Source: an uncultured cyanobacterium (GTDB lineage: Bacteria; Cyanobacteriota; Cyanobacteriia; CAKZMO01). From it: a stretch of 64,000 bases of DNA. Under the pieces are notes generated by a model. The model was not told the DNA's origin. It searched no databases and was given only the letters and a program-made list of their open reading frames with translations. The DNA is taken from positions 1 to 64,000 of the forward strand of contig CAVRCJ010000008.1 of NCBI GenBank assembly GCA_963719515.1. Direction: 5' to 3'. A program made the position numbers and the translations under genes. This document shows positions 1-64,000 of the stretch, one piece after another; the stretch's first letter is position 1, and the number at the start of each line of letters is the position of its first letter.

Positions 1-14
1 CTAAACGCACTATC

Positions 15-428
15 ATGACTCTGATTCGAAAAAACAAAGACATTCTGCGGGGCGTTCTTGCGGTTTGCATGGTGGTGGCTGGGGTGCTGCATTTTGCGGC
101 GAGCGAGCCATTCGTAAAAATCGTGCCGGGAGCTTTACCGTTTCCGGAAGCGATCGTCTACGTCAGCGGCGTGATTGAAATTGTGCTCGGCATTATGCTG
201 CTCATTCGCCCGCTGCAGCGGATTGCGGGGTGGGGGCTGGTGCTGCTGTTTGTTGCCGTTTATCCGGCAAACATCAACATGGCGGTGAATCAGATTCACC
301 TAGAGGGCATTCCAGATTCGCCGTGGTTTCACGCAGTGCGGCTGCCGTTTCAGTTCGTGCTGATTGCCTGGGCCTATTGGTACACAAGGCCAGAGGGTGA
401 GCCGCTGGATGGCCCAGTACAGCAATAG
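15..428 (+). CDS. DoxX-like membrane protein
   Basis: 137 aa with four hydrophobic segments; AGVLHF, SGVIEI, VYPANINMA and RLPFQ motifs. Confidence 0.75.
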   Translation: MTLIRKNKDILRGVLAVCMVVAGVLHFAASEPFVKIVPGALPFPEAIVYVSGVIEIVLGIMLLIRPLQRIAGWGLVLLFVAVYPANINMAVNQIHLEGIPDSPWFHAVRLPFQFVLIAWAYWYTRPEGEPLDGPVQQ

Positions 429-562
429 GCCTCTAGCCTCTGGCACCGGCCTCTGGCTCTGGCTCTGGACCCTGGCACTGGCCGCCACAGAAGGCGATCG
501 CACTCCGGTTTGGTACAATGCCGGTGGGTAGAGATTAAGGAATTTGGGCTTCTATTTTTACT

Positions 563-2155
563 ATGGCGTCATTTCAGCGAAGGCTGCCATTGCCTAGCTT
601 TGTCGGTGCTGCGATCGCCATTTTTAGCCTCAGCTTAGCGGGCTGTAATTCTCCTCCCGAAACGCTCAAGCTTTCGACCGGATCGTCCTCAGGCTACTAC
701 TATCGTTTGGGTCAGCAAATTGAAGCTTCTGTTGAGGACACCGTAAACCTCGACATCGAAGTTCAGGAGTCGAAGGGCTCGCTGGATAACCTGCAGCAGC
801 TCCTCGACGGTAATATCGATATGGCTTTGGTGCAGCTCGACGTTGCCGAAGAAAAGATGAAAGCGGGCCAGGTGAGGGCGATCGCCGTTCTTGCCCAAGA
901 GCATGTCCACCTCATTGGCCGTCAGGCGACGGCATCAAGCGCTGGTGCGGCCCAAAACCCCGACGTTGAGCCCAATCAGCTGTCTGACCTAAACGGTAAA
1001 ACCCTTGCCATTGGCGCTGTTGGTAGCGGTATTCGCTTCACCGCTGAGCAGCTGCTCACGGCAGCTCGCCTAGAGGCTCCGGAGGCCGTTCAAGTCAACG
1101 ACGCCAATTTTAGTGATGCCCTGGATCTATTGAGTCAGGGCGAAGTGGACGCAGCTTTTTACGTGGGTCGTCTGGGGGCTAACGAGCGATTGCGGGAGGC
1201 CTTTGCTAGCGATTCCGCGCTAAAGCTGCTGTCTGTTTCTCCTGGATTGGTCAACTTCCTAGCGATTCAAAATCCAGGGGTTTATCAGGCCGGGACGATT
1301 CCCGAGGGGATCTACGGCGTCTCCCCCAACGTTCCGAATCAAACCTTGACCACGCTGTCGACGCCGACCGTGCTGGTTACCCGCCCAGACGTCAGCTCAA
1401 AGGCGGTCCGCTTGACGACTTGGTCAATTGTGGCAACGGCTCGGCGCTATACCGCCTTCTATCCGGAACTGCAGTCAGAAGATCCCAATGTGCTGCTGCG
1501 CCAGGGGCTGTTCTTTGTCCATCCTGATGCCGTAGCCGTCTATGAATATGGCGATCCGCGTCAGGCGTGGGTCCGCTATTGGGAAAACAACAGCGACCTG
1601 CAGGCCGGAATTTTTATTTTGGTAGGGACGAGCGTCATCGGCATGGTCTTGCAGTACTGGCGCAAACAGCGCTCTAAACATTTAGTCAATCGCATCTATC
1701 GGCGCATTCTTGAGGTCAACGAGCTGCTGACCGAATCGCCTCAAGACGCGCTGCGAGAAATTGACGCGCTGAGCCAGGACAATCGTCTACAGCTGATTGT
1801 GGGTAAGCTTCCCGAAGAAGTTTATGCACAAGTTCAGCAAAAAACCCAAAGCTTTAGCGACCAGTGCCGCTCTGTAATTGCTCAACAGCGCAAGGAGAAA
1901 ATTCTGAGTACCTTACTGCTGCTCGACGATTGGCAAGCGACCCTGCAAGCTGACCCTCAAGCCGCCCTCAGCAAGCTTGGGCAAATTAAGCAACAGTACC
2001 GAGATATGCTGCTGGCCAATGAAGTCGACATCCAGGCCTATATGGAGCTCACGGAGCTGACGCTAATTTCGGTGATGACCCTAGCGCCAGAGCAGAGGCG
2101 AGCGGTAGAGGTGAGTCCGGTGCTGTCCCCTACCGGTTCGGTAGCTCCGGAATAG
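563..2155 (+). CDS. TAXI-family TRAP solute-binding lipoprotein with C-terminal TM helix and helical tail
   Basis: Lipobox LAGC; TGSSSGYY, GSLDNL, GAVGSG and HPDA motifs; hydrophobic segment LQAGIFILVGTSVIGMVL. Confidence 0.75.
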   Translation: MASFQRRLPLPSFVGAAIAIFSLSLAGCNSPPETLKLSTGSSSGYYYRLGQQIEASVEDTVNLDIEVQESKGSLDNLQQLLDGNIDMALVQLDVAEEKMKAGQVRAIAVLAQEHVHLIGRQATASSAGAAQNPDVEPNQLSDLNGKTLAIGAVGSGIRFTAEQLLTAARLEAPEAVQVNDANFSDALDLLSQGEVDAAFYVGRLGANERLREAFASDSALKLLSVSPGLVNFLAIQNPGVYQAGTIPEGIYGVSPNVPNQTLTTLSTPTVLVTRPDVSSKAVRLTTWSIVATARRYTAFYPELQSEDPNVLLRQGLFFVHPDAVAVYEYGDPRQAWVRYWENNSDLQAGIFILVGTSVIGMVLQYWRKQRSKHLVNRIYRRILEVNELLTESPQDALREIDALSQDNRLQLIVGKLPEEVYAQVQQKTQSFSDQCRSVIAQQRKEKILSTLLLLDDWQATLQADPQAALSKLGQIKQQYRDMLLANEVDIQAYMELTELTLISVMTLAPEQRRAVEVSPVLSPTGSVAPE

Positions 2156-2173
2156 ACTGAAATCACGCTGGCT

Positions 2174-5100
2174 CTACCCGTAAATAGGGTGCGGCACAGG
2201 CGCTAAACGCGGCTGGCCAGAAGTCGACCTGCCCCTCGTAATCAACATATACACCGCCGGCACAAAGTACAGCGCCAGCAGCGACGCTCCCGCAATGCCC
2301 CCCATGATTGCAACCACCAGCGGTCGCCAAAATGGGTTCCCATCTAGCAGCAGTGGCGCAAAGCCCACCATCGTCGTCACCGTCGTGGTGAGGACGTGGC
2401 GGGTGGCCTTTAGCAGCACCCGCTGCACCGCTTTGGGGTCGCCCTGACTGGCCTCCGAATCGTCGTTGAGCGCCGTCAACACCACGATTGAGTCGTTGAT
2501 CGCAATCCCCGCTAACCCCATGCTGCCGATGATCGCCATAAAGCCCAGCAGCGATCCAAACAGCTTGAGGGACAGCAAGGCCATGCCGATGGAACCCACC
2601 GCCACCGCCGCGATGATGCCCGCCTGACGGAAAGACTCCAAAGACAGCACCAGCGCCGTCACCATCACCAGCAGTAGAATCGGCACAAACAGCAGCAGGT
2701 TGCCGATCGCGTCGCCCTGCTCTTCAGACTCGCCGCCGAACTCGTAGCGGTATCCAGGCGGTAGCTCAAAACCTGTTGCCTCAAGCCGCTCTTGAAACGC
2801 GGCGAGCACGGTGCTGGGCAGCACTCCAGCGGTAATAAACGCCTGCACCGTATTGACGCGCTCCTCATTGCGGCGAGCAATGCTGGCGAGCTGGGGCGTC
2901 AGCTCAAACTCACCCAGGGCCGAGGTGGGGCGAAACTTCCGGCCCTGGGCCTGGTCAGGCTGCAGGTCTAGAGAGGCCAGCGCGTCGAGGCTAGCGCGAT
3001 CGCCATTGGCCAGCCGCACCCGTACGGGCAGGTTTTCGGTGGACTCCAAAATCGCTCCGCCGGTTACCCCTTCCGAGTAGGCCGCTAGCTGCTGGGCCAC
3101 GCCCGTATTGGTCAGGCCCGCCTGCCGCACCTGCTCATCGTCTAGGGACAGGCTCAGCTTGGGCTGCCCTTCGGTCAGGTCATCGCGGGCGTGAACCACG
3201 TCAGGAACGGTGGCTAACAGGGCGCGCACCTCCATGCCGAGGCGGCGCAGCTCGTCAATATTGGGGCCGTAAATGCGCATTTCGATGGGGGCATCGAAGG
3301 GAGGCCCCTGCTGAAACTTCTGGACGATGACGCGAGCTGAGGGAAACCGCTGATTCAGCTCCCCCTGCAGCTCCTGCACCAGTGTCGTCACCCCCTCTTG
3401 AGAGGTGAGCTGCACCATGGCCTGGGCGTAGTTGGCCTGGTTTTTTTGGTTGCCCTTGAGGTTGTAGTAAAACCGAGGCGCACTCTCCCCCACAAACCAG
3501 TGGACCGCCGCCACGGTCTCATGCTCTAGAATTACCTCGCGGACCTCTATGACCTTTTCGCGGGTCTCTTTGATGGCGGTTTGGGAGGCAAACTCCATTT
3601 CAATATGGAACTGGTCCCGGTCCAGCAGCGGGAAGAATTGATTGTCTAGGGTTCCGGCCAAGATGAAGCCCAGCAGCGGAATAGACAGGGTGATGCCGAT
3701 GGTCAGCAGGGGCCGCGCCACCGCCCGACCAATAGACCACCGGTAGGGCCGGGCCAGCGCGGGCAATGAGATACCCTCGTTCCACCAGGCTCCTGGCCGC
3801 ATCAGAACCCTCATAATTTTGCCGCCAATGCCAAGGCGGTTCTGGCGTAGGGACTGCTGGTACTGCCTGCTGCTGCCGCCCAGCATTCGCCCCGCAAGGG
3901 CAGCAATCACCGTCAGGGAAATCGCCAGGGACGATACCAGCGATAAAATCACGTTGAGGGCGATCGCACCTACAAACTCCCCGGCGCTCCCTGGCATCAA
4001 ATAGATGGGCAAAAAGGTCAGCACGGTGGTGAGGGTAGAGGCCAGCAACGGCACCTTTAGGTAGTTCACCGTTTTCGTGACGGCCTGCAGCGGCTCGTCG
4101 CCGTGCTGCATCTCCATCTGAATTTCATCCACCACGACGATCGCGTTGTCGATCAGCAGACCCAGGGCGATGATCAGCCCCGTCACCGACATCTGGTGAA
4201 TGGGGACGCCAAACACCGTCATCAGGCCAAATACCGCAAAGATGCAAAAGGGCAGCGCGGTGCCCACCACCAGCGCCGATCGCCAGCCCATGGCCACCAG
4301 GGTCACGGCCACCACCAGCGCCGCCCCGATGACGAGATTCAGCATGAGAGTGCTGATGCGGTCGGCGACATAGCCGCTCTGGTCAAAAATCACGTCTAGG
4401 GTGACGCCCTCGGGAAGGCGATCGCGAAACCCAACGATCTGCTCCCGCACGGTGGCCGACCACTGGTCGATGCGTCGTCCCGACTCCATCATCACCCCCA
4501 CTACCACCGCTGGCTGACCGTCAATCAGGGCTAAATCCGTCAGCGGATCGCGGACCCCCCGACTGACGCTGGCCACGTCGCTGAGGCGGGTAAACTGGCC
4601 GCTCCCGGTTTGGATGGGGATTTGCCGCACCTGCTCTAGGGTTTCTAATTCGCTTTCTACCTCCAGGGCAACGGTTTGATTGGGGGTGCGCAGCTGCCCG
4701 GCGCTGGCCTTGGCGTCGCTGAGGCCAATCTGGCCCGCGAGCTGCTGGGGCGACAGGCCGACGCTCACCAGCGCTGCCGCATCGATTTCCACTAAAATCT
4801 CTTCGTCCGGGTTGCCAAAGAAGTCTACTTCTTCAGTTCCGCTCACCCCCCGCATCATCACCCCCAAATCTTCGGCGTAGCGGCGCAGTACGGCGTAGTT
4901 GGGTTCGTCGGGCAGCCGCCAGGTGAGGGAAGCGACAAAGGTATAGGCCTTAACGAGCACCTCATCGAGTTCCGGTTCTAATGCCCCTTCGGGAAAGATG
5001 GCGGAGGCATCGTCCATTTCGTCCCGCACCTTAGACCAGACGGGCTGAGCATTTTTGATGGTTTCCAGCAGCTCCACGGACACGGTGGAGAAGCCCACCC

Positions 5101-5347
5101 GCGAGTCAGACTCGATGACGTTGATTTCTTCAATTTCGGCCAGCTCTTCTTCCAGCACAGTAGTGACCAGCGCCTCCACCCGCTCGGCGCTAGCTCCGGG
5201 AAAGGCGGTGGTGATGACGGCGGCGCGGGACACCAGCTGGGGGTCTTCCTGGCGGGGTAGGGATTGGTAAGCCGAAAACCCCCAGCCCAAAATCAGGATG
5301 ACGGTCAAGACCAGCAGGCGGACGTTGGTGAAAAAGGGGCGAACCAT
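2174..5347 (-). CDS. RND efflux transporter permease (AcrB family)
   Basis: About 1057 aa from ATG 5347; LPRQEDP, GLLIDNAIVVVD and GIAINDSIV motifs. Confidence 0.92.
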   Translation of the reverse strand: MVRPFFTNVRLLVLTVILILGWGFSAYQSLPRQEDPQLVSRAAVITTAFPGASAERVEALVTTVLEEELAEIEEINVIESDSRVGFSTVSVELLETIKNAQPVWSKVRDEMDDASAIFPEGALEPELDEVLVKAYTFVASLTWRLPDEPNYAVLRRYAEDLGVMMRGVSGTEEVDFFGNPDEEILVEIDAAALVSVGLSPQQLAGQIGLSDAKASAGQLRTPNQTVALEVESELETLEQVRQIPIQTGSGQFTRLSDVASVSRGVRDPLTDLALIDGQPAVVVGVMMESGRRIDQWSATVREQIVGFRDRLPEGVTLDVIFDQSGYVADRISTLMLNLVIGAALVVAVTLVAMGWRSALVVGTALPFCIFAVFGLMTVFGVPIHQMSVTGLIIALGLLIDNAIVVVDEIQMEMQHGDEPLQAVTKTVNYLKVPLLASTLTTVLTFLPIYLMPGSAGEFVGAIALNVILSLVSSLAISLTVIAALAGRMLGGSSRQYQQSLRQNRLGIGGKIMRVLMRPGAWWNEGISLPALARPYRWSIGRAVARPLLTIGITLSIPLLGFILAGTLDNQFFPLLDRDQFHIEMEFASQTAIKETREKVIEVREVILEHETVAAVHWFVGESAPRFYYNLKGNQKNQANYAQAMVQLTSQEGVTTLVQELQGELNQRFPSARVIVQKFQQGPPFDAPIEMRIYGPNIDELRRLGMEVRALLATVPDVVHARDDLTEGQPKLSLSLDDEQVRQAGLTNTGVAQQLAAYSEGVTGGAILESTENLPVRVRLANGDRASLDALASLDLQPDQAQGRKFRPTSALGEFELTPQLASIARRNEERVNTVQAFITAGVLPSTVLAAFQERLEATGFELPPGYRYEFGGESEEQGDAIGNLLLFVPILLLVMVTALVLSLESFRQAGIIAAVAVGSIGMALLSLKLFGSLLGFMAIIGSMGLAGIAINDSIVVLTALNDDSEASQGDPKAVQRVLLKATRHVLTTTVTTMVGFAPLLLDGNPFWRPLVVAIMGGIAGASLLALYFVPAVYMLITRGRSTSGQPRLAPVPHPIYG

Positions 5348-5417
5348 GGTGAAGTCTAAAAAGTAACGGTATCTAGCTGCCCGGGCCTTTTTGAGAAGCC
5401 GGGCAGCCAAAACTGGA

Positions 5418-6764
5418 CTAAAGGGGCTGCACCCGCTGACCGGGGACCAGCCGATGCACGCCGCTCGCCACTAAGCGATCGCCCGCCTGTAGCGTTCCTC
5501 TCACGAGAGCGCGATCGCTTTCCTGGTGCAAAATCTCGACCGACTGGGGCTGCACCTCATAGCCCCCCGCGTCCAGTGACTCTTCTGCCGCTGAGACCAC
5601 CCCGTAAGCGCTCCACAGCCCGCGAATGTCTTGGGTCAGCGCCTCCGTCGGCAGCCAAAATCCTGCGCTGGCAATGGTCTCCGTCAGCGTCATGCGCACC
5701 GTCTGGCCGGGGTTAATGCGCGGAATGACAGCAGGCTCCAGCTGAAAGACGACGGTCTGGGTTCGGGTGTCGGGGTCCACCTCCGGCAGCACCGAGGCTA
5801 CGGTAGCCTCGTAGCGGTCTGCGCCCAAATCCACGCTCACCGCATCGCCCGCCTGCAGCTGGTTCGCCGCCTCCACCGGCATGCCAATCCGCGCTTCCGG
5901 AGCGGCATTCTCCACCAGACGCACCACCGACTGCCCCGCACTCACCACGGCTCCTTCATCCACCTGCCGCGCCGAAACAATGCTGTCGAAGGGGGCTTTG
6001 AGGGTGCTCTTGCTGATGTCCACGTCCACGTCAGCGATGCTGGCCTCTAGCTGCTGAACCACGGCCTGCTGCGCCGCCACCTGCTCCGGGCGAGTGCCGT
6101 TGAGCAGCTCATTGAGGTTACTTTTGGCCCGGTCCAGCCGCGCCTCTAGGGCCTCGGCCCCAAAGGCAAACTCATCTAGCTGCTCCCGGGCGATCGCTCC
6201 CTCCTCATACAAAAACTCTCGCCGCGATCGCTGGGCTTCCTGGAGCTGCAGCTGCTTCTCTAGGTCCCGCACCTCGGCCTGGGCCGCCGCAATATCCTCC
6301 TGGCGCGCTCCCCGCTCTAGCTCCAGCAGCCGGGCCTGGGCTTCGGCCTTTTGGGCCTCAAACTGCCGCCGCTGGGCCTGCAGATTTTGGGTGTCGAGCT
6401 GGGCTAGGGCTTGACCAGACGCGACGCGATCGCCCTCTTGGGCCAGTACGTTGATCACCTCGCCGCCGCGCTGAAAGCCCAGATCGCTGCTGCGCAGGGC
6501 CGCAATTTCTCCGGTATAGGCGCGGGACACTTCGTAGCTGCTGACGGACTCCACCGTGAGCGTCTCCACGACTAGGGCGTTGACGCTGGTTTCAGCGGCG
6601 CTCTCCTGCGCCGCGAGCTGGGTGCGGGCGATGGGCACGATGGCGAGCAGCAGCCCAGCAGCCCCTAGGCCAATGAGCCAGCGTGGGTAGCGGGACCGCT
6701 GGAGGGGCGCTTCAGAGACTTCGGTGGGAGTGAGTGCTTCTTGAGGGGATGTGGGGTCAACCAT
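5418..6764 (-). CDS. RND efflux periplasmic adaptor subunit
   Basis: N-terminal TM, lipoyl halves, coiled hairpin, LKAPFD and VDPDTRT motifs; directly upstream of the permease. Confidence 0.9.
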   Translation of the reverse strand: MVDPTSPQEALTPTEVSEAPLQRSRYPRWLIGLGAAGLLLAIVPIARTQLAAQESAAETSVNALVVETLTVESVSSYEVSRAYTGEIAALRSSDLGFQRGGEVINVLAQEGDRVASGQALAQLDTQNLQAQRRQFEAQKAEAQARLLELERGARQEDIAAAQAEVRDLEKQLQLQEAQRSRREFLYEEGAIAREQLDEFAFGAEALEARLDRAKSNLNELLNGTRPEQVAAQQAVVQQLEASIADVDVDISKSTLKAPFDSIVSARQVDEGAVVSAGQSVVRLVENAAPEARIGMPVEAANQLQAGDAVSVDLGADRYEATVASVLPEVDPDTRTQTVVFQLEPAVIPRINPGQTVRMTLTETIASAGFWLPTEALTQDIRGLWSAYGVVSAAEESLDAGGYEVQPQSVEILHQESDRALVRGTLQAGDRLVASGVHRLVPGQRVQPL

Positions 6765-6883
6765 TGGAGGTTATCCAGGCGGTCAATCAGCCTGTATGAA
6801 GTTTTGCCTTATTCATGAGTATCATGATATCTATAAAAATACCAATATCGTTTTAGCATTAAGCCATATCAAAACTGATATCA

Positions 6884-7738
6884 ATGAACCTCAAAACCCT
6901 GCAGTCCTTTATCACTTTGGCCGAAGAGCTGCACTTCGGTCGGGCCGCCCAGCAGTGCGGCGTTTCGCAGCCCGCCATGAGCCGATTGCTGAGTGACCTA
7001 GAGGCAGAGGTGGGCGTGAAGCTGCTCCACCGCACCTCCCGCGACGTCTCTTTGACCCATGCCGGACAGACCTTCCTCAGCTCAGCCCGGCAGGCGATCG
7101 CCCATGTGGATATGGGAATGAGGGCGGCAAAGGCAAGCGTGGTGAACGGCATTGACACCCTCAAGGTGGGCATGATGCTCGGCGTGGCCCAGCCCTATGT
7201 GGGCCGCCTCATCCGCCGCTTTAAAGCTGCCCACCCCGAAACCCGCATCTCGCTGTATCACATCGATGAGCGCTCCATTGGGTCTGCCCTGACCTCTGGC
7301 AAAATTGACCTGGCCGTGGCCTGGGAGGTCTCTATTCCGGCGGGCCTGCACCGCAAAAATCTGGCTAGCGTTCCCCTGTCGGTTTTGGTGCCAACGGGGC
7401 ACCGGCTCGAGCAGCAGGAGACCGTGAGCTTTAGCGACCTCAATGGGGAATCAGTGATTATTCCGGCGCGGGATGGGCAGCCGATTATCTACAACACCTA
7501 CTGCCAATACGCGACTGAATTTGGCTTTAAGCCCACCATCGCCATTGAGGTGGCGACGCACTCTGACCTCTACGCCATGGTGGCCGGCAAGGTCGGGATT
7601 GGAAACGCTCCGGTGGTGGAGGGTCTGCAGTACCCTGGCGTTACGGTCTTGCCCCAGGTGCCGGTGCTAAATCTCAATTATGATTTGGCCTGGGTGAACA
7701 AAACCCGCTCTGTTGAAGGCTTTCTAGAGCTTCTCTGA
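6884..7738 (+). CDS. LysR family transcriptional regulator
   Basis: N-terminal HTH LAEELHFGRAA..VSQPAMSR; divergent from the RND operon. Confidence 0.92.
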   Translation: MNLKTLQSFITLAEELHFGRAAQQCGVSQPAMSRLLSDLEAEVGVKLLHRTSRDVSLTHAGQTFLSSARQAIAHVDMGMRAAKASVVNGIDTLKVGMMLGVAQPYVGRLIRRFKAAHPETRISLYHIDERSIGSALTSGKIDLAVAWEVSIPAGLHRKNLASVPLSVLVPTGHRLEQQETVSFSDLNGESVIIPARDGQPIIYNTYCQYATEFGFKPTIAIEVATHSDLYAMVAGKVGIGNAPVVEGLQYPGVTVLPQVPVLNLNYDLAWVNKTRSVEGFLELL

Positions 7739-7794
7739 TAAGCGTTTAGCTCTAGTCTCTTCTTGAGCAGCTGCGACTGGCGCAGCGATAAAAC

Positions 7795-9210
7795 CTACAG
7801 CACCCGCCCTGACGCCGAGCGCTTCAGATACTGCCCCATTCCGGCGTGGCCTAGCCACTCCTCCCCGTCTACAATGCAGTCCCCGCGCAAAAACACCTTC
7901 TGCACCTTGCCCTGCACCTCGCGGCCCTCAAATAGAGAATAGTCCACGTTGGAGTGGTGGGTGCTGGCGCTGAGGGTGTGGCGGGCATTGGGGTCGAACA
8001 GCACCAGGTCGGCGTCGCTGCCTACGGCGATCGCCCCTTTCTGCGGAAAAAGGCCAAACATCTTGGCGGGCGCGGTGGCGGTGAGCTGCACAAACCGGTT
8101 TAGCGTGATCCGTCCGGCGTGGACGCCGCCGTCGTAGAGCAGGGGCAGCCGAAACTCGACGCCGGGGGCCCCGTTGGGGATTTTGTTGAAGTTGTCGCGG
8201 CCATACTGCTTGGATTTCAGCAGGCCCAAGGGGTTTTCGTTGAAGCAAAAGGGGCAGTGGTCCGTGGAGACGATCTGCAGGTCGTCAAACCGCAGGCCTC
8301 GCCAGAGGGCGTGCTGGCACTTATGGTCCCGCAGCGGCGGCGTCATCACGTATTTGGCGCTCTCGAAGCCGGGGCGATCGTATTCCGACTGGTCTAGAAA
8401 CAGGTAATGGGGGCAGGTCTCGGCGAAGGCAGGAATGCCGCGATCGCGCGCCTCCACCACCGCGTCTAGCGCCTCTTTGGCCGACAGGTGCACAATATAC
8501 ACCGGCACTTCCGCCAGCTCCGCGATGCGAATCACCCGGTGGGTGGCTTCCCCTTCCATCAGCTGGGGGCGGGTGAGCTGGTGATACTTGGGGGAGGTGT
8601 GGCCCGCCTCTAGCGCTTCCTCAATCATCGCCTGAATGACGATGCCGTTTTCCGCATGCAGGTTCACCATGCCGCCGTGGTCGCTCACCTTGCGCATGGT
8701 GCGATAGATGTCGGCATCGTCTACCATCATCACGCCGGGGTAGGCCATGTAGAGCTTGAAGCTGGAGACCCCGTCGCCGCTGATGATGTCGGGCAGCTCG
8801 GACAGGGCATCGGGGGTGACATCGGTGAGAATGACGTGAAAGCCGTAGTCCACGCAGCACTGAGGCTCCGCCGCCGCCAGCCGCCGGTCTAGCGCGGCCT
8901 TGGGGCTATCGCCTTTGAACTGCTGGGCGAAGTCGATGATGGTGGTAGTGCCACCAAAGGCTGCTGAGCGGGTGCCGGATTCAAAGGTATCGCAGGTTTC
9001 GACGCCATTACCCATCGGCGTTTCCATATGCACATGCACGTCGATGCCGCCGGGCATCACCAGCAGGCCACTGGCGTCGTGGGTTTGAGCGTCGCCTACG
9101 CTCAGCTCGCGGGCGATCGCCTCAATTTTGCCGTTCTCGATCAGGATGTCGGCGGTGTAGTCGTCGACGGCGGTGACGATGCGTCCGCCTTTGATTACGG
9201 TTTTGGTCAT
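7795..9210 (-). CDS. hydA: dihydropyrimidinase / hydantoinase
   Basis: PGGIDVHVH, SSFKLYMAY, HAENG, ETCPHYL, STDHCPF and PNGAPGVE motifs. Confidence 0.9.
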   Translation of the reverse strand: MTKTVIKGGRIVTAVDDYTADILIENGKIEAIARELSVGDAQTHDASGLLVMPGGIDVHVHMETPMGNGVETCDTFESGTRSAAFGGTTTIIDFAQQFKGDSPKAALDRRLAAAEPQCCVDYGFHVILTDVTPDALSELPDIISGDGVSSFKLYMAYPGVMMVDDADIYRTMRKVSDHGGMVNLHAENGIVIQAMIEEALEAGHTSPKYHQLTRPQLMEGEATHRVIRIAELAEVPVYIVHLSAKEALDAVVEARDRGIPAFAETCPHYLFLDQSEYDRPGFESAKYVMTPPLRDHKCQHALWRGLRFDDLQIVSTDHCPFCFNENPLGLLKSKQYGRDNFNKIPNGAPGVEFRLPLLYDGGVHAGRITLNRFVQLTATAPAKMFGLFPQKGAIAVGSDADLVLFDPNARHTLSASTHHSNVDYSLFEGREVQGKVQKVFLRGDCIVDGEEWLGHAGMGQYLKRSASGRVL

Positions 9211-9315
9211 AGCGCGTACGGTTCTTTAAAGTGAACCGATTTTAAGGGGTAAGCGTTACGCCGTTGGTATCCTTTCCAGCCGTATGGCCTGACCCGTTGG
9301 CCCTCCCAAAATTAG

Positions 9316-9505
9316 ACCCACCCCGTTGCCCCTCCCAGGAGGGGAAGTGTTTTGGTCTTCGCTTGGGCGTTTTGCGCTCTTTGACAATATGTGGAGGGGT
9401 AAATTGCAGTGGCTAGGAGGCACAGCCGAAAAGAGGCCGCCCGATACAAAACACCCAAACGTAGCCACAGACTTTTCCCTCCTGGGAGGGGCTAACGGGG
9501 TGGGT
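9316..9505. repeat. 190-bp imperfect palindrome upstream of the DUF559 gene
   Basis: ACCCACCCCGTTGCCCCTCCCAGGAGGGGAAGT at 9316 is nearly the reverse complement of ACTTTTCCCTCCTGGGAGGGGCTAACGGGGTGGGT ending at 9505; inner arms TTGGGCGTTTTG/CAAAACACCCAA also pair. Confidence 0.85.
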
Positions 9506-9557
9506 AAGCGACCGGTCGGGCACTCTAACAATCATCTCCCTCTCAATCGCCTGCCCA

Positions 9558-9938
9558 ATGCGCTATCCCATTATCCCCTACAACCCCATCCTCAAAGAAC
9601 GAGCTCGCCAGCTCCGTAAGCGGATGACTCTAGGCGAACGCCATTTGTGGAAACACCTCAAAGGTAAACAGATGCTGGGCTACGACTTCGATCGCCAGCG
9701 CCCTATTAACCACTTCATCGTGGACTTTTACTGCAAAGCGCTTATGCTTGCCATCGAAATTGACGGCTCCTCTCACGATAGCCCCGAGGCCCAAGCCCGC
9801 GACGACATCAGGCAAGGAAGGCTAGAAGCCCTCGGCGTCAGGTTCTTGCGCTTTCGAGAAGGGGCTGCTCGACACAATGTAGACGGTGTTTTGGCAGAAA
9901 TCCGGGCCTGGATAGAAGCAGAGGCAAGCGATCGCTGA
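9558..9938 (+). CDS. DUF559 / Vsr-like endonuclease domain protein
   Basis: ARQLRKRMT..E..LW, FDRQRPI..FIVDFYC, IEIDGSSH and RQGRLEALG motifs. Confidence 0.88.
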   Translation: MRYPIIPYNPILKERARQLRKRMTLGERHLWKHLKGKQMLGYDFDRQRPINHFIVDFYCKALMLAIEIDGSSHDSPEAQARDDIRQGRLEALGVRFLRFREGAARHNVDGVLAEIRAWIEAEASDR

Positions 9939-10007
9939 GCGACTAGAGTTTAGACAAAGCAAACGAGAGAGGCGATCGCTTCTGTGGGGCAGGCGTTAAA
10001 CCGTGGG

Positions 10008-10400
10008 TCAACTCTGTTGGGCCTTATATGCAGCCCAACCCCCGCAGTCTGAAATATCGGGCCAATCGTTTTCTTCGACCTGCTCTTGGGGATACAGCAT
10101 GGCGATCGCCGTCCCCCCGCCGTCTAGACCAACCTCAGCGGGATACATGTGGGGTGGCTCGTTGGCCAGCAGGTAGTCGTATTGCTCAGCGGTGAGGCGA
10201 TAGAGTTCGCCGGGGATGGAGATGCCGCCGGTTTCGACTGGGTAAATGCCGGGATGCCAGCCGTCTTTGACCGAATGCAGGCGATAGCTAGGGACGGTTT
10301 TGGCTTCGCCGAGGAAGGTGGCGGACTGGAGATTGTCGTGGTCGGGCTGTCCCCGGAGGGCAGACCCGCAGATGAATACGACTGTCGACTCATCGGGCAT
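10008..10400 (-). CDS. gamma-glutamylcyclotransferase-fold protein (allophanate hydrolase C-terminal-like)
   Basis: VFICGSALRGQP, YRLHSV, IPGELY and DISDCGGWAAY motifs. Confidence 0.75.
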   Translation of the reverse strand: MPDESTVVFICGSALRGQPDHDNLQSATFLGEAKTVPSYRLHSVKDGWHPGIYPVETGGISIPGELYRLTAEQYDYLLANEPPHMYPAEVGLDGGGTAIAMLYPQEQVEENDWPDISDCGGWAAYKAQQS

Positions 10401-10465
10401 AGAGTGGGTTCCGTTCTCGTCAAGACTTAATCTTAATGGAGAAGGGGCCGCGATCGCACTGCCGC

Positions 10466-10544
10466 CGTTACCGCCGCACGATTTGCGGTAGCGCTTGGGT
10501 TGTCTTTCCTACATCCAATACATTTGGGAGACAACCCGCAAATG
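10466..10544 (+). promoter_or_regulatory. partial copy of the structured leader (last two hairpins and start codon)
   Basis: CGTTACCGC/GCGGTAGCG stem, then TTGGGTTGTCTTTCCTAC..GGAGACAACCC and ATG ACC TAC; matches the leader 3' ends near 27.85 kb and 42.05 kb. Confidence 0.7.
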
Positions 10545-10677
10545 ACCTACGAAATACCCCAAACCCCTGACGCTCGTCAGGGCACTCCAATTCAGCCGCA
10601 GCTGCGCACTTACGATGAGGAACTTGCTAAAATACAAAGCTGCGATCGCCTTACAACGCCTAGCCCCAACGGTAAGC

Positions 10678-12279
10678 ATGCTACGCCTCAGCGAAATCAA
10701 ACTGCCGCTCGATCACCCCGAATCAGCGATCCAAGACGCCATTCTCAAAAAGCTGCAGATTTCTGCAGCTGAACTGATTCACTACACCATCTTTAAGCGC
10801 AGCTACGATGCCCGCAAAAAGGGCAAAATCATTTTGGTGTACATCGTTGACGTTAAAGTCGCCAAAGAAAAAGCGCTGAAGCAGCGCTTTAAAAAAGACT
10901 CCCACGTCGCTCTGACTCCCGACATGGGCTATCACCCGGTGGCCCAAGCTCCCCAGGATTTTGGCCTGCGGCCTATCGTCATCGGCACGGGGCCCTGCGG
11001 GATGTTTGCGGGGCTGCTGCTGGCACAGATGGGGTTTCGCCCAATTTTGCTAGAGCGGGGGAAATCGGTGCGCGATCGCAGCGTGGATACCTTCGGGTTT
11101 TGGCTTAAAAAACGGCTCAACCCTGAGTCCAACGCCCAGTTCGGGGAAGGCGGTGCGGGGACGTTTTCCGACGGCAAGCTCTACAGCCAGGTCCGAGACT
11201 CCAGGCACTATGGCCGTAAGGTGTTGACCGAGCTGGTAAACGCTGGCGCGGCCCCAGAGATTCTCTACGTCAATAAACCCCACATCGGCACCTATCGGCT
11301 GGTCAAAATCGTGCAGAACCTGCGGGCCACCATCGAAGAGCTGGGCGGCGAGATTCGGTTTCAGTGCCGAGTGGAAGATGTTGATATTGACCAAGGCCAA
11401 GTTGTAGGGGTGAGGCTAGCGAGCGGGGAATACATTGCCAGCCGTCACGTGGTATTGGCCGTGGGCCACAGCGCCCGCGACACCTTTCAAATGCTCTGCG
11501 ATCGCGGCGTCTATATTGAGCCCAAGCCTTTCTCCATCGGCTTTCGCATCGAGCACCCCCAATCGCTGATCGATCGCTGCCGCTTCGGCAAGCAGGCTGG
11601 CCACGAGCGCTTAGGGTCTGCGGACTACAAGCTGGTGCATCACTGCGAAAATGGCCGCTCGGTCTATAGCTTTTGCATGTGCCCCGGCGGTAAGGTCGTG
11701 GCGGCAGCGTCGGAGCCGGGGCGGCTGGTGACCAACGGCATGAGTGAATATGCCCGCGATGAGTCCAACGCCAACAGCGCCATTGTGGTGGGCATCACCC
11801 CAGAAGACTATCCCGATGGGCCGCTAGCGGGGATTGCGCTGCAGCGGAGCCTAGAAGAGCGGGCCTTTACCCTGGGCGGCGGAACCTACGAGGCTCCGGG
11901 GCAGCTTGTGGGAGATTTCCTCGCGCACCGCCCCTCTCAAGACTTTGGAAAGGTCCACCCCTCCTACAAGCCGGGAGTGGCCCTGGGCGACCTGAGCGAG
12001 AGCTTACCGGACTACGCGATCGCAGCCATTCGAGAAGCAATTCCAGCCTTTGACAAAAAGATCCGTGGGTTTGCCATGGATGACGCCATTTTGACGGGAA
12101 TTGAAACTAGAACCTCCTCGCCGATTCGCATCAAGCGCGACGAGAACTACCAAAGCTTAAACACCGCAGGACTCTATCCGGCGGGGGAAGGCGCAGGGTA
12201 CGCGGGGGGTATTTTATCCGCCGGAATCGACGGGATTCGGGTGGCGGAGGCGATCGCCTTGAGTATCGCGGCAGGGTGA
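10678..12279 (+). CDS. NAD(P)/FAD-dependent oxidoreductase
   Basis: Start MLRLSEIKL at ATG 10678; IGTGPCG, GEGGAGTFSDGKL, FCMCPGG and GEGAGYAGGI motifs. Confidence 0.88.
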   Translation: MLRLSEIKLPLDHPESAIQDAILKKLQISAAELIHYTIFKRSYDARKKGKIILVYIVDVKVAKEKALKQRFKKDSHVALTPDMGYHPVAQAPQDFGLRPIVIGTGPCGMFAGLLLAQMGFRPILLERGKSVRDRSVDTFGFWLKKRLNPESNAQFGEGGAGTFSDGKLYSQVRDSRHYGRKVLTELVNAGAAPEILYVNKPHIGTYRLVKIVQNLRATIEELGGEIRFQCRVEDVDIDQGQVVGVRLASGEYIASRHVVLAVGHSARDTFQMLCDRGVYIEPKPFSIGFRIEHPQSLIDRCRFGKQAGHERLGSADYKLVHHCENGRSVYSFCMCPGGKVVAAASEPGRLVTNGMSEYARDESNANSAIVVGITPEDYPDGPLAGIALQRSLEERAFTLGGGTYEAPGQLVGDFLAHRPSQDFGKVHPSYKPGVALGDLSESLPDYAIAAIREAIPAFDKKIRGFAMDDAILTGIETRTSSPIRIKRDENYQSLNTAGLYPAGEGAGYAGGILSAGIDGIRVAEAIALSIAAG

Positions 12280-12492
12280 ATAAAACGTGAGCGGCTGGAT
12301 CGATGAGCAATTGCCCTCCAGCGGCCCATTTAATGCTATAAACGTAAAGGTTTATTAAGTTTTCTGATTTGACTTCCTTGAGAGCAATCGATCTACTGAA
12401 TTGTCCCCATGGTTGCGACGACGCTCTGAGCCCCAGCCTCGTCAGTAGGTTCCCCAAAAGCTCTACCACCACAATTGTTTGGAGATTTAGTT

Positions 12493-13542
12493 TTGACTTC
12501 AACGACTGATCGGTCTGGTTCATCCGTTGGTGAGCTAGCCGCCCTTCGCGCGGTTCAGATTAAAGACATCATTTCATCATTGCCAGCGGCCTGCTTCGAG
12601 AAGAATAGGGTCAAGGCCTGGAAATCTGTTGCTCTCAGCGTCACTGCCGCTGCCCTGGGCTATACCGCGATCGCTTTTGCGCCCTGGTTTTTGCTGCCGT
12701 TTGCCTGGTTCTTCACCGGCACGGCCCTCACGGGCTGGTTTGTGATTGCCCACGACTGCGGCCACCGCTCGTTTGCTCAGCGTCGCTGGGTAAACGATTT
12801 GGTTGGCTCGGTGATGATGTTGCCCCTGCTCTACCCCTTCCACAGCTGGCGACTGCTGCACAACCACCACCACCTGCACACCAACAAGCTAGGGGTCGAC
12901 AACGCCTGGGAACCCTGGACCGTCGAGAGGTACGACAACTCGTCGTCGGGGCTGCAGATGTTTTACAGGGCGCTCCGGGGTCGTCTGTGGTGGGTGGGGT
13001 CCATTGCCCACTGGGCCGGGATGCACTTTGACCCGCGCAAAGTTGCCCAACGCGATCGCGCCAAGGTGGTGCAGTCTGTGGCGCTGATCATAGCCTTTGC
13101 GCTGGTGCTGTTCCCGACGCTGCTGCTGGTGGCCGGTCCCTGGGGTGTCGTGTCGTTTTGGCTGATGCCCTGGCTGACCTACCACTTTTGGATGAGCACC
13201 TTCACCATCGTTCACCACACCCTGCCGGAGATTCCGTTCCGCCTCGCGGAAGACTGGAACGCGGCTGAGTCGCAGCTGGCTGGGACGGTGCATTGCCGCT
13301 ATCCGCGCTGGATAGAGGTGCTCTGCCACGATATCAACGTGCATGTGCCGCACCATATCTCGGTAGCCGTTCCCTCCTACAACCTGCGGTTGGCCCATGC
13401 GAGCCTGGTCGAAAACTGGGGACAGCACATTGTGGAAACCGAGTTTTCCTGGCGGCTGATGGAGCGGGTCGTCAACCAGTGTCATCTTTACGATGCAGAC
13501 CAAGCCTATCGATCGTTTGGTGATGCGGCGCGGTCTGCCTAG
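12493..13542 (+). CDS. desA: delta-12 acyl-lipid desaturase
   Basis: His boxes HDCGH, HNHHH and HVPHH; TTG start preceded by GGAG at 12481. Confidence 0.88.
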
Positions 13543-13837
13543 GCGCTGGCCCAAAGCCTACAGCCAAAGGCTCTCATACGGGCGCTGTCCATAGATTCTA
13601 CCTTTCGATAGCGCTACGGCCCCTATTCTCTCCTCCGGTCTCCCTCTTAATCCTGACGACTGATGATAGGGAGACCCAATACTGTTCAGACATAACGACG
13701 CGATCGCCGCGCCACGCCATTCGCGGGGTAGGCAAAAGTCCTATTGAGAATCTGATTTCTCATCTTGGGAATCTGATCTCTCATCTAAGTAGGGTTTGTT
13801 TCGCGGTTATGCAAACTGTTCAACAAGGTTCAACCTC

Positions 13838-14650
13838 ATGGCAGACAAAGACATCAAACAAGACTACGACGCCGATCCCCGGCGCGAGCGCGACATTAAC
13901 CCCGACCCCATCACGGGAGAGCCGGGCGCTCATCCCATCGGCACGGGCGTAGGAGCAGCTGGCGTAGGCACCGCCGCAACGGCAGTGGGCGCTGCGCTAG
14001 GCGGCCCCGTAGGCGCTGTTGTCGGAGCCGTTGTGGGTTCCGTAGCGGGTGGCCTTATGGGTAAGGGCATCGCCGAGCAAATCGACCCGACCCTCGAAGA
14101 AGAGTACTGGCGCGGCAGCTACCGCGATCGCCCCTATGCCGAGGCCGATTACGACTACGACAAAGACTATTCTCCGGCATACCGCACGGGCTACGACGGT
14201 TACTCCTCCTACGCCAGCGAGAATGCAACCTTTGAGACCGCAGAGCCGCGTCTGCGGGAAGACTACGAAAAGAATCGCGGCAGCAGCCGCCTAGACTGGG
14301 AGAAGGCTAAGCCCGCCACCCAGGACGCCTGGAACCGGGCCGACGTTACCGTTCGAGGCACCCGCGAGAATGACGAGTATTGGCGCAGCAACTATCAGTC
14401 TCGGCCCTACGCCAGCGGACGCAGCTACGACGACTACGCGCCGGGCTACCAAGCGGGATACCTGGGCTACCGAGACTATGGCCTCAACCGCGGCATGACC
14501 TATGAGCAAGCAGAGCCAGAGCTGCGATCGCGGTACGACCGTGACCACCACGGTGACGGGTCCGCCTGGGACGACGTCAAGGACGCTGCTCGAGATGCTT
14601 GGCACCGGGCAAAAGACACCGTAACGGACGACAGCCCCCGCCGCCGTTAG
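13838..14650 (+). CDS. glycine-zipper protein with two tandem ~80-aa repeats
   Basis: DPITGEPGAHPIGTGVGAAG..GAVVGAVVG; repeated YWR..Y..RPY..Y.P.Y..GY..AEP.LR..W..AW.RA. Confidence 0.75.
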   Translation: MADKDIKQDYDADPRRERDINPDPITGEPGAHPIGTGVGAAGVGTAATAVGAALGGPVGAVVGAVVGSVAGGLMGKGIAEQIDPTLEEEYWRGSYRDRPYAEADYDYDKDYSPAYRTGYDGYSSYASENATFETAEPRLREDYEKNRGSSRLDWEKAKPATQDAWNRADVTVRGTRENDEYWRSNYQSRPYASGRSYDDYAPGYQAGYLGYRDYGLNRGMTYEQAEPELRSRYDRDHHGDGSAWDDVKDAARDAWHRAKDTVTDDSPRRR

Positions 14651-14677
14651 GGAAACTGCCGTCATTAGAGACCCTAA

Positions 14678-14711
14678 GGGGGTGGCCTGGCTCATGCGGC
14701 AGGTCGCCCCC
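14678..14711. terminator. hairpin between convergent genes
   Basis: GGGGGTGGCCTG..CAGGTCGCCCCC stem with G-U pairs. Confidence 0.5.
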
Positions 14712-16577
14712 CTAGCGCGCAATCCTCACGGTTGTGTAGCCGTCGCCGTCGCGCTGAATGACTCCCGCCCCGCTGCGAGTCTCAAACGTGAAGCGATCGC
14801 TTTTCCCGCTGCGCACCTGCTCTAGCCCCCGCTCCACCTGAGACGTCAGGCCCAGGTTGCTCATGCCGTTGACGGTCACTTTGACCACCAAATCATCCAC
14901 ATTGGGGGCAAATGTCGCCTCAGTCTGCTGCACCTCCCCACTTTGGCTATAGAGATAGGTAAGGCTGACGCGCCCTGGCTCTGCCTCGTAGTAGGCGTAG
15001 GAGGTATTTGGGTCATTGCCTGCCCCAGTTTGGTCCGGCGGTCCCAAGTCGGCCTCAATCTGCTGGCGGGACGTGCCGACGCCGTAGCCTGGAATGGGCT
15101 GAATAGCGCTGGGGTTGTTCGATGGCGGACGCTCTTGTCGTGAATTATTGCCGCTGTTGCCAGAATTATCGCCAGAGCTGTCGCCGGAGCTGTCACTCGT
15201 CCTAGACTCTTGGCGGTCCTGTCGGCGCGACTCGCGATTGCCATCGGCCTGGGGCAACCGCGGCAATCGCGGTAGACGCAGCGGAGGAATCTCAATAGAA
15301 ATACCCTCGTCTGAGTCTGAGACGGGATCTTCCGCAGGGTCTTCTACCGGTTCCGGCTCGGGCAGCTCTTCCACGGTCGGTTCCGGCGGCTCAGCAGGCA
15401 GCTCAACAGTCGGTTCCGTAGGGGGCGTCGGCTGACGCGATCGCCACCAGAGGGCGCTCACCCCCGCAGCGGCGATCGCTGCCGTGGCCAGCAGGGGAAT
15501 AAATAGGCATCCCAAGCAGCTATTGTTGCGGCGGCGCTCGGGTCGCACCGTTTTGACGTCGGTGGGCAGCTCGGTGGGGGGGGCAACCTGGGTTGACTGC
15601 CGAGGAGAAACCGCCACCGTTGGGGCGGTCTCGTCGGGGGGGAGGGGCCGCCGCTGTTTTCCCCGTGGTCCTGGGGTCGTTCGCGGCTGCGTTTTTGACG
15701 GAGCACCTGGGGCGATCGCTACGGTTTTGCCGGTGCGGCCAGCGGCACCGGCGCTGGGGGGCAGCAGCGCCAGCCACTGCTCTACCGTTGCCGGACGCAT
15801 CACCGCCTCAGTGGCCATGCCCCGCATCACGGCGTCATTGACGCCATTACTAATGCTGGCCCGCAGGTCCTGGGGGTCGGCTAGCCGCTGGCGATCGCGC
15901 AGCACTGCTGCAATTGGGACTGAGGCCGTGAGCAGGGTATAGAGGGTAGCGGCGAGGCCATAGACGTCGGTGGCCGGGGTGCGGGGGGCCTGGGTGAGGT
16001 ATTGCTCAATGGGCGCATAGCCCTCTGAGAGGACGCTGGTGTGGGTTTGCTGCTGGCCCAGTCGAAATTCGCGGGCGATGCCAAAGTCTATCAGAATCAC
16101 CTCTTGGCTGCCGTTCCGCAAGATGATGTTCTGTGGCTTAACGTCCCGGTGCAGCAGGGCATTGCGGTGTACAACGATTAGCGCCGCCCCAATTTGCCGG
16201 CTGTAGTGAATCGCGGTGGCTTCGTCTAGGGGGGAGTTGGGTAAAACGATCTGGTCTAGGGTGCGGCCCGGAATGTAGTCCATCACCATGTAGGGGATGT
16301 CTTTCTCCACGAAGAAGTCGCTCACCCGCACAATATTGGGGTGGACGCAGCGCGCGAGCCGCCTTGCTTCCTCTAAAAACTGCTGCTGGAGCTGCTTGAA
16401 GTCTGAGCGTCGTCGCACGGAGGCGTTTACGGTCTTGACGACTACGGTTTGTCCGAGGATGTGGTGGGTTGCCTTAAACGTGACCCCAAAGCCCCCTTCC
16501 CCCAAGAGCCGATCTAAGGTGTACTTTCCAGATTGGAGAGACTGGCCAACGAGTGAGTCCATTAGTTCAATCGGCAA
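14712..16577 (-). CDS. Hanks-type Ser/Thr protein kinase with TM and C-terminal domain
   Basis: [24 protein letters not shown] and TDVYG motifs; Pro-rich linker and TM. Start may be 16562. Confidence 0.92.
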
Positions 16578-17583
16578 TGAGGACAGGGTAGGGCAGGGCC
16601 GCTACTGCCATTGGCGTCTTTGGAGGCGTTTCTAAAGGCGTTTTTGCAGATGTCTCTGTGTCTTCCGCCATCACTTCTGCCACCACTTCTGCGATCGCAT
16701 TCTCTCTTTCCTCCCCAGATTCTACAACCGCCTGTGGAGGCTGCAAAGATGTCGCTGTAGCGGGGCCCGTCGCCGTCTCATCTGGCCCCCCGGCTCCCGG
16801 TTTTGGAAGGGAGTACGGGGTCAGCGACAGGGCGCTAAGCTGCTGCAGCCCCTGCTGCAGTGCGCTTTGGACAATAGGGTCAGGGTGGTGACAGAGCATG
16901 AGCACGAAGCAGTCGGCAATGTCGTTGAGGGCGGTAGGGTCTGACGTGGTCTTTGCCCAGCTGAGGGCGCGTCGAATGGCCACGAGCTGGTGAATAGGAT
17001 GGGTGGCCGCCAAGGCCATGAGGATTGGCTCTACTGGCTGGGGCGCTGGGGGGCTGAGGTCAGTCGGTGCGGGGGACTGAGGGGCTGTCTCTCCGAAGAA
17101 ACTATCCGCACCGCGACGCCACAGAACCGTCGCCATAATCAAAGTTTGCGCTATGACCAAGATCGTTAGCCCTGGCCAAGGCGATCGCTGCCACAGCTGC
17201 AGCAGACATCCTCCGGCGATCGCGGTACCGGCAACGCCAATCAGCGCCAGGGTCAAAGGCCGGTTTGCCGGTCGCCACCACCGCTGCCAGGGCAGCCAGG
17301 TAACGTGAAGGCGGTCTAGCTGGTGGAGGTAGATCGTGAGGCCGACCCCCAAGGCAACCACGGCGATCGCCGTCATGGGTCCGTTTAGCAGCAATCCGAC
17401 AACCCCGATGGTGCCCCCCGCCAGGGCTAGCTTTGGGTGGGTGAGGCTTTGCCACAGCTTTTCTTCCTCTGCCCTCACAAGCAGGCCCTGAGCGGAGTCA
17501 AGGGCACTCTGAAAGGTTTTGGAGGCTGCGCGTAGCGGTAGTGGGCGTTGCATAGGTGAGAGGGCGGATAGGGCGGGGACCAA
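16567..17583 (-). CDS. hypothetical membrane protein
   Basis: 338-aa ORF with four hydrophobic segments; abuts the kinase. Start may be 17553. Confidence 0.6.
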
Positions 17584-17687
17584 CTCAAGGCTAACCGATT
17601 TCAGGATAGCGCTATTTGGGACGGGGACAGCTTGGAAACGGGTATCGTAGACTTTGAAGCCGTTGCGTTCACATCAGTCGCACCATT

Positions 17688-19514
17688 ATGCCAGACCTAA
17701 CAGCCGACGTTCTTGTGGTGGGGGGCGGCACGGGCGGCACCGCTGCTGCCCTGCAGGCCGCCCGCGCCGGGGCTAAAACGATATTGGTGAGCGACGGGCC
17801 TTGGCTTGGGGGAATGCTCACCGCTGCTGGGGTGAGTGCCCCCGATGGCAACGAGCTGCTGCCGCTGCAGACCGGCATTTGGGGCGCGTTTTTGCGAGAG
17901 CTGGCCCAGGATGCTGCGAACGATCCCAAAGGTGACGGGGCATCGCCATTGGGCAACGGCTGGGTGAGCTGCTTTACCTATCTACCCGCCACCGGGGCAG
18001 AGATTTTTGCCCGCTGGGCGGGGGAATTACCCAACCTGCAGTGGATTGTGGGAGGTATGCCAAAGTCGGTGCAGCGCCAGGGCGACCGTATTGTCGGGGT
18101 CAGCTTCCAGCAGACTGACCGTGAGGCACTGCGAGTCAGCGCCCACGTCACCATCGACGCCACGGAGCTGGGCGACCTGCTGGCCCTTGGAAACGTTCCC
18201 CACCGCTGGGGCTGGGACTGGCGATCGCCCGAAGTGCCGCAGTGGAATGAGCCTAGCGCCCCTGACGGCCCCAGCGCTTTCACAGAGCGCCACCCGGTGC
18301 AGTCGCCCACCTGGGTCGTGGTCATGCGGGACTACGGTAGGGCGATCGCCCCTGAGGTTTCCGCACCGCCCGGTTATGACGCGAGTCAGTTTGTCGGCGC
18401 TTGGGAAGGCTACGGCGCTGAAGCGTTCCTCAACTACGGTCGGCTGCCGAGCGATCGCTTCATGATTAACTGGCCCCAGCAGGGCAACGACTATAGCGTG
18501 GGGTTGGACCGACTCGTTCACTCCCCTGAGGCGCGGCAGCAGTGCTTGCAAGAGGCTCGCTGGCACGCTCAGGGCTTTACCCACTTTATCCAAGCTCAGC
18601 TTGGGCGACGCTACGGCCTGGCGGAGGACTGCTTTCCTGATAGCGGTTCTGAAGGCAGCAGGCTTGGAGGCGGAGCCTATGCCCTGTACCCTTACTACCG
18701 TGAAAGTCGGCGGCTGCAGGGGCTAACAACGCTCCGCGAGCAGGACCTCTTACCCTCCCTAGCGGCAGTAGGGGCTGCGCTGCCCCAAAATGCCGACGGC
18801 ATTGTAGAGAGCATCGCCATCGGCAACTACCCCAACGATCATCACTACGCAGGCGCAGCGTTTCCCGTCGCCAACAAAACCATGCGCTGGGGCGGACGCA
18901 CTGTGGGTACGCCTTTCTCCATTCCGTATCGATGTTTGGTACCGAGAGGCGTAGATGGACTGCTGGTGGCCGAGAAAAACATATCGGTCTCTCACATCGC
19001 CAATGGCGCGACCCGTCTTCAGCCAGTGGTCTTAGGCATTGGCCAGGCCGCAGGCATGGCGGCGGCGCTGTGCTGTAGGCAGTCCTGCCAGCCGCGAGAG
19101 CTGTCGGTGCGATCGCTGCAAGAGGCGCTGCTAACGGACAAGACTGCCCCCGCTGCGGTGGTGCCCTTGCTAGACACCTGCCCTGACGACTCGCATTGGC
19201 TCCACCGGCAGCGCCTCTTTTTGGACGACCCAGAGCGCTATGCCCCGGCTGACAGTCTAGACTGCCTCGACGCTAGTTTTGCGATCGCGTCACCCCAGGC
19301 CACCTCCATTGTTGGCCAGCTCCGCAAGCAGCGCGTTCAAAAGTACGACATTACAGCCCGCGATAGCGCCACCCCAATTCCCGTGATTACGCTGGTGCCT
19401 CAGGTCAATGCTCAGCTGCGGAGTCTGTCGAATACGACGGTGGAGGCTGAGGTGGTGGGCCAGTACAACCGCGCTGTCGGCTGGTTTATGGTTGAGCGTC
19501 TGTATTTTAGGTAG
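17688..19514 (+). CDS. FAD-dependent oxidoreductase
   Basis: DVLVVGGGTGG, DATELGDL, YYRESRR and HIANGATRLQP motifs. Confidence 0.85.
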   Translation: MPDLTADVLVVGGGTGGTAAALQAARAGAKTILVSDGPWLGGMLTAAGVSAPDGNELLPLQTGIWGAFLRELAQDAANDPKGDGASPLGNGWVSCFTYLPATGAEIFARWAGELPNLQWIVGGMPKSVQRQGDRIVGVSFQQTDREALRVSAHVTIDATELGDLLALGNVPHRWGWDWRSPEVPQWNEPSAPDGPSAFTERHPVQSPTWVVVMRDYGRAIAPEVSAPPGYDASQFVGAWEGYGAEAFLNYGRLPSDRFMINWPQQGNDYSVGLDRLVHSPEARQQCLQEARWHAQGFTHFIQAQLGRRYGLAEDCFPDSGSEGSRLGGGAYALYPYYRESRRLQGLTTLREQDLLPSLAAVGAALPQNADGIVESIAIGNYPNDHHYAGAAFPVANKTMRWGGRTVGTPFSIPYRCLVPRGVDGLLVAEKNISVSHIANGATRLQPVVLGIGQAAGMAAALCCRQSCQPRELSVRSLQEALLTDKTAPAAVVPLLDTCPDDSHWLHRQRLFLDDPERYAPADSLDCLDASFAIASPQATSIVGQLRKQRVQKYDITARDSATPIPVITLVPQVNAQLRSLSNTTVEAEVVGQYNRAVGWFMVERLYFR

Positions 19515-19544
19515 GCCTTTTCGGACGTACGGACACCCCCACAG

Positions 19545-19576
19545 CAAAAGCGCCCCCGCAGTGGGAGGCGCTTTTG
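19545..19576. terminator. bidirectional intrinsic terminator after psbA copy 1
   Basis: CAAAAGCGCCCCCGCAGTGGGAGGCGCTTTTG. Confidence 0.8.
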
Positions 19577-19604
19577 TTAGCTTAGCTTAGCTGAGTGAGG
19601 AGTC

Positions 19605-20669
19605 CTAGCCGTTGATAGCAGGTGCCTCAGCAGCAGCAAGGTCAAGCGGGAAGTTGTGAGCGTTGCGCTCGTGCATCACTTCCATACCTAGGTTGGCACG
19701 GTTGATGATGTCCGCCCAGGTGTTGATGACCCGGCCCTGGCTGTCTAGAACAGACTGGTTGAAGTTGAACCCGTTCAGGTTGAACGCCATCGTGCTGATG
19801 CCCAGCGCCGTGAACCAGATGCCTACGACAGGCCACGCGCCCAAGAAGAAGTGCAGTGCCCGTGAGTTGTTGAACGATGCATATTGGAAGATCAGGCGGC
19901 CGAAGTAGCCGTGCGCTGCAACGATGTTGTAGGTCTCTTCTTCTTGCCCGAACTTGTAGCCGTAGTTCTGCGACTCGCTCTCAGTCGTCTCTCGCACCAG
20001 TGAAGAGGTCACCAGTGAACCGTGCATCGCGCTGAACAGCGCTCCGCCGAAGACGCCTGCCACACCTAGCATGTGGAAGGGGTGCATCAGGATGTTGTGC
20101 TCGGCCTGGAACACGAACATGAAGTTGAACGTACCCGAGATGCCGAGCGGCATGCCGTCAGAGAATGAACCCTGACCGATGGGGTAGATGAGGAAGACTG
20201 CAGATGCCGCTGCAACAGGTGCAGAGTAAGCAACGCAAATCCAAGGGCGCATGCCCAGACGGTAGGATAGTTCCCACTCGCGGCCCATGTAGCAGAAGAC
20301 GCCAATCAGGAAGTGGAATACCACCAGCTGGTAAGGTCCGCCGTTGTACAGCCACTCGTCGAGTGATGCTGCTTCCCAGATGGGGTAGAAGTGTAGACCG
20401 ATGGCGTTGGATGACGGAACAATTGCACCAGAGATGATGTTGTTGCCGTACATCAGTGAACCTGCAACAGGCTCGCGGATGCCGTCGATATCGACAGGAG
20501 GAGCCGCCACGAAGGCGATGAGGAAGCAGGTGGTAGCAGCTAAGAGAGTCGGAATCATCAGGACGCCGAACCAGCCTACGTAGAGGCGGTTGTTGGTGCT
20601 GGTGACCCACTCGCAGAACTGCTGCCATACGTTAGCGCTAGTAGAGCGCTGCTGTAGGGTAGTAGTCAT
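19605..20669 (-). CDS. psbA: photosystem II D1 protein (Glu130 form), 354 aa
   Basis: Unambiguous D1 sequence; GREWEL and [13 protein letters not shown]. Confidence 0.99.
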
Positions 20670-20749
20670 AATTGCGGTTGGTGTTATTGATGTTGTCAGA
20701 TGTATGTTGCGGGAGGCTCATAACCATTTATTTGCTTCCCACTGATTTA

Positions 20750-20794
20750 ATACTACAGGGTTTGTAACGAAAAGTAAAGCGATTCGTTACAAAC
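20750..20794 (-). promoter_or_regulatory. psbA copy 1 promoter with overlapping 12-bp inverted repeat
   Basis: Minus strand TTTACT-N17-TAGTAT, also found before copy 2; GTTTGTAACGAA (20760-20771) / TTCGTTACAAAC (20783-20794). Confidence 0.7.
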
Positions 20795-20984
20795 TTAACA
20801 TTGGCGTCCGGATTGAGTGGATGGGCTAGTCTGAGAGGGCGCAGCGGAAGGGCGCGAGTTTGTCCTAATTAGTCCGGTATCAAAACAGCGGGTTCCTCTT
20901 AAACACGATAGGCACGAGGTGGCTAGGGTTATCGATGAGATGGGTTTAATCGATGAAATGTAAGGCAACTGGAGCGTGAAGACC

Positions 20985-21566
20985 ATGGCGATCGCTGCCC
21001 GTAACCCACAGCCCCCCATTGTGACGCCGTATCGCTGGACCAGCGATCGCTACCGGATGGCGGTGGATGCGGGGATTTTTGAGGGACAACCGGTAGAACT
21101 TTTGGATGGAGCGCTAATTGAGATGGTCCCGGAGGGCATTCCCCATGCTGGGTTGAGTAGCGATGGGGCGGATTATCTACGAGCGCTTTTGGGCGGGCGG
21201 GTGAAAATTCGAGAGGCGAAGCCCATTACGCTGCCCAATGATTCGGAGCCGGAGCCAGATATTGCGGTGGTGAAGCTTTTGGGCAAGGTCTACAGGACGG
21301 AGCGCCATCCGGAGGTGCCGGATATCTTCTGGGTAATCGAGTATTCTGACACCAGCTTAGAAAAGGATCTGCAGCTCAAGACGAAGGTTTATGCTCAAGC
21401 AGCGATCGCGGAGTATTGGGTAGTGAATTTGAGGACGCGAAAGCTGACTGTCTTTCGCGATTCGGTGGGGGAGGGGTATGAGTCGCGGCAGGTGATGGCT
21501 GATGGGGCGATTCGCCCGGTGAGCTTTCCGGCGGTGAGTGTTGAGGTGAATCGATTGGTGCGGTAG
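20985..21566 (+). CDS. Uma2 family endonuclease
   Basis: VELLDGALIEM.P...H, EPEPDI, VIEYSDTSL..D...K..YA.A.IAEYWVVNL. Confidence 0.9.
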   Translation: MAIAARNPQPPIVTPYRWTSDRYRMAVDAGIFEGQPVELLDGALIEMVPEGIPHAGLSSDGADYLRALLGGRVKIREAKPITLPNDSEPEPDIAVVKLLGKVYRTERHPEVPDIFWVIEYSDTSLEKDLQLKTKVYAQAAIAEYWVVNLRTRKLTVFRDSVGEGYESRQVMADGAIRPVSFPAVSVEVNRLVR

Positions 21567-21837
21567 GTCAGGCTGGGTATTGACGACGAATACACGCTAA
21601 GACAGGCCGAGTTTACTTGAACAGCCGGTCAAACATGGGGCCGATAGTGAGGACGAGGCCGTTGGCTAACCGAGGTGTGGTACTTTGCTACGGCGATCGC
21701 CGAGTATTGGATTCGGTCAAGTGATGGTGGTAGGGAGCCTAGGTTAGGGAAACCTTTTGACACCACAAGAGCCGGTATTACAGCTATCAACATGCGATCG
21801 CTATCGGCTCGTAAATCTCTAATCGGGGCACGGAGGA

Positions 21838-22398
21838 TTGGCATTGACCGGGGCAGCACAATGTGAAGCAATGATTCAATCCTTGCAGTGGGAAGATTTG
21901 CGCGCTCTGTGGGAAAGGATTGAGAACCGTAATACTCCGGAGTGGGGTCTGGGAAAAGCCTTTGAATACCTTGTCATACGAGCTTTCCAGCTTGATGGAG
22001 CAGATGTTAAGTATTCGTACAGGGTGAGGTTATTTGGGGAAGAAGTTGAGCAGGTTGATGGTGTCGTTTACTGCTCAGGGCTATCTTGTCTAGTGGAGAG
22101 CAAGGACTTTGCTGACAGGGTCAATGTTGACATAGCACCAATCGCTAAACTGCGTAACCAGCTTTTGCGCCGCCCTGCGAACACGCTTGGCTTAGTATTT
22201 AGTCGAACAGGGTTTACAGATCCTGCCCGCCATCTCTCCTATTTTTCGCTGCCTCAGACAATCCTCCTCTGGAGCGGAGAAGAGATAGAATATGCTTTAG
22301 AGCAAGAATCAATTTGCGAGCTGCTACTGCTCAAATATCGCGTGTGCGTCGAAGATGGACTACCTGACTATGACGTTAGAGAGAGGGACATTCCATGA
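21838..22398 (+). CDS. Mrr-like PD-(D/E)xK restriction endonuclease
   Basis: GKAFEYLV, EQVDG, LVESKD and SRTGFT motifs; start uncertain. Confidence 0.75.
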   Translation: MALTGAAQCEAMIQSLQWEDLRALWERIENRNTPEWGLGKAFEYLVIRAFQLDGADVKYSYRVRLFGEEVEQVDGVVYCSGLSCLVESKDFADRVNVDIAPIAKLRNQLLRRPANTLGLVFSRTGFTDPARHLSYFSLPQTILLWSGEEIEYALEQESICELLLLKYRVCVEDGLPDYDVRERDIP

Positions 22399-22946
22399 CA
22401 GCTTACGTTGTGTGTGAAGGTGAGTGCGATGCGCAGATACTGAAGCGTCTGCTTCCGGAAGAAGCTGTCGGTGACGTTGAGGTTGTTGTGGCGGGTGGGC
22501 TTTCTGCTGTTAAGTCGTTAGCTCGGTCTTTGGTTGTCAGGCGGCAGTGCCCTGTTGCGATCGTGGCGGATGCTGATGCAGTCGTTCCGGAGCAAGTTGA
22601 ACAGCGGCTTCAAGATATACAAGAGATTGTTGGAAATATTGCTGCGAATACGCCTGTCAAGGTGGTGCTGGCTGTTCCTGCTCTTGAAGCTGTCTTCTTT
22701 CAGGATGTTTCTTTACTTTCAAAATGGTTGGGGCACGCGCCTTCTCAAGATATGCTCAATTTGGCAATCTATCAGCCTAAGCAGGCGTTGGTGCAATTGA
22801 TTGCTCAATCGGATAGTATTCAGAGTCAGTCTCATCTGGTAGAGCAGCTTGCCCACAGCGAGGTTGAAGTTCTTCGCGGTGCTCCAGTTATTCAAGAGCT
22901 GATTCAGTTTCTTCAATCTACGCGAGAAACTGCTGGTGCTTTGTGA
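22395..22946 (+). CDS. TOPRIM-like protein (OLD/DUF4276-like)
   Basis: YVVCEGECD, AGG, VADAD and VPALEA motifs; ATGA overlap with the endonuclease gene. Confidence 0.6.
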   Translation: MTAYVVCEGECDAQILKRLLPEEAVGDVEVVVAGGLSAVKSLARSLVVRRQCPVAIVADADAVVPEQVEQRLQDIQEIVGNIAANTPVKVVLAVPALEAVFFQDVSLLSKWLGHAPSQDMLNLAIYQPKQALVQLIAQSDSIQSQSHLVEQLAHSEVEVLRGAPVIQELIQFLQSTRETAGAL

Positions 22947-23088
22947 TGTGGTGCGATCGCGAATAGAATTATATCAAGCGGATAATAGAATTAAAATTGT
23001 TATTTTTAGCTCTCCCAAAGTGCTAGCGCTTTTTTATTTTCTGCCTTTGCTAAACTAATCTAAGATGCCAATAGTGAAGCCGCTAAAA

Positions 23089-24043
23089 ATGTCTAGAGAA
23101 TTGCGATTGAAAATCACATCTTTTTTCGATTTTTGGAGGAAAAAACACGAATTTATTTATGGTTTAGATTTGAGTAAGCGTGACTACGAAATTCATGTGC
23201 TTCTCTGGGCTTCATTGGATGCACTGTCTATTCTGTGGTCAGAAAATTTCGGAAAAGAAGTATGTAAAAATAAAAATAAAAGACGCATCTTTGATGCTTT
23301 TTTAGTCCAATACGGTGACAATATTTTTCAATTCGCCTCATTGCCAGATATCTGGGATCGAGTAGATCAAAAAAATACAAGAATTAGTAAAGATCGCGAA
23401 TTATCTCAGGATGTCTCTGCTTGCCTTCAAACGATTGGAGATCGGCAGACTCCTACTCATGTAAGCAATCGTCAATTACGTCAAACCTCTGATGATTGGA
23501 GCATGAGAGGAGTCGTTGATTTTGTTCTGAGAAAGTACCCCTTGGTGGTGCAGAAATCTCGGCCAGAGAGTATTGATTCTCATAGAAAGGCTGGAAAAGC
23601 TCAGATACGTACTCTCAAACCACGCAAATACGTGGGGAATTGCCTCAATTTGCCCTGAACTGCGGAAATTGTCGTTTTCGGCGAAATCCTTTAGTACCAA
23701 TGCTTTCAGGAGTTCTCTGCACCACTAAGGAAAGTACCCTGATACAAATCGAGTCGACCTTGAAGATTGGGTGGCGCAGTCGCGATATGGCTCGATTGCA
23801 TATAAGGAGATGCGATCTTCTTATATCCACAAAGGTATACCTGGTGCAAGAACACATGGTTTCGACCTATACGAATCTAACGTAAGGCCTGCATATCTCA
23901 GCGGAATTTATACTACACCTCCTAGTATCGGATTCAAGGCTGAATTCATGCTGGCTGTGCTGAAGAAATGCATCGATGCATTTGAATCAGATGCGTTGAT
24001 ACAGCAAAAAGACCCGATTCTAGAAAAATACCGCAAAATGTGA
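23089..24043 (+). pseudogene. HEPN-like protein gene interrupted by a MITE
   Basis: Removing the element and one target copy (199 bp) gives one 251-aa frame ..VLRKYP-DTNRVDLEDWVAQSRYG..MRSSYIHKG with an RxxxxH motif. Confidence 0.75.
23541..23729. mobile_element. 189-bp MITE
   Basis: Inverted ends CTTGGTGGTGCAGA / TCTGCACCACTAAG; 10-bp duplication GAAAGTACCC at 23531-23540 and 23730-23739. Confidence 0.9.
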
Positions 24044-24161
24044 TCAATCTTTGATAGCGCTAGCTGCAGGTAGAGTCAAGGGATGAACCTCAACATTGCT
24101 GTTGCTATTAGATATCCCGACGAAACTTATCGATGCTCTAAATTTATTAGGTTCTTTGACC

Positions 24162-25718
24162 GTACCTATTCAGGTGCAGGGATTGACAAAGGGAGACGTT
24201 GCGGTAGCGTTAGTTGATGAGCCCACCACCTGCCTCGGATATTCCAGACCTCAGCGAATTAGAGCAAGCACCGCGCTCTGTGCTGGTAGGGATTATCGTG
24301 CGGCAGCAAGAGCTGATAGAGCAGCTAGCTCGAGAGGTAGAGCGGCTCAAAGGAATCATTGATAGCGATAGCCAGAGTTCGTCGAAACCGCCGTCAAGCG
24401 ACTTGGTGCGACGCAGTGAGAAACCAAAGCCAGCAGAAGAGGGGAAAGAGGATTTGCCCAAAGCCGGCAAGCGGAAAGCAGGGGGACAGCCAGGGCACCA
24501 GGGGAAAACACGCAAGGGATTTGGACGAGTAGATCGATACGAGGTGGTGCATCTAGAGCATTGCCCGAGATGCGGAAGTGGACATATCGAAAGCGTGGGA
24601 CAAAGCTATCGGTGCTACCAGGTGGCGCAGCTGGTGGCCAAGCCGATAGAAGTGGTGGAATACCAGCAGTGGCGGGGATATTGCGGGGGATGTGGTAGCC
24701 ATGTCGCTGCGCCCTTACCCGAGGATGTGGTGGCAGGAGAGGATTTGGGCGTGAGCTTGCAGGCGATGCTGGTGTGGCTGAGTCACTATGGCCACTTATC
24801 CTACGGCAAGCAGCAGGAATGGCTCAAAGAGCTAGGTGATATCGAGGTAGGTGTGGGGACGCTTGTGGCAACGACGCGGCGGGCTAGCCAAGCAGTAGCG
24901 GCAGCGGTGGATGACTTGCAAGCTTGGGCAAAGCAGCAACCACAGCTGCATGTGGATGAAACAGCTTGGCTGGTGAAGGGGGTCAAAGAGTGGTTATGGA
25001 CCATCAGCGGTGAAGGATTTGCGCTCCTCCATGCCGGGGATACCCGCTCGCGCAGTGAGCTGGAGATGCTGCTGGGAAAGAGCTTTGCAGGGGTGCTCAT
25101 CTCCGATGACTACAGCGTATACAACGGCTACCCGGTAGCCGCTCAGCAGAAGTGCCTAGCGCACCTATTGCGGCACTTCAAGCAAGTAGCTAAGCTAAAG
25201 CCCCCGCACCAGAAGGCATTGGCCGAAGCATTCATTGCCTTGATAAAAGAGGCCTTTGACCGCCATCGCCACTACCGCCTCGCAGGCGACAGGGCATCCT
25301 ATAACCTATGGGCTGAGCAATTCAAAGTTACATTAGCCGAGGCAATAGCCGAGTGGAAGCCCAAAGCGGGCCATGCGGCTGGGCTTCTGCTCACCTCATT
25401 GGTGAGCAAGGCGCACCAGTGGTGGTACTTCCTAGACCACCCTCAGGTGCCGCCAGACAACAATTGTGCTGAGCGCTCGCTGCGGCTCGGAGTGACCAAA
25501 CGCAAGGTGTCAGGCGGCTCTCGCTCGATGTCAGGCTTTGAGCACACCGCACGACTATTATCGGTGATTCAGACCTGTCGGGCTCAGGGACGCTCTGCCA
25601 TAGCCTTCGTCGGGCAGGCATTGGCCAAAGCGGCAGGAGCCATCGACTTGGAGGTGTCACTCATCCCTCTCCAGCATCTACAGCCCTGTGCCGTCAACCT
25701 CTAGACCTGAATACGTAC
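24162..25718 (+). mobile_element. IS66-family element A (single-ORF type)
   Basis: Ends GTACCTATTCAGGT / ACCTGAATACGTAC; 8-bp duplication CTTTGACC at 24154-24161 and 25719-25726. Confidence 0.92.
24214..25704 (+). CDS. IS66 family transposase
   Basis: SSKPPSSD, GGQPGH, CxxC zinc motifs, HVDET, SDDY, QKCLAHL and DNNCAERSLR. Confidence 0.92.
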   Translation: MMSPPPASDIPDLSELEQAPRSVLVGIIVRQQELIEQLAREVERLKGIIDSDSQSSSKPPSSDLVRRSEKPKPAEEGKEDLPKAGKRKAGGQPGHQGKTRKGFGRVDRYEVVHLEHCPRCGSGHIESVGQSYRCYQVAQLVAKPIEVVEYQQWRGYCGGCGSHVAAPLPEDVVAGEDLGVSLQAMLVWLSHYGHLSYGKQQEWLKELGDIEVGVGTLVATTRRASQAVAAAVDDLQAWAKQQPQLHVDETAWLVKGVKEWLWTISGEGFALLHAGDTRSRSELEMLLGKSFAGVLISDDYSVYNGYPVAAQQKCLAHLLRHFKQVAKLKPPHQKALAEAFIALIKEAFDRHRHYRLAGDRASYNLWAEQFKVTLAEAIAEWKPKAGHAAGLLLTSLVSKAHQWWYFLDHPQVPPDNNCAERSLRLGVTKRKVSGGSRSMSGFEHTARLLSVIQTCRAQGRSAIAFVGQALAKAAGAIDLEVSLIPLQHLQPCAVNL

Positions 25719-25726
25719 CTTTGACC

Positions 25727-27337
25727 GTAACCGTCCCAGAGATTTAAGGAAGGCTTAGGCATTGCCGGGATCGCACTCAGGTAAATTGGCGACATGAGTG
25801 AAGACATTGAGATCGCCGGGGTCAAGATTCCGAAAAGCGACTGGGAGGCCAGCCCTGCCAGTATGCGACTGCTGGTGACGGTACTCAGTGAGCGATTGGC
25901 AGCATTGGAAGAGCAGATCAAGCAGAACTCGCAGAATTCGTCTAGGCCGCCCTCCTCGGATGGGTTTGGCAAGCAAATAAAGGAAAAGAAGAAGGGCAGA
26001 GCGCCCAAGCGCGAGGGGACGCCCAAAGCGGCTCGGCGAGTGCGCAAGCTGTATCCTCCAGAGGCTTGCAGCGCGGTGCATCAGGTGAAGCCGGAGGTGT
26101 GTGGTTTTTGCGGGGAAGGGCTTCGGGGAGAGGAGAAGCGCCCTGAGCGGCATCAGGTGATAGAAGTGCCGCCCGTATTACCAGAGGTAGTGGAGTACCA
26201 ACTGCACAAGCTCAGCTGCGAGCACTGCGGGGGTGTGACGAGGGCAGCGCTACCGCAAGGGGTGGCTGCATCGGGGTATGGGGAGCGGCTAACGGCTATC
26301 GTCGGGCTCTTGAGCGGACCCTACCGTCAGAGCCACCGGCAAGTATGCGCGCTGATGGAAGAACTGTTTGGCGTTAGGCTATCGCGAGGTGGGGTGGGGC
26401 GGATGCGCCAGGAGATGAGTACAGCGGTAAGCGGGGCGGTCACCGAAGCAAAACGCTATGTGCAATCTCAGCCTGTGGTCAATAGTGACGAGACCAGCTT
26501 CACTCAGGGGAATCGGGATGGCCAGAATGCCCAGAAGAGCAAAGGCTGGCTGTGGGTGTTGGCCACTCCTCTAGTGAGCATCTTCGAGATAGCGCTCTCT
26601 CGCTCGAAGGGGACAGCAAAAGCCCACATCGGGGAGAACTTCAAGGGCATCGTTATCTCAGACCGCTACAGCGCCTACCAGTGGCTAGCACTAGACCAAT
26701 GGCAGGTGTGCTGGGCACATCTTAAACGAGACTTGACGGCGATAGCCCAGCGCAGCGGCGCGTCGAAGGAGATTGGCGAAGCGCTGCTGAGGCGAGAGCG
26801 GCGCTTGTTCCGCTGGTGGCATCGGGTGCGTGATGGCACCCTCACCAGAGAGCAGTTTGCTCTCCATGTCAGACACTTGCGTGCAGGCTTCAAAGCGGAG
26901 CTAGAAGCTGCTGCGGCCCTGCCGATTGCCCAAGGCGAGAAGACGCCGCTCGCCAAAACCGTGCGCACCTGCCGCATGCTGCTCAAAGTGGAGCCTGCTT
27001 TGTGGACTTTTGTCACCACCGTTGGCGTCGAGCCGACCAACAATGCAGCAGAGCGAGCATTGAGACCAGCAGTAATCTGGCGGCGCACCAGCTTTGGCTC
27101 GCAGTCGCAAGCGGGTAGCGAGTTCGTGGCCAGGATGCTGACGGTGAGTGCTTCGTTAAAAGCGCAGCAGCGTAGCCTGCTCGAGTTCCTCACACAAGCT
27201 TGCCGGGCGGCAAGAGGAGGATTAGCACCGCCTTCATTACTGCCGCTGATTCCAGATGACAACCCTCGCCCTGACGATAAGCCGCTACTGGTGAATCCTG
27301 CGCTGGCGGCTTAGAACCATCCTCCAGGGACGGTTAC
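25727..27337 (+). mobile_element. IS66-family element B
   Basis: Perfect 11-bp ends GTAACCGTCCC / GGGACGGTTAC; flanks do not match (CTTTGACC vs GGTGAAAC). Confidence 0.9.
25794..27314 (+). CDS. IS66 family transposase
   Basis: NSSRPPSSD, CxxC, SDET, SDRYSAY, QVCWAHLKRD and PTNNAAERALR. Confidence 0.92.
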   Translation: MSEDIEIAGVKIPKSDWEASPASMRLLVTVLSERLAALEEQIKQNSQNSSRPPSSDGFGKQIKEKKKGRAPKREGTPKAARRVRKLYPPEACSAVHQVKPEVCGFCGEGLRGEEKRPERHQVIEVPPVLPEVVEYQLHKLSCEHCGGVTRAALPQGVAASGYGERLTAIVGLLSGPYRQSHRQVCALMEELFGVRLSRGGVGRMRQEMSTAVSGAVTEAKRYVQSQPVVNSDETSFTQGNRDGQNAQKSKGWLWVLATPLVSIFEIALSRSKGTAKAHIGENFKGIVISDRYSAYQWLALDQWQVCWAHLKRDLTAIAQRSGASKEIGEALLRRERRLFRWWHRVRDGTLTREQFALHVRHLRAGFKAELEAAAALPIAQGEKTPLAKTVRTCRMLLKVEPALWTFVTTVGVEPTNNAAERALRPAVIWRRTSFGSQSQAGSEFVARMLTVSASLKAQQRSLLEFLTQACRAARGGLAPPSLLPLIPDDNPRPDDKPLLVNPALAA

Positions 27338-27472
27338 GGTGAAACACCTATCGAAGCCCTAAAAGAACTGGGTATTGCTAGGCAAGCCTGGATAGATGCA
27401 GCCCAAGCGGAGGACAAACCTATCCCGCCGCCTACTTATCGACCCGTCATTTATCAGCTCAAAACAGCGTGA
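27338..27472 (+). pseudogene. hicB: 3' remnant of a HicB-family antitoxin gene
   Basis: Translates GETPIEALKELGIARQAWIDAAQAEDKPIPPPTYRPVIYQLKTA*, starting exactly at the IS end. Confidence 0.75.
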
Positions 27473-27644
27473 GCTCTCACTGGTAAGAAGCAATTCGCCA
27501 CTGGGGACAAAACGTTTCACCCTAAGCGCAAAGCCATCGCCGCCGCAACTCTAGCGATCGCCCTACCGGCAAAGAATTAAGCCCACGAACAAAGCGATCG
27601 TGTAGTCCTTGTTGCTCCCTCATCCCAAAATCTCCCCCACACGG

Positions 27645-27893
27645 TTGCACCCGCGGCAAAACTCCGCTACTATGCCAAGCCATGGGCGCAAATCACATAC
27701 CGTCCAAACTCCGACACCCAAATATTTAGCGCCCCCTGGTTGTGTTGAGACCACTTCCAGGGGACTACACCCGCTGAACCAACCAGCGAGCGCTACTGGG
27801 ATTTTATCCCGAAGTAGCCACCTCGCCCTGTGACCGCGCGGTGGCTAAATTTTTGGGTTGTCTTTCCTACTACCCAAAGAAGACAACCCTCAA
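27645..27893 (+). promoter_or_regulatory. promoter plus structured 5' leader, copy 1
   Basis: TTGCAC-N17-TACTAT, then six hairpins shared with the 42032-42292 copy. Confidence 0.75.
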
Positions 27894-28235
27894 ATAACCT
27901 ACAAAATAATCCAGACCCCTGCCACCAGCCAGGACAGAGCCGCACGCCTAGACATCAACCCTCAAACCGGCGACTACCTCATCGGCGATCGCGAAGCGGA
28001 GGCGCAGCTCTCCAATCGCGAGACCGGCTACAACACCCTGCGGCTGATCGCCATCGGCTCCCTTTATGCGGTCAACAACTGCCGTGACAGCCTCCACGCC
28101 CTCGGCTACGCCCGCCCCGACGAATGGTCTCAGCCCATGCCCATGACGACCGGCGGCATCCTCCGTGGCCTCACCCCCACCGACGTCATGCGCATTCTCA
28201 CCAAGCGCATCCCGCTGCCGCCGCATCAACGCTAA
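27894..28235 (+). CDS. small hypothetical protein, paralog of 41678-42031; expected start codon reads ATA
   Basis: DINPQTGDY..ETGYNTLRLIAIGSLYAVNNCRDSLH.L.YARPDEWS..LRGLTPTDVMRILTKR shared with the paralog. Confidence 0.7.
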   Translation: MTYKIIQTPATSQDRAARLDINPQTGDYLIGDREAEAQLSNRETGYNTLRLIAIGSLYAVNNCRDSLHALGYARPDEWSQPMPMTTGGILRGLTPTDVMRILTKRIPLPPHQR

Positions 28236-29009
28236 CCCTCGCCCGCTAACCCTCGCCCTTAGCAGCAAACGCGCCTTGCCGCCAGTAAGTGCGGCCTCGC
28301 TTTGTGGGGCTTTGGGGTGCTGGCTGCTTAAAGCAAGTCCCTCAAAGCCCTAATAGGGAGCGAATTAGAGCTTCGCCTATCCTCGTGGGACAAACGCTAG
28401 GACATTCGCGGAAAACTGCCCGTCGGGTAAATGCCTTCCTTAGGGTCTCTGTAAGGGAAAATATCTGTGGGAAATTTCCCCGCTCTTTCCCACAAAAATT
28501 CTGGCAAATTACTCAAAAAGAACTGCTTCTCTTCCCGCAGGCCTCAACAAAAAACGCAACAGTTTTCTAAGAGTAAAGCTGATTCAAACTCTCCGGATGC
28601 CGTTTTACTCGCTCGAAAGGAGAAGGTGAACATCGTTGAAAAAGCGGATTTGTACACCCGTTTCTTCGCGAGAAGCACATTGCTTATGGCATATACGCCG
28701 GTTGAAAAAATATATTACATCGATAGATTTACCAAACATAAATAGATACAGAGCCGCGCAGCACAGGGAAGCTAGATTGACCCTGAACCCTTTACCCTGA
28801 TGGCATCTGCGCCAGCTAAAAGATGAGTTTAGGAGTTTGAATCTATGCTTTTATATGCTGAATTTACATAAGAAAAGCATTGATTTTAGGCTCTTTATCC
28901 CATAAGAGGTCCGAAAATAATATGTTTCTTTATTTTCGCTTTTCATGCAAATTGTGATGTTTCGTCATCAGCTTTTGTCAGATTCTTTCAGAATACCAGA
29001 GTAGTCATT

Positions 29010-30065
29010 ATGCTTGTAAGTTCCGAACTCGCTAATATTCCTAGCGTTGAGCGCTTGGTGGATATCTGGGCCGAACGCTATTTGCCACATTTGCCGGAGA
29101 TAAATTTAGCCGATGACCCTGTCCTTCGTGACAAATTACGTCACGCGGCAGCAGTCAGTGGCCGGATTGAAACCGTTGAGAAATTGCCCGAAGACCTAGT
29201 TAAAGATCGGTGCCGATTAGCGGCAGTCCGGGTTAGGGGCACCTACGAGCATCTCCCAGAAGGCTGTGGCATGCGGGAAGTTCTAAATCTGGCCAAATTT
29301 TCCGCCCCGGTCTATCTCAAGCTGCTAGAAGTCTATCAAGACTCTGCCGCTAACGCAGAGTCTACAGACGCTTTGCAGGCTAGCTTTGGCAATTCGTCAC
29401 TGGCGGCCTGGGGCATGCCGAACGTCGATAAGCTCTCAAGCGATCTCGAACCGCTGCTGCTGGCTTTTCAAGAGCAGCACTTGATTGCTAAAGACTGGTG
29501 CACCCTTGGGTTTATTACTACAGAGATCAACTTCAGCAATGCTCTACTGCTAGAGGAGCTTAGCCCCGTAGAACAAGTACTGCTCACGGCCTATTTTAAT
29601 TTTCTAGAAGAGCAGGTCGCGCTGCCCTGGCAGCGGATATGCGCGGCAGCGGCCCGCCACGACCTCAATGCCCCACTCTTCAAGCTAGTTGAGCGGATGC
29701 TGCCCCAAGCGTCAGATATTGCCCTAGCGGTTCACAACCGAGCCTGCAAGACCTTTCCTAAGTACCAAAGCCCCCGAGGCTCGCTGGACGACCCGTCGGT
29801 CAAGCATTCGTCGTTGCGAGACTTGTGCATGTTTCAAGCCTATCTATGGCTTGCCGTACTGCAGGGAAGTCTGCGAGTCGTCGAGCAGGAGTTGGTTGCG
29901 CTATGTATTGTCGTGCTAGAAAAAATCGGCGTTCCCTGGAAGATGACGGCTCAGGGTATTCAGATGCTGGTGGATGAAATTCATTCTCGTCTTGATGCCG
30001 ACGAGAGTAAGCTCCTCAAACCCTACACCAGCGGCATGGTGCGGGCCTTTACCAGCGCAGCGTAA
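29010..30065 (+). CDS. hypothetical protein with a phycobiliprotein/globin-like C-terminal domain
   Basis: SSLRDLCMFQAYLWLAVLQGS..EKIGVPW..TAQGIQML resembles allophycocyanin CxRDLDYYLR..AGD..SLGVP..TVQAIQAM. Confidence 0.6.
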   Translation: MLVSSELANIPSVERLVDIWAERYLPHLPEINLADDPVLRDKLRHAAAVSGRIETVEKLPEDLVKDRCRLAAVRVRGTYEHLPEGCGMREVLNLAKFSAPVYLKLLEVYQDSAANAESTDALQASFGNSSLAAWGMPNVDKLSSDLEPLLLAFQEQHLIAKDWCTLGFITTEINFSNALLLEELSPVEQVLLTAYFNFLEEQVALPWQRICAAAARHDLNAPLFKLVERMLPQASDIALAVHNRACKTFPKYQSPRGSLDDPSVKHSSLRDLCMFQAYLWLAVLQGSLRVVEQELVALCIVVLEKIGVPWKMTAQGIQMLVDEIHSRLDADESKLLKPYTSGMVRAFTSAA

Positions 30066-30139
30066 AGGGCATTGCCCTTAGTCAGGATATACAGCGCCAG
30101 ACGACGGCGTCCGGTGCTGTAGGCCTCACAACAGGTATT

Positions 30140-31441
30140 CTATAGCAAATCCCGATGGGTAAAGGCTTTCGCCGCAGCGCCCGAGTAGCTCGCCACTACA
30201 TGCCCATCCCCCACCAGCTCATAGCGATAGGTCACTAGCCCCTCCAGCCCCACCGGCCCGCGCGGCGGCATCGTCTGCGTGCTGATGCCCACCTCCGCGC
30301 CAAAGCCATAGCGAAATCCGTCTGCAAAGCGAGTCGAGCAATTACGGAACACGCCCGCCGCGCTCACCCGGTCGAGAAACTGACGGGCCACTGCATTCTC
30401 CTCAGTCACGATCGCCTCCGTATGGCGAGAGCCGTAGCGGTTGATGTGGCCGATGGCCGTTTCCAAATCTCGAACCACTCGCACAGCTAAAATCAGGTCG
30501 CTGTACTCCGTAGACCAATCCTCCTCATCAGCCGCCGCCATGGGGACGATCTTCTGCGCAGCGTCATCTCCCCGCAGCGTCACCCCCTGCTCCTGCAGCG
30601 CTTCGGCCACGCGGGGCAGCAGCGCGGGCGCGATCGCCTCGTGCACCAGCAGCGTCTCAATGGCGTTGCAGGCCGAGGGATAGCCCGTCTTCGCGTCGAC
30701 GGCGATGGCGATCGCCTTTTCGGCGTCAGCAGCCGCATCTAGGTAAAGGTGGCAGATGCCCTCAGCGTGCCCCAGCACCGGGATGGCGGTGTTTTCCTGC
30801 ACAAAGCGCACAAAGGCATTGGACCCTCGGGGGATAATCAGGTCGATTTCCTGGTCTAGGGTCAGCATTTCTAGGGTCTCTTCCCGCGTCGTCAGCAGCT
30901 GCACCGCTTCCGGCGGCACCGCCGCCGCCTTCAGCCCATCTTGAATCGCCGCCACAATCGCCTGACAAGAGCGCACCGCTTCCCGCCCCCCTTTGAGAAT
31001 GACGCCGTTACCGGACTTGATGGCCAGCGAACTAATCTGCATCACCGCGTCAGGGCGCGATTCGAAAATTACCCCCAGCACCCCCAGCGGGCAGCTCACC
31101 CGCGTCAGCACTAGGCCGGCGTCCAGCTCCCGGTGAATCTGCACCTGTCCTACGGGGTCAGACAGCTGACCCACGCTGCGCACCCCCGCGATCGCCACCG
31201 CAAGCTTCTCGGCATCCAGCTTTAGCCGCCCGTAGAGAGGCTTGGCAAGACCGCCCTTTAGGGCCGCTTCCCGGTCAGCGGCGTTAGCTTGAGTGATGGC
31301 GTCGGCGTGACGCTCTAGCGCCTGGGCGATCGCTTCAATCGCGGCATTCTTCGCCTCGGCTGAGAGGGTAGCCAGGGTCTGAGCGGCGCGGCGGGTATTT
31401 TGCGCGGTAAAGCGCAGGGACGGCGGGTTGGAGACGGTCAT
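30140..31441 (-). CDS. proA: glutamate-5-semialdehyde dehydrogenase
   Basis: [35 protein letters not shown] and RGPVGLEGL motifs. Confidence 0.96.
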
Positions 31442-31548
31442 GGCTTAGGCGTAGGGTGGGGCTAGCAGCAGATAGGGGGCGCGATCTATGGCGATCTACG
31501 GCGCTCGATCATTACGAGAGCTGGAGACGACTATTTTAAGCGATCGCC

Positions 31549-31671
31549 TCACTGAAACAAAAAACCGGAAATCATGAGTGGGACAAACAGCAGCGCAACC
31601 ACGATGACAACGACGGTCATGGGATCGACATTGAGGGTGGGGGGCGGCTCGGGGCGGTTGGGGTCGGTCAT
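31549..31671 (-). CDS. 40-aa small membrane protein, not in the ORF track
   Basis: MTDPNRPEPPPTLNVDPMTVVVIVVALLFVPLMISGFLFQ*; one clean TM segment. Confidence 0.6.
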   Translation of the reverse strand: MTDPNRPEPPPTLNVDPMTVVVIVVALLFVPLMISGFLFQ

Positions 31672-31973
31672 TTTTTCGCTCGCGTGGGCCTTTTAGTAGG
31701 TCTGTCACAGTCTCGGAAGGGCATGTCGCGCTGCAGGATATCTCATGACGCTTGAGCCCTCAGTCTCTAGCCTAGCAGCGTCTTCACCGCCGCGTCCTCC
31801 GGGTCAGCCGGGTCAAGCGACAGGGAGCGTTTGTGATACGATCGGGCTCAATGATTACGTTTGATTAACCTCGGGCTTACGCAGCGGGGGAAATTCTTGG
31901 GAGCCGTTGCGCAAGGTCTGCAGCAATTGCGCTGAGCCGGGGGCGTGGCGGGAGTAAGAGGTGCAGCAGCACA

Positions 31974-33878
31974 GTGAACCAGAAAAGCAAGACCGTGGAC
32001 CAAAGCGACAGAGCAAATAGTGGCCCATCGACCTATCACCTGCAGGACGATGACCAACTGTGCTTCATTCATATCCCTAAGACGGCAGGGACAACGCTCA
32101 CCTCAATCCTAGACTCCAAATTTGACCGAGACAGAATTTGCCCCGAGCATCGCCTGATCGAGCTCCGGGACTATCCTGCTGAGAAAGTCGCGGCCTATCG
32201 CCTTTTTAGAGGCCACTTCTCCCACGACATTAGCCTACTGCTGCCGCAATGGTCTGAAGACCAGCCTGAACGGTCACTGCCCTACCTCGTCACGATGCTG
32301 CGGGATCCCGTCGAGCGGGTAATTTCGGCCTACGAGTTCATGAAGACCTGCATCATCATCCATCCCCAAGCGGCGGTCACCCAGCACAAGGCCCGCACCC
32401 TACCGCTCAAAGACTACATCCGCGACCCCGACGTCTCCGGCGTCATCAATGCCCAAACCCGTCAGCTCGCCGGGCGGGCCTGGCGGGGAGAAGCCCGCTC
32501 GGCCCACAGCGACTGGCTCGACGCGGCTCGGGCTCACCTGGAAGGGTTTGCGTTCGTCGGCCTCACAGAGCGCTTCAACGACTCTATGGATTTGCTGAAC
32601 TATACCTTTGGCTGGTCGCCGCTACAGCAGGTGCAGCAGCTGATGGTTGGCAGCAAAACGCTAAAGCGAGAGCAGCTGACGGCAGAAGAGCTAGAGGTGA
32701 TTCTAGAGCACAACCAGCTGGACATGGCGCTCTATGACTCCGCGAAAACCCTCTTTGAGGCGCGCCACCAGAGCATGCTGGAGCGGCTTCACGCCCTGAG
32801 CGGCCCGCGAGATGCCAGCGCTCCTACCCGCTCACCCATAGACAACACCTACCGGCAGCAGCTAGAGCAGCATTACGAAACCTGCTTCACCCAGACGCTG
32901 CCGCCCCCTACCCATCGGCTCACCTTTACGTTTGAGCAGGGCTTTTCTGGTTCTGGATGGCACGGCTGGGAGGGAGAAGAGCGCCATCTACCCTTCCGCT
33001 GGACTGGACCTGGGCCCGAGTCAACCCTCGACTTTCCACCCCTGATTCCCGACGATTATGCCATTGAGATTCGGGTCATCAACGCCATCACGCCTGAGGT
33101 GTTGAGCAGCCTGACGCTGCAGTTCAACGAGACGCCGCTGCACCTGTTCACCCTCTACTGCGACACAGACACAGCTATCTTGCGCGGCACCATTCCCAAG
33201 CCGGCTGTTAAGGCTCCGTTTGCGCGGCTGATGTTTTGCGTCAGCCACACTCAGTCCTTTAAAGCAGTAGACCCCACCGTGACAGACCGGCGGCGAGTTG
33301 GGGTTGCCATTGACCTGGTGCAAATTTTTCCTGTGGGCGATCGCCCTACTATCGATGCCACGGCCTTCTTGTTTAAGGAGGCTCCTCAACCTTGGCAGGA
33401 GGTTGAGGACTTTTTGCGTCAGCACCTCAAACCGGGGGAAAAGATCTTCGCCCCCAACCTGTTTCGCTTTACCTTTGGCGACGCTATGCCCAGCGAAACC
33501 TCGATTCCCTCCGGGCGCATCGCCAACTACGGCGATGCCCAAGTCGACCCGGCAGTCTACCAGTGGGCAGTGCTCCACAAAGGCATGCAGAACGAAACGG
33601 GACCAGTTTTTCTGCGGCTGCTGGCTTCACCCTTTCGGCCCGTCTTGGCCAACGAGGTCTTCACCTTATTTTCCAGCCGGCCTGGGCTATCTAAGCTCAG
33701 CTACACCACACCCCACGTGCGCTATGCCTATACAGGCTACGTCAAACATCTTGTTGCCCAGTCCGTCACCGCGATCTCAGAGTCCATCACCCGGAAGAGC
33801 AAAGGGTGGGCTAAAGCTCTGCTAGGGCCCACGCTAGAGCGACGGGCTACCGACTGGTGGGGGCGAATCACCCGCTAA
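31974..33878 (+). CDS. sulfotransferase-family protein with C-terminal extra domains
   Basis: PAPS-binding FIHIPKTAGTT and LRDPVERVIS; later FRWTGP beta-rich domain. Confidence 0.8.
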   Translation: MNQKSKTVDQSDRANSGPSTYHLQDDDQLCFIHIPKTAGTTLTSILDSKFDRDRICPEHRLIELRDYPAEKVAAYRLFRGHFSHDISLLLPQWSEDQPERSLPYLVTMLRDPVERVISAYEFMKTCIIIHPQAAVTQHKARTLPLKDYIRDPDVSGVINAQTRQLAGRAWRGEARSAHSDWLDAARAHLEGFAFVGLTERFNDSMDLLNYTFGWSPLQQVQQLMVGSKTLKREQLTAEELEVILEHNQLDMALYDSAKTLFEARHQSMLERLHALSGPRDASAPTRSPIDNTYRQQLEQHYETCFTQTLPPPTHRLTFTFEQGFSGSGWHGWEGEERHLPFRWTGPGPESTLDFPPLIPDDYAIEIRVINAITPEVLSSLTLQFNETPLHLFTLYCDTDTAILRGTIPKPAVKAPFARLMFCVSHTQSFKAVDPTVTDRRRVGVAIDLVQIFPVGDRPTIDATAFLFKEAPQPWQEVEDFLRQHLKPGEKIFAPNLFRFTFGDAMPSETSIPSGRIANYGDAQVDPAVYQWAVLHKGMQNETGPVFLRLLASPFRPVLANEVFTLFSSRPGLSKLSYTTPHVRYAYTGYVKHLVAQSVTAISESITRKSKGWAKALLGPTLERRATDWWGRITR

Positions 33879-33886
33879 CGGCACCT

Positions 33887-34582
33887 ATGATTATTTCCCA
33901 TAAGCACCGCTTTATCTTCATTAAGACGATGAAGACGGCTAGCACCAGTCTGGAGGTGTTTCTCTCTCAGTACTGCGGCGATCGCGGCGTCGTGACGCCC
34001 ATCTACCCCCCGGTGACGCCCCACCAGGCCCAAAACTACCAGTCGCAGTTCAACCCCTTGCCGGAGCTGTGGCTGCGGCAGAGGTACCGCCAACCCCTCC
34101 AGCCTGCCTGGAGCGACTACCGGACCCAGAACCGGTTTTATAATCACCTGCCGGCTTGGGCTATTCGGGCCAGGGTGCCCCGCAGCATTTGGCGGACCTA
34201 CTTCACGTTTTGCGTCGAGCGCAACCCCTGGGATAAAACTCTGTCGTATTACCACATGCGGCGCTACGACAGTAAACAGCCCCTCACCTTAGACCAGCAC
34301 CTCAAGGGCGGCGATTTTTGCCTCAATCACCCCTACTACACGGACATCGCGGGCGATCGCATCATCGTTGATCGGGTGGTGCGCTACGAAACGCTCTCCC
34401 AGGAGCTCAAGGAAGTCTGTCAGCGCTTGAACATTCCGTTCAGCGGCTCTCTCGACATTCGGGCCAAGGCCGACCGCCGCAACGACTACCGTCCCTATCG
34501 GCAAATCTATACCCCACAGCAGCGTCAGCTCATTGAACGCATTTTCGCAAAGGAGATTGAGCTTCATGGCTACCAATTCTAG
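33887..34582 (+). CDS. sulfotransferase family 2 protein
   Basis: IISHKHRFIFIKTMKTASTS, ERNPWDK and RYETL motifs. Confidence 0.8.
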   Translation: MIISHKHRFIFIKTMKTASTSLEVFLSQYCGDRGVVTPIYPPVTPHQAQNYQSQFNPLPELWLRQRYRQPLQPAWSDYRTQNRFYNHLPAWAIRARVPRSIWRTYFTFCVERNPWDKTLSYYHMRRYDSKQPLTLDQHLKGGDFCLNHPYYTDIAGDRIIVDRVVRYETLSQELKEVCQRLNIPFSGSLDIRAKADRRNDYRPYRQIYTPQQRQLIERIFAKEIELHGYQF

Positions 34583-35648
34583 GATAGGCAAAGCGGCTCT
34601 CTCAGATAGCCCGGCGGCTCCCCCCTCTCCCGACGCTTCTTCAGACAAAACCCTAATTTTTCTCCACATTCCCAAAGCGGCAGGCACCACGATGGCCAGC
34701 ATCCTTACGGGCCACTACGGCAGCAAGGCGACCTATCGCACCCGGATGAACGCCTTTAAGCACATGCAGGCCCTGCCGGAAAACGAGCGGCGGCGGCTGC
34801 GCCTGGTTCACGGCCACATGCCCTTTGGCATTCACCAGTATCTGCCCCAGCCCTCGGTTTACTTTACGCTGCTGCGGCACCCCGTCGAGCGGGTCATCTC
34901 CCACTACTATTTTGTGCTCAAAAGCCCCAGCCATCCGGGCTATCCCATTGCCCGAGCGGCCCGCAGCGTGGCTGAATACGTCGGCTGCGGACTGCAGAAG
35001 CAGACCAACAACGTTCAGACTCGTCACCTCTCGGGGGTCAGCGGCACCGTGGGGTTTGACGAATGCACCCGGCAGCACCTGCGGCTGGCCCAGCAGCACC
35101 TCGACACCGCCTTCGCGGTAGCAGGAACCTCAGAACAATTTGACGCTACGCTGCTGCTGCTGGGCCAGCACTTAGGCTGGTCGCCCTCCCCCTACCCCAA
35201 ACTCAACGTCAACGCTCAGCGCCCCCCACAACAGCAGATCTCTCCCGGAGCGATCGCCATCATCGAGCGCTATAACGCCCTCGACCTAGAGCTTTACCAC
35301 AGCGTACAGACGCGGCTCAACCGGCAAATCGCGGCCCAGGGCAGCGCCTTCCAGCAGGCCCTGCAGGCGTTTCAGCAAAAGAATATCCGCTACGGGGAAG
35401 CGCTACGGCACCCTGCTCCTGACGCAGCCGTCCCCCCAATAAGCTCCCACCACCCTGCCCCCTCCGAGCTGGCGCGGGTCAAAGCGCAGCTGCAGGCGGT
35501 CACTCAGCGGGCTGAGGCTTCGGAGGCGCTGCAGCAGCGAACCCAGCGCCAGCTGCGCAAAGCCTTGTCTACTCTGACCGACATGCGCAGCAGCCGGCTC
35601 TGGCAGGCGGGGCAGCGCGTCAGGTCACTGAGCCGCTGGCGCGGGTAG
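34566..35648 (+). CDS. sulfotransferase family 2 protein with coiled-coil tail
   Basis: FLHIPKAAGTT, LRHPVERVISHY, NALDLELY and MRSSRLW motifs. Confidence 0.8.
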   Translation: MATNSRIGKAALSDSPAAPPSPDASSDKTLIFLHIPKAAGTTMASILTGHYGSKATYRTRMNAFKHMQALPENERRRLRLVHGHMPFGIHQYLPQPSVYFTLLRHPVERVISHYYFVLKSPSHPGYPIARAARSVAEYVGCGLQKQTNNVQTRHLSGVSGTVGFDECTRQHLRLAQQHLDTAFAVAGTSEQFDATLLLLGQHLGWSPSPYPKLNVNAQRPPQQQISPGAIAIIERYNALDLELYHSVQTRLNRQIAAQGSAFQQALQAFQQKNIRYGEALRHPAPDAAVPPISSHHPAPSELARVKAQLQAVTQRAEASEALQQRTQRQLRKALSTLTDMRSSRLWQAGQRVRSLSRWRG

Positions 35649-35747
35649 TGCTCCGCACCCGCAGGCTCTGCTCTTAAAGGCGAACAAAAATTGCTGCTGG
35701 CGATCGCTCGGTTGGCCAGTCAAATTTAGACGCGGTAAAATCGAACG

Positions 35748-37295
35748 ATGCGAACTCCTAAGCTATTTTCGTATCCCCTCGACCGCGCGGCGGCGATCGC
35801 CATCCTCGTCCTAGTCATCACCGTCACCGGTGTGGTTCTGTTTGCCCAGCAGCCAGCCCCCGCCGTGCGGGAGTTTAGCTGGCAAGACAAGCTCGTCGGG
35901 GCCGAGGACCAGGCTTTCTTTCTTACCTTTAGTCGGCCCATGGACCACAAGGCCGTCGAGGAACACCTAGCGCTCAAGGCCATCATCTCGGAGAATGACC
36001 AGCAGGTTATCCCCGGAAAGGCGAGCTGGGCCGGTCGACGCATGGCCTACACGCTCCTTGCTCCCGCTCCCTATGGCTATCCCTACAGCCTGACCGTAGA
36101 GCGAGCTTGGGACCGCTTCAGCAGCGACCGCGCCGACCCCGAGCAGATGCTTGTCCCCTTCGAGGGCCACTTTCGCACCCGCGATCGCGCCTTTCTTTAC
36201 CTGGGGACCAAGGGCGAGGAATCGGGCCGCATTGTTCTCTACAACCTAACCCGCAAGGAGAAGCGGGCTCTCACCCCAGAAACCCTGGTGGTGATGGACT
36301 ACGAGCCCTACCCCGATGGCGATCGCGTCCTATTTTCGGCGGTGGAGAGAGCCTCCCGCGATCAGGGATTGCTCAGCCAGCAGCTCTACGTTGCCACCAC
36401 TGGCGTCAAGGCCGTCGATCCTGCCATGACTCCCGGCGCTCAGAATGAAGCGGCGGCCTTCCCGCTAACCAGCGACGTGCAGCTTTTACTGGATAGCGAC
36501 GAATACCAGAACCTTAAATTTGACCTATCTCCCGATGGCCAGACTATCGTCGTCTACCGCGTCAACCGGCAAAACCCCAGCGACTTTGGTCTCTGGACCC
36601 TGCGGGTGGAAGCAGACGGGACGCCGGCCCTGACGCCGCTGCCCGCCGAGCCGGGAGGTGATTTCCTCATTACTCCTGACAGTCAGGCCATTGCCTATCT
36701 ACAGGGACAGGGTATGGCGCTGCTCTCTCTCAGCGAGGACAGTGCAGAGACCCTCGATTTCTTACCCCAATACGGCCTAGTGCTCGACTTTGCCCCAGAC
36801 GGCACCGCTGCCGCTCTAGTCCGGTTTGACGCCGACCCCACCGAGCCGACCCAATCGCTGTTTCTCGTCACCAATCAGGGTGAGGAGGAAAATCTGCTTT
36901 CGGTGCCGGGAGCGATCGTAGACGCCCAGTTTTCGCCGACTGGGGACTACCTCTACGGCATTGTGACCGAGCGTCTACCCGGCGATGTCTATGCCGAACA
37001 GCCCTACCTGATAGCGATTGATCTCGAAACGGGCGATCGTAGCGACTTACTGCTGCTGCCGGCGCAGCCCAACATTAAAATGAGCCTCGCGCCGGATGGG
37101 CTAGGGCTTTTATTTGACCAAATTACAACGGCCGTCAGCGCCGACCCTGCAGGCTTACGCAGCACCGACGGCAACGTGATTGCTGACAGTACACTGTGGT
37201 TTTTCCCGATTTTGTTCGACGAGGGCGGTACACCCTTACAGGCAGACCCCAACGAGCTGCCGACCGCCGGATTCTATCCGCAGTGGCTCCCCTAG
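35748..37295 (+). CDS. membrane-anchored Ig-like plus beta-propeller (TolB-like) protein
   Basis: N-terminal TM; LTFSRPMD; repeated SPDG/TPDS/APDG motifs. Confidence 0.65.
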   Translation: MRTPKLFSYPLDRAAAIAILVLVITVTGVVLFAQQPAPAVREFSWQDKLVGAEDQAFFLTFSRPMDHKAVEEHLALKAIISENDQQVIPGKASWAGRRMAYTLLAPAPYGYPYSLTVERAWDRFSSDRADPEQMLVPFEGHFRTRDRAFLYLGTKGEESGRIVLYNLTRKEKRALTPETLVVMDYEPYPDGDRVLFSAVERASRDQGLLSQQLYVATTGVKAVDPAMTPGAQNEAAAFPLTSDVQLLLDSDEYQNLKFDLSPDGQTIVVYRVNRQNPSDFGLWTLRVEADGTPALTPLPAEPGGDFLITPDSQAIAYLQGQGMALLSLSEDSAETLDFLPQYGLVLDFAPDGTAAALVRFDADPTEPTQSLFLVTNQGEEENLLSVPGAIVDAQFSPTGDYLYGIVTERLPGDVYAEQPYLIAIDLETGDRSDLLLLPAQPNIKMSLAPDGLGLLFDQITTAVSADPAGLRSTDGNVIADSTLWFFPILFDEGGTPLQADPNELPTAGFYPQWLP

Positions 37296-37315
37296 AGAGT
37301 TTGGTATAAAATAAA

Positions 37316-37342
37316 CCCCCTCTGCAAGATCTACAGAGGGGG
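37316..37342. terminator. hairpin after the beta-propeller gene
   Basis: CCCCCTCTG..CAGAGGGGG stem. Confidence 0.55.
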
Positions 37343-37539
37343 AATCGATCGCTTACCTGTGTCCTAGACAGTGATAACACGGCTTTTGTGCCTGTGATAT
37401 CAGTACTTTCCGCAGATCAAACCCTCTTCACATTTGTCACAAAAACTACTAGGCAACCTTACACACCATTTCGTCAAGACCTACGTTCACAAAAGTTAGA
37501 CAAGGTCTGTCCGACTGACGTTAGGCTAGTAAGGTGTGA

Positions 37540-37899
<360 letters not shown>

Positions 37900-37926
37900 G
37901 CGCTCACGAGCTGAAAAGAGCGCCTT

Positions 37927-38895
37927 CTAGCCCAGCAGCTCAATCGCTGCCGGCTTGACCATCGCCAACGTCGCCTCTACTGGTGACAGTTTTAGCACTT
38001 GGGCGATCGCCCGGCGACGGCGCTCTTGGTCATCCCGAATAGACCACAGCCTGTTGCCCAAGCCCGGAGCATCCCACTCCCCAGTTTCCGGGTTGATGTA
38101 CGACCAGGTGCGGGCCCATAGAATTGCATCAGCTCCGCGCAGGCCTTTGTCGTAAGCCTCCACCAGTCGGTCAATGTATCCCCCTTCGCCCAGAGCCGCT
38201 TCAGGAGCCTGGTTGGCCAGGTCAATGCCGTTTAGCTCTTCCTCCAGTCCCAAGGTCATGTTAAAGCTGGCGGCGCGCTCCCGCATCAGCACGGTCTGCC
38301 TTTGAAGACGCTGCAGCTGCTTGCGATCGGCCTCCTCCGGAGAGCTCGCGCTGTGCTGATAGGAAAAGCTGCCCAAGTTCCAGACGCCATTTCCGGGGTC
38401 GGTGTGGCCGTAATAGGCCTGAGTTTTCTCACCGCCCGCCGCTCGGGTGCCCTCAGCATGGCCGACCGTCCTCGCCACCAGGGAGTCTGGGCCACCCTCA
38501 AACAGGGCCTCCAAAGAGAGGTCTGGGGCAGGGCGTGCCCCAATTACGCCCGGCAGGGCTGGCGCTTGAGCCCCATTCTCAGGCTCAAAAACCGTTTCCT
38601 CAAGCTTAGGTGGGGCCTGGGGCTGAACAACTTCCGCCACCTCCCGCTGGTCTTGAAAATAGCCCAGCGCCCCCGTTATGGCTTGGTAAGGCACTGTAAC
38701 AAACGCCAAAAAGATGCCGACCGCCGCTAGCCACGAGGGAAACAGGCCCACCGGATCAGCGGTGTAGTGAATATTGAGGTTGGGGGTCAGGGAGTGGAAA
38801 TTTAGGGAGAGGTCAAGGAGGAGCACAGGCGTTAGTTCAGGTGACAGCAGCGGCGAATCGAGAGCCCCAGGTGAGGCCAGCAGAGCCAAACCCAA
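37927..38895 (-). CDS. conserved hypothetical protein, possibly lysozyme-like
   Basis: TM segment, then VGHAEGTR..YYGHTDPGNGVWNLGSFSYQH; start uncertain. Confidence 0.55.
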   Translation of the reverse strand: MGLALLASPGALDSPLLSPELTPVLLLDLSLNFHSLTPNLNIHYTADPVGLFPSWLAAVGIFLAFVTVPYQAITGALGYFQDQREVAEVVQPQAPPKLEETVFEPENGAQAPALPGVIGARPAPDLSLEALFEGGPDSLVARTVGHAEGTRAAGGEKTQAYYGHTDPGNGVWNLGSFSYQHSASSPEEADRKQLQRLQRQTVLMRERAASFNMTLGLEEELNGIDLANQAPEAALGEGGYIDRLVEAYDKGLRGADAILWARTWSYINPETGEWDAPGLGNRLWSIRDDQERRRRAIAQVLKLSPVEATLAMVKPAAIELLG

Positions 38896-39035
38896 AACGC
38901 CACGCGCCCACCTTAACGGCTACATCAGTGGAGACATCACCACCCTGCTATAGATTTTTTCCGGATGTCATCGATCCACGATAGCCTGAGAAAGGCATCC
39001 TCACTTTATCAATTCGCGGGGTCAGCACATTCGCC

Positions 39036-39914
39036 ATGGTAGTCAAACCCATCATCCCCAAGCGCTTCAGCTTCTGGCAGCTTAGTCTGTCGCGGCAGAT
39101 GATGTGGGCTGGCGTCGCCATTACGGTACTGTACGTGGCGATCGCCCTCTTCGCGCCGCTGCTTCAGCAGGTCGGACTGCTGCAAGACCCAACGGCATCG
39201 CTAATCAACCCCATCCATGAGCCCCCTTCCGCAAACTACTGGTTTGGCACCACCCGCCAGGGCTACGACGTCTTTTCAAGAACCCTATTCGGAACCCAGG
39301 CCGCGCTTAAAGTGGTGCTGCTGGCCACGACGCTGAGCCTGTTTGTGGGCGTGCCGCTGGGTATGGTCAGTGGCTATCTAGGGGGCCGACTCGACCGCAC
39401 GCTGCTGTTCTTTATGGATACTATCTATACGCTGCCGGGGCTGTTGCTGTCGGTGACCCTAGCGTTCATCGTGGGGCGGGGGGTCTCCAATGCGGCGATC
39501 GCCCTCAGCATTGCCTACATTCCGCAGTACTACCGGGTGGTGCGCAACCACACTGTCAGCGTCAAGTCAGAGCTGTTTATCGAAGCAGCCCAGGCCATGG
39601 GGGCCTCCACCTGGGCCGTGCTGTCCCGCTATATCTCATTAAATGTGGTGCAGAGCGTCCCCGTCTTGTTTACCCTCAACGCCGCCGATGCCGTACTCGT
39701 GCTGGGCGGCCTGGGCTTTTTGGGGCTCGGCCTCCCGGACCAGACGCCCGAATGGGGGCAGGACCTGCGGCAGGCGCTAGATGCCCTGCCTACCGGTATT
39801 TGGTGGACGGCTCTGTTTCCGGGCTTGGCGCTGACGGGGCTGGTTGTCGGGCTGTCGCTGCTCGGGGAAGGGCTCAACGAGCTGGTCAACCCACTGCTTC
39901 GCAAAGAAGAGTAG
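39036..39914 (+). CDS. peptide/nickel ABC transporter permease (DppC/OppC type)
   Basis: WFGTTRQGYDVFSR, EAAQAMGAS and PEWG motifs. Confidence 0.9.
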   Translation: MVVKPIIPKRFSFWQLSLSRQMMWAGVAITVLYVAIALFAPLLQQVGLLQDPTASLINPIHEPPSANYWFGTTRQGYDVFSRTLFGTQAALKVVLLATTLSLFVGVPLGMVSGYLGGRLDRTLLFFMDTIYTLPGLLLSVTLAFIVGRGVSNAAIALSIAYIPQYYRVVRNHTVSVKSELFIEAAQAMGASTWAVLSRYISLNVVQSVPVLFTLNAADAVLVLGGLGFLGLGLPDQTPEWGQDLRQALDALPTGIWWTALFPGLALTGLVVGLSLLGEGLNELVNPLLRKEE

Positions 39915-40230
39915 CGATCGCCCCCTCAGCGAGCCCCTCAACGAGAATGCTGGGCTTTGGCGCTACCGCTTTCCCAAATGCAGAGTTAACCCAGTGGCCT
40001 AATTTTTCGCTCACGTAGCGCAAAAACGCGTAGGCTTGCCCGGAGGGCAGGCGCAGCTTTTCGCCCTGGTATTCAATAATGTAGTCCCCCATAACCTCAG
40101 GGCAGGCGGTACAGGTCAGGGCCTCTTTATTGAGGGTATCGACACTCAGCTTCAGTATCTCCTGGCTTAGCCAAGCCTCAAAGTCTTGCATCAGCGGTAG
40201 TTTCTGCTGGTCTGTAGACGGCTGGCTCAT
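39886..40230 (-). CDS. hypothetical protein
   Basis: ORF from MSQPSTDQ; no recognised motif. Confidence 0.5.
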   Translation of the reverse strand: MSQPSTDQQKLPLMQDFEAWLSQEILKLSVDTLNKEALTCTACPEVMGDYIIEYQGEKLRLPSGQAYAFLRYVSEKLGHWVNSAFGKAVAPKPSILVEGLAEGAIATLLCEAVG

Positions 40231-40425
40231 AGATGTCCTCCTGCGATCGCTGAATTGGCTCACGAAACCATGATCTCAGATTACGAGGAGTCGATGAGAT
40301 TCAGCTAGGCAAAGGCTGTGCTGGTCTCATGCTGGTTTACTTAAAGGGGCCAAAGATGTCGGTCCGGCCTATGCCTATAGACTTACCCAAATGTGAACAG
40401 AAGCTTAAAGCAGCGTTACAATCGC

Positions 40426-40454
40426 TTTACTTTCCTTAACAACTCTGGTAGTAT
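40426..40454 (+). promoter_or_regulatory. psbA copy 2 promoter
   Basis: TTTACT-N17-TAGTAT, followed by TAAATCAGTGGGA shared with copy 1. Confidence 0.7.
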
Positions 40455-40525
40455 TAAATCAGTGGGAGAAACAAAAGGAAACAAACCCACAATACATACA
40501 CTTTCAATAAGGCACTCATTACCTC

Positions 40526-41587
40526 ATGACTACTACCCTACAGCAGCGCTCTAGCGCTAACGTATGGCAGCAGTTCTGCGAGTGGGTCACCAGCACCAAC
40601 AACCGCCTCTACGTAGGCTGGTTCGGCGTCCTGATGATTCCGACTCTCTTAGCTGCTACCACCTGCTTCCTCATCGCCTTCGTGGCGGCTCCTCCCGTTG
40701 ACATCGACGGCATCCGCGAGCCTGTTGCAGGTTCACTGATGTACGGCAACAACATCATCTCTGGTGCAATTGTTCCGTCATCCAACGCCATCGGTCTACA
40801 CTTCTACCCCATCTGGGAAGCAGCATCACTCGACGAGTGGCTGTACAACGGCGGACCTTACCAGCTGGTGGTATTCCACTTCCTGATTGGCGTCTTCTGC
40901 TACATGGGCCGCGAGTGGGAACTATCCTACCGTCTGGGCATGCGCCCTTGGATTTGCGTTGCTTACTCTGCACCTGTTGCAGCGGCATCTGCAGTCTTCC
41001 TCATCTACCCGATTGGTCAGGGTTCATTCTCTGACGGCATGCCTCTGGGCATCTCGGGTACGTTCAACTTCATGTTCGTGTTCCAGGCCGAGCACAACAT
41101 CCTGATGCACCCCTTCCACATGCTGGGTGTGGCAGGCGTCTTCGGCGGAGCGCTGTTCAGCGCGATGCACGGTTCACTGGTGACCTCTTCACTGGTGCGA
41201 GAGACGACCGAGTCTGAGTCGCAGAACTACGGCTACAAGTTCGGGCAAGAGGAAGAGACCTACAACATCGTTGCAGCGCACGGCTACTTCGGCCGCCTCA
41301 TCTTCCAATATGCATCGTTCAACAACTCCCGCGCACTACACTTCTTCTTGGGCGCATGGCCTGTGGTAGGCATCTGGTTCACGGCGCTGGGCATCAGCAC
41401 GATGGCGTTCAACCTGAACGGGTTCAACTTCAACCAGTCTGTTCTAGACAGCCAGGGCCGGGTCATCAACACCTGGGCGGACATCATCAACCGTGCCAAC
41501 CTGGGTATGGAAGTGATGCACGAGCGCAACGCTCACAACTTCCCGCTTGACCTTGCTGCTGCTGAGGCTCCTGCTATCAACGGCTAG
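40526..41587 (+). CDS. psbA: photosystem II D1 protein (Glu130 form), 353 aa
   Basis: Unambiguous D1; same protein as copy 1 except one N-terminal Thr. Confidence 0.99.
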
Positions 41588-41616
41588 GACTCCTCACTCA
41601 GCTAAGCTGAGCTAGC

Positions 41617-41649
41617 AAAAGCGCCTCCCGCTGCGGGGGGCGCTTTTTT
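41617..41649. terminator. bidirectional intrinsic terminator after psbA copy 2
   Basis: AAAAGCGCCTCCCGCTGCGGGGGGCGCTTTTTT. Confidence 0.85.
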
Positions 41650-41677
41650 GTATTGCTATCGGGATGTTTCTAACGGG

Positions 41678-42031
41678 CTAGCGCGGCTTTTGGGGCAGCG
41701 AGACCCGCTTGGTGAGAATGCGCATGACGTCGGTGGGGGTGAGGCCGCGCAGGCCCATGTTGGTGTTGCTGAGGGGAATGGGGTCAGACCATTCGTCGGG
41801 GCGGGCGTAGCTGAGCTTGTGCAAGGTGTCGCGGCAGTTGTTGACCGCGTAGAGGGAGCCGACGGCGATCAGCCGCAGGGTGTGGTAGCCGGTTTCGCTA
41901 TGGTCTCCGATTTGGTAGTCGCCGGTTTGGGGGTTGATGCCGAGGTCGTAGGCGGGCTGGGGGGTGTTGCCGGGTGCGGCCAAGGCGCGGCTGTGGTCAG
42001 CGCTGGGCTGGCCGGAGAGGTTATCTGTCAT
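41678..42031 (-). CDS. small hypothetical protein, paralog of 27894-28235
   Basis: 117 aa; ATG preceded by AGGAG inside a hairpin; conserved core LRLIAVGSLYAVNNCRDTLH..YARPDEWS. Confidence 0.75.
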   Translation of the reverse strand: MTDNLSGQPSADHSRALAAPGNTPQPAYDLGINPQTGDYQIGDHSETGYHTLRLIAVGSLYAVNNCRDTLHKLSYARPDEWSDPIPLSNTNMGLRGLTPTDVMRILTKRVSLPQKPR

Positions 42032-42292
42032 TTTGGGGTTGTCTCCTAGATTTGCTTTTGAAGTAGGAAAGACAACCCAAACGCTCAGCCACCCCGCAAA
42101 TTAAGGCGAGGTGGCTAGTCTGGGATAAAATCCCATTAGCTCTCGCTGGTTAGGTCAGCGGGGGTTAGCCGTCTGGAAGTGGTGACAACACGACCAGGCG
42201 GCGCGGCTAAATATTTGGGGTGTCGGAATCTGGACGCGGTGTGATTTGCGTCCATGGCTTGGCATGGTAGCGGAGTTTGAGGCCTGGTGCAA
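42032..42292 (-). promoter_or_regulatory. promoter plus structured 5' leader, copy 2
   Basis: Minus strand TTGCAC-N17-TACCAT and the same hairpin series as 27645-27893. Confidence 0.75.
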
Positions 42293-42335
42293 CCGTATGG
42301 CGGGAAAATGTTTTTTGAGTAGACAGCCCATACGC

Positions 42336-42450
42336 CGTAGGTTGGGTTGGAGCGATCGCGAAACCCAGCAAATTCAAGACATTAGTAAGTTTTTCGGGAT
42401 ATTTGATGACAATATCGGTGTTGGGTTTCCCTGCATCAACCCAACCTACG
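42336..42450. repeat. GTAG-type REP doublet (REPIN-like)
   Basis: CGTAGGTTGGGTTG..AAACCCAGCA and inverted TGTTGGGTTT..CAACCCAACCTACG; third partial CGTAGGTTGG at 42472. Confidence 0.7.
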
Positions 42451-42850
42451 GTGATTTGCTCGCCGAAAAGACGTAGGTTGGAGCGGTCAAAGGTAGGGGT
42501 CCCAGGGGCCGACGACTGGTTCGCCACTTTTCTCTTTTTTGGCGAGTTCGAGGTTGAGGGTGAGGAGTTTTTCGAGGATGTCGTCGTTGGGGCTGAAGCC
42601 GTAGGCAGCTAGTACCAGCGCGTCGAGCTGTTTGTGGAGTTTGTAGAGCTGGCTGGCGGGTTCATCAAAGTAGGCGTTGTAGAGTTTGGTGATGCCCCAC
42701 TGTTTTTGCTCCATTTGCTGGCTGCGGTAGTCGTGGAGTTCGAGGGCTTTAGCGCGGATATTTTGGACGGCCTTTTGGGTGGGAGTTTGAGGGAAGGGGA
42801 AGGTTTCGAAGCAAGTTGTGTTTGTATATCGAGTATCACTTTTCAAAGTA

Positions 42851-44007
42851 TAGCAATCCTGTTTGATTTATGAGAAGGAGCCATACCTGTGCAGTTTGGG
42901 GAAATCGAAGGTGTCCAACCTGAAGAACTGCTCAAACAGGGCTTTGAGTGCCGGAAACGATGGACACAACCCAGACATCCGCCTAAGCCAGGTCTTGCCT
43001 TGAAGCCAAGCATCTTCAATAGGGTTCTGAGTCGGGTCATTGGGGTCAAAACGAACACAGTGAATCTTCCATTCTTCTTGCGTAAGCCCCTCGTTCACCT
43101 GGGCTAAATACTCCTTAAGCTCGCCAGAGCGATGATAGCTGGCCCCATCCCAAAGAATGAGTAACCGCTGGTGGGGAAACTGAGCTTGTAAAGACTTCAG
43201 GTAAGCAATGGTACAAGCGGTGTTGCCCTTCTCATGCGCTTCGATAAATAACCGCTTGCTCACTAGGTCCACTGCCCCGTAGTAGGTTTGGCGCTCTCGC
43301 TCATTGACAACCGGCACTACCACCCGCTCATCAGTTCGCCCCCAAACATATCCTTGTAGGTCACCGCTCAGAAGGTGACACTCATCAAAGAACAGCACCC
43401 TCAGCTGCCCTTTGGCAATCGCCTCGCGGTAGAGCGCCAGCAGAGCGCAGATTTCGGCTTTTTTGCTGCCACCGCCTTAGCGTCCGCCTTGGGGTTGACC
43501 TTGCCGCTCTTCTTCCAGCTGATGCCAGCAGCCTCAAACAGGTCGTAGTAGCTTTGCTTCGACTCGTAGGCCACATCGTACACCTCAGCCAAGTGGTGCT
43601 CCAATTCGCTCAACTCCCAAATCGCCTTTTGCTGTAACCAGCTCAGCACCGCTGCCTTCTGCTGGGTCTCTAGATAGCTTTTTCGGCCCTTGTGCTGGGG
43701 CTTAAAGCCAGCTACGCCCCAGCTTTCGTAAGCTTGTTTCCAGTTGCTCACTGCACCCATCGATACATCGAGTATCCCGACGATCGCCTCATACCTATAG
43801 CCTTGGTAGAACAGCTTCACCGCTAGTGCCTTTTTCACTTGCCTGCCATCTCGTTGTTGACGGATGAAGGCTTTGAGCTCCTCCACTGCAGCAGTTTTAT
43901 TAGGTTTAGCGGGTGTCGTTAGCATTGCTCAGGGCCTCTCAGTATCAGCGCTTTAGTCTCCTCCGTAATTATACTGGCCCTACTCCACGAATCACCTCGG
44001 ATTGCTA
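42851..44007 (-). mobile_element. IS630-family element, 1157 bp
   Basis: Ends TAGCAATCC / GGATTGCTA; TA duplication at 42849-42850 and 44008-44009. Confidence 0.93.
42868..43925 (-). CDS. IS630 transposase in two frames joined by a predicted -1 frameshift
   Basis: HTH frame ends VAAKK at A AAA AAG (43458-43464); -1 frame continues KAEICALL..VLFFDE..WDGASYH..NPIE. Confidence 0.88.
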
Positions 44008-46462
44008 TAGAGCATTGGGCAGATATCCACAACCGGTGGTGTTCGGATGTAAGAATTCCCAGAATATAGAAGTCATTGGTTGCAACGACTGCAGTGGAGT
44101 CTCCTAGCAGGAAGTTACAGCTTGCAGGGCAAAATATGAACCACTTTGAATGTCTAGGAGTAGCAAAGTAGAAGTTGACATCCTTTAGAGCTTTTCTCAT
44201 GTCTGAACGAATTCGCCAATACTTCCACCAGTTCAAAATAGCCCATTCATCTTTAACCTTGCCTCTCTGAGGCTTGACATACTTCCTGACATGCGAAAAA
44301 GGCATGAAATAATTACTCGCCTCTTCCAGAGGCAAATTGTCAAAGTCTATGATCCATCTTTGAGGTTCAAAGTTTGGACTTGCTGTCAAGCTACGAGCAT
44401 CGATAAAAGGCTTAACAACAACTTTGTTTTTTGGCTCTATCGACAGCCACTTGCTTGCTTCTTCAGAATCAATAATGAAATGCTTTCCTCGAGGCTCAAC
44501 TCCTTTGAAGCATAGATTCAAATTTGATTTGAGCCGAGACGAAACTCCTGCAATATTGATTCTGGATTCAAAAGAGGAATTGATTTGAGAGACTATTTTA
44601 TTGTCTAAGTATAATTCCTTTGAATCACTCTTTGACCAATTGACAATACTGACATGTACTTTTGCTTCGCCAGACCAAGGCTGAGTCGAGATGGCCTCGT
44701 GTATAACACCCTCGTGTCTCAATAAATAATCTAGAGAAGCTGTGCGGGCTAGTCCTTGACTAATTGAATTTGTACCTACGAGTCCAGCTCTTTCCAGGCC
44801 TTCGATATTTTCGTGCGCCAGTCTAAACCAATAGATGCAAAGATCTACTTTGTCTTTGACTTCAGGAAACACCTCACAGACCTTCTCGACGTATTCGTCT
44901 CCTAAGTCTGTCTTCATTCGAGATCTACCAAGGAAAGGTGGATTCCCAATAATCGCATCCGCCTTAGGCCACTCCGTGAACAGCGCATCTGCGCAAACAA
45001 TATTCTTATCCAACGTATCCAACGGCAGCGCCGGCTCAAACAACCCCAGCCGATCGATCGCCACCTTCCGCGCAATCATCAGCGTCACCCGCGCCAGCTC
45101 CACCGCAAACGGATTATTATCAATGCCAAAAAACTGATTCGGCGTAATGAACCCCATCTGCATCTGTTCTCGGGGCGATCGCCGTCGCTCAGCAATCTTC
45201 TCCAGCAGCATTTGCTCAATCTGCTTCAGCTCCTGGTAGGCGATGTACAAAAAATTCCCCGACCCACAGGCCGGGTCCAGCACCCGATACGCCTGCAGCT
45301 CAAGCTGTAGCTTCTCCAATTCCCCAATCGTGCCCGCCGCCTCAATCCGCTCCTCCCAATAGCGAGAAATCGTCGGGCGCACAATTTTCATAATGTCCGC
45401 CTCCGCCGTGTAGTGGATGCCGTGGGCGTGACGCTCTTTCTCATCAATGGCCGACTCAAAGACGTTGCCGAAGATTGCCGGACGCACCATGCTCCAGTCC
45501 TCAATCGCCGACACCTCTAAAAACTTCAGCTCTTCCTTGGTTAGCTCCAGCGGGTGAATCTCAGCGAACAGCCCCCCGTTGAAATAGTCCACCCCCTGGA
45601 AGCGACCCACTGGCGTCATCCCCGGCGTATTCATCGCCTGGAACAGGCCCCGCAGCACATCATACGAACTCTCGCCGCTCTCCAAACAGTCCTTCACGCA
45701 GCGCAGAAAAATGCTGTGGGGCAGCAGCTTCCGGTCTTCGGCGAACATGGCCAGCACGCACTGCAGCACAAACCGCTGCGCCACCAGCGTATCTATCCCT
45801 CGCTTTTTCAGCTCCACCAGCAGCTCACCCATCTGCCGCGCCGCCGTCTCCGTCACCTCCACCTGGTTATTGCGAAACACCGGCTCGCGGTTCACCTTTT
45901 CCATAAAGGCGAAGGTCTCCACCTGCTGCGGCAGCTGCTCCAGCGTTATTGTGTCTACCGGCGTATCGATCTGAGTGTCAAAGTCGTAAATCCAAAACTC
46001 GTCAAAATTGCACAGCATCACATAGCGGGGCCGGTTGGGCACCGCCCGCTGCCAGTAATCAAACGCCTGAGAGTAATGCTTGCCGAGCTTCTCCCCACGC
46101 TTCTTCATCTCAATCAATACGCGGGGCTTCCACACCAAGTCAGCAAAGCCCGTCTTGCCGGTTTTGCTGCCCTTTTTGATGCGTTGCTCGTATTCTGCGC
46201 CCGCCTCAAGCGCCCCCTCATGGCCGAAGGCGCGGAAAAAACGGTCTAGAAACGTTTGTGCCTCTCCCTTCTCATCCCCCCGGATATGCTGGTCGCAGAA
46301 ATTGACAAAATCCTGGAGGCGCTCGGAGGTGGAGGACACAGATTGGCTAGACGTTTAGTGAGGTGTGGTGCCTACAGTTCTAGCAGATTTCTACAGGGGC
46401 TTCACTCAGGCAACGTAAGCGATCGCCTAGCGGCAGCGCAGCCTAAGCAACTCGCAGGCGGC

Positions 46463-47092
46463 CTAAGCCAAGACAGTCCCTACCAAACAGGCATCCCCAA
46501 AACTCGCTCCCGACAGCGTCACGCCATGTAGGTCAGCGCAGAGCAGATTGGCCCCGTCCAGAGCCGCCCCCGCCAAATCTGCACCTCTCAAGTCAGCCTC
46601 CTCCAAATTTGCGCCGTTGAGAATCGCTCCCTTAAGATTAGCCTGACTGAGGTTGGCCCCCTTAAGGTTAGCGCCATTGAGATTCGCCCCCCGTAGGTCG
46701 GCGCTGCGCAGGTCGACGCCAGAAAGGTTGACCCCCATCAGCGTCGCGCCGCTGAGGAACGCCGCCGCAAAATTGGTGTGCTTGAGGCTCGACTGCATGA
46801 GATTGGCCCCCCGCAGGTTGGCCCCCCGCAGATCGGCGCTCGTCAGATTGACCTGCATGAGGTTGGCCCCCAGGAGGTTGGCCCGCAAATCTGCCCCAAT
46901 ACATTGGCACCCCACCATATTCGCCCCTTCAAGCCGAGCGCCATTGAGAATGGCGTAGCTCAGGTCCGCCCCCGTGAGCAGGGCTCCCGCCAAATTAGCG
47001 CGGCTGAGATCTACTTTGACCAAGTCCTGGTCTTCAAGCCGCGCCCCCGGCAGTTCCGTCAGCTGCCCCGCTCGTATCGCCTCAATATTCAT
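46463..47092 (-). CDS. pentapeptide repeat protein
   Basis: Tandem A(D/N)LxG repeats throughout. Confidence 0.93.
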   Translation of the reverse strand: MNIEAIRAGQLTELPGARLEDQDLVKVDLSRANLAGALLTGADLSYAILNGARLEGANMVGCQCIGADLRANLLGANLMQVNLTSADLRGANLRGANLMQSSLKHTNFAAAFLSGATLMGVNLSGVDLRSADLRGANLNGANLKGANLSQANLKGAILNGANLEEADLRGADLAGAALDGANLLCADLHGVTLSGASFGDACLVGTVLA

Positions 47093-47269
47093 ACGTCGTT
47101 CTTCAATGTCATCTGCATTGTGCTAGGGATAATCTCTACCAGCGCGAAAGCGATCGCTTCAGACCATGAGCCAACAGACGCCCTGGCTAGCCGTACTGTA
47201 TCATCTAACACGAATCGTTATCTGACGCCGATAGCTTGAGAAATCGCGAGCAGGGCAGACGCCGCCGAC

Positions 47270-48721
47270 CTACCGTACCGTTAGCGTCGGTTCGGCAAAT
47301 TCAGCGTCGTCGTCCAGTAGCCAGAGGCCAGAGGCAATTTTGGGAGCCGTTACCGACAAGCTCAATCCTTGGCGCAGGCCATTCACCAGCAGGGTTAAGA
47401 TCTCAACGAGCTTTGGATCCCATCGTCCCTCCTCCTCAGTGCAGACCTCAAGAGCGCGGCCCAGCGCATCGGCGTCCAGGTTTTTGCCAAAGCGATCGCC
47501 CTCGGAGGTCGCCTGCTGCTCTGCGAGCCGGGTTTGAAAGGCACTGGCCAGCCCCAGAATTCTCGACTCCACCGGAATCGCATCGCCCTCCAGTCGAGCG
47601 GGCAGGCCCGAGCCGTTCCACCACTCGGTGTAGTGGGTGATGATAGCGGCGATCGCCCTGAGGCGCGGCATGGTTCGCAGCACCTGCGTCCCTGGATTGA
47701 GGGGACAGAATAGTCCGCTTGCCGCCGTCTCCTCTTCTAGCCGAGGGGCCGGGGCAATAGGGTCGTCTATATTCTTCAGAAACGCCAGCCGATGCAGCAG
47801 TCCCGCAAGCCGCAGCCGGTGAAGCTGCCAGCCGGGCAGATCGAGAAGCTGTCCTATCGCTTCAGACAGCGCCGCCACTTCAGCCGCCGCCATGGGATTT
47901 CTCATGTCGGCCTGGTCCATGATTTGGGCCAGCCGCAAAAAGGCCTGTAGCTTGTTGGAAACCAGATTGCTCGCTAGAGGTTCGGCGCTATCGGGGTCAA
48001 TGATAGCGAGATCCGTATCGGGCGCAGCGGTGTGGGTATCTTCAGCGGTCTGCAGATAATCGACGACCCGATATACGATATCGCCTAGGTGAAGCGTAGT
48101 GTCGGGGGCGCGGCTCATATCAGCGCCAAAGGCATCAGCCGTACGCTCAATCTGCGTCACCAGAGCGTTGTGTAGCGCCTCGTCATACTTGCGCACGTGG
48201 TCGGCGGCTAGCCTAGCCGTCTCCAGCACGAGGCCCGGCTCAAACGTCCAGAACCCGTAGAACTTCCGCTCTAAGTCCGTCGTTGGCTCACCTAAGGCCC
48301 GGTAGTCCTGCGAGGAAAGCTCTTGGCAGAGCACCATCGCGGTGTAGGTCGGCGACAAGATGATCAAGTGCCACTCTTGAGCCACCGGATCATCGTCGCT
48401 GAGGCTGACCAAATCGACGTTGGGCCTTTGACCCGTTGGATGGTCGTGGAAGCCTGCATCTGGGGAGGCCATGATGACAATGCGCTGAGCCTCCTCGGCG
48501 ATCTCACCGTAGCGATCGGCCTCCTGGAGGTACCACTGCCCCCGCTGGAATGCGGTGATCACCAGTGGGTCGCTGTCGATCGTAAGGATGGAGTCTTCTA
48601 GCGCATGACAGAGCGCCACTAGGGTGTTTTTGTAGTAGACGCCGAAATTGAGCGATTGCTGCCCGTCGGCGCTTCCCTGATGGGCCTCTCTGAGTTTCTG
48701 TAGAATCGAACCGCTGAGCAT
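47270..48721 (-). CDS. DICT sensory domain plus degenerate HD-GYP-like domain protein
   Basis: KNTLVALCHALED, TAFQ, EWHLI and FYGFWTF motifs; LLHRL and EWWNGSGLP in place of HD and GYP. Confidence 0.8.
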   Translation of the reverse strand: MLSGSILQKLREAHQGSADGQQSLNFGVYYKNTLVALCHALEDSILTIDSDPLVITAFQRGQWYLQEADRYGEIAEEAQRIVIMASPDAGFHDHPTGQRPNVDLVSLSDDDPVAQEWHLIILSPTYTAMVLCQELSSQDYRALGEPTTDLERKFYGFWTFEPGLVLETARLAADHVRKYDEALHNALVTQIERTADAFGADMSRAPDTTLHLGDIVYRVVDYLQTAEDTHTAAPDTDLAIIDPDSAEPLASNLVSNKLQAFLRLAQIMDQADMRNPMAAAEVAALSEAIGQLLDLPGWQLHRLRLAGLLHRLAFLKNIDDPIAPAPRLEEETAASGLFCPLNPGTQVLRTMPRLRAIAAIITHYTEWWNGSGLPARLEGDAIPVESRILGLASAFQTRLAEQQATSEGDRFGKNLDADALGRALEVCTEEEGRWDPKLVEILTLLVNGLRQGLSLSVTAPKIASGLWLLDDDAEFAEPTLTVR

Positions 48722-48844
48722 AAGGTGTTGAGTATAGGGTGGGTATTAAAGAAAGGCTTTTATGGTTTGGTGAGGTGCTACGGCCTCGAGGTAGGAAAGG
48801 CCTGCAGCACGCTGAGCTGAGGCATCTGAGTGAGGCATACAGGT

Positions 48845-50485
48845 CTACGACACGGCGGTGAGTTCGCGGGGCTGGTGAGTGATGGGAGCCGACAGCGCCT
48901 CTTCTAGGTCGGATCGCCCCAAGGTCTCCTCTAATAGTGCCATGACCTCGCGACCAAAGTCTTTGGGGTTGCGCTGCCAAGCCTGTAAACAAATGTCACC
49001 AAAGAAAGAGCCCATGGGTTCCGGGTTCCACAGCAGCTTCTTCGCTGTCCAGGGCATCATGCTCATGGGGTTGTAGTCAGGCTTGAGAATATCCTGCTTA
49101 AAGGCGTACTGCTCTAAGTGGGTGTGGGGCTGCAGGCCGATGAAGAAAATGGCGGGCTCTACCTTGTCTGCGCCAAACACTTCTTCTAAAGCGCGATGGT
49201 AGGCCACGGTTTGGCGGATAGTCTCGGGGCGCTCGTCGATGACGTTAAAGGAGTAGTTGACGGAGACCGTATCGTTGAACCCCGCCGCCTTGAGATCGCG
49301 GCAGTTGTTCAGCACGGTTCTCAGGTTGTAGCCCATGCGCATCTTGCGGACAAGCTCTTGAGAGCCGCTGGTGATGCCGATTTCAAAGTAATTCATGCCG
49401 GTCTGCACCATCAGCTCGCACAGCCTTGGGGTGAGGTTGTCGGCGCGGATGTAGGCGGCCCAGTGGATGTCATCCATGCCCGCCGCCAGAACTTTTTCCA
49501 GCAGCTCTACGGCGTCATCAATGTAGCGTCGCGCCGGAATGAACTGAGCGTCGGTGAACCAAAAGTTGCGGATGCCGCGAGCGTAGAGCTGCTGCATCTC
49601 ATTGACCACCTCGTCAGCGGGATTGATGCGCACCTGCTTGCCCTCCACCACGGTGTAGATGCAGTAGCAGCAGTTGTGGGGGCAGCCCCGCTTGGTCTGC
49701 ACGCCCACGTAAAAGTCCTGCTCTTGGAGGTAGTAGTCAAATTCGGGCCAGATGGTCTCGATGTAGTCGTAGCGGCAGGCCGACTTCTCTAGCGGTGCGG
49801 GGCTCTCGTGAATCATGCGATCGCGAGGCTGAGTTTCCCCAGCGACGTAGCAGCGCTCGCCGCTAAAATCCTCGCCCTTGAGCAATTTCTCCAGCAGCAG
49901 CTCCCCTTCCCCCACTGAGACGACGGTGCCTTTGGGAAGGCGATCGCACATCTGCTCATAGAACACGCTCACCGCGCCGCCCCCAACCACGGCCCGCACC
50001 TGAGGGACATAGCGCTGGGCCCGCTCAAGTCCCCGGCGAATTAGGCCAAGGTTACGCCACAGCTCGGTGTAGTAGGCGGTCGTCACCCGCAGGCCGCCGA
50101 AAGCCCCCCGCAGTTTCACGAGGGGATTGCGGGCGTAGTAAAACTCGAAGGCGTTCTGCAGCGGGTTGCCGCCCCGTCCGCCGACCGGCGCGTAGATCTG
50201 AATGTCTCGCCAGGAGAATACCAGCAGCGTCGGCTTAAACTCGTCCACACAGCGATCCAAGGCACCAGAAAAATCAAGCGGCGGCACGGTTCCCAGATCG
50301 AAAATGCGCTGCGCTGCCTGCGGAACGGCCTTGTGGACATGGTCCGCTAGGTAGACAACGCCAATTGGGAAAATGGGGTTGCAGGGAAGCCGGACGTACA
50401 GGACACGGTGATGCTGCAGCTTTGCAGCGTCAGTCTGAGCGGCGTGAGGGGTATTCTGGTCGGAGGGAGTGGGGGAAAGAGCCAT
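48845..50485 (-). CDS. B12-binding radical SAM protein (PSII high-light acclimation, Slr0320-like)
   Basis: RLPCNPIFPIG; QTKRGCPHNCCYC (CxxxCxxC); likely start MALSP at 50485. Confidence 0.85.
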   Translation of the reverse strand: MALSPTPSDQNTPHAAQTDAAKLQHHRVLYVRLPCNPIFPIGVVYLADHVHKAVPQAAQRIFDLGTVPPLDFSGALDRCVDEFKPTLLVFSWRDIQIYAPVGGRGGNPLQNAFEFYYARNPLVKLRGAFGGLRVTTAYYTELWRNLGLIRRGLERAQRYVPQVRAVVGGGAVSVFYEQMCDRLPKGTVVSVGEGELLLEKLLKGEDFSGERCYVAGETQPRDRMIHESPAPLEKSACRYDYIETIWPEFDYYLQEQDFYVGVQTKRGCPHNCCYCIYTVVEGKQVRINPADEVVNEMQQLYARGIRNFWFTDAQFIPARRYIDDAVELLEKVLAAGMDDIHWAAYIRADNLTPRLCELMVQTGMNYFEIGITSGSQELVRKMRMGYNLRTVLNNCRDLKAAGFNDTVSVNYSFNVIDERPETIRQTVAYHRALEEVFGADKVEPAIFFIGLQPHTHLEQYAFKQDILKPDYNPMSMMPWTAKKLLWNPEPMGSFFGDICLQAWQRNPKDFGREVMALLEETLGRSDLEEALSAPITHQPRELTAVS

Positions 50486-50953
50486 AGTCTGTATGAGGTG
50501 ACCTGAGGCTGACTTAACGGCAAGTGGGCTAGCTGGAGGCTGGCGACGCCTCCAGCTGTGCGAATTTTCTGATAATATTTCACATAACTTTACGATACCA
50601 CCTGCGTCCTTAACCTGCATCCCTTTTCCCGAACAGAATATGGCAGGGTGTAAAGTTTTACCGCCTTTGCAGCGGTGTCTTGCGATATGTTTCGACATAC
50701 GGAGAGCAGGGTTGTCCTCAGCCGGCTTCCTGAGTGACCAAGGCCCTATCCACGCTGCGCTGCGGTCAGCATTAGGGCCAGGTGAAGAAGATTTCGCTGC
50801 AGGAGACCTATCTTTTTGAGTAGATTTGTTAAATGTGAGCGGTAGAAATTAGACTTGGTAGTCGGATTTACAACTATCCGGGATCGCCTAGTGTTAACGT
50901 TTCATTAGGCATTTATACGTCCGCATTAAAGCTTCACACATTAACATAAGGTT

Positions 50954-51346
50954 ATGGCACAAGTTTTTGATCCCGTTCCATCCGATCACCCGAGCCGCAT
51001 CCTCTGCTGCTACATCAACGCCACCAGCAAGATTCAGATCGTCCGCATTACCAACGTCGTGAACTGGTATTTCGAGCGCGTCGTTTTTCCTGGGCAGCGG
51101 CTTGTCTTCGAGGCGCTAGCCTCTGCTCAGCTTGAGGTTCATTCGGGCGCGATGGCGAGCGCCATTCTATCCGACACGATTCCTTGCCAGCGACTGCAGG
51201 TCAGCACGGGAGAGTCGGAGCAAAATTTCGCGCCCCCCCAGCCCGCTGCCCCAGAATCCGCTGCCCCAGCGCCGCCTAGCTCAGAAGACCAGCCGCGAGC
51301 CTCTCACAATATGCCGGCGGCCCGTGCGGTCTACCAGTCTGTGTAG
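50954..51346 (+). CDS. DUF1830 domain protein
   Basis: CCYINATSKIQIVRITN..WYFERVVFPGQRLVFEA..LSDTIPC. Confidence 0.85.
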   Translation: MAQVFDPVPSDHPSRILCCYINATSKIQIVRITNVVNWYFERVVFPGQRLVFEALASAQLEVHSGAMASAILSDTIPCQRLQVSTGESEQNFAPPQPAAPESAAPAPPSSEDQPRASHNMPAARAVYQSV

Positions 51347-51420
51347 AGGGCGACGGCAGCTGCTGGCCCCACAAGCTGAGAAGGGCTCATGCTAGGCTTG
51401 ACTAATGAGTTTAATGTGAT

Positions 51421-51855
51421 TTGCCCTTGGACTTACCCTCTTTTATCTGGCTCTGGCGCATAGCGGCTTGGTCCATGGGGCTAGCCGTGTGCGCCTACTT
51501 CGTTTTGGCAGCTACTGGAGGCTGGATCTGGATCCGTCAGGGCCTGCTGCGCTCCCAATGGCTGAAGCTGCTTCACTACGGCACCGGCATCTGCCTTGTG
51601 GCTCTGGTGCTGCTTTTGCTGGGAATTGGAATCGTAGGAACGCTTGGCGAGTATGGTTCCCTTGGGCATTCCGTACATCTGCTGGCGGGGCTTGTGGTGG
51701 TTGCGCTGGTGCTGCTATCGGCCTGGAGCGCCAGTCAGATTGGGGGCAATCGCTGGGCCCGGCGGCTGCATGTCTCCATCAACGCAGTTTTGTTTGCGGC
51801 AATGGCGACCGTGTCTTGGACGGGGTGGTCTGTGGTTCAAAAGTATTTACCGTAG
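51421..51855 (+). CDS. DUF4079-like membrane protein
   Basis: LPSFIWLWRIAAWSMG; conserved His in TM helices; TGWSVVQKYLP. Confidence 0.75.
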   Translation: MPLDLPSFIWLWRIAAWSMGLAVCAYFVLAATGGWIWIRQGLLRSQWLKLLHYGTGICLVALVLLLLGIGIVGTLGEYGSLGHSVHLLAGLVVVALVLLSAWSASQIGGNRWARRLHVSINAVLFAAMATVSWTGWSVVQKYLP

Positions 51856-51864
51856 GGAAGCGCG

Positions 51865-52473
51865 ATGGGCAAGAGTAATGGCGATCGCCGCATCTTTAAC
51901 TTATCCCCCCTCATCCGCATAACGCTGCTCGGCCTCTACGCCGCGCTGCTGCTTCCTCTACCCATACTCGCTCAGGCTACCGCAGCGCCCCTATCTCCCG
52001 CGCTGCTGACGCTGGGCGTCCTTGCGGGGGCCGTGCTTCTCTACGCGGCCCTCTCGGAGCGCGTGCTCGTCGATGAGGCGGGGATTCAGGTGGTTTATGC
52101 CGCGTGGGTTCCCAGCCTCTGGCGCTCGGGCTGGTCGCTGCGGTGGCAGGACATCAAGGCGCTCAAGCCTCGCTCTACTGGTCAGGGAGGCATTGTGTAC
52201 TACTTTGTTGCTCAGCCGGACGCTGGCAATAGCAACAGCACTACAGAGCCGGTCTCTGAGCAGCGGGCCTATCTTTTGCCTATGCGAGTAGCTGGCTTTG
52301 CTGAGCTGGTGCGCTACGTACAGGCTCAAACCGATATTGACATGACGGACGTCCGCCCGCTGGCCCAGCCCTGGATGTACCTGATTTTGCTGAGCTTTAC
52401 GCTGGTGTTAATGCTGATTGACGGCTGGGTGGTTTGGATGGCCCTATCTCATCAGCTTCCCATGCCCCTTTAG
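51865..52473 (+). CDS. conserved hypothetical membrane protein
   Basis: LSPLIRITL, RSTGQGGIVYY, LLPMRVAGF and RPLAQPWMY motifs. Confidence 0.7.
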   Translation: MGKSNGDRRIFNLSPLIRITLLGLYAALLLPLPILAQATAAPLSPALLTLGVLAGAVLLYAALSERVLVDEAGIQVVYAAWVPSLWRSGWSLRWQDIKALKPRSTGQGGIVYYFVAQPDAGNSNSTTEPVSEQRAYLLPMRVAGFAELVRYVQAQTDIDMTDVRPLAQPWMYLILLSFTLVLMLIDGWVVWMALSHQLPMPL

Positions 52474-52518
52474 AGGGCGCGCCGGGCTGGGCTAGCCCTA
52501 TGGTTGGTGCTGGCTGCT

Positions 52519-52968
52519 CTATTCGACGTGGCGCTTGCTGATTAGTAGGCAGTTGCGCTGGTCTGGAACCCGCGTATATTCAATCGTGTCCGCAATTCGC
52601 TTCATTAGCCCTAGCCCTCGCCCTCCCGCCGCCTCCTGGTTGAGCTTGAGGGATGCCTGCTCGATGTAGTCGTCAAAGTTGAATCCTGGACCGTGATCCC
52701 AGATACGAATTTCGAAAATATCGTCATAGATGCGAATTTCAATTTCTACCGGCGTCTCGGGGGGCTTACCCTCGTGAGCGTGGCGTACCGCATTGGTAAA
52801 TCCCTCTGCTAAGGCAAGCTGGCAGGGAAGCCAGACGGAGTGCGGAAGAACTGGATCCTGAAATTGATCAAACCACGAGAGGACCCGGGGCAGCGCGTTT
52901 AGATCGGTGGAGACCTGGATAGACGATTTCTGAGACAGCTTCAACGGTGCACATTCCTCACTATGCAT
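52519..52968 (-). CDS. RsbW-like anti-sigma factor / Ser kinase (HmpW-like)
   Basis: LALAEGFTNAVRHAH, IWDHGPGF and GGRGLGLM motifs; start uncertain. Confidence 0.85.
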   Translation of the reverse strand: MHSEECAPLKLSQKSSIQVSTDLNALPRVLSWFDQFQDPVLPHSVWLPCQLALAEGFTNAVRHAHEGKPPETPVEIEIRIYDDIFEIRIWDHGPGFNFDDYIEQASLKLNQEAAGGRGLGLMKRIADTIEYTRVPDQRNCLLISKRHVE

Positions 52969-53263
52969 CAATAAACTTATCCCGAAATTTGGTTTATAAC
53001 CATCAATCGAGTACAACTAATGTAAACGCCTCCCTTCCTTTCTCTAAGGTACGCTGAATGAACCTGAATCATCAACGGTAGGATGAGAGGCTAAAGCGCT
53101 ATTTATCCCTATCTTCAGCAAAGATTCATTTGAGCCTATTGAGTTCGTCCGGTATGACCTGCTGCAATGGTGTAGCGAATATAGAGTCTTGCTCTCTAAA
53201 TACTCGGTCGGCGTTGCTGCAACGCTAACTCAAATCCTAAAGTAACGTCCCGTCGCAGATGCC

Positions 53264-54409
53264 ATGTCAAAAATTCTCGTCATTGACGACGATCTAAAAG
53301 TTCTAGCCTTTCTCAAAAAGTCGCTTCAGGGACAAGACGCCGAAGTAATTGTGGCAGATGATGGCCAAACAGGACTAGATTTGGCCCGCAGTATCCGCCC
53401 CAGCTTGATCATCTGTGACTGGTTGATGCCGGGGCTAGATGGACTAGAGGTCTGCCGGCAGGTGAAAGCGGACCCTACCCTAGCAACCACCTTCTTCATC
53501 GTGCTGTCAGCCAAGGGAGGCGTTAAGGACCGCGTTCAGGGGCTCAATACCGGCGCAGATGACTTTTTAGCCAAGCCCGTCGATCTGAGCGAACTGCGGG
53601 CCAGGGTCAAAGCCGGTCTGCGGCTTCACCAGCTCAGTAAGGATCTGCAGCACCAAAAGGAGCTGCTAGAAGCTGAACTCCAGGAGGCAGCGGACTACGT
53701 GCGATCGCTGCTCCCCGCCCCAATGAAGCAGCCGCTGGAAATCACCTCTCGCTTTGTCCCTTCCCGTCAGCTGGGGGGAGACTGCTTCGACTATTATTGG
53801 CTCGACCCAGACTACCTGGCCATTTACCTGCTGGACGTCTCGGGGCACGGGCTGGGCGCTGCCCTACCCTCCATCTCAGTTCAAAACGTGCTGCGATCGC
53901 AGTCGCTTCCCGACGTCAACTTCTACCGCCCCGCTTCGGTACTGCAGGGCCTCAACGAAGCCTTTCAGATGAACGACCAGAACGATAAGTATTTCACCAT
54001 GTGGTACGGCGTCTACAACCACCGCCGGCGCTTCTTGACCTACGCCAGCGCGGGTCACCCCCCCGCTATCCTGGTTGCGGAGGATGCCGAGGGGGCGCTG
54101 CAGGCGACGCGGCTGCGCACTCCCAATCTTCCTATCGGCATGATGACCAACGCCACCTACGACGGCGATCGCTGCTCGATTCCCGTCAACAGCAGTTTGT
54201 ATGTGTTTAGCGACGGCGCGTATGAGAGCTTTGACTACAATATGGACCCAGCGGACTACGTCTGGGGCCTAGACGAGTTTGTTACGCTGCTGTTGGCTCA
54301 CCACGGCAAGAGCACCAGTCTCGACAATATCCTCTCAGACATCCGAAAAACGCGTCAGCAAAACACGTTTCCTGACGACCTCTCGCTTTTGCAGATCACC
54401 TTCATCTAA
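53264..54409 (+). CDS. receiver plus SpoIIE/PP2C phosphatase (HmpU-like)
   Basis: ILVIDDD..CDWLMP; LGGDCF, DVSGHG, SAGHPP, FSDG and DDLSLL motifs. Confidence 0.9.
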   Translation: MSKILVIDDDLKVLAFLKKSLQGQDAEVIVADDGQTGLDLARSIRPSLIICDWLMPGLDGLEVCRQVKADPTLATTFFIVLSAKGGVKDRVQGLNTGADDFLAKPVDLSELRARVKAGLRLHQLSKDLQHQKELLEAELQEAADYVRSLLPAPMKQPLEITSRFVPSRQLGGDCFDYYWLDPDYLAIYLLDVSGHGLGAALPSISVQNVLRSQSLPDVNFYRPASVLQGLNEAFQMNDQNDKYFTMWYGVYNHRRRFLTYASAGHPPAILVAEDAEGALQATRLRTPNLPIGMMTNATYDGDRCSIPVNSSLYVFSDGAYESFDYNMDPADYVWGLDEFVTLLLAHHGKSTSLDNILSDIRKTRQQNTFPDDLSLLQITFI

Positions 54410-54455
54410 ACTTTGAGAGAGATTTGAGACTTGTGCCTACGCTAGCCCATCTATC

Positions 54456-55511
54456 ATGCCGCCGCCTTGGAGCGCTCTCCACGCCCGCTTACACCACACG
54501 CTGCATCAGCGTCAGCTGCTCCCCCCGTCAAGCCGCGTCTTAGTCGCTGTCTCAGGCGGACAAGACTCCCTTGCCCTCGTGCAGCTGCTGCTGGATCTGC
54601 GGCGCAAGTGGCAGTGGACCCTAGCGATCGCCCATTGCGACCACCGCTGGCGGCCTGATTCGGCCCGCAACGCTGCCCATGTGTCTCGGCTCGCGCAGGA
54701 GTGGAAGCTACCGTGCCACCTGAGGACGGCCTCAGTCGAAGCGGCCATGACCAGCGAAGCCGCCGCCCGCGACTGGCGCTACCGGGAACTGGCTACTGTG
54801 GCCTGCGAGCAGGGCTATCCCTACCTCGTCACGGGCCATACGGCGAGCGATCGCGCTGAAACGCTGCTGTACAACCTAGTCCGGGGCAGTGGGGCAGACG
54901 GGCTGCAGGCGCTGACCTGGCGGCGGGAGCTGAAAGTGGAGCCTGCAGCTTCACTGTGGCTTGTTCGGCCTTTGCTGGACATGCTGCGCCAGGAGACGGC
55001 TCAAGTTTGCGCCACCTACCAGCTGCCGGTCTGGGACGATGAGACGAACCGGGAGCTGCGCTACGCTCGCAACCGCGTCCGCCACGAGCTATTGCCCTAT
55101 CTGGCAGCCTCATTTAATCCCAGCGTCGAGCGCACCCTAGCCCAAACCGCCGAAGTGCTGCAGGCAGACGTCGCCTACCTGGAGGCTCAAGTTGATTTGC
55201 TTTGGACCCAGGCTGTGCGGGAGTCCGACACCCAAGGTATCGCTGTGGCGCTGCAGCGATACAGCCTCCATCGTCTGGCGCTGCAAATGGCACCGCTAGC
55301 GCTACAGCGGCGCTTGCTGCGGCGACTGTTTCGCCAAGCCAGCATCGCCCCATCTTTCAAGCTGATTGAGGCTTTGCTTGGCCTTATCGATGGCCCCAAC
55401 GGATCTCAAACGTCCCCCCTTCACAGGAGCGCCATCGGCCGGGTAGAGGGGGATTGGATCGTGTTTAGGAGGCTGCCAGCTGGGGAGAAGGATCATCGTC
55501 CATCTGGCTAA
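54456..55511 (+). CDS. tilS: tRNA(Ile)-lysidine synthetase
   Basis: VAVSGGQDS, EAAARDWRY, TGHTASDRAET, VRPLL and RNRVR motifs. Confidence 0.93.
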   Translation: MPPPWSALHARLHHTLHQRQLLPPSSRVLVAVSGGQDSLALVQLLLDLRRKWQWTLAIAHCDHRWRPDSARNAAHVSRLAQEWKLPCHLRTASVEAAMTSEAAARDWRYRELATVACEQGYPYLVTGHTASDRAETLLYNLVRGSGADGLQALTWRRELKVEPAASLWLVRPLLDMLRQETAQVCATYQLPVWDDETNRELRYARNRVRHELLPYLAASFNPSVERTLAQTAEVLQADVAYLEAQVDLLWTQAVRESDTQGIAVALQRYSLHRLALQMAPLALQRRLLRRLFRQASIAPSFKLIEALLGLIDGPNGSQTSPLHRSAIGRVEGDWIVFRRLPAGEKDHRPSG

Positions 55512-57216
55512 TGGTCGTACGCGCTTCAGAGAGTGCCTGCGCATGCTCGGTCTGAGCCGTCTGTAGGCGCTCTGAGGCCTCAGACATAGACGGCAACCGG
55601 TTTCGCAAGTCATCAAACGCATCTTGAACCGGCTGGAGGATCTCTTCGTAGAGCCGAACCTTCCCCTCCGCTTGGGCGACGGCGGCGCGATCGCTCTCCA
55701 GGCTAGTATCCTCCTGCTTAAGCTGAGCTAGCTCCTCGTCTAGAGACGCCTTGCGCGCCTGAACGGCGGCTTCGGAGTCGCCGAGCTCACCTTCTAGTCC
55801 CTCAACCTCGCTCTGGAGCTCTTGAGCGCGCTGGGAGAGGGTTGCACAAACCGCATTGGCCTGAGAGAGGGCAAGGTTGGCGTCGAGATCAGTTGAACTG
55901 TCTTCTAGCGGCTGACCTTGGCGCTGCGCCAGCACGGCCCGATGGCGCTTCAGCAGCAGCTCTCGCTCTTGGAGGTTGCGGCGCTGCCCCACGAGGGTGT
56001 GGTTCAGCATTTGATAACTTTCCCTTTCGTCCGAGAGCTGGGTTTCGAGCTGTAGGCGATCGTATTCGTTAGCGCCAGCAGCCTTCGCGCTTAGCTCATC
56101 AATGGTCTGCTGCTGTAGGTTCAGCTCTTCTTCTTGAGAACTGACAAACTGAGAGCTTTTCTCAAAGTCCTGCTCAAGCTCAGCCACCTTCTTCTGCAGA
56201 GCTTCTAGCGGCATTTCCTGCAGCGCCGAGAGGTCAATTTTGTCCTCTAGAGACAGCGGCGTCCCGGGCATTCCTTTCAGCTGCTGTAGGAGATCGGCCT
56301 GCTGTTGAGCCGCAGTCGAAAACAGCTGTAGTGCCCCGCGCTGCGCCGCCAGCGTCGCCTTCTTGGCGCTAAGGCTAGCGGCCTCTTGTTGCCAAGACGC
56401 CTCTGTCTCGTGCCAGCTCTGCCAGCGAGACTGGAGCTGCTGGGCGCGCTCCTCTAGCTGCGCCTGCTGAGCGTTGAGGGTATTTCGCTGCGCTTCAAAG
56501 GTCTGCCAATGCTGCTCGAGACGCTGCTGCTGCTGTTCAACAAGCTCACCGTACTGACCTAGGGACTGGGGGAGTAGCTCAGGGGAAAGGGTATTTAGAT
56601 CGCTTAGACCCGACAGGCGCTCCAGCATCTGACGCAGATATTCCACCTGCTCGGGATCGCTACTTTGGCTGTCTCCCTGGCGCTCATCGAGCCGTCGCCG
56701 CTCTCCGTTGAGCTGCGCCCAAGCGCCCTCAAGTTCTTGGCTTTTGCGCTCAAATTCCGCCTGCAGCTGATCGACCTCGCCGCGAGCGGTCTCAATTTCC
56801 TGACGCTGTTGCTCAAGACGCTCAAAGTCCTCCTCCATCTGCTCTAGCTCTTCTTGCCGCGTCTCTAGCTCTAGCTCTCGGCGATTGAGCTCTTGGCTTT
56901 GATAGGTGAGCGACTGTTTCCACTGCTCAATTTCCTCTTCTTGAGTCTTTGACTTTTCTTGAAGTCGAGAAAAATGCTGCAGGATGTTGACCAGCTGCCG
57001 CCCCGCGTCAGAATGTCTCTGAACCTGACGGTTATTGCTCAGGTCAACCATAACGAGCGTACCGGAGCTGTACGGAACGTCGTCGGGAGCTGGGATAATG
57101 TCTTCGTTGACTGCGGCCCAGGAATTTTCCGACCGTTGACACGCGAGGAGGCGAAACTCTGCTTTGCTACTCCCGAGTACTCTGGTCTTTTTCTGTACTT
57201 CCGCTAAATACAGCAC
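55465..57216 (-). CDS. hmpF: pilus motility/taxis coiled-coil protein HmpF
   Basis: MLYLAEVQK..LLACQR, EEIEQWKQSLTYQSQELNRRE; divergent from the patA-cheY-cheW-MCP-cheA cluster. Confidence 0.85.
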   Translation of the reverse strand: MLYLAEVQKKTRVLGSSKAEFRLLACQRSENSWAAVNEDIIPAPDDVPYSSGTLVMVDLSNNRQVQRHSDAGRQLVNILQHFSRLQEKSKTQEEEIEQWKQSLTYQSQELNRRELELETRQEELEQMEEDFERLEQQRQEIETARGEVDQLQAEFERKSQELEGAWAQLNGERRRLDERQGDSQSSDPEQVEYLRQMLERLSGLSDLNTLSPELLPQSLGQYGELVEQQQQRLEQHWQTFEAQRNTLNAQQAQLEERAQQLQSRWQSWHETEASWQQEAASLSAKKATLAAQRGALQLFSTAAQQQADLLQQLKGMPGTPLSLEDKIDLSALQEMPLEALQKKVAELEQDFEKSSQFVSSQEEELNLQQQTIDELSAKAAGANEYDRLQLETQLSDERESYQMLNHTLVGQRRNLQERELLLKRHRAVLAQRQGQPLEDSSTDLDANLALSQANAVCATLSQRAQELQSEVEGLEGELGDSEAAVQARKASLDEELAQLKQEDTSLESDRAAVAQAEGKVRLYEEILQPVQDAFDDLRNRLPSMSEASERLQTAQTEHAQALSEARTTISQMDDDPSPQLAAS

Positions 57217-57736
57217 GTTGACAATCTCCTGAATCTCTAGAACCTAATACTCCAACGTCTTACCGCACAAGCCAGTGTAACGTGACACAATTTATACACC
57301 AACCGACTACACACTGACGACTCTAGATCCCCTTTGCCGTGCCTAAGATTATGCGTGACTCTACCTGAATCGACAAGAGCGCAGCTTTTAGATGGGCCTA
57401 ACTTGGACTTTATAGCGCCCAACTTTCGAGGGCCAACGTATATTGATGTCTTTGATGTCGGACTGTTTTACAGCGAAGCCAACCTGTCGGAGGATTGCCT
57501 CCACGGAGCAAGCTACATACCAGACCAGCGCTGATGCCGTATCCTGCGGGATACTGGCAGAACATTGACTAAAATTTCCGGGAAGACCCCCAGGCATGGC
57601 GCACCCATATTATTATGCACCATCTGAACGATCTCATATTAAAGTGCTGTAATCTACAAAAGAGCGTGGTCCGCTGAGCAGTGTGGTGCTGTAGTTACTC
57701 GATGTGAAACGGTAAATAGGGGGTTGGGCTGACGGC

Positions 57737-58915
57737 ATGCAGGGAAACTTGAACGAGATAGATATTCGCAGCATCCTGCAGCTTGTCGAGCTAGGCCAGC
57801 GGACCGGAGAGCTATTTGTGGAGACGTATCAGCAAGACGCCCCACCTCACGTCGGCTCAACGCCCAAAGCCTCATGGTTTGTCTTTTTTGACAATGGCCG
57901 AATTGTTTACGCCGCCAGTGGACAAGATAGTACCCTACAGCGGCTGCGGGATTATCTGCACCGGTATCGGCTAGTATCGACTCTCGATGAACTCAGCAGT
58001 CCGGCGATCGCCACCGTCCACGCGCCCGAGTATGGCTATTTGTGGGCGCTGTTGGAGCAGCACGCCCTGACGCCCGCCCAAGGACGAGTCATTCTGCGCA
58101 GCATGATCCGGGAAACGCTGTTCGATCTCCTCGGTCTCCACGACGGCAAGTTTACGTTCGAGGTCGGTCCGTCCCTCGCGCCCCAGCTGCTGACCCTAGA
58201 TATTGGTCCTTTGGTGAAAGATATCGTCAAGCAGGTACAGCTGTGGAAGCAGCTGCACCCCCACGTGCGATCGCCAGAGGCTCGTCCCGTCGTCGTCAAT
58301 GCCGAGCCCCTTAGGCATGTCCTCAAGCCCGAAACGGTCAACGCTTTGAGTCGCTGGGCCGACGGACGCACGTCGCTCCGCCAAATCTCTCGGTATCTCA
58401 GTCAAGACATTGCCATGCTGGCCAAAGCCATCTATCCCTACGTCCAGCAGGGGGTTGTTCAACTGGCAATGCCGGACTCACTCGCCCCCTCGTCTACTCT
58501 GTTTGAGGAGCACCAGCCCTACATTCTGTGCATTGATGACGGGCTCGTCCTGCGCCAAACTGTCGAAAACATTCTCACGCACCACGGCTACCGGGTGGCC
58601 TCCATTGGGGAGCCTATTGAGGCCCTCAGCCTGACTATTCGAACTCGACCAGACCTAATTTTGTGCGACATCGCGATGCCTGAGTTAGACGGCTACGAAA
58701 TTTGCGCCATGCTCCGGCAAGTGAGCATGTTTCGGCAAACGCCGATCATCATGCTCACGGGACGAGATGGCTTTATAGATCGAGTAAGAGCTCGAATGGT
58801 GGGCGCTACGGATTATTTGACGAAGCCATTCGGCCCTCAAGAGCTCGTGACTCTAGTCGAAAAGTACAGCGCTGGAACGCAGCAGTCAGCCTTTTCGAGG
58901 GAAATCAATGCTTAG
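57737..58915 (+). CDS. PatA-family response regulator (HmpA/PilG-like)
   Basis: MQGNLNEIDIRSILQL PATAN-type N terminus; C-terminal receiver domain. Confidence 0.88.
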   Translation: MQGNLNEIDIRSILQLVELGQRTGELFVETYQQDAPPHVGSTPKASWFVFFDNGRIVYAASGQDSTLQRLRDYLHRYRLVSTLDELSSPAIATVHAPEYGYLWALLEQHALTPAQGRVILRSMIRETLFDLLGLHDGKFTFEVGPSLAPQLLTLDIGPLVKDIVKQVQLWKQLHPHVRSPEARPVVVNAEPLRHVLKPETVNALSRWADGRTSLRQISRYLSQDIAMLAKAIYPYVQQGVVQLAMPDSLAPSSTLFEEHQPYILCIDDGLVLRQTVENILTHHGYRVASIGEPIEALSLTIRTRPDLILCDIAMPELDGYEICAMLRQVSMFRQTPIIMLTGRDGFIDRVRARMVGATDYLTKPFGPQELVTLVEKYSAGTQQSAFSREINA

Positions 58916-59256
58916 CCTGCGGGGCGCAGCACTGTAACATTGGGGCATGCTGATCTAAACCCTGTGGCATCGGGCCTTTGGACGATGGAGATTCTAGCGG
59001 CTTCAGCCGCAGGGGATGTTAACGCTCTATGATAGGTAACTAAAACCATGAAGTAGTCGAGAGGCGATCGTCGCTTTGATGGTTGATCTGGCCGCTTTGC
59101 AGTCTGGTCGACAAGCCGCGTCAGCAGATAGGCGATGCCGCTGCAGAGACTTGCCTCTGGCGATCGCGGTTTTAGCAGGAGCCGTTGTCTAGTACTTGTG
59201 CGATAGGGAATAATTTTAGCTCTCTCAAGGACGAGGGGAGTGGTAGGTAAGGCAAT

Positions 59257-59622
59257 ATGAGCAAAATTCTAGTCGTTGAAGATAGCGTCACTCAGCGGGA
59301 GATGATCAGCGATTTGCTTCAGGGAAGTGGACTTGAGGTTACCGTTGCCAATGACGGGATTGACGCTTTAGAAAAAATTCAGGGACATTTGCCTGACTTA
59401 GTGGTGCTGGACATTGTGATGCCCCGCATGAATGGTTACGAAGTATGTCGCCGGCTCAAGGCAGATCCCAATACGCAGGCTGTTCCTGTGGTAATGTGCT
59501 CTTCTAAAGGGGAAGAGTTCGATCGCTATTGGGGTATGAAACAGGGCGCTGACGCCTACATCGCAAAGCCGTTTCAGCCTACTGAGCTTGTTGGGACCGT
59601 GAAGCAGCTGTTGCGAGGGTAA
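59257..59622 (+). CDS. CheY-like response regulator (HmpB/PilH-like)
   Basis: Single receiver domain; DRYWGMKQGADAYIAKPF. Confidence 0.92.
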   Translation: MSKILVVEDSVTQREMISDLLQGSGLEVTVANDGIDALEKIQGHLPDLVVLDIVMPRMNGYEVCRRLKADPNTQAVPVVMCSSKGEEFDRYWGMKQGADAYIAKPFQPTELVGTVKQLLRG

Positions 59623-59762
59623 TCGTCGTTTAAATTGTCGCGTGAAAGCTATACCGTTTTCGGCTGAATTGACGTCGTGGATTGATGTCTCCCATAGACC
59701 TAAAGCCTCCCATGTAGGCTGCTTTTGCGCCCTATCTACAGTTAATATCAATCTAAATCACC

Positions 59763-60341
59763 ATGGTGGGCAATCCAGACTTTTTAACCGCAAAGGAGCA
59801 GGGGCAGGTTCCAGACATTCAGGAGCTAGATAGCCCTGAGGGTGAACTCTATCTTCGCTTTTTGACGGCGTCGGAAAGTCAGTTTGCGCTCCCCGCGACT
59901 GGCATTCTTGAGGTGGTGTCGCCATCACCAGAGCAGATTACGCCGATTCCCAACATCTCGCCGCTGCTGCTTGGCACGCTCAACATGCGTGGGCGCGTAA
60001 TTTGGGTTGCCGATTTGGGGCAATTTTTAGGGGAGGAAACGCGGCTGCCCCTTGAGCGTTTTGAGCTTCCTGTGATCGCGGTCGAAGACCAAGACATTCG
60101 CCTAGGGCTAGCGGTTGACCAAATTATTGATATGGACTGGTTGAGTCTAGATGAGATTCAGGTTTCCACTAACGTTCCCGACAGGATGGCTCCCTTTATT
60201 CGAGGAGAATGGCTGCTTCCTGACGGCGATGAGTCTGAGCGCAGTCCTGTCTCCGGGGGCCGGTCGACCCCAGCTGGAAGCCATCCCCTCAGACTTTTAG
60301 ATCAGATGGCTATTTTGCGCTCAGCTCGCTGGGCGGCTTAG
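59763..60341 (+). CDS. CheW-like protein (HmpC/PilI-like)
   Basis: ITPIPN..LLGTLNMRGRVIWVADL and LGLAVD motifs. Confidence 0.9.
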   Translation: MVGNPDFLTAKEQGQVPDIQELDSPEGELYLRFLTASESQFALPATGILEVVSPSPEQITPIPNISPLLLGTLNMRGRVIWVADLGQFLGEETRLPLERFELPVIAVEDQDIRLGLAVDQIIDMDWLSLDEIQVSTNVPDRMAPFIRGEWLLPDGDESERSPVSGGRSTPAGSHPLRLLDQMAILRSARWAA

Positions 60342-60571
60342 GCAGAGTGGCTCAGCCAAGCCAATCAGCTAGACTAAATTTAAATCTTCGGGGGATGGCG
60401 TAGATGCTGACGGGAGTATTGGACAAATAGAGACGTGCTAGACCAACGACGTGCTAAAGACTAGATACGTGATAATAGACTGCATGCCGTTCGCGCGAGC
60501 AACTCACAGTCACTCGACGTTGGTTACTAATCAAATCACGATAGAGCGCTTGTTCAAGCCGGAGAAAGGAT

Positions 60572-63550
60572 ATGGAACTAGGCACCGAGTACGCAGATGA
60601 ATACCAACGCGCAGAGCGATCGTATATGCAGGGGCATTACGAGGATGCTGCCGCTACTGTCGACCGGCTAGCCGAGGCGTATCCAGAGGATGTCAGCGTT
60701 CGCTTGCTTAAAGGCCACATCTACTGCTACGGACTGCAAAGCTACGAGATTGCCCAGGAGCAGTACAAGGCCGTCATGGCGCTGACAAGCGACGACGAAT
60801 ACTTGGACTACGCCAGGAATGGCTTGACCTACGCTAGCCAATTTACTGAGTCCCCTGATGGGGCTACGGGCGAAGGCGAGGCGGATGCACCATCCTATAG
60901 CGATGACGGCGACAGCATCAACGAGACCGTGCGGGAATCTTGGGACAGTCTAGGTCTACCAGAAGATGACGAGATTTTTTCTGCCGGTGCTGACGATCCC
61001 TTCCAGATTGACGAGGGAGAGGGGGAAGGTTCCGCTCCGCCAGAGGTGGCACCAGAGGTGGCGGTAGATGACCCTATCGTTCTTGGCAGTGGCGCTGCCG
61101 TCAGCGCTGACGGCAGCGATGACGAGCTGCAGGAATTTTCCTTCGACGATTCGGCTCTTTTTGAGGCAGATGCGCCCGCTGATGGTGAGGTAAGGCGATC
61201 GCCCCGCGCTTCTAGCGAACTCAGCTTCGATCCCTTTGCGATGGATAACTTCAACGTCTCGGAAGACGACGCAGACAGCGATGCCGAACTCGATAGCGCC
61301 GTAGAAGATTTGTTTGCCGTTGATATGGAGGGTGACACCTTAGGTGAGGTCTCGGGTGAGATGTCTCCATTTCAAGAAGATGCCTTTACGATGTCTTCGT
61401 CAGGAGGCGATGACGCTGAGCCTACGATGGTCGAGCCTGAGCCCGCCGAGCTCTACAGCGAGCCCGGCTACGACAGCTATGACCAATCGTACAGTGACGA
61501 ATCGTACAGTAGCGCCAGCGACATGCCCCTCAGCGAGGGGAGCCAAAACTTCTCTCAAGCCTTTAACGAAACAGATACGATAGACAGCCCGGCGACCGGA
61601 GCGTACCTGGACGATACGCCCTCTGAAGCTGCTTTTGAGGGGGATCTGACAGAAGAGCAGTTTAGCGCCCCGTTAGGGGATTCGGTTCCTGACGATGCGT
61701 TTGAAGACAGCGAGTTTGGGGCCTATGATGAGTCGCTGACGCCCGCGAGCTTTCCAACGACAGAGGACCCCTCCCTCGCTGACACGACTCCCTCGGCAGG
61801 ACAGGTCCGGGGTAAAGGCTTCGATTTCCTAGATGAGCTGGATGACTTTAACGAGCTAGACGATCTCCCAGACCTAGACTTCTCTGATAACTCAGCCGGG
61901 TTTGCCCGTCCGGCACAGATCGAGTCTGAAGGCGACATTGGCGATGAGGGAAGTGAGATTGGATTTGACTCATCAGAATTCTCCAGGACAGACACTGCCC
62001 TCTCCCAAGACGACGAGGTGTTTTCCCTATCGGGGACAGCCGACGACCTGCCCGCTTTTGCGCAGTCAGGGTCCCAGACCGGCGAGCTAGACGTCACGGT
62101 GGAGCAGGGTTGGCTGGCCCCCTTAGAAAACGCGTCTTTGGGAGCAAAGCGCTTTATTGTGGCTTTGGGCACGGGAATCGTGTCGGCTATAGCCGTGGCG
62201 GTGGTGAGCTACGGGGCGTCCACAGTTTTGGTGGATGAGGACGACCGTAGCGCCGTCACCCAGACGGGATGGATCATGACGCTCGCGGCTGGCGCGGCTG
62301 GATTTGGGACCTCTCTGGTGCTAGGACAGGCCGCTTATCGCTCCGTCGACAAGACCGTCAACGAGCTGCGACATCAGTTTGAGCTGGTCTCGACAGGAAA
62401 CCTCGACGCCCGGTCCAACATCTACTCAGAAGATGAGATGGGCAAGCTAGCGACTGACTTCAACCAAATGTCGCGGGTGATTCTCACGACGACCAGCGAG
62501 GCGCAGCGCAAGGCCGAAGAGCAAGAGCAGGCCAAAGAAGATCTGCAGCGGCAGGTGATTCGGCTGCTGGACGATGTGGAAGGTGCGGCTCGGGGCGATC
62601 TGACGGTGCAGGCGGAGGTCACCGCTGACGTGCTGGGTGCGGTGGCCGATTCCTTTAACCTGACGATTCAAAACCTGCGGGAAATTGTGCAGCAGGTGAA
62701 GCAGGCGGCGCGGCAGGTCAGCAAAGGGTCAACCGAAAACGAAATCTTTGCGCGATCGCTCTCTTCTGACGCCCTGCGACAGGCGGAAGAGCTGGCCGTT
62801 ACCCTCAACTCGGTACAGGTGATGACCAACTCGATTCAGCGGGTGGCCGAGAGCGCCCGTGAGGCGGAGGAAGTGGCCCGCTCCGCTTCGGCCACAGCCA
62901 TTAAGGGCGGCGAATCGGTGGAGCGCACGGTGGCGGGCATTCTGGATATTCGCGAGACGGTGGCCGAGACGACGCGTAAGGTAAAGCGCCTGTCAGAGTC
63001 CTCCCAGGAAATTTCTAAAATTGTGGCGGTGATCTCTTCTATTGCCTCACGCACCAATTTGCTGGCCCTTAACGCCAGCATTGAGGCGGCGCGGGCTGGA
63101 GAAGCGGGTCGCGGATTTGCCATCGTGGCGGATGAGGTCCGTCAGCTGGCGGACCGGGCCGCCAAGGCCTCCAAAGAAATCGAGCAGATTGTCCTGCAGA
63201 TTCAGGGGGAGACCGGCTCGGTGATGACGGCGATGGAGGAGGGCACTCAGCAGGTCATTGCGGGCACCCAGCTCGCGGAGCAGGCGAAGCGATCGCTCGA
63301 CGACATTATTCAGGTGTCTAACCGCATTGATGTCCTGGTGCGCTCAATTACGGCAGACACCGTTGAGCAAACCGAGACCTCCCGCGCGGTCGCCCAGGTG
63401 ATGCAGTCTGTGGAGCTAACCGCTCAGGAAACCTCTCAGGAAGCTCAGCGGGTGTCCGGGTCACTGCAAAATTTAGTAGGCGTTGCCCGAGATCTGCTCA
63501 ACGGTGTTGAGCGCTTCCGCGTCGACTCATCGGAAACCCATTTGAGCTAA
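60572..63550 (+). CDS. methyl-accepting chemotaxis protein with TPR and acidic N-terminal region (HmpD/PilJ-like)
   Basis: TPR-like start, two TMs, [35 protein letters not shown]. Confidence 0.93.
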
Positions 63551-63706
63551 GCTTTGAGGTAACCCGTTTAGGTTAGTCCGGGTTAACCTAAAAATGGGCC
63601 TGACAATGAGTCAGGGGTACCGTTTAGGTCGCGCTGATCGAACCGCTGCCGTGAATGGGTACGTTATCGAGACCCGCGCCGCCATCCCATCAACGCTGAG
63701 GCTACA

Positions 63707-63740
63707 GCACTTCGCTGAATGGCACTTCGCTGAACGGCAC
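63707..63740. repeat. short tandem repeat
   Basis: GCACTTCGCTGAA(T/C)G twice plus GCAC. Confidence 0.6.
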
Positions 63741-63780
63741 ATCACCAAAAGGCGCATTACGTGTTCAAGGGGGTACTTCA

Positions 63781-64000
63781 ATGTCGTCAGAACAGCAGCA
63801 GCGCATCATGGGCTACTTCATTGAGGAGGCAAAGGACCATCTCAATACGATTGAGCAGGGATTGCTCAATCTTCAAAGCACAACGGAAGACCCGGAGCTG
63901 ATCAGCGAGGTTTTTCGAGCGGCTCACTCCGTTAAGGGTGGGGCAGCGATGCTGGGCATCGACAGCGTTCAGCAAATGTCACACCGCCTTGAAGATTGCT
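63781..64000 (+). CDS. CheA-like kinase, N-terminal Hpt domain, cut by the window end (HmpE/PilL-like)
   Basis: Translates MSSEQQQRIMGYFIEEAKDHL..FRAAHSVKGGAAMLG..HRLEDC. Confidence 0.9.
   Translation, partial: MSSEQQQRIMGYFIEEAKDHLNTIEQGLLNLQSTTEDPELISEVFRAAHSVKGGAAMLGIDSVQQMSHRLEDC

Follow-up and report, generated by a model that had tools for sequence, protein, structure and literature searches.

The DNA considered here is a stretch of 64,000 nucleotides from an uncultured cyanobacterium (contig CAVRCJ010000008.1, hereafter the window), recognisable as cyanobacterial by its two psbA genes. An initial annotation described in it a module in which a conserved promoter and a leader of several hairpins precede a small protein, and proposed that an RNA switch controls this protein. 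The question raised by the locus is how such a leader could act on the gene behind it, and what kind of genetic system the two would form. The answer reached in this work is that the module is probably an antisense-controlled translational switch.

The module in the window

Copy 1 lies on the plus strand. Its sense promoter, TTGCAC-N17-TACTAT, occupies 27645–27673 (TTGCAC at 27645–27650, TACTAT at 27668–27673), with a predicted start near 27680. The leader then comprises the 5' hairpin P1 of the computed fold (27683–27706); segment a (27713–27730), the activator or anti-anti-SD segment, placed by duplex energy and RNAalifold as the ON-fold partner of segment a'; and the hairpins P3 (27733–27763) and P4 (27772–27788, with a 7-nt loop), both with hypervariable loops and both delimited by covariation and loop comparison. 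Further downstream are P6 (27815–27847), supported by covariation, whose 3' arm overlaps a'; the switching strand a' itself (27844–27862), made of the end of P6 and the 5' arm of the SD hairpin; and P7 (27855–27889), the hairpin that hides the ribosome-binding site (RBS), with AGAAG at 27878–27882. On the opposite strand, a candidate antisense −10 box, TAAAAT, is read from the sequence at 27801–27806, within the GGGAT/ATCCC stem (P5). The cis-antisense RNA predicted from it (27680–27794, minus strand) would start near 27794, form two stem-loops, continue into the complement of a, and reach at least 27713.

Copy 2 runs on the minus strand from 42292 to 41678, a strand assignment absent from the initial annotation. 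Its sense promoter, TTGCAC-N17-TACCAT, is at 42264–42292, and its leader (42032–42257) contains P1 (42231–42254), a (42203–42224), P3 (42173–42197) and P4 (42144–42160), followed in the 3' part by P6 (42086–42117), a' (42071–42090), P7 (42036–42078) and the SD (42043–42047, AGGAG). The corresponding putative antisense −10 box, TAAAAT at 42126–42131 on the plus strand, would set a start near 42138 and direct transcription towards 42224–42257. The small protein of this copy (41678–42031, minus strand) is intact at 117 aa, with a variable Pro-rich N-terminus followed by the conserved 65-aa beta-alpha-beta domain, and a terminator hairpin at 41617–41647 is common to copy 2 and the convergent psbA gene (40526–41587).

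The promoter of the form TTGCAC-N17-TAC(T/C)AT and all six stems listed at the outset are present in both copies, whose leaders are ~81% identical over 243 nt. The leaders are structured as claimed, since their folding beats that of shuffled sequences with z of −6.5 (copy 1) and −6.3 (copy 2), and 0 of 200 shuffles were as good. That each full copy carries a small protein holds for copy 2 but is doubtful for copy 1, where comparison with copy 2 places ATA at the start codon of an otherwise open frame of 113 codons (27894–28235, plus strand). With ATA and AGAAG in place of ATG and AGGAG, copy 1 is probably a silenced copy, its frame poorly translated or silent to judge from these letters. The TTG at 27858, from which a longer frame of 125 codons runs, lies inside the anti-SD arm and was rejected as the true start. 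Besides this lost start codon, the initial annotation had missed segment a, the antisense −10 box and the copy number of the module.

A remnant of a third copy, retaining only a', the SD hairpin and the first codons, is found at 10490–10580 (plus strand). Within the interval 10449–10615 it follows a HIP1 site, and its SD hairpin lies just 5' of a gene for a FAD protein at 10615, the translation of which it might influence.

Copy number and distribution

The two full copies of the window are real, but they are two of about 60 with an intact leader in the same genome. An iterated profile search of the six-frame translation (E 0.01 or better) returned 78 matches to the protein family, and 62 copies were analysed, after exclusion of one duplicate match and one without a findable start. 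The upstream regions fall into three large subfamilies (26, 21 and 16) and some small groups. The layout TTGnnn-N17/18-TAnnnT followed by a leader of 208–236 nt recurs in 60 of the 62, so the conserved promoter stands as a conserved layout, whereas a strict sigma-70 scan found none and passes neither window copy; the promoter claim is therefore based on conservation across copies. As the copies are kin, such counts overstate their independence.

The family is present in each of the 11 genomes of the order that were searched, at 1 to 75 matches per genome, and one scan gave 332 loci, mostly of Nostocales. In a survey of the phylum it was detected in at least 16 of 151 genomes, a range that is underestimated, with at most 38 scored candidates per genome. 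The family forms 797 clusters at 50% identity, and it is nearly missing from mobile collections (one plasmid, no phage, one viral contig). Six copies of genome G159 (L269, L278, L282, L284, L285 and L287) have an SD hairpin loop longer by ~60–75 nt with the other leader parts kept, and in L267 of genome G162 a tRNA-like sequence, recognised by eye, stands in place of the 5' part of the leader, which suggests truncation at an insertion site.

The protein

Members of the family are 79–158 aa long and share a conserved domain of 65 residues, predicted as strand-helix-strand (pLDDT 87 in a 75-residue model), in which G16 is invariant, W39 is conserved at 99% and H29 at 81% among 149 sequences. The core is under purifying selection (dN/dS 0.21 over 143 paralogue pairs), and in 8 of 60 copies the reading frame is broken while the leader is retained. 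None of 53 members has a predicted transmembrane segment, the maximal 19-residue hydropathy being 1.2 and none reaching 1.6, so the sequences describe a soluble protein.

Searches of Pfam, NCBIfam, PHROG, PADLOC and PDB sequences gave no fitting family for the protein; the sole match in a PADLOC scan of 39 members was a weak one to DrmMII (E 0.0015, in two of them). Fold searches with the 75-residue model reached a best VIA Z of 4.0 and best Foldseek E values of 0.12–1.5, and weak rows of ferredoxin-like half-folds (MinE, PII, dodecin) were never above background; with structural matches only at that level, no fold is claimed or excluded. Matches in the ESM Atlas were confined to unnamed cyanobacterial clusters, and every homologue whose database name was seen is a "hypothetical protein". 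The initial view that this is not a named family is thus borne out, without a fitting match in Pfam, NCBIfam or Rfam.

Two exclusive folds of the leader

In the OFF fold, the leader forms the local hairpins P3–P7 and the SD is hidden by P7. Over 24 family-A leaders, 88% of the cells of these hairpins are paired, and 15 of 41 pairs show two-sided changes (shuffle mean 7.8; 1/500), in keeping with the stem conservation reported from the two copies. In the ON fold, segment a, just 3' of the 5' hairpin, pairs with a', that is, with the end of P6 and the anti-SD arm of P7. RNAalifold gives this pairing unprompted, with an exchange of A-U (13) and G-C (9), and the duplex of copy 1 has a computed energy of −21.1 kcal/mol, compared with −8.4 for shuffled sequences, none of which was as good (0 of 100).

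The a:a' pairing is not peculiar to the window. With windows anchored by hand-made patterns, the duplex was stronger than mononucleotide shuffles in 57 of 60 copies from three divergent leader subfamilies, and in 50 of 60 the pairing was better with the copy's own partner than, on average, with partners taken from paralogues; with a wider, unanchored window the count was 77 of 111 leaders. In the aligned a:a' columns, 87.5% of cells are paired and 18 two-sided changes occur against 8.1, both values being higher than in any of 500 shuffles; counted as pairs that show a two-sided change, the result (4) is not above shuffles (392/500).

Energetically, the OFF and ON folds are close. When a is constrained to stay unpaired, opening the RBS is computed to cost 9.1 instead of 3.5 kcal/mol in copy 1, and 13.2 instead of 8.7 in copy 2; the medians obtained on blocking a rise from 5.7 to 9.6, from 6.5 to 8.4 and from 10.1 to 14.6 kcal/mol. 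An increase of 1 kcal or more was computed for 41 of 60 copies when a was blocked, and for 12 of 60 with a control block. In 14 of 60 copies ON is the dominant pairing at equilibrium, and most family-B copies show next to none of it. Taken as two computed folds, covariation and RBS opening costs, these results support the proposal of an RNA switch in control of a small protein. An attenuator based on a leader peptide was rejected, as the ORFs from the first ATG of the leaders have 2–62 codons, or are absent, and share no common length.

Hypervariable loops

The statement that most loops diverge proved correct mainly for two of them. In 47 close paralogue pairs, the divergence of the P3 and P4 loops (0.49 and 0.46) exceeds that of fourfold sites (0.26), the P6 loop (0.19) and the P7 loop (0.30), and in genome G017 (36 pairs) the corresponding values are 0.56 and 0.54 against 0.15, 0.20 and 0.15; P3 and P4 thus outpace synonymous sites two- to fourfold, in a comparison where 9 of 120 loops were unparsed and the paralogue pairs are not independent. 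No two of the 60 copies share both loops, while two copies of G017 do. A small-scale example comes from close family-C copies of genome G000 that are clustered a few kb apart in C18 (21075, 28152, 34156) and C1 (256986, 259162): their P6 loops are identical and their P7 loops identical in four, while P3 and P4 differ.

No sense-strand partner for the variable loops was found within their own element, where the longest complement averages 4.7 nt over 111 loops, the value in paralogues being 4.8 nt. The opposite strand is therefore the sole complement of the P3 and P4 loops.

The predicted cis-antisense RNA

On the opposite strand between P4 and P6, a −10-like hexamer followed 6–7 nt later by AG is present in 59 of 60 copies, where 6.6 would be expected, as well as in 11 of 11 copies of G017, a genome of another family, and in 9 of 9 copies from congeners; the pattern had been drawn up on these very groups, apart from most of the G017 copies. 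Outside the genus the strict pattern matched 1 of 6, in a set with wrongly called starts and with CATAAT as its hexamer. Under a widened rule, set afterwards (one mismatch from TATAAT, with A2 and T6 forced), the opposite strand carries the hexamer in 96 of 111 leaders, against 12.4 expected, 11 for the sense strand and none in two control windows. This set includes 31 leaders added by eye, namely those with a visible long leader among 45 loci, and excludes repressor-type, broken and truncated loci. Eight different one-mismatch variants of TATAAT occur and the perfect consensus was never seen; in G017, the hexamer persists where the P5 hairpin is missing.

An RNA begun at this point would start at the foot of P4, form two stem-loops and cover a. 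By eye, the leader alignments hold no conserved antisense −35 box, no intrinsic terminator was found for the predicted RNA, and the strict promoter scan passes neither promoter. The U-turn motif was counted in 45 of 111 antisense loops and 23 of 111 sense loops, both being counts without a control set.

Relatives with other front ends

In other genomes, relatives without the long leader often adjoin genes for DNA-binding proteins: among 22 loci scanned, the gene next to the family gene encodes HTH_3 in seven and RHH_5 in two, which indicates that the family gene is under dedicated control either way. Some relatives are placed as Cro would be, divergently from an HTH or RHH gene, with an integrase downstream in L056 and a RecD2 helicase in L055. 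Of two loci (L057:1827–3170, plus strand; L047:2001–3220, plus strand), one has its divergent repressor joined to an HNH nuclease and the other has it at the head of a Pepco-caspase pair, and DUF7662-HTH fusion regulators were observed directly 5' of the family gene at L046:1867–2373 and L051:2040–2528.

A further arrangement is seen in 64 loci (L175–L246) from a set of 78 that are mostly of Nostocales: their leader is only a short one with a single hairpin, preceded by a long palindrome rich in AT; the family-A leader profile matches none of the 78. The 64 palindrome-type loci have no adjacent repressor in view, and their leader hairpin contains HIP1. A tree of 65 core domains rejects a single clade for the long-leader proteins (p-AU 0.001; an alignment of 66 columns in which three rows were badly cut, with two loci passed over and many of the repressor labels assigned by eye), and this suggests that the family gene was repeatedly swapped between RNA and protein control.

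Genomic setting and movement

Both full copies were said to sit at the ends of defence islands, and the genome-wide setting agrees. On the promoter side, the adjoining 2 kb are poor in GC (0.532 versus 0.569, p 6.5e-8), and the other side, at 0.583, is not. Toxin-antitoxin (TA), restriction or nuclease families occur among the three nearest upstream ORFs in 15 of 40 copies (19 when TIR, NACHT and Roc are included) and among the two nearest downstream ORFs in 4 of 40; around 20 control genes, three ORFs each gave 1 such case (2 with TIR, NACHT or Roc). This survey covered 40 of the 58 other copies, with ORFs called mechanically and Pfam names classified by us.

Within the window, copy 1 comes after Uma2, Mrr-like and two IS66 genes, and copy 2 after an MmeI-type gene interrupted by a transposase. 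Regarding the latter, the MmeI-type restriction-modification gene (43919–46339 and 42487–42846, minus strand) is apparently split by a two-ORF IS630-like element at 42868–43925. In the island of copy 1, at 21838–23658 (plus strand), a weak Mrr-like nuclease is followed by two proteins of 183 and 197 aa without a Pfam or NCBIfam match, and the three together are a possible unknown defence system. The two IS66 transposases stand in tandem (24214–27314), and the second cuts off a short gene whose end, at 27302–27472 (plus strand), we take to have the look of a HicB-type antitoxin.

Across the genome, the module stands at the 3' end of four of seven psbA copies. For 13 congener loci, the flanks lay more than 5 kb from any copy in the present genome in seven, were roughly syntenic in four and had no match in two. 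HIP1 is present within 120 nt upstream of 35 of 60 copies, compared with 198 of 1340 controls, and at three junctions with relatives. HIP1 is described as promoting transformation and recombination (10.1101/2024.09.10.611283), and we infer that the modules spread by transformation at HIP1. The module itself has no transposase or integrase, no terminal repeats or target duplications are conserved at its ends by eye, and no integrase, primase or rep gene was found among 194 ORFs adjoining 40 copies.

Comparison with known systems

The initial annotation likened the module both to type I toxin mRNAs and to C4-antisense or antirepressor leaders. The RNA logic fits the former: type I TA mRNAs hide their RBS, as the computed folds and covariation find here. 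A typical type I toxin has fewer than 60 aa and a transmembrane helix, SymE and RalR being exceptions, and the family protein is unlike this usual short transmembrane form in its length and its count of 0 of 53. The likeness to C4 was not upheld, with no Rfam match and no complementary target for the loops in their own element; the Rfam scan that had been suggested gave no gathering match in the window and nothing relevant to E 1 in 12 loci. We count the module neither among the proven type I systems nor with C4/CI.

The closest parallel in logic is timPR, an enterobacterial type I toxin-antitoxin system (PMC11228461, PMC13000454). In these accounts it likewise has a long 5' leader, a stem-loop that hides the SD, long-range activation without processing, and an antitoxin RNA that blocks the activating element; TimP, however, is a small inner-membrane toxin, and its activation requires a pseudoknot. 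The present module differs in the predicted location of its antisense gene, on the opposite strand within the leader, in its soluble protein of 79–158 aa and in its ~60 copies. No sequence or Rfam link to timPR was found.

Genomic multiplicity is shared with aapA/IsoA of Helicobacter pylori, described with several chromosomal copies, a cis-antisense RNA with its −10 box, strictly module-specific repression and metastable SD-hiding hairpins, but with six copies, a 30-aa peptide and activation by 3' trimming (PMC6733600). As reported there, IsoA covers the SD region, whereas the RNA predicted here would cover the upstream activator and not the SD. Among cyanobacteria, MsoT1/MsoA1 of Microcystis pairs a gene with an antisense RNA proposed as its antitoxin (PMC12390103); MsoT1 has two predicted transmembrane helices in that description and the present family none, so the two are set apart by description and not by sequence. 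Apart from this pair (PMC12390103), no cyanobacterial type I candidate was found in the literature searched. The P1 C4 and P4 CI leaders, before icd, ant and kil, also join a structured leader to a small gene in a mobile-element-like setting (PMC8201110 for P1). In contrast to them, the regulator of the present module is predicted on the opposite strand, its loops lack a sense-strand target, and neither Rfam nor protein families give a match.

No earlier description of the family was found in the openly accessible articles searched. The module also has a counterpart in its proposed logic among I-complex plasmids, where an antisense RNA competes with an activating long-range pairing, a pseudoknot. 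Their RNAI/Inc acts on rep as an antisense stem-loop RNA in which the letters of the loop set specificity and incompatibility, but the target described is a plasmid replication initiator, while the module is chromosomal, has no rep gene and carries two variable loops (PMC10724649). A 2026 screen of cyanobacterial RNA structures is described as covering 931 KEGG orthologue groups only, and for this reason probably did not include the family (PMC12873609).

Proposed mechanism and alternative readings

In the mechanism we propose, mRNA from the sense promoter would first fold into the local hairpins P6 and P7, with the RBS hidden; over time, a would invade a', open P7 and free the RBS. A second promoter within the leader would produce an antisense RNA of ~80–120 nt, whose two loops would contact those of P4 and P3 in the mRNA of the same copy, and which would then cover a and either lock the OFF state or trigger decay of the duplex. 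It is inferred that this RNA is made and is less stable than the mRNA. Should it become exhausted, because the locus is lost or because phage or stress stops transcription, stored mRNA would turn ON and yield a growth-inhibiting soluble protein. A new copy would be addictive only if resident antisense RNAs did not silence it, so that selection would favour new loops, and these would let dozens of copies coexist, each guarding the island that it borders.

Given the antisense switch, a toxic protein is somewhat the likelier case, argued from tight dedicated control, diversifying keys such as an addiction module requires, positions at island edges and loss of the ORF in 8 of 60 copies. Whether the whole operates as timPR does, as an addiction module akin to type I toxin-antitoxin systems but with its antisense gene within the leader, we regard as an even call; in the cited account, such modules have established roles in post-segregational killing and in stabilising islands (PMC5367252). 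Weighing against this reading are the solubility and greater length of the protein, its lack of a match to toxin families or folds, its rarity in plasmid and phage collections, the negative searches for an antisense −35 box and terminator, and the equilibrium results, in which ON already prevails in some copies and hardly forms in most of family B. The fullest version, a new cyanobacterial TA family with a soluble toxin, 40–75 copies per genome, private two-loop keys under diversifying selection, service as addiction guards of defence-island edges or as sensors of transcription shut-off, and several switches between RNA and HTH/RHH control, is offered tentatively, at rather less than even chances.

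The same antisense-locked switch might instead govern a non-toxic regulator of a mobile element, such as an antirepressor, an island derepressor or a recombination helper, with the loops acting as immunity or incompatibility groups. The solubility of the protein, its lack of a toxin signature, the Cro-like relatives beside HTH and RHH genes with their downstream integrase and helicase, and the loop-specific antisense RNAs that I-complex plasmids are reported to place on a non-toxin rep mRNA (PMC10724649) all speak for it. We consider it unlikely nevertheless, since the 194 ORFs adjoining 40 copies include no integrase, primase or rep, sixty copies that do not cross-react would have no clear reason, and eight of 60 copies have lost the ORF but kept the leader. 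It is less probable still that there is no antisense RNA, the AU-rich hexamer being a site for an RNase or another protein and the folds being switched by protein, ligand, temperature or processing. An A-N-N-N-U pattern like that of the hexamer resembles an RNase E site, the antisense −35 box and terminator were not found, and the two folds are close in energy; yet the hexamer variants are alike only in coming near to TATAAT when the opposite strand is read, the mismatch falling at position 1, 3, 4 or 5, the hexamer is kept in G017 without the P5 hairpin, and a ligand or protein site should conserve loops, while P3 and P4 outrun synonymous sites.

Two further readings seem to us remote. The module could be a passive repeat whose structures protect the transcript or are by-products of HIP1 recombination, any convergent transcription being mere interference; the upstream enrichment of HIP1 and the three HIP1 junctions would suit this very improbable case, against which stand the purifying selection on the protein, the covariation of both folds and loop change faster than synonymous. 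Least probable is a C4/CI type of control, in which a fragment cut from the sense leader would regulate targets of the same transcript in trans: a multi-hairpin leader does precede a small gene, and a' is complementary to one upstream and one downstream segment, but Rfam gives no match, the variable loops have no sense-strand target, and Pfam, NCBIfam and PHROG hold no Icd, Ash or Ant family match to the protein.

Implications

Type I toxin-antitoxin systems are nearly unknown in cyanobacteria, with one membrane-toxin candidate described (PMC12390103), and aapA/IsoA, a known multicopy example, is reported at six copies (PMC6733600). The predictions made for the module are exact and cheap to test. 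If the antisense-controlled switch and its toxin are real, a single chromosome with dozens of orthogonal copies would offer a natural experiment on the diversification of antisense specificity, and on whether addiction modules hold defence islands in place. The copies would also provide ready orthogonal RNA switches for cyanobacterial engineering, and a large, unnamed family of proteins would acquire a function.
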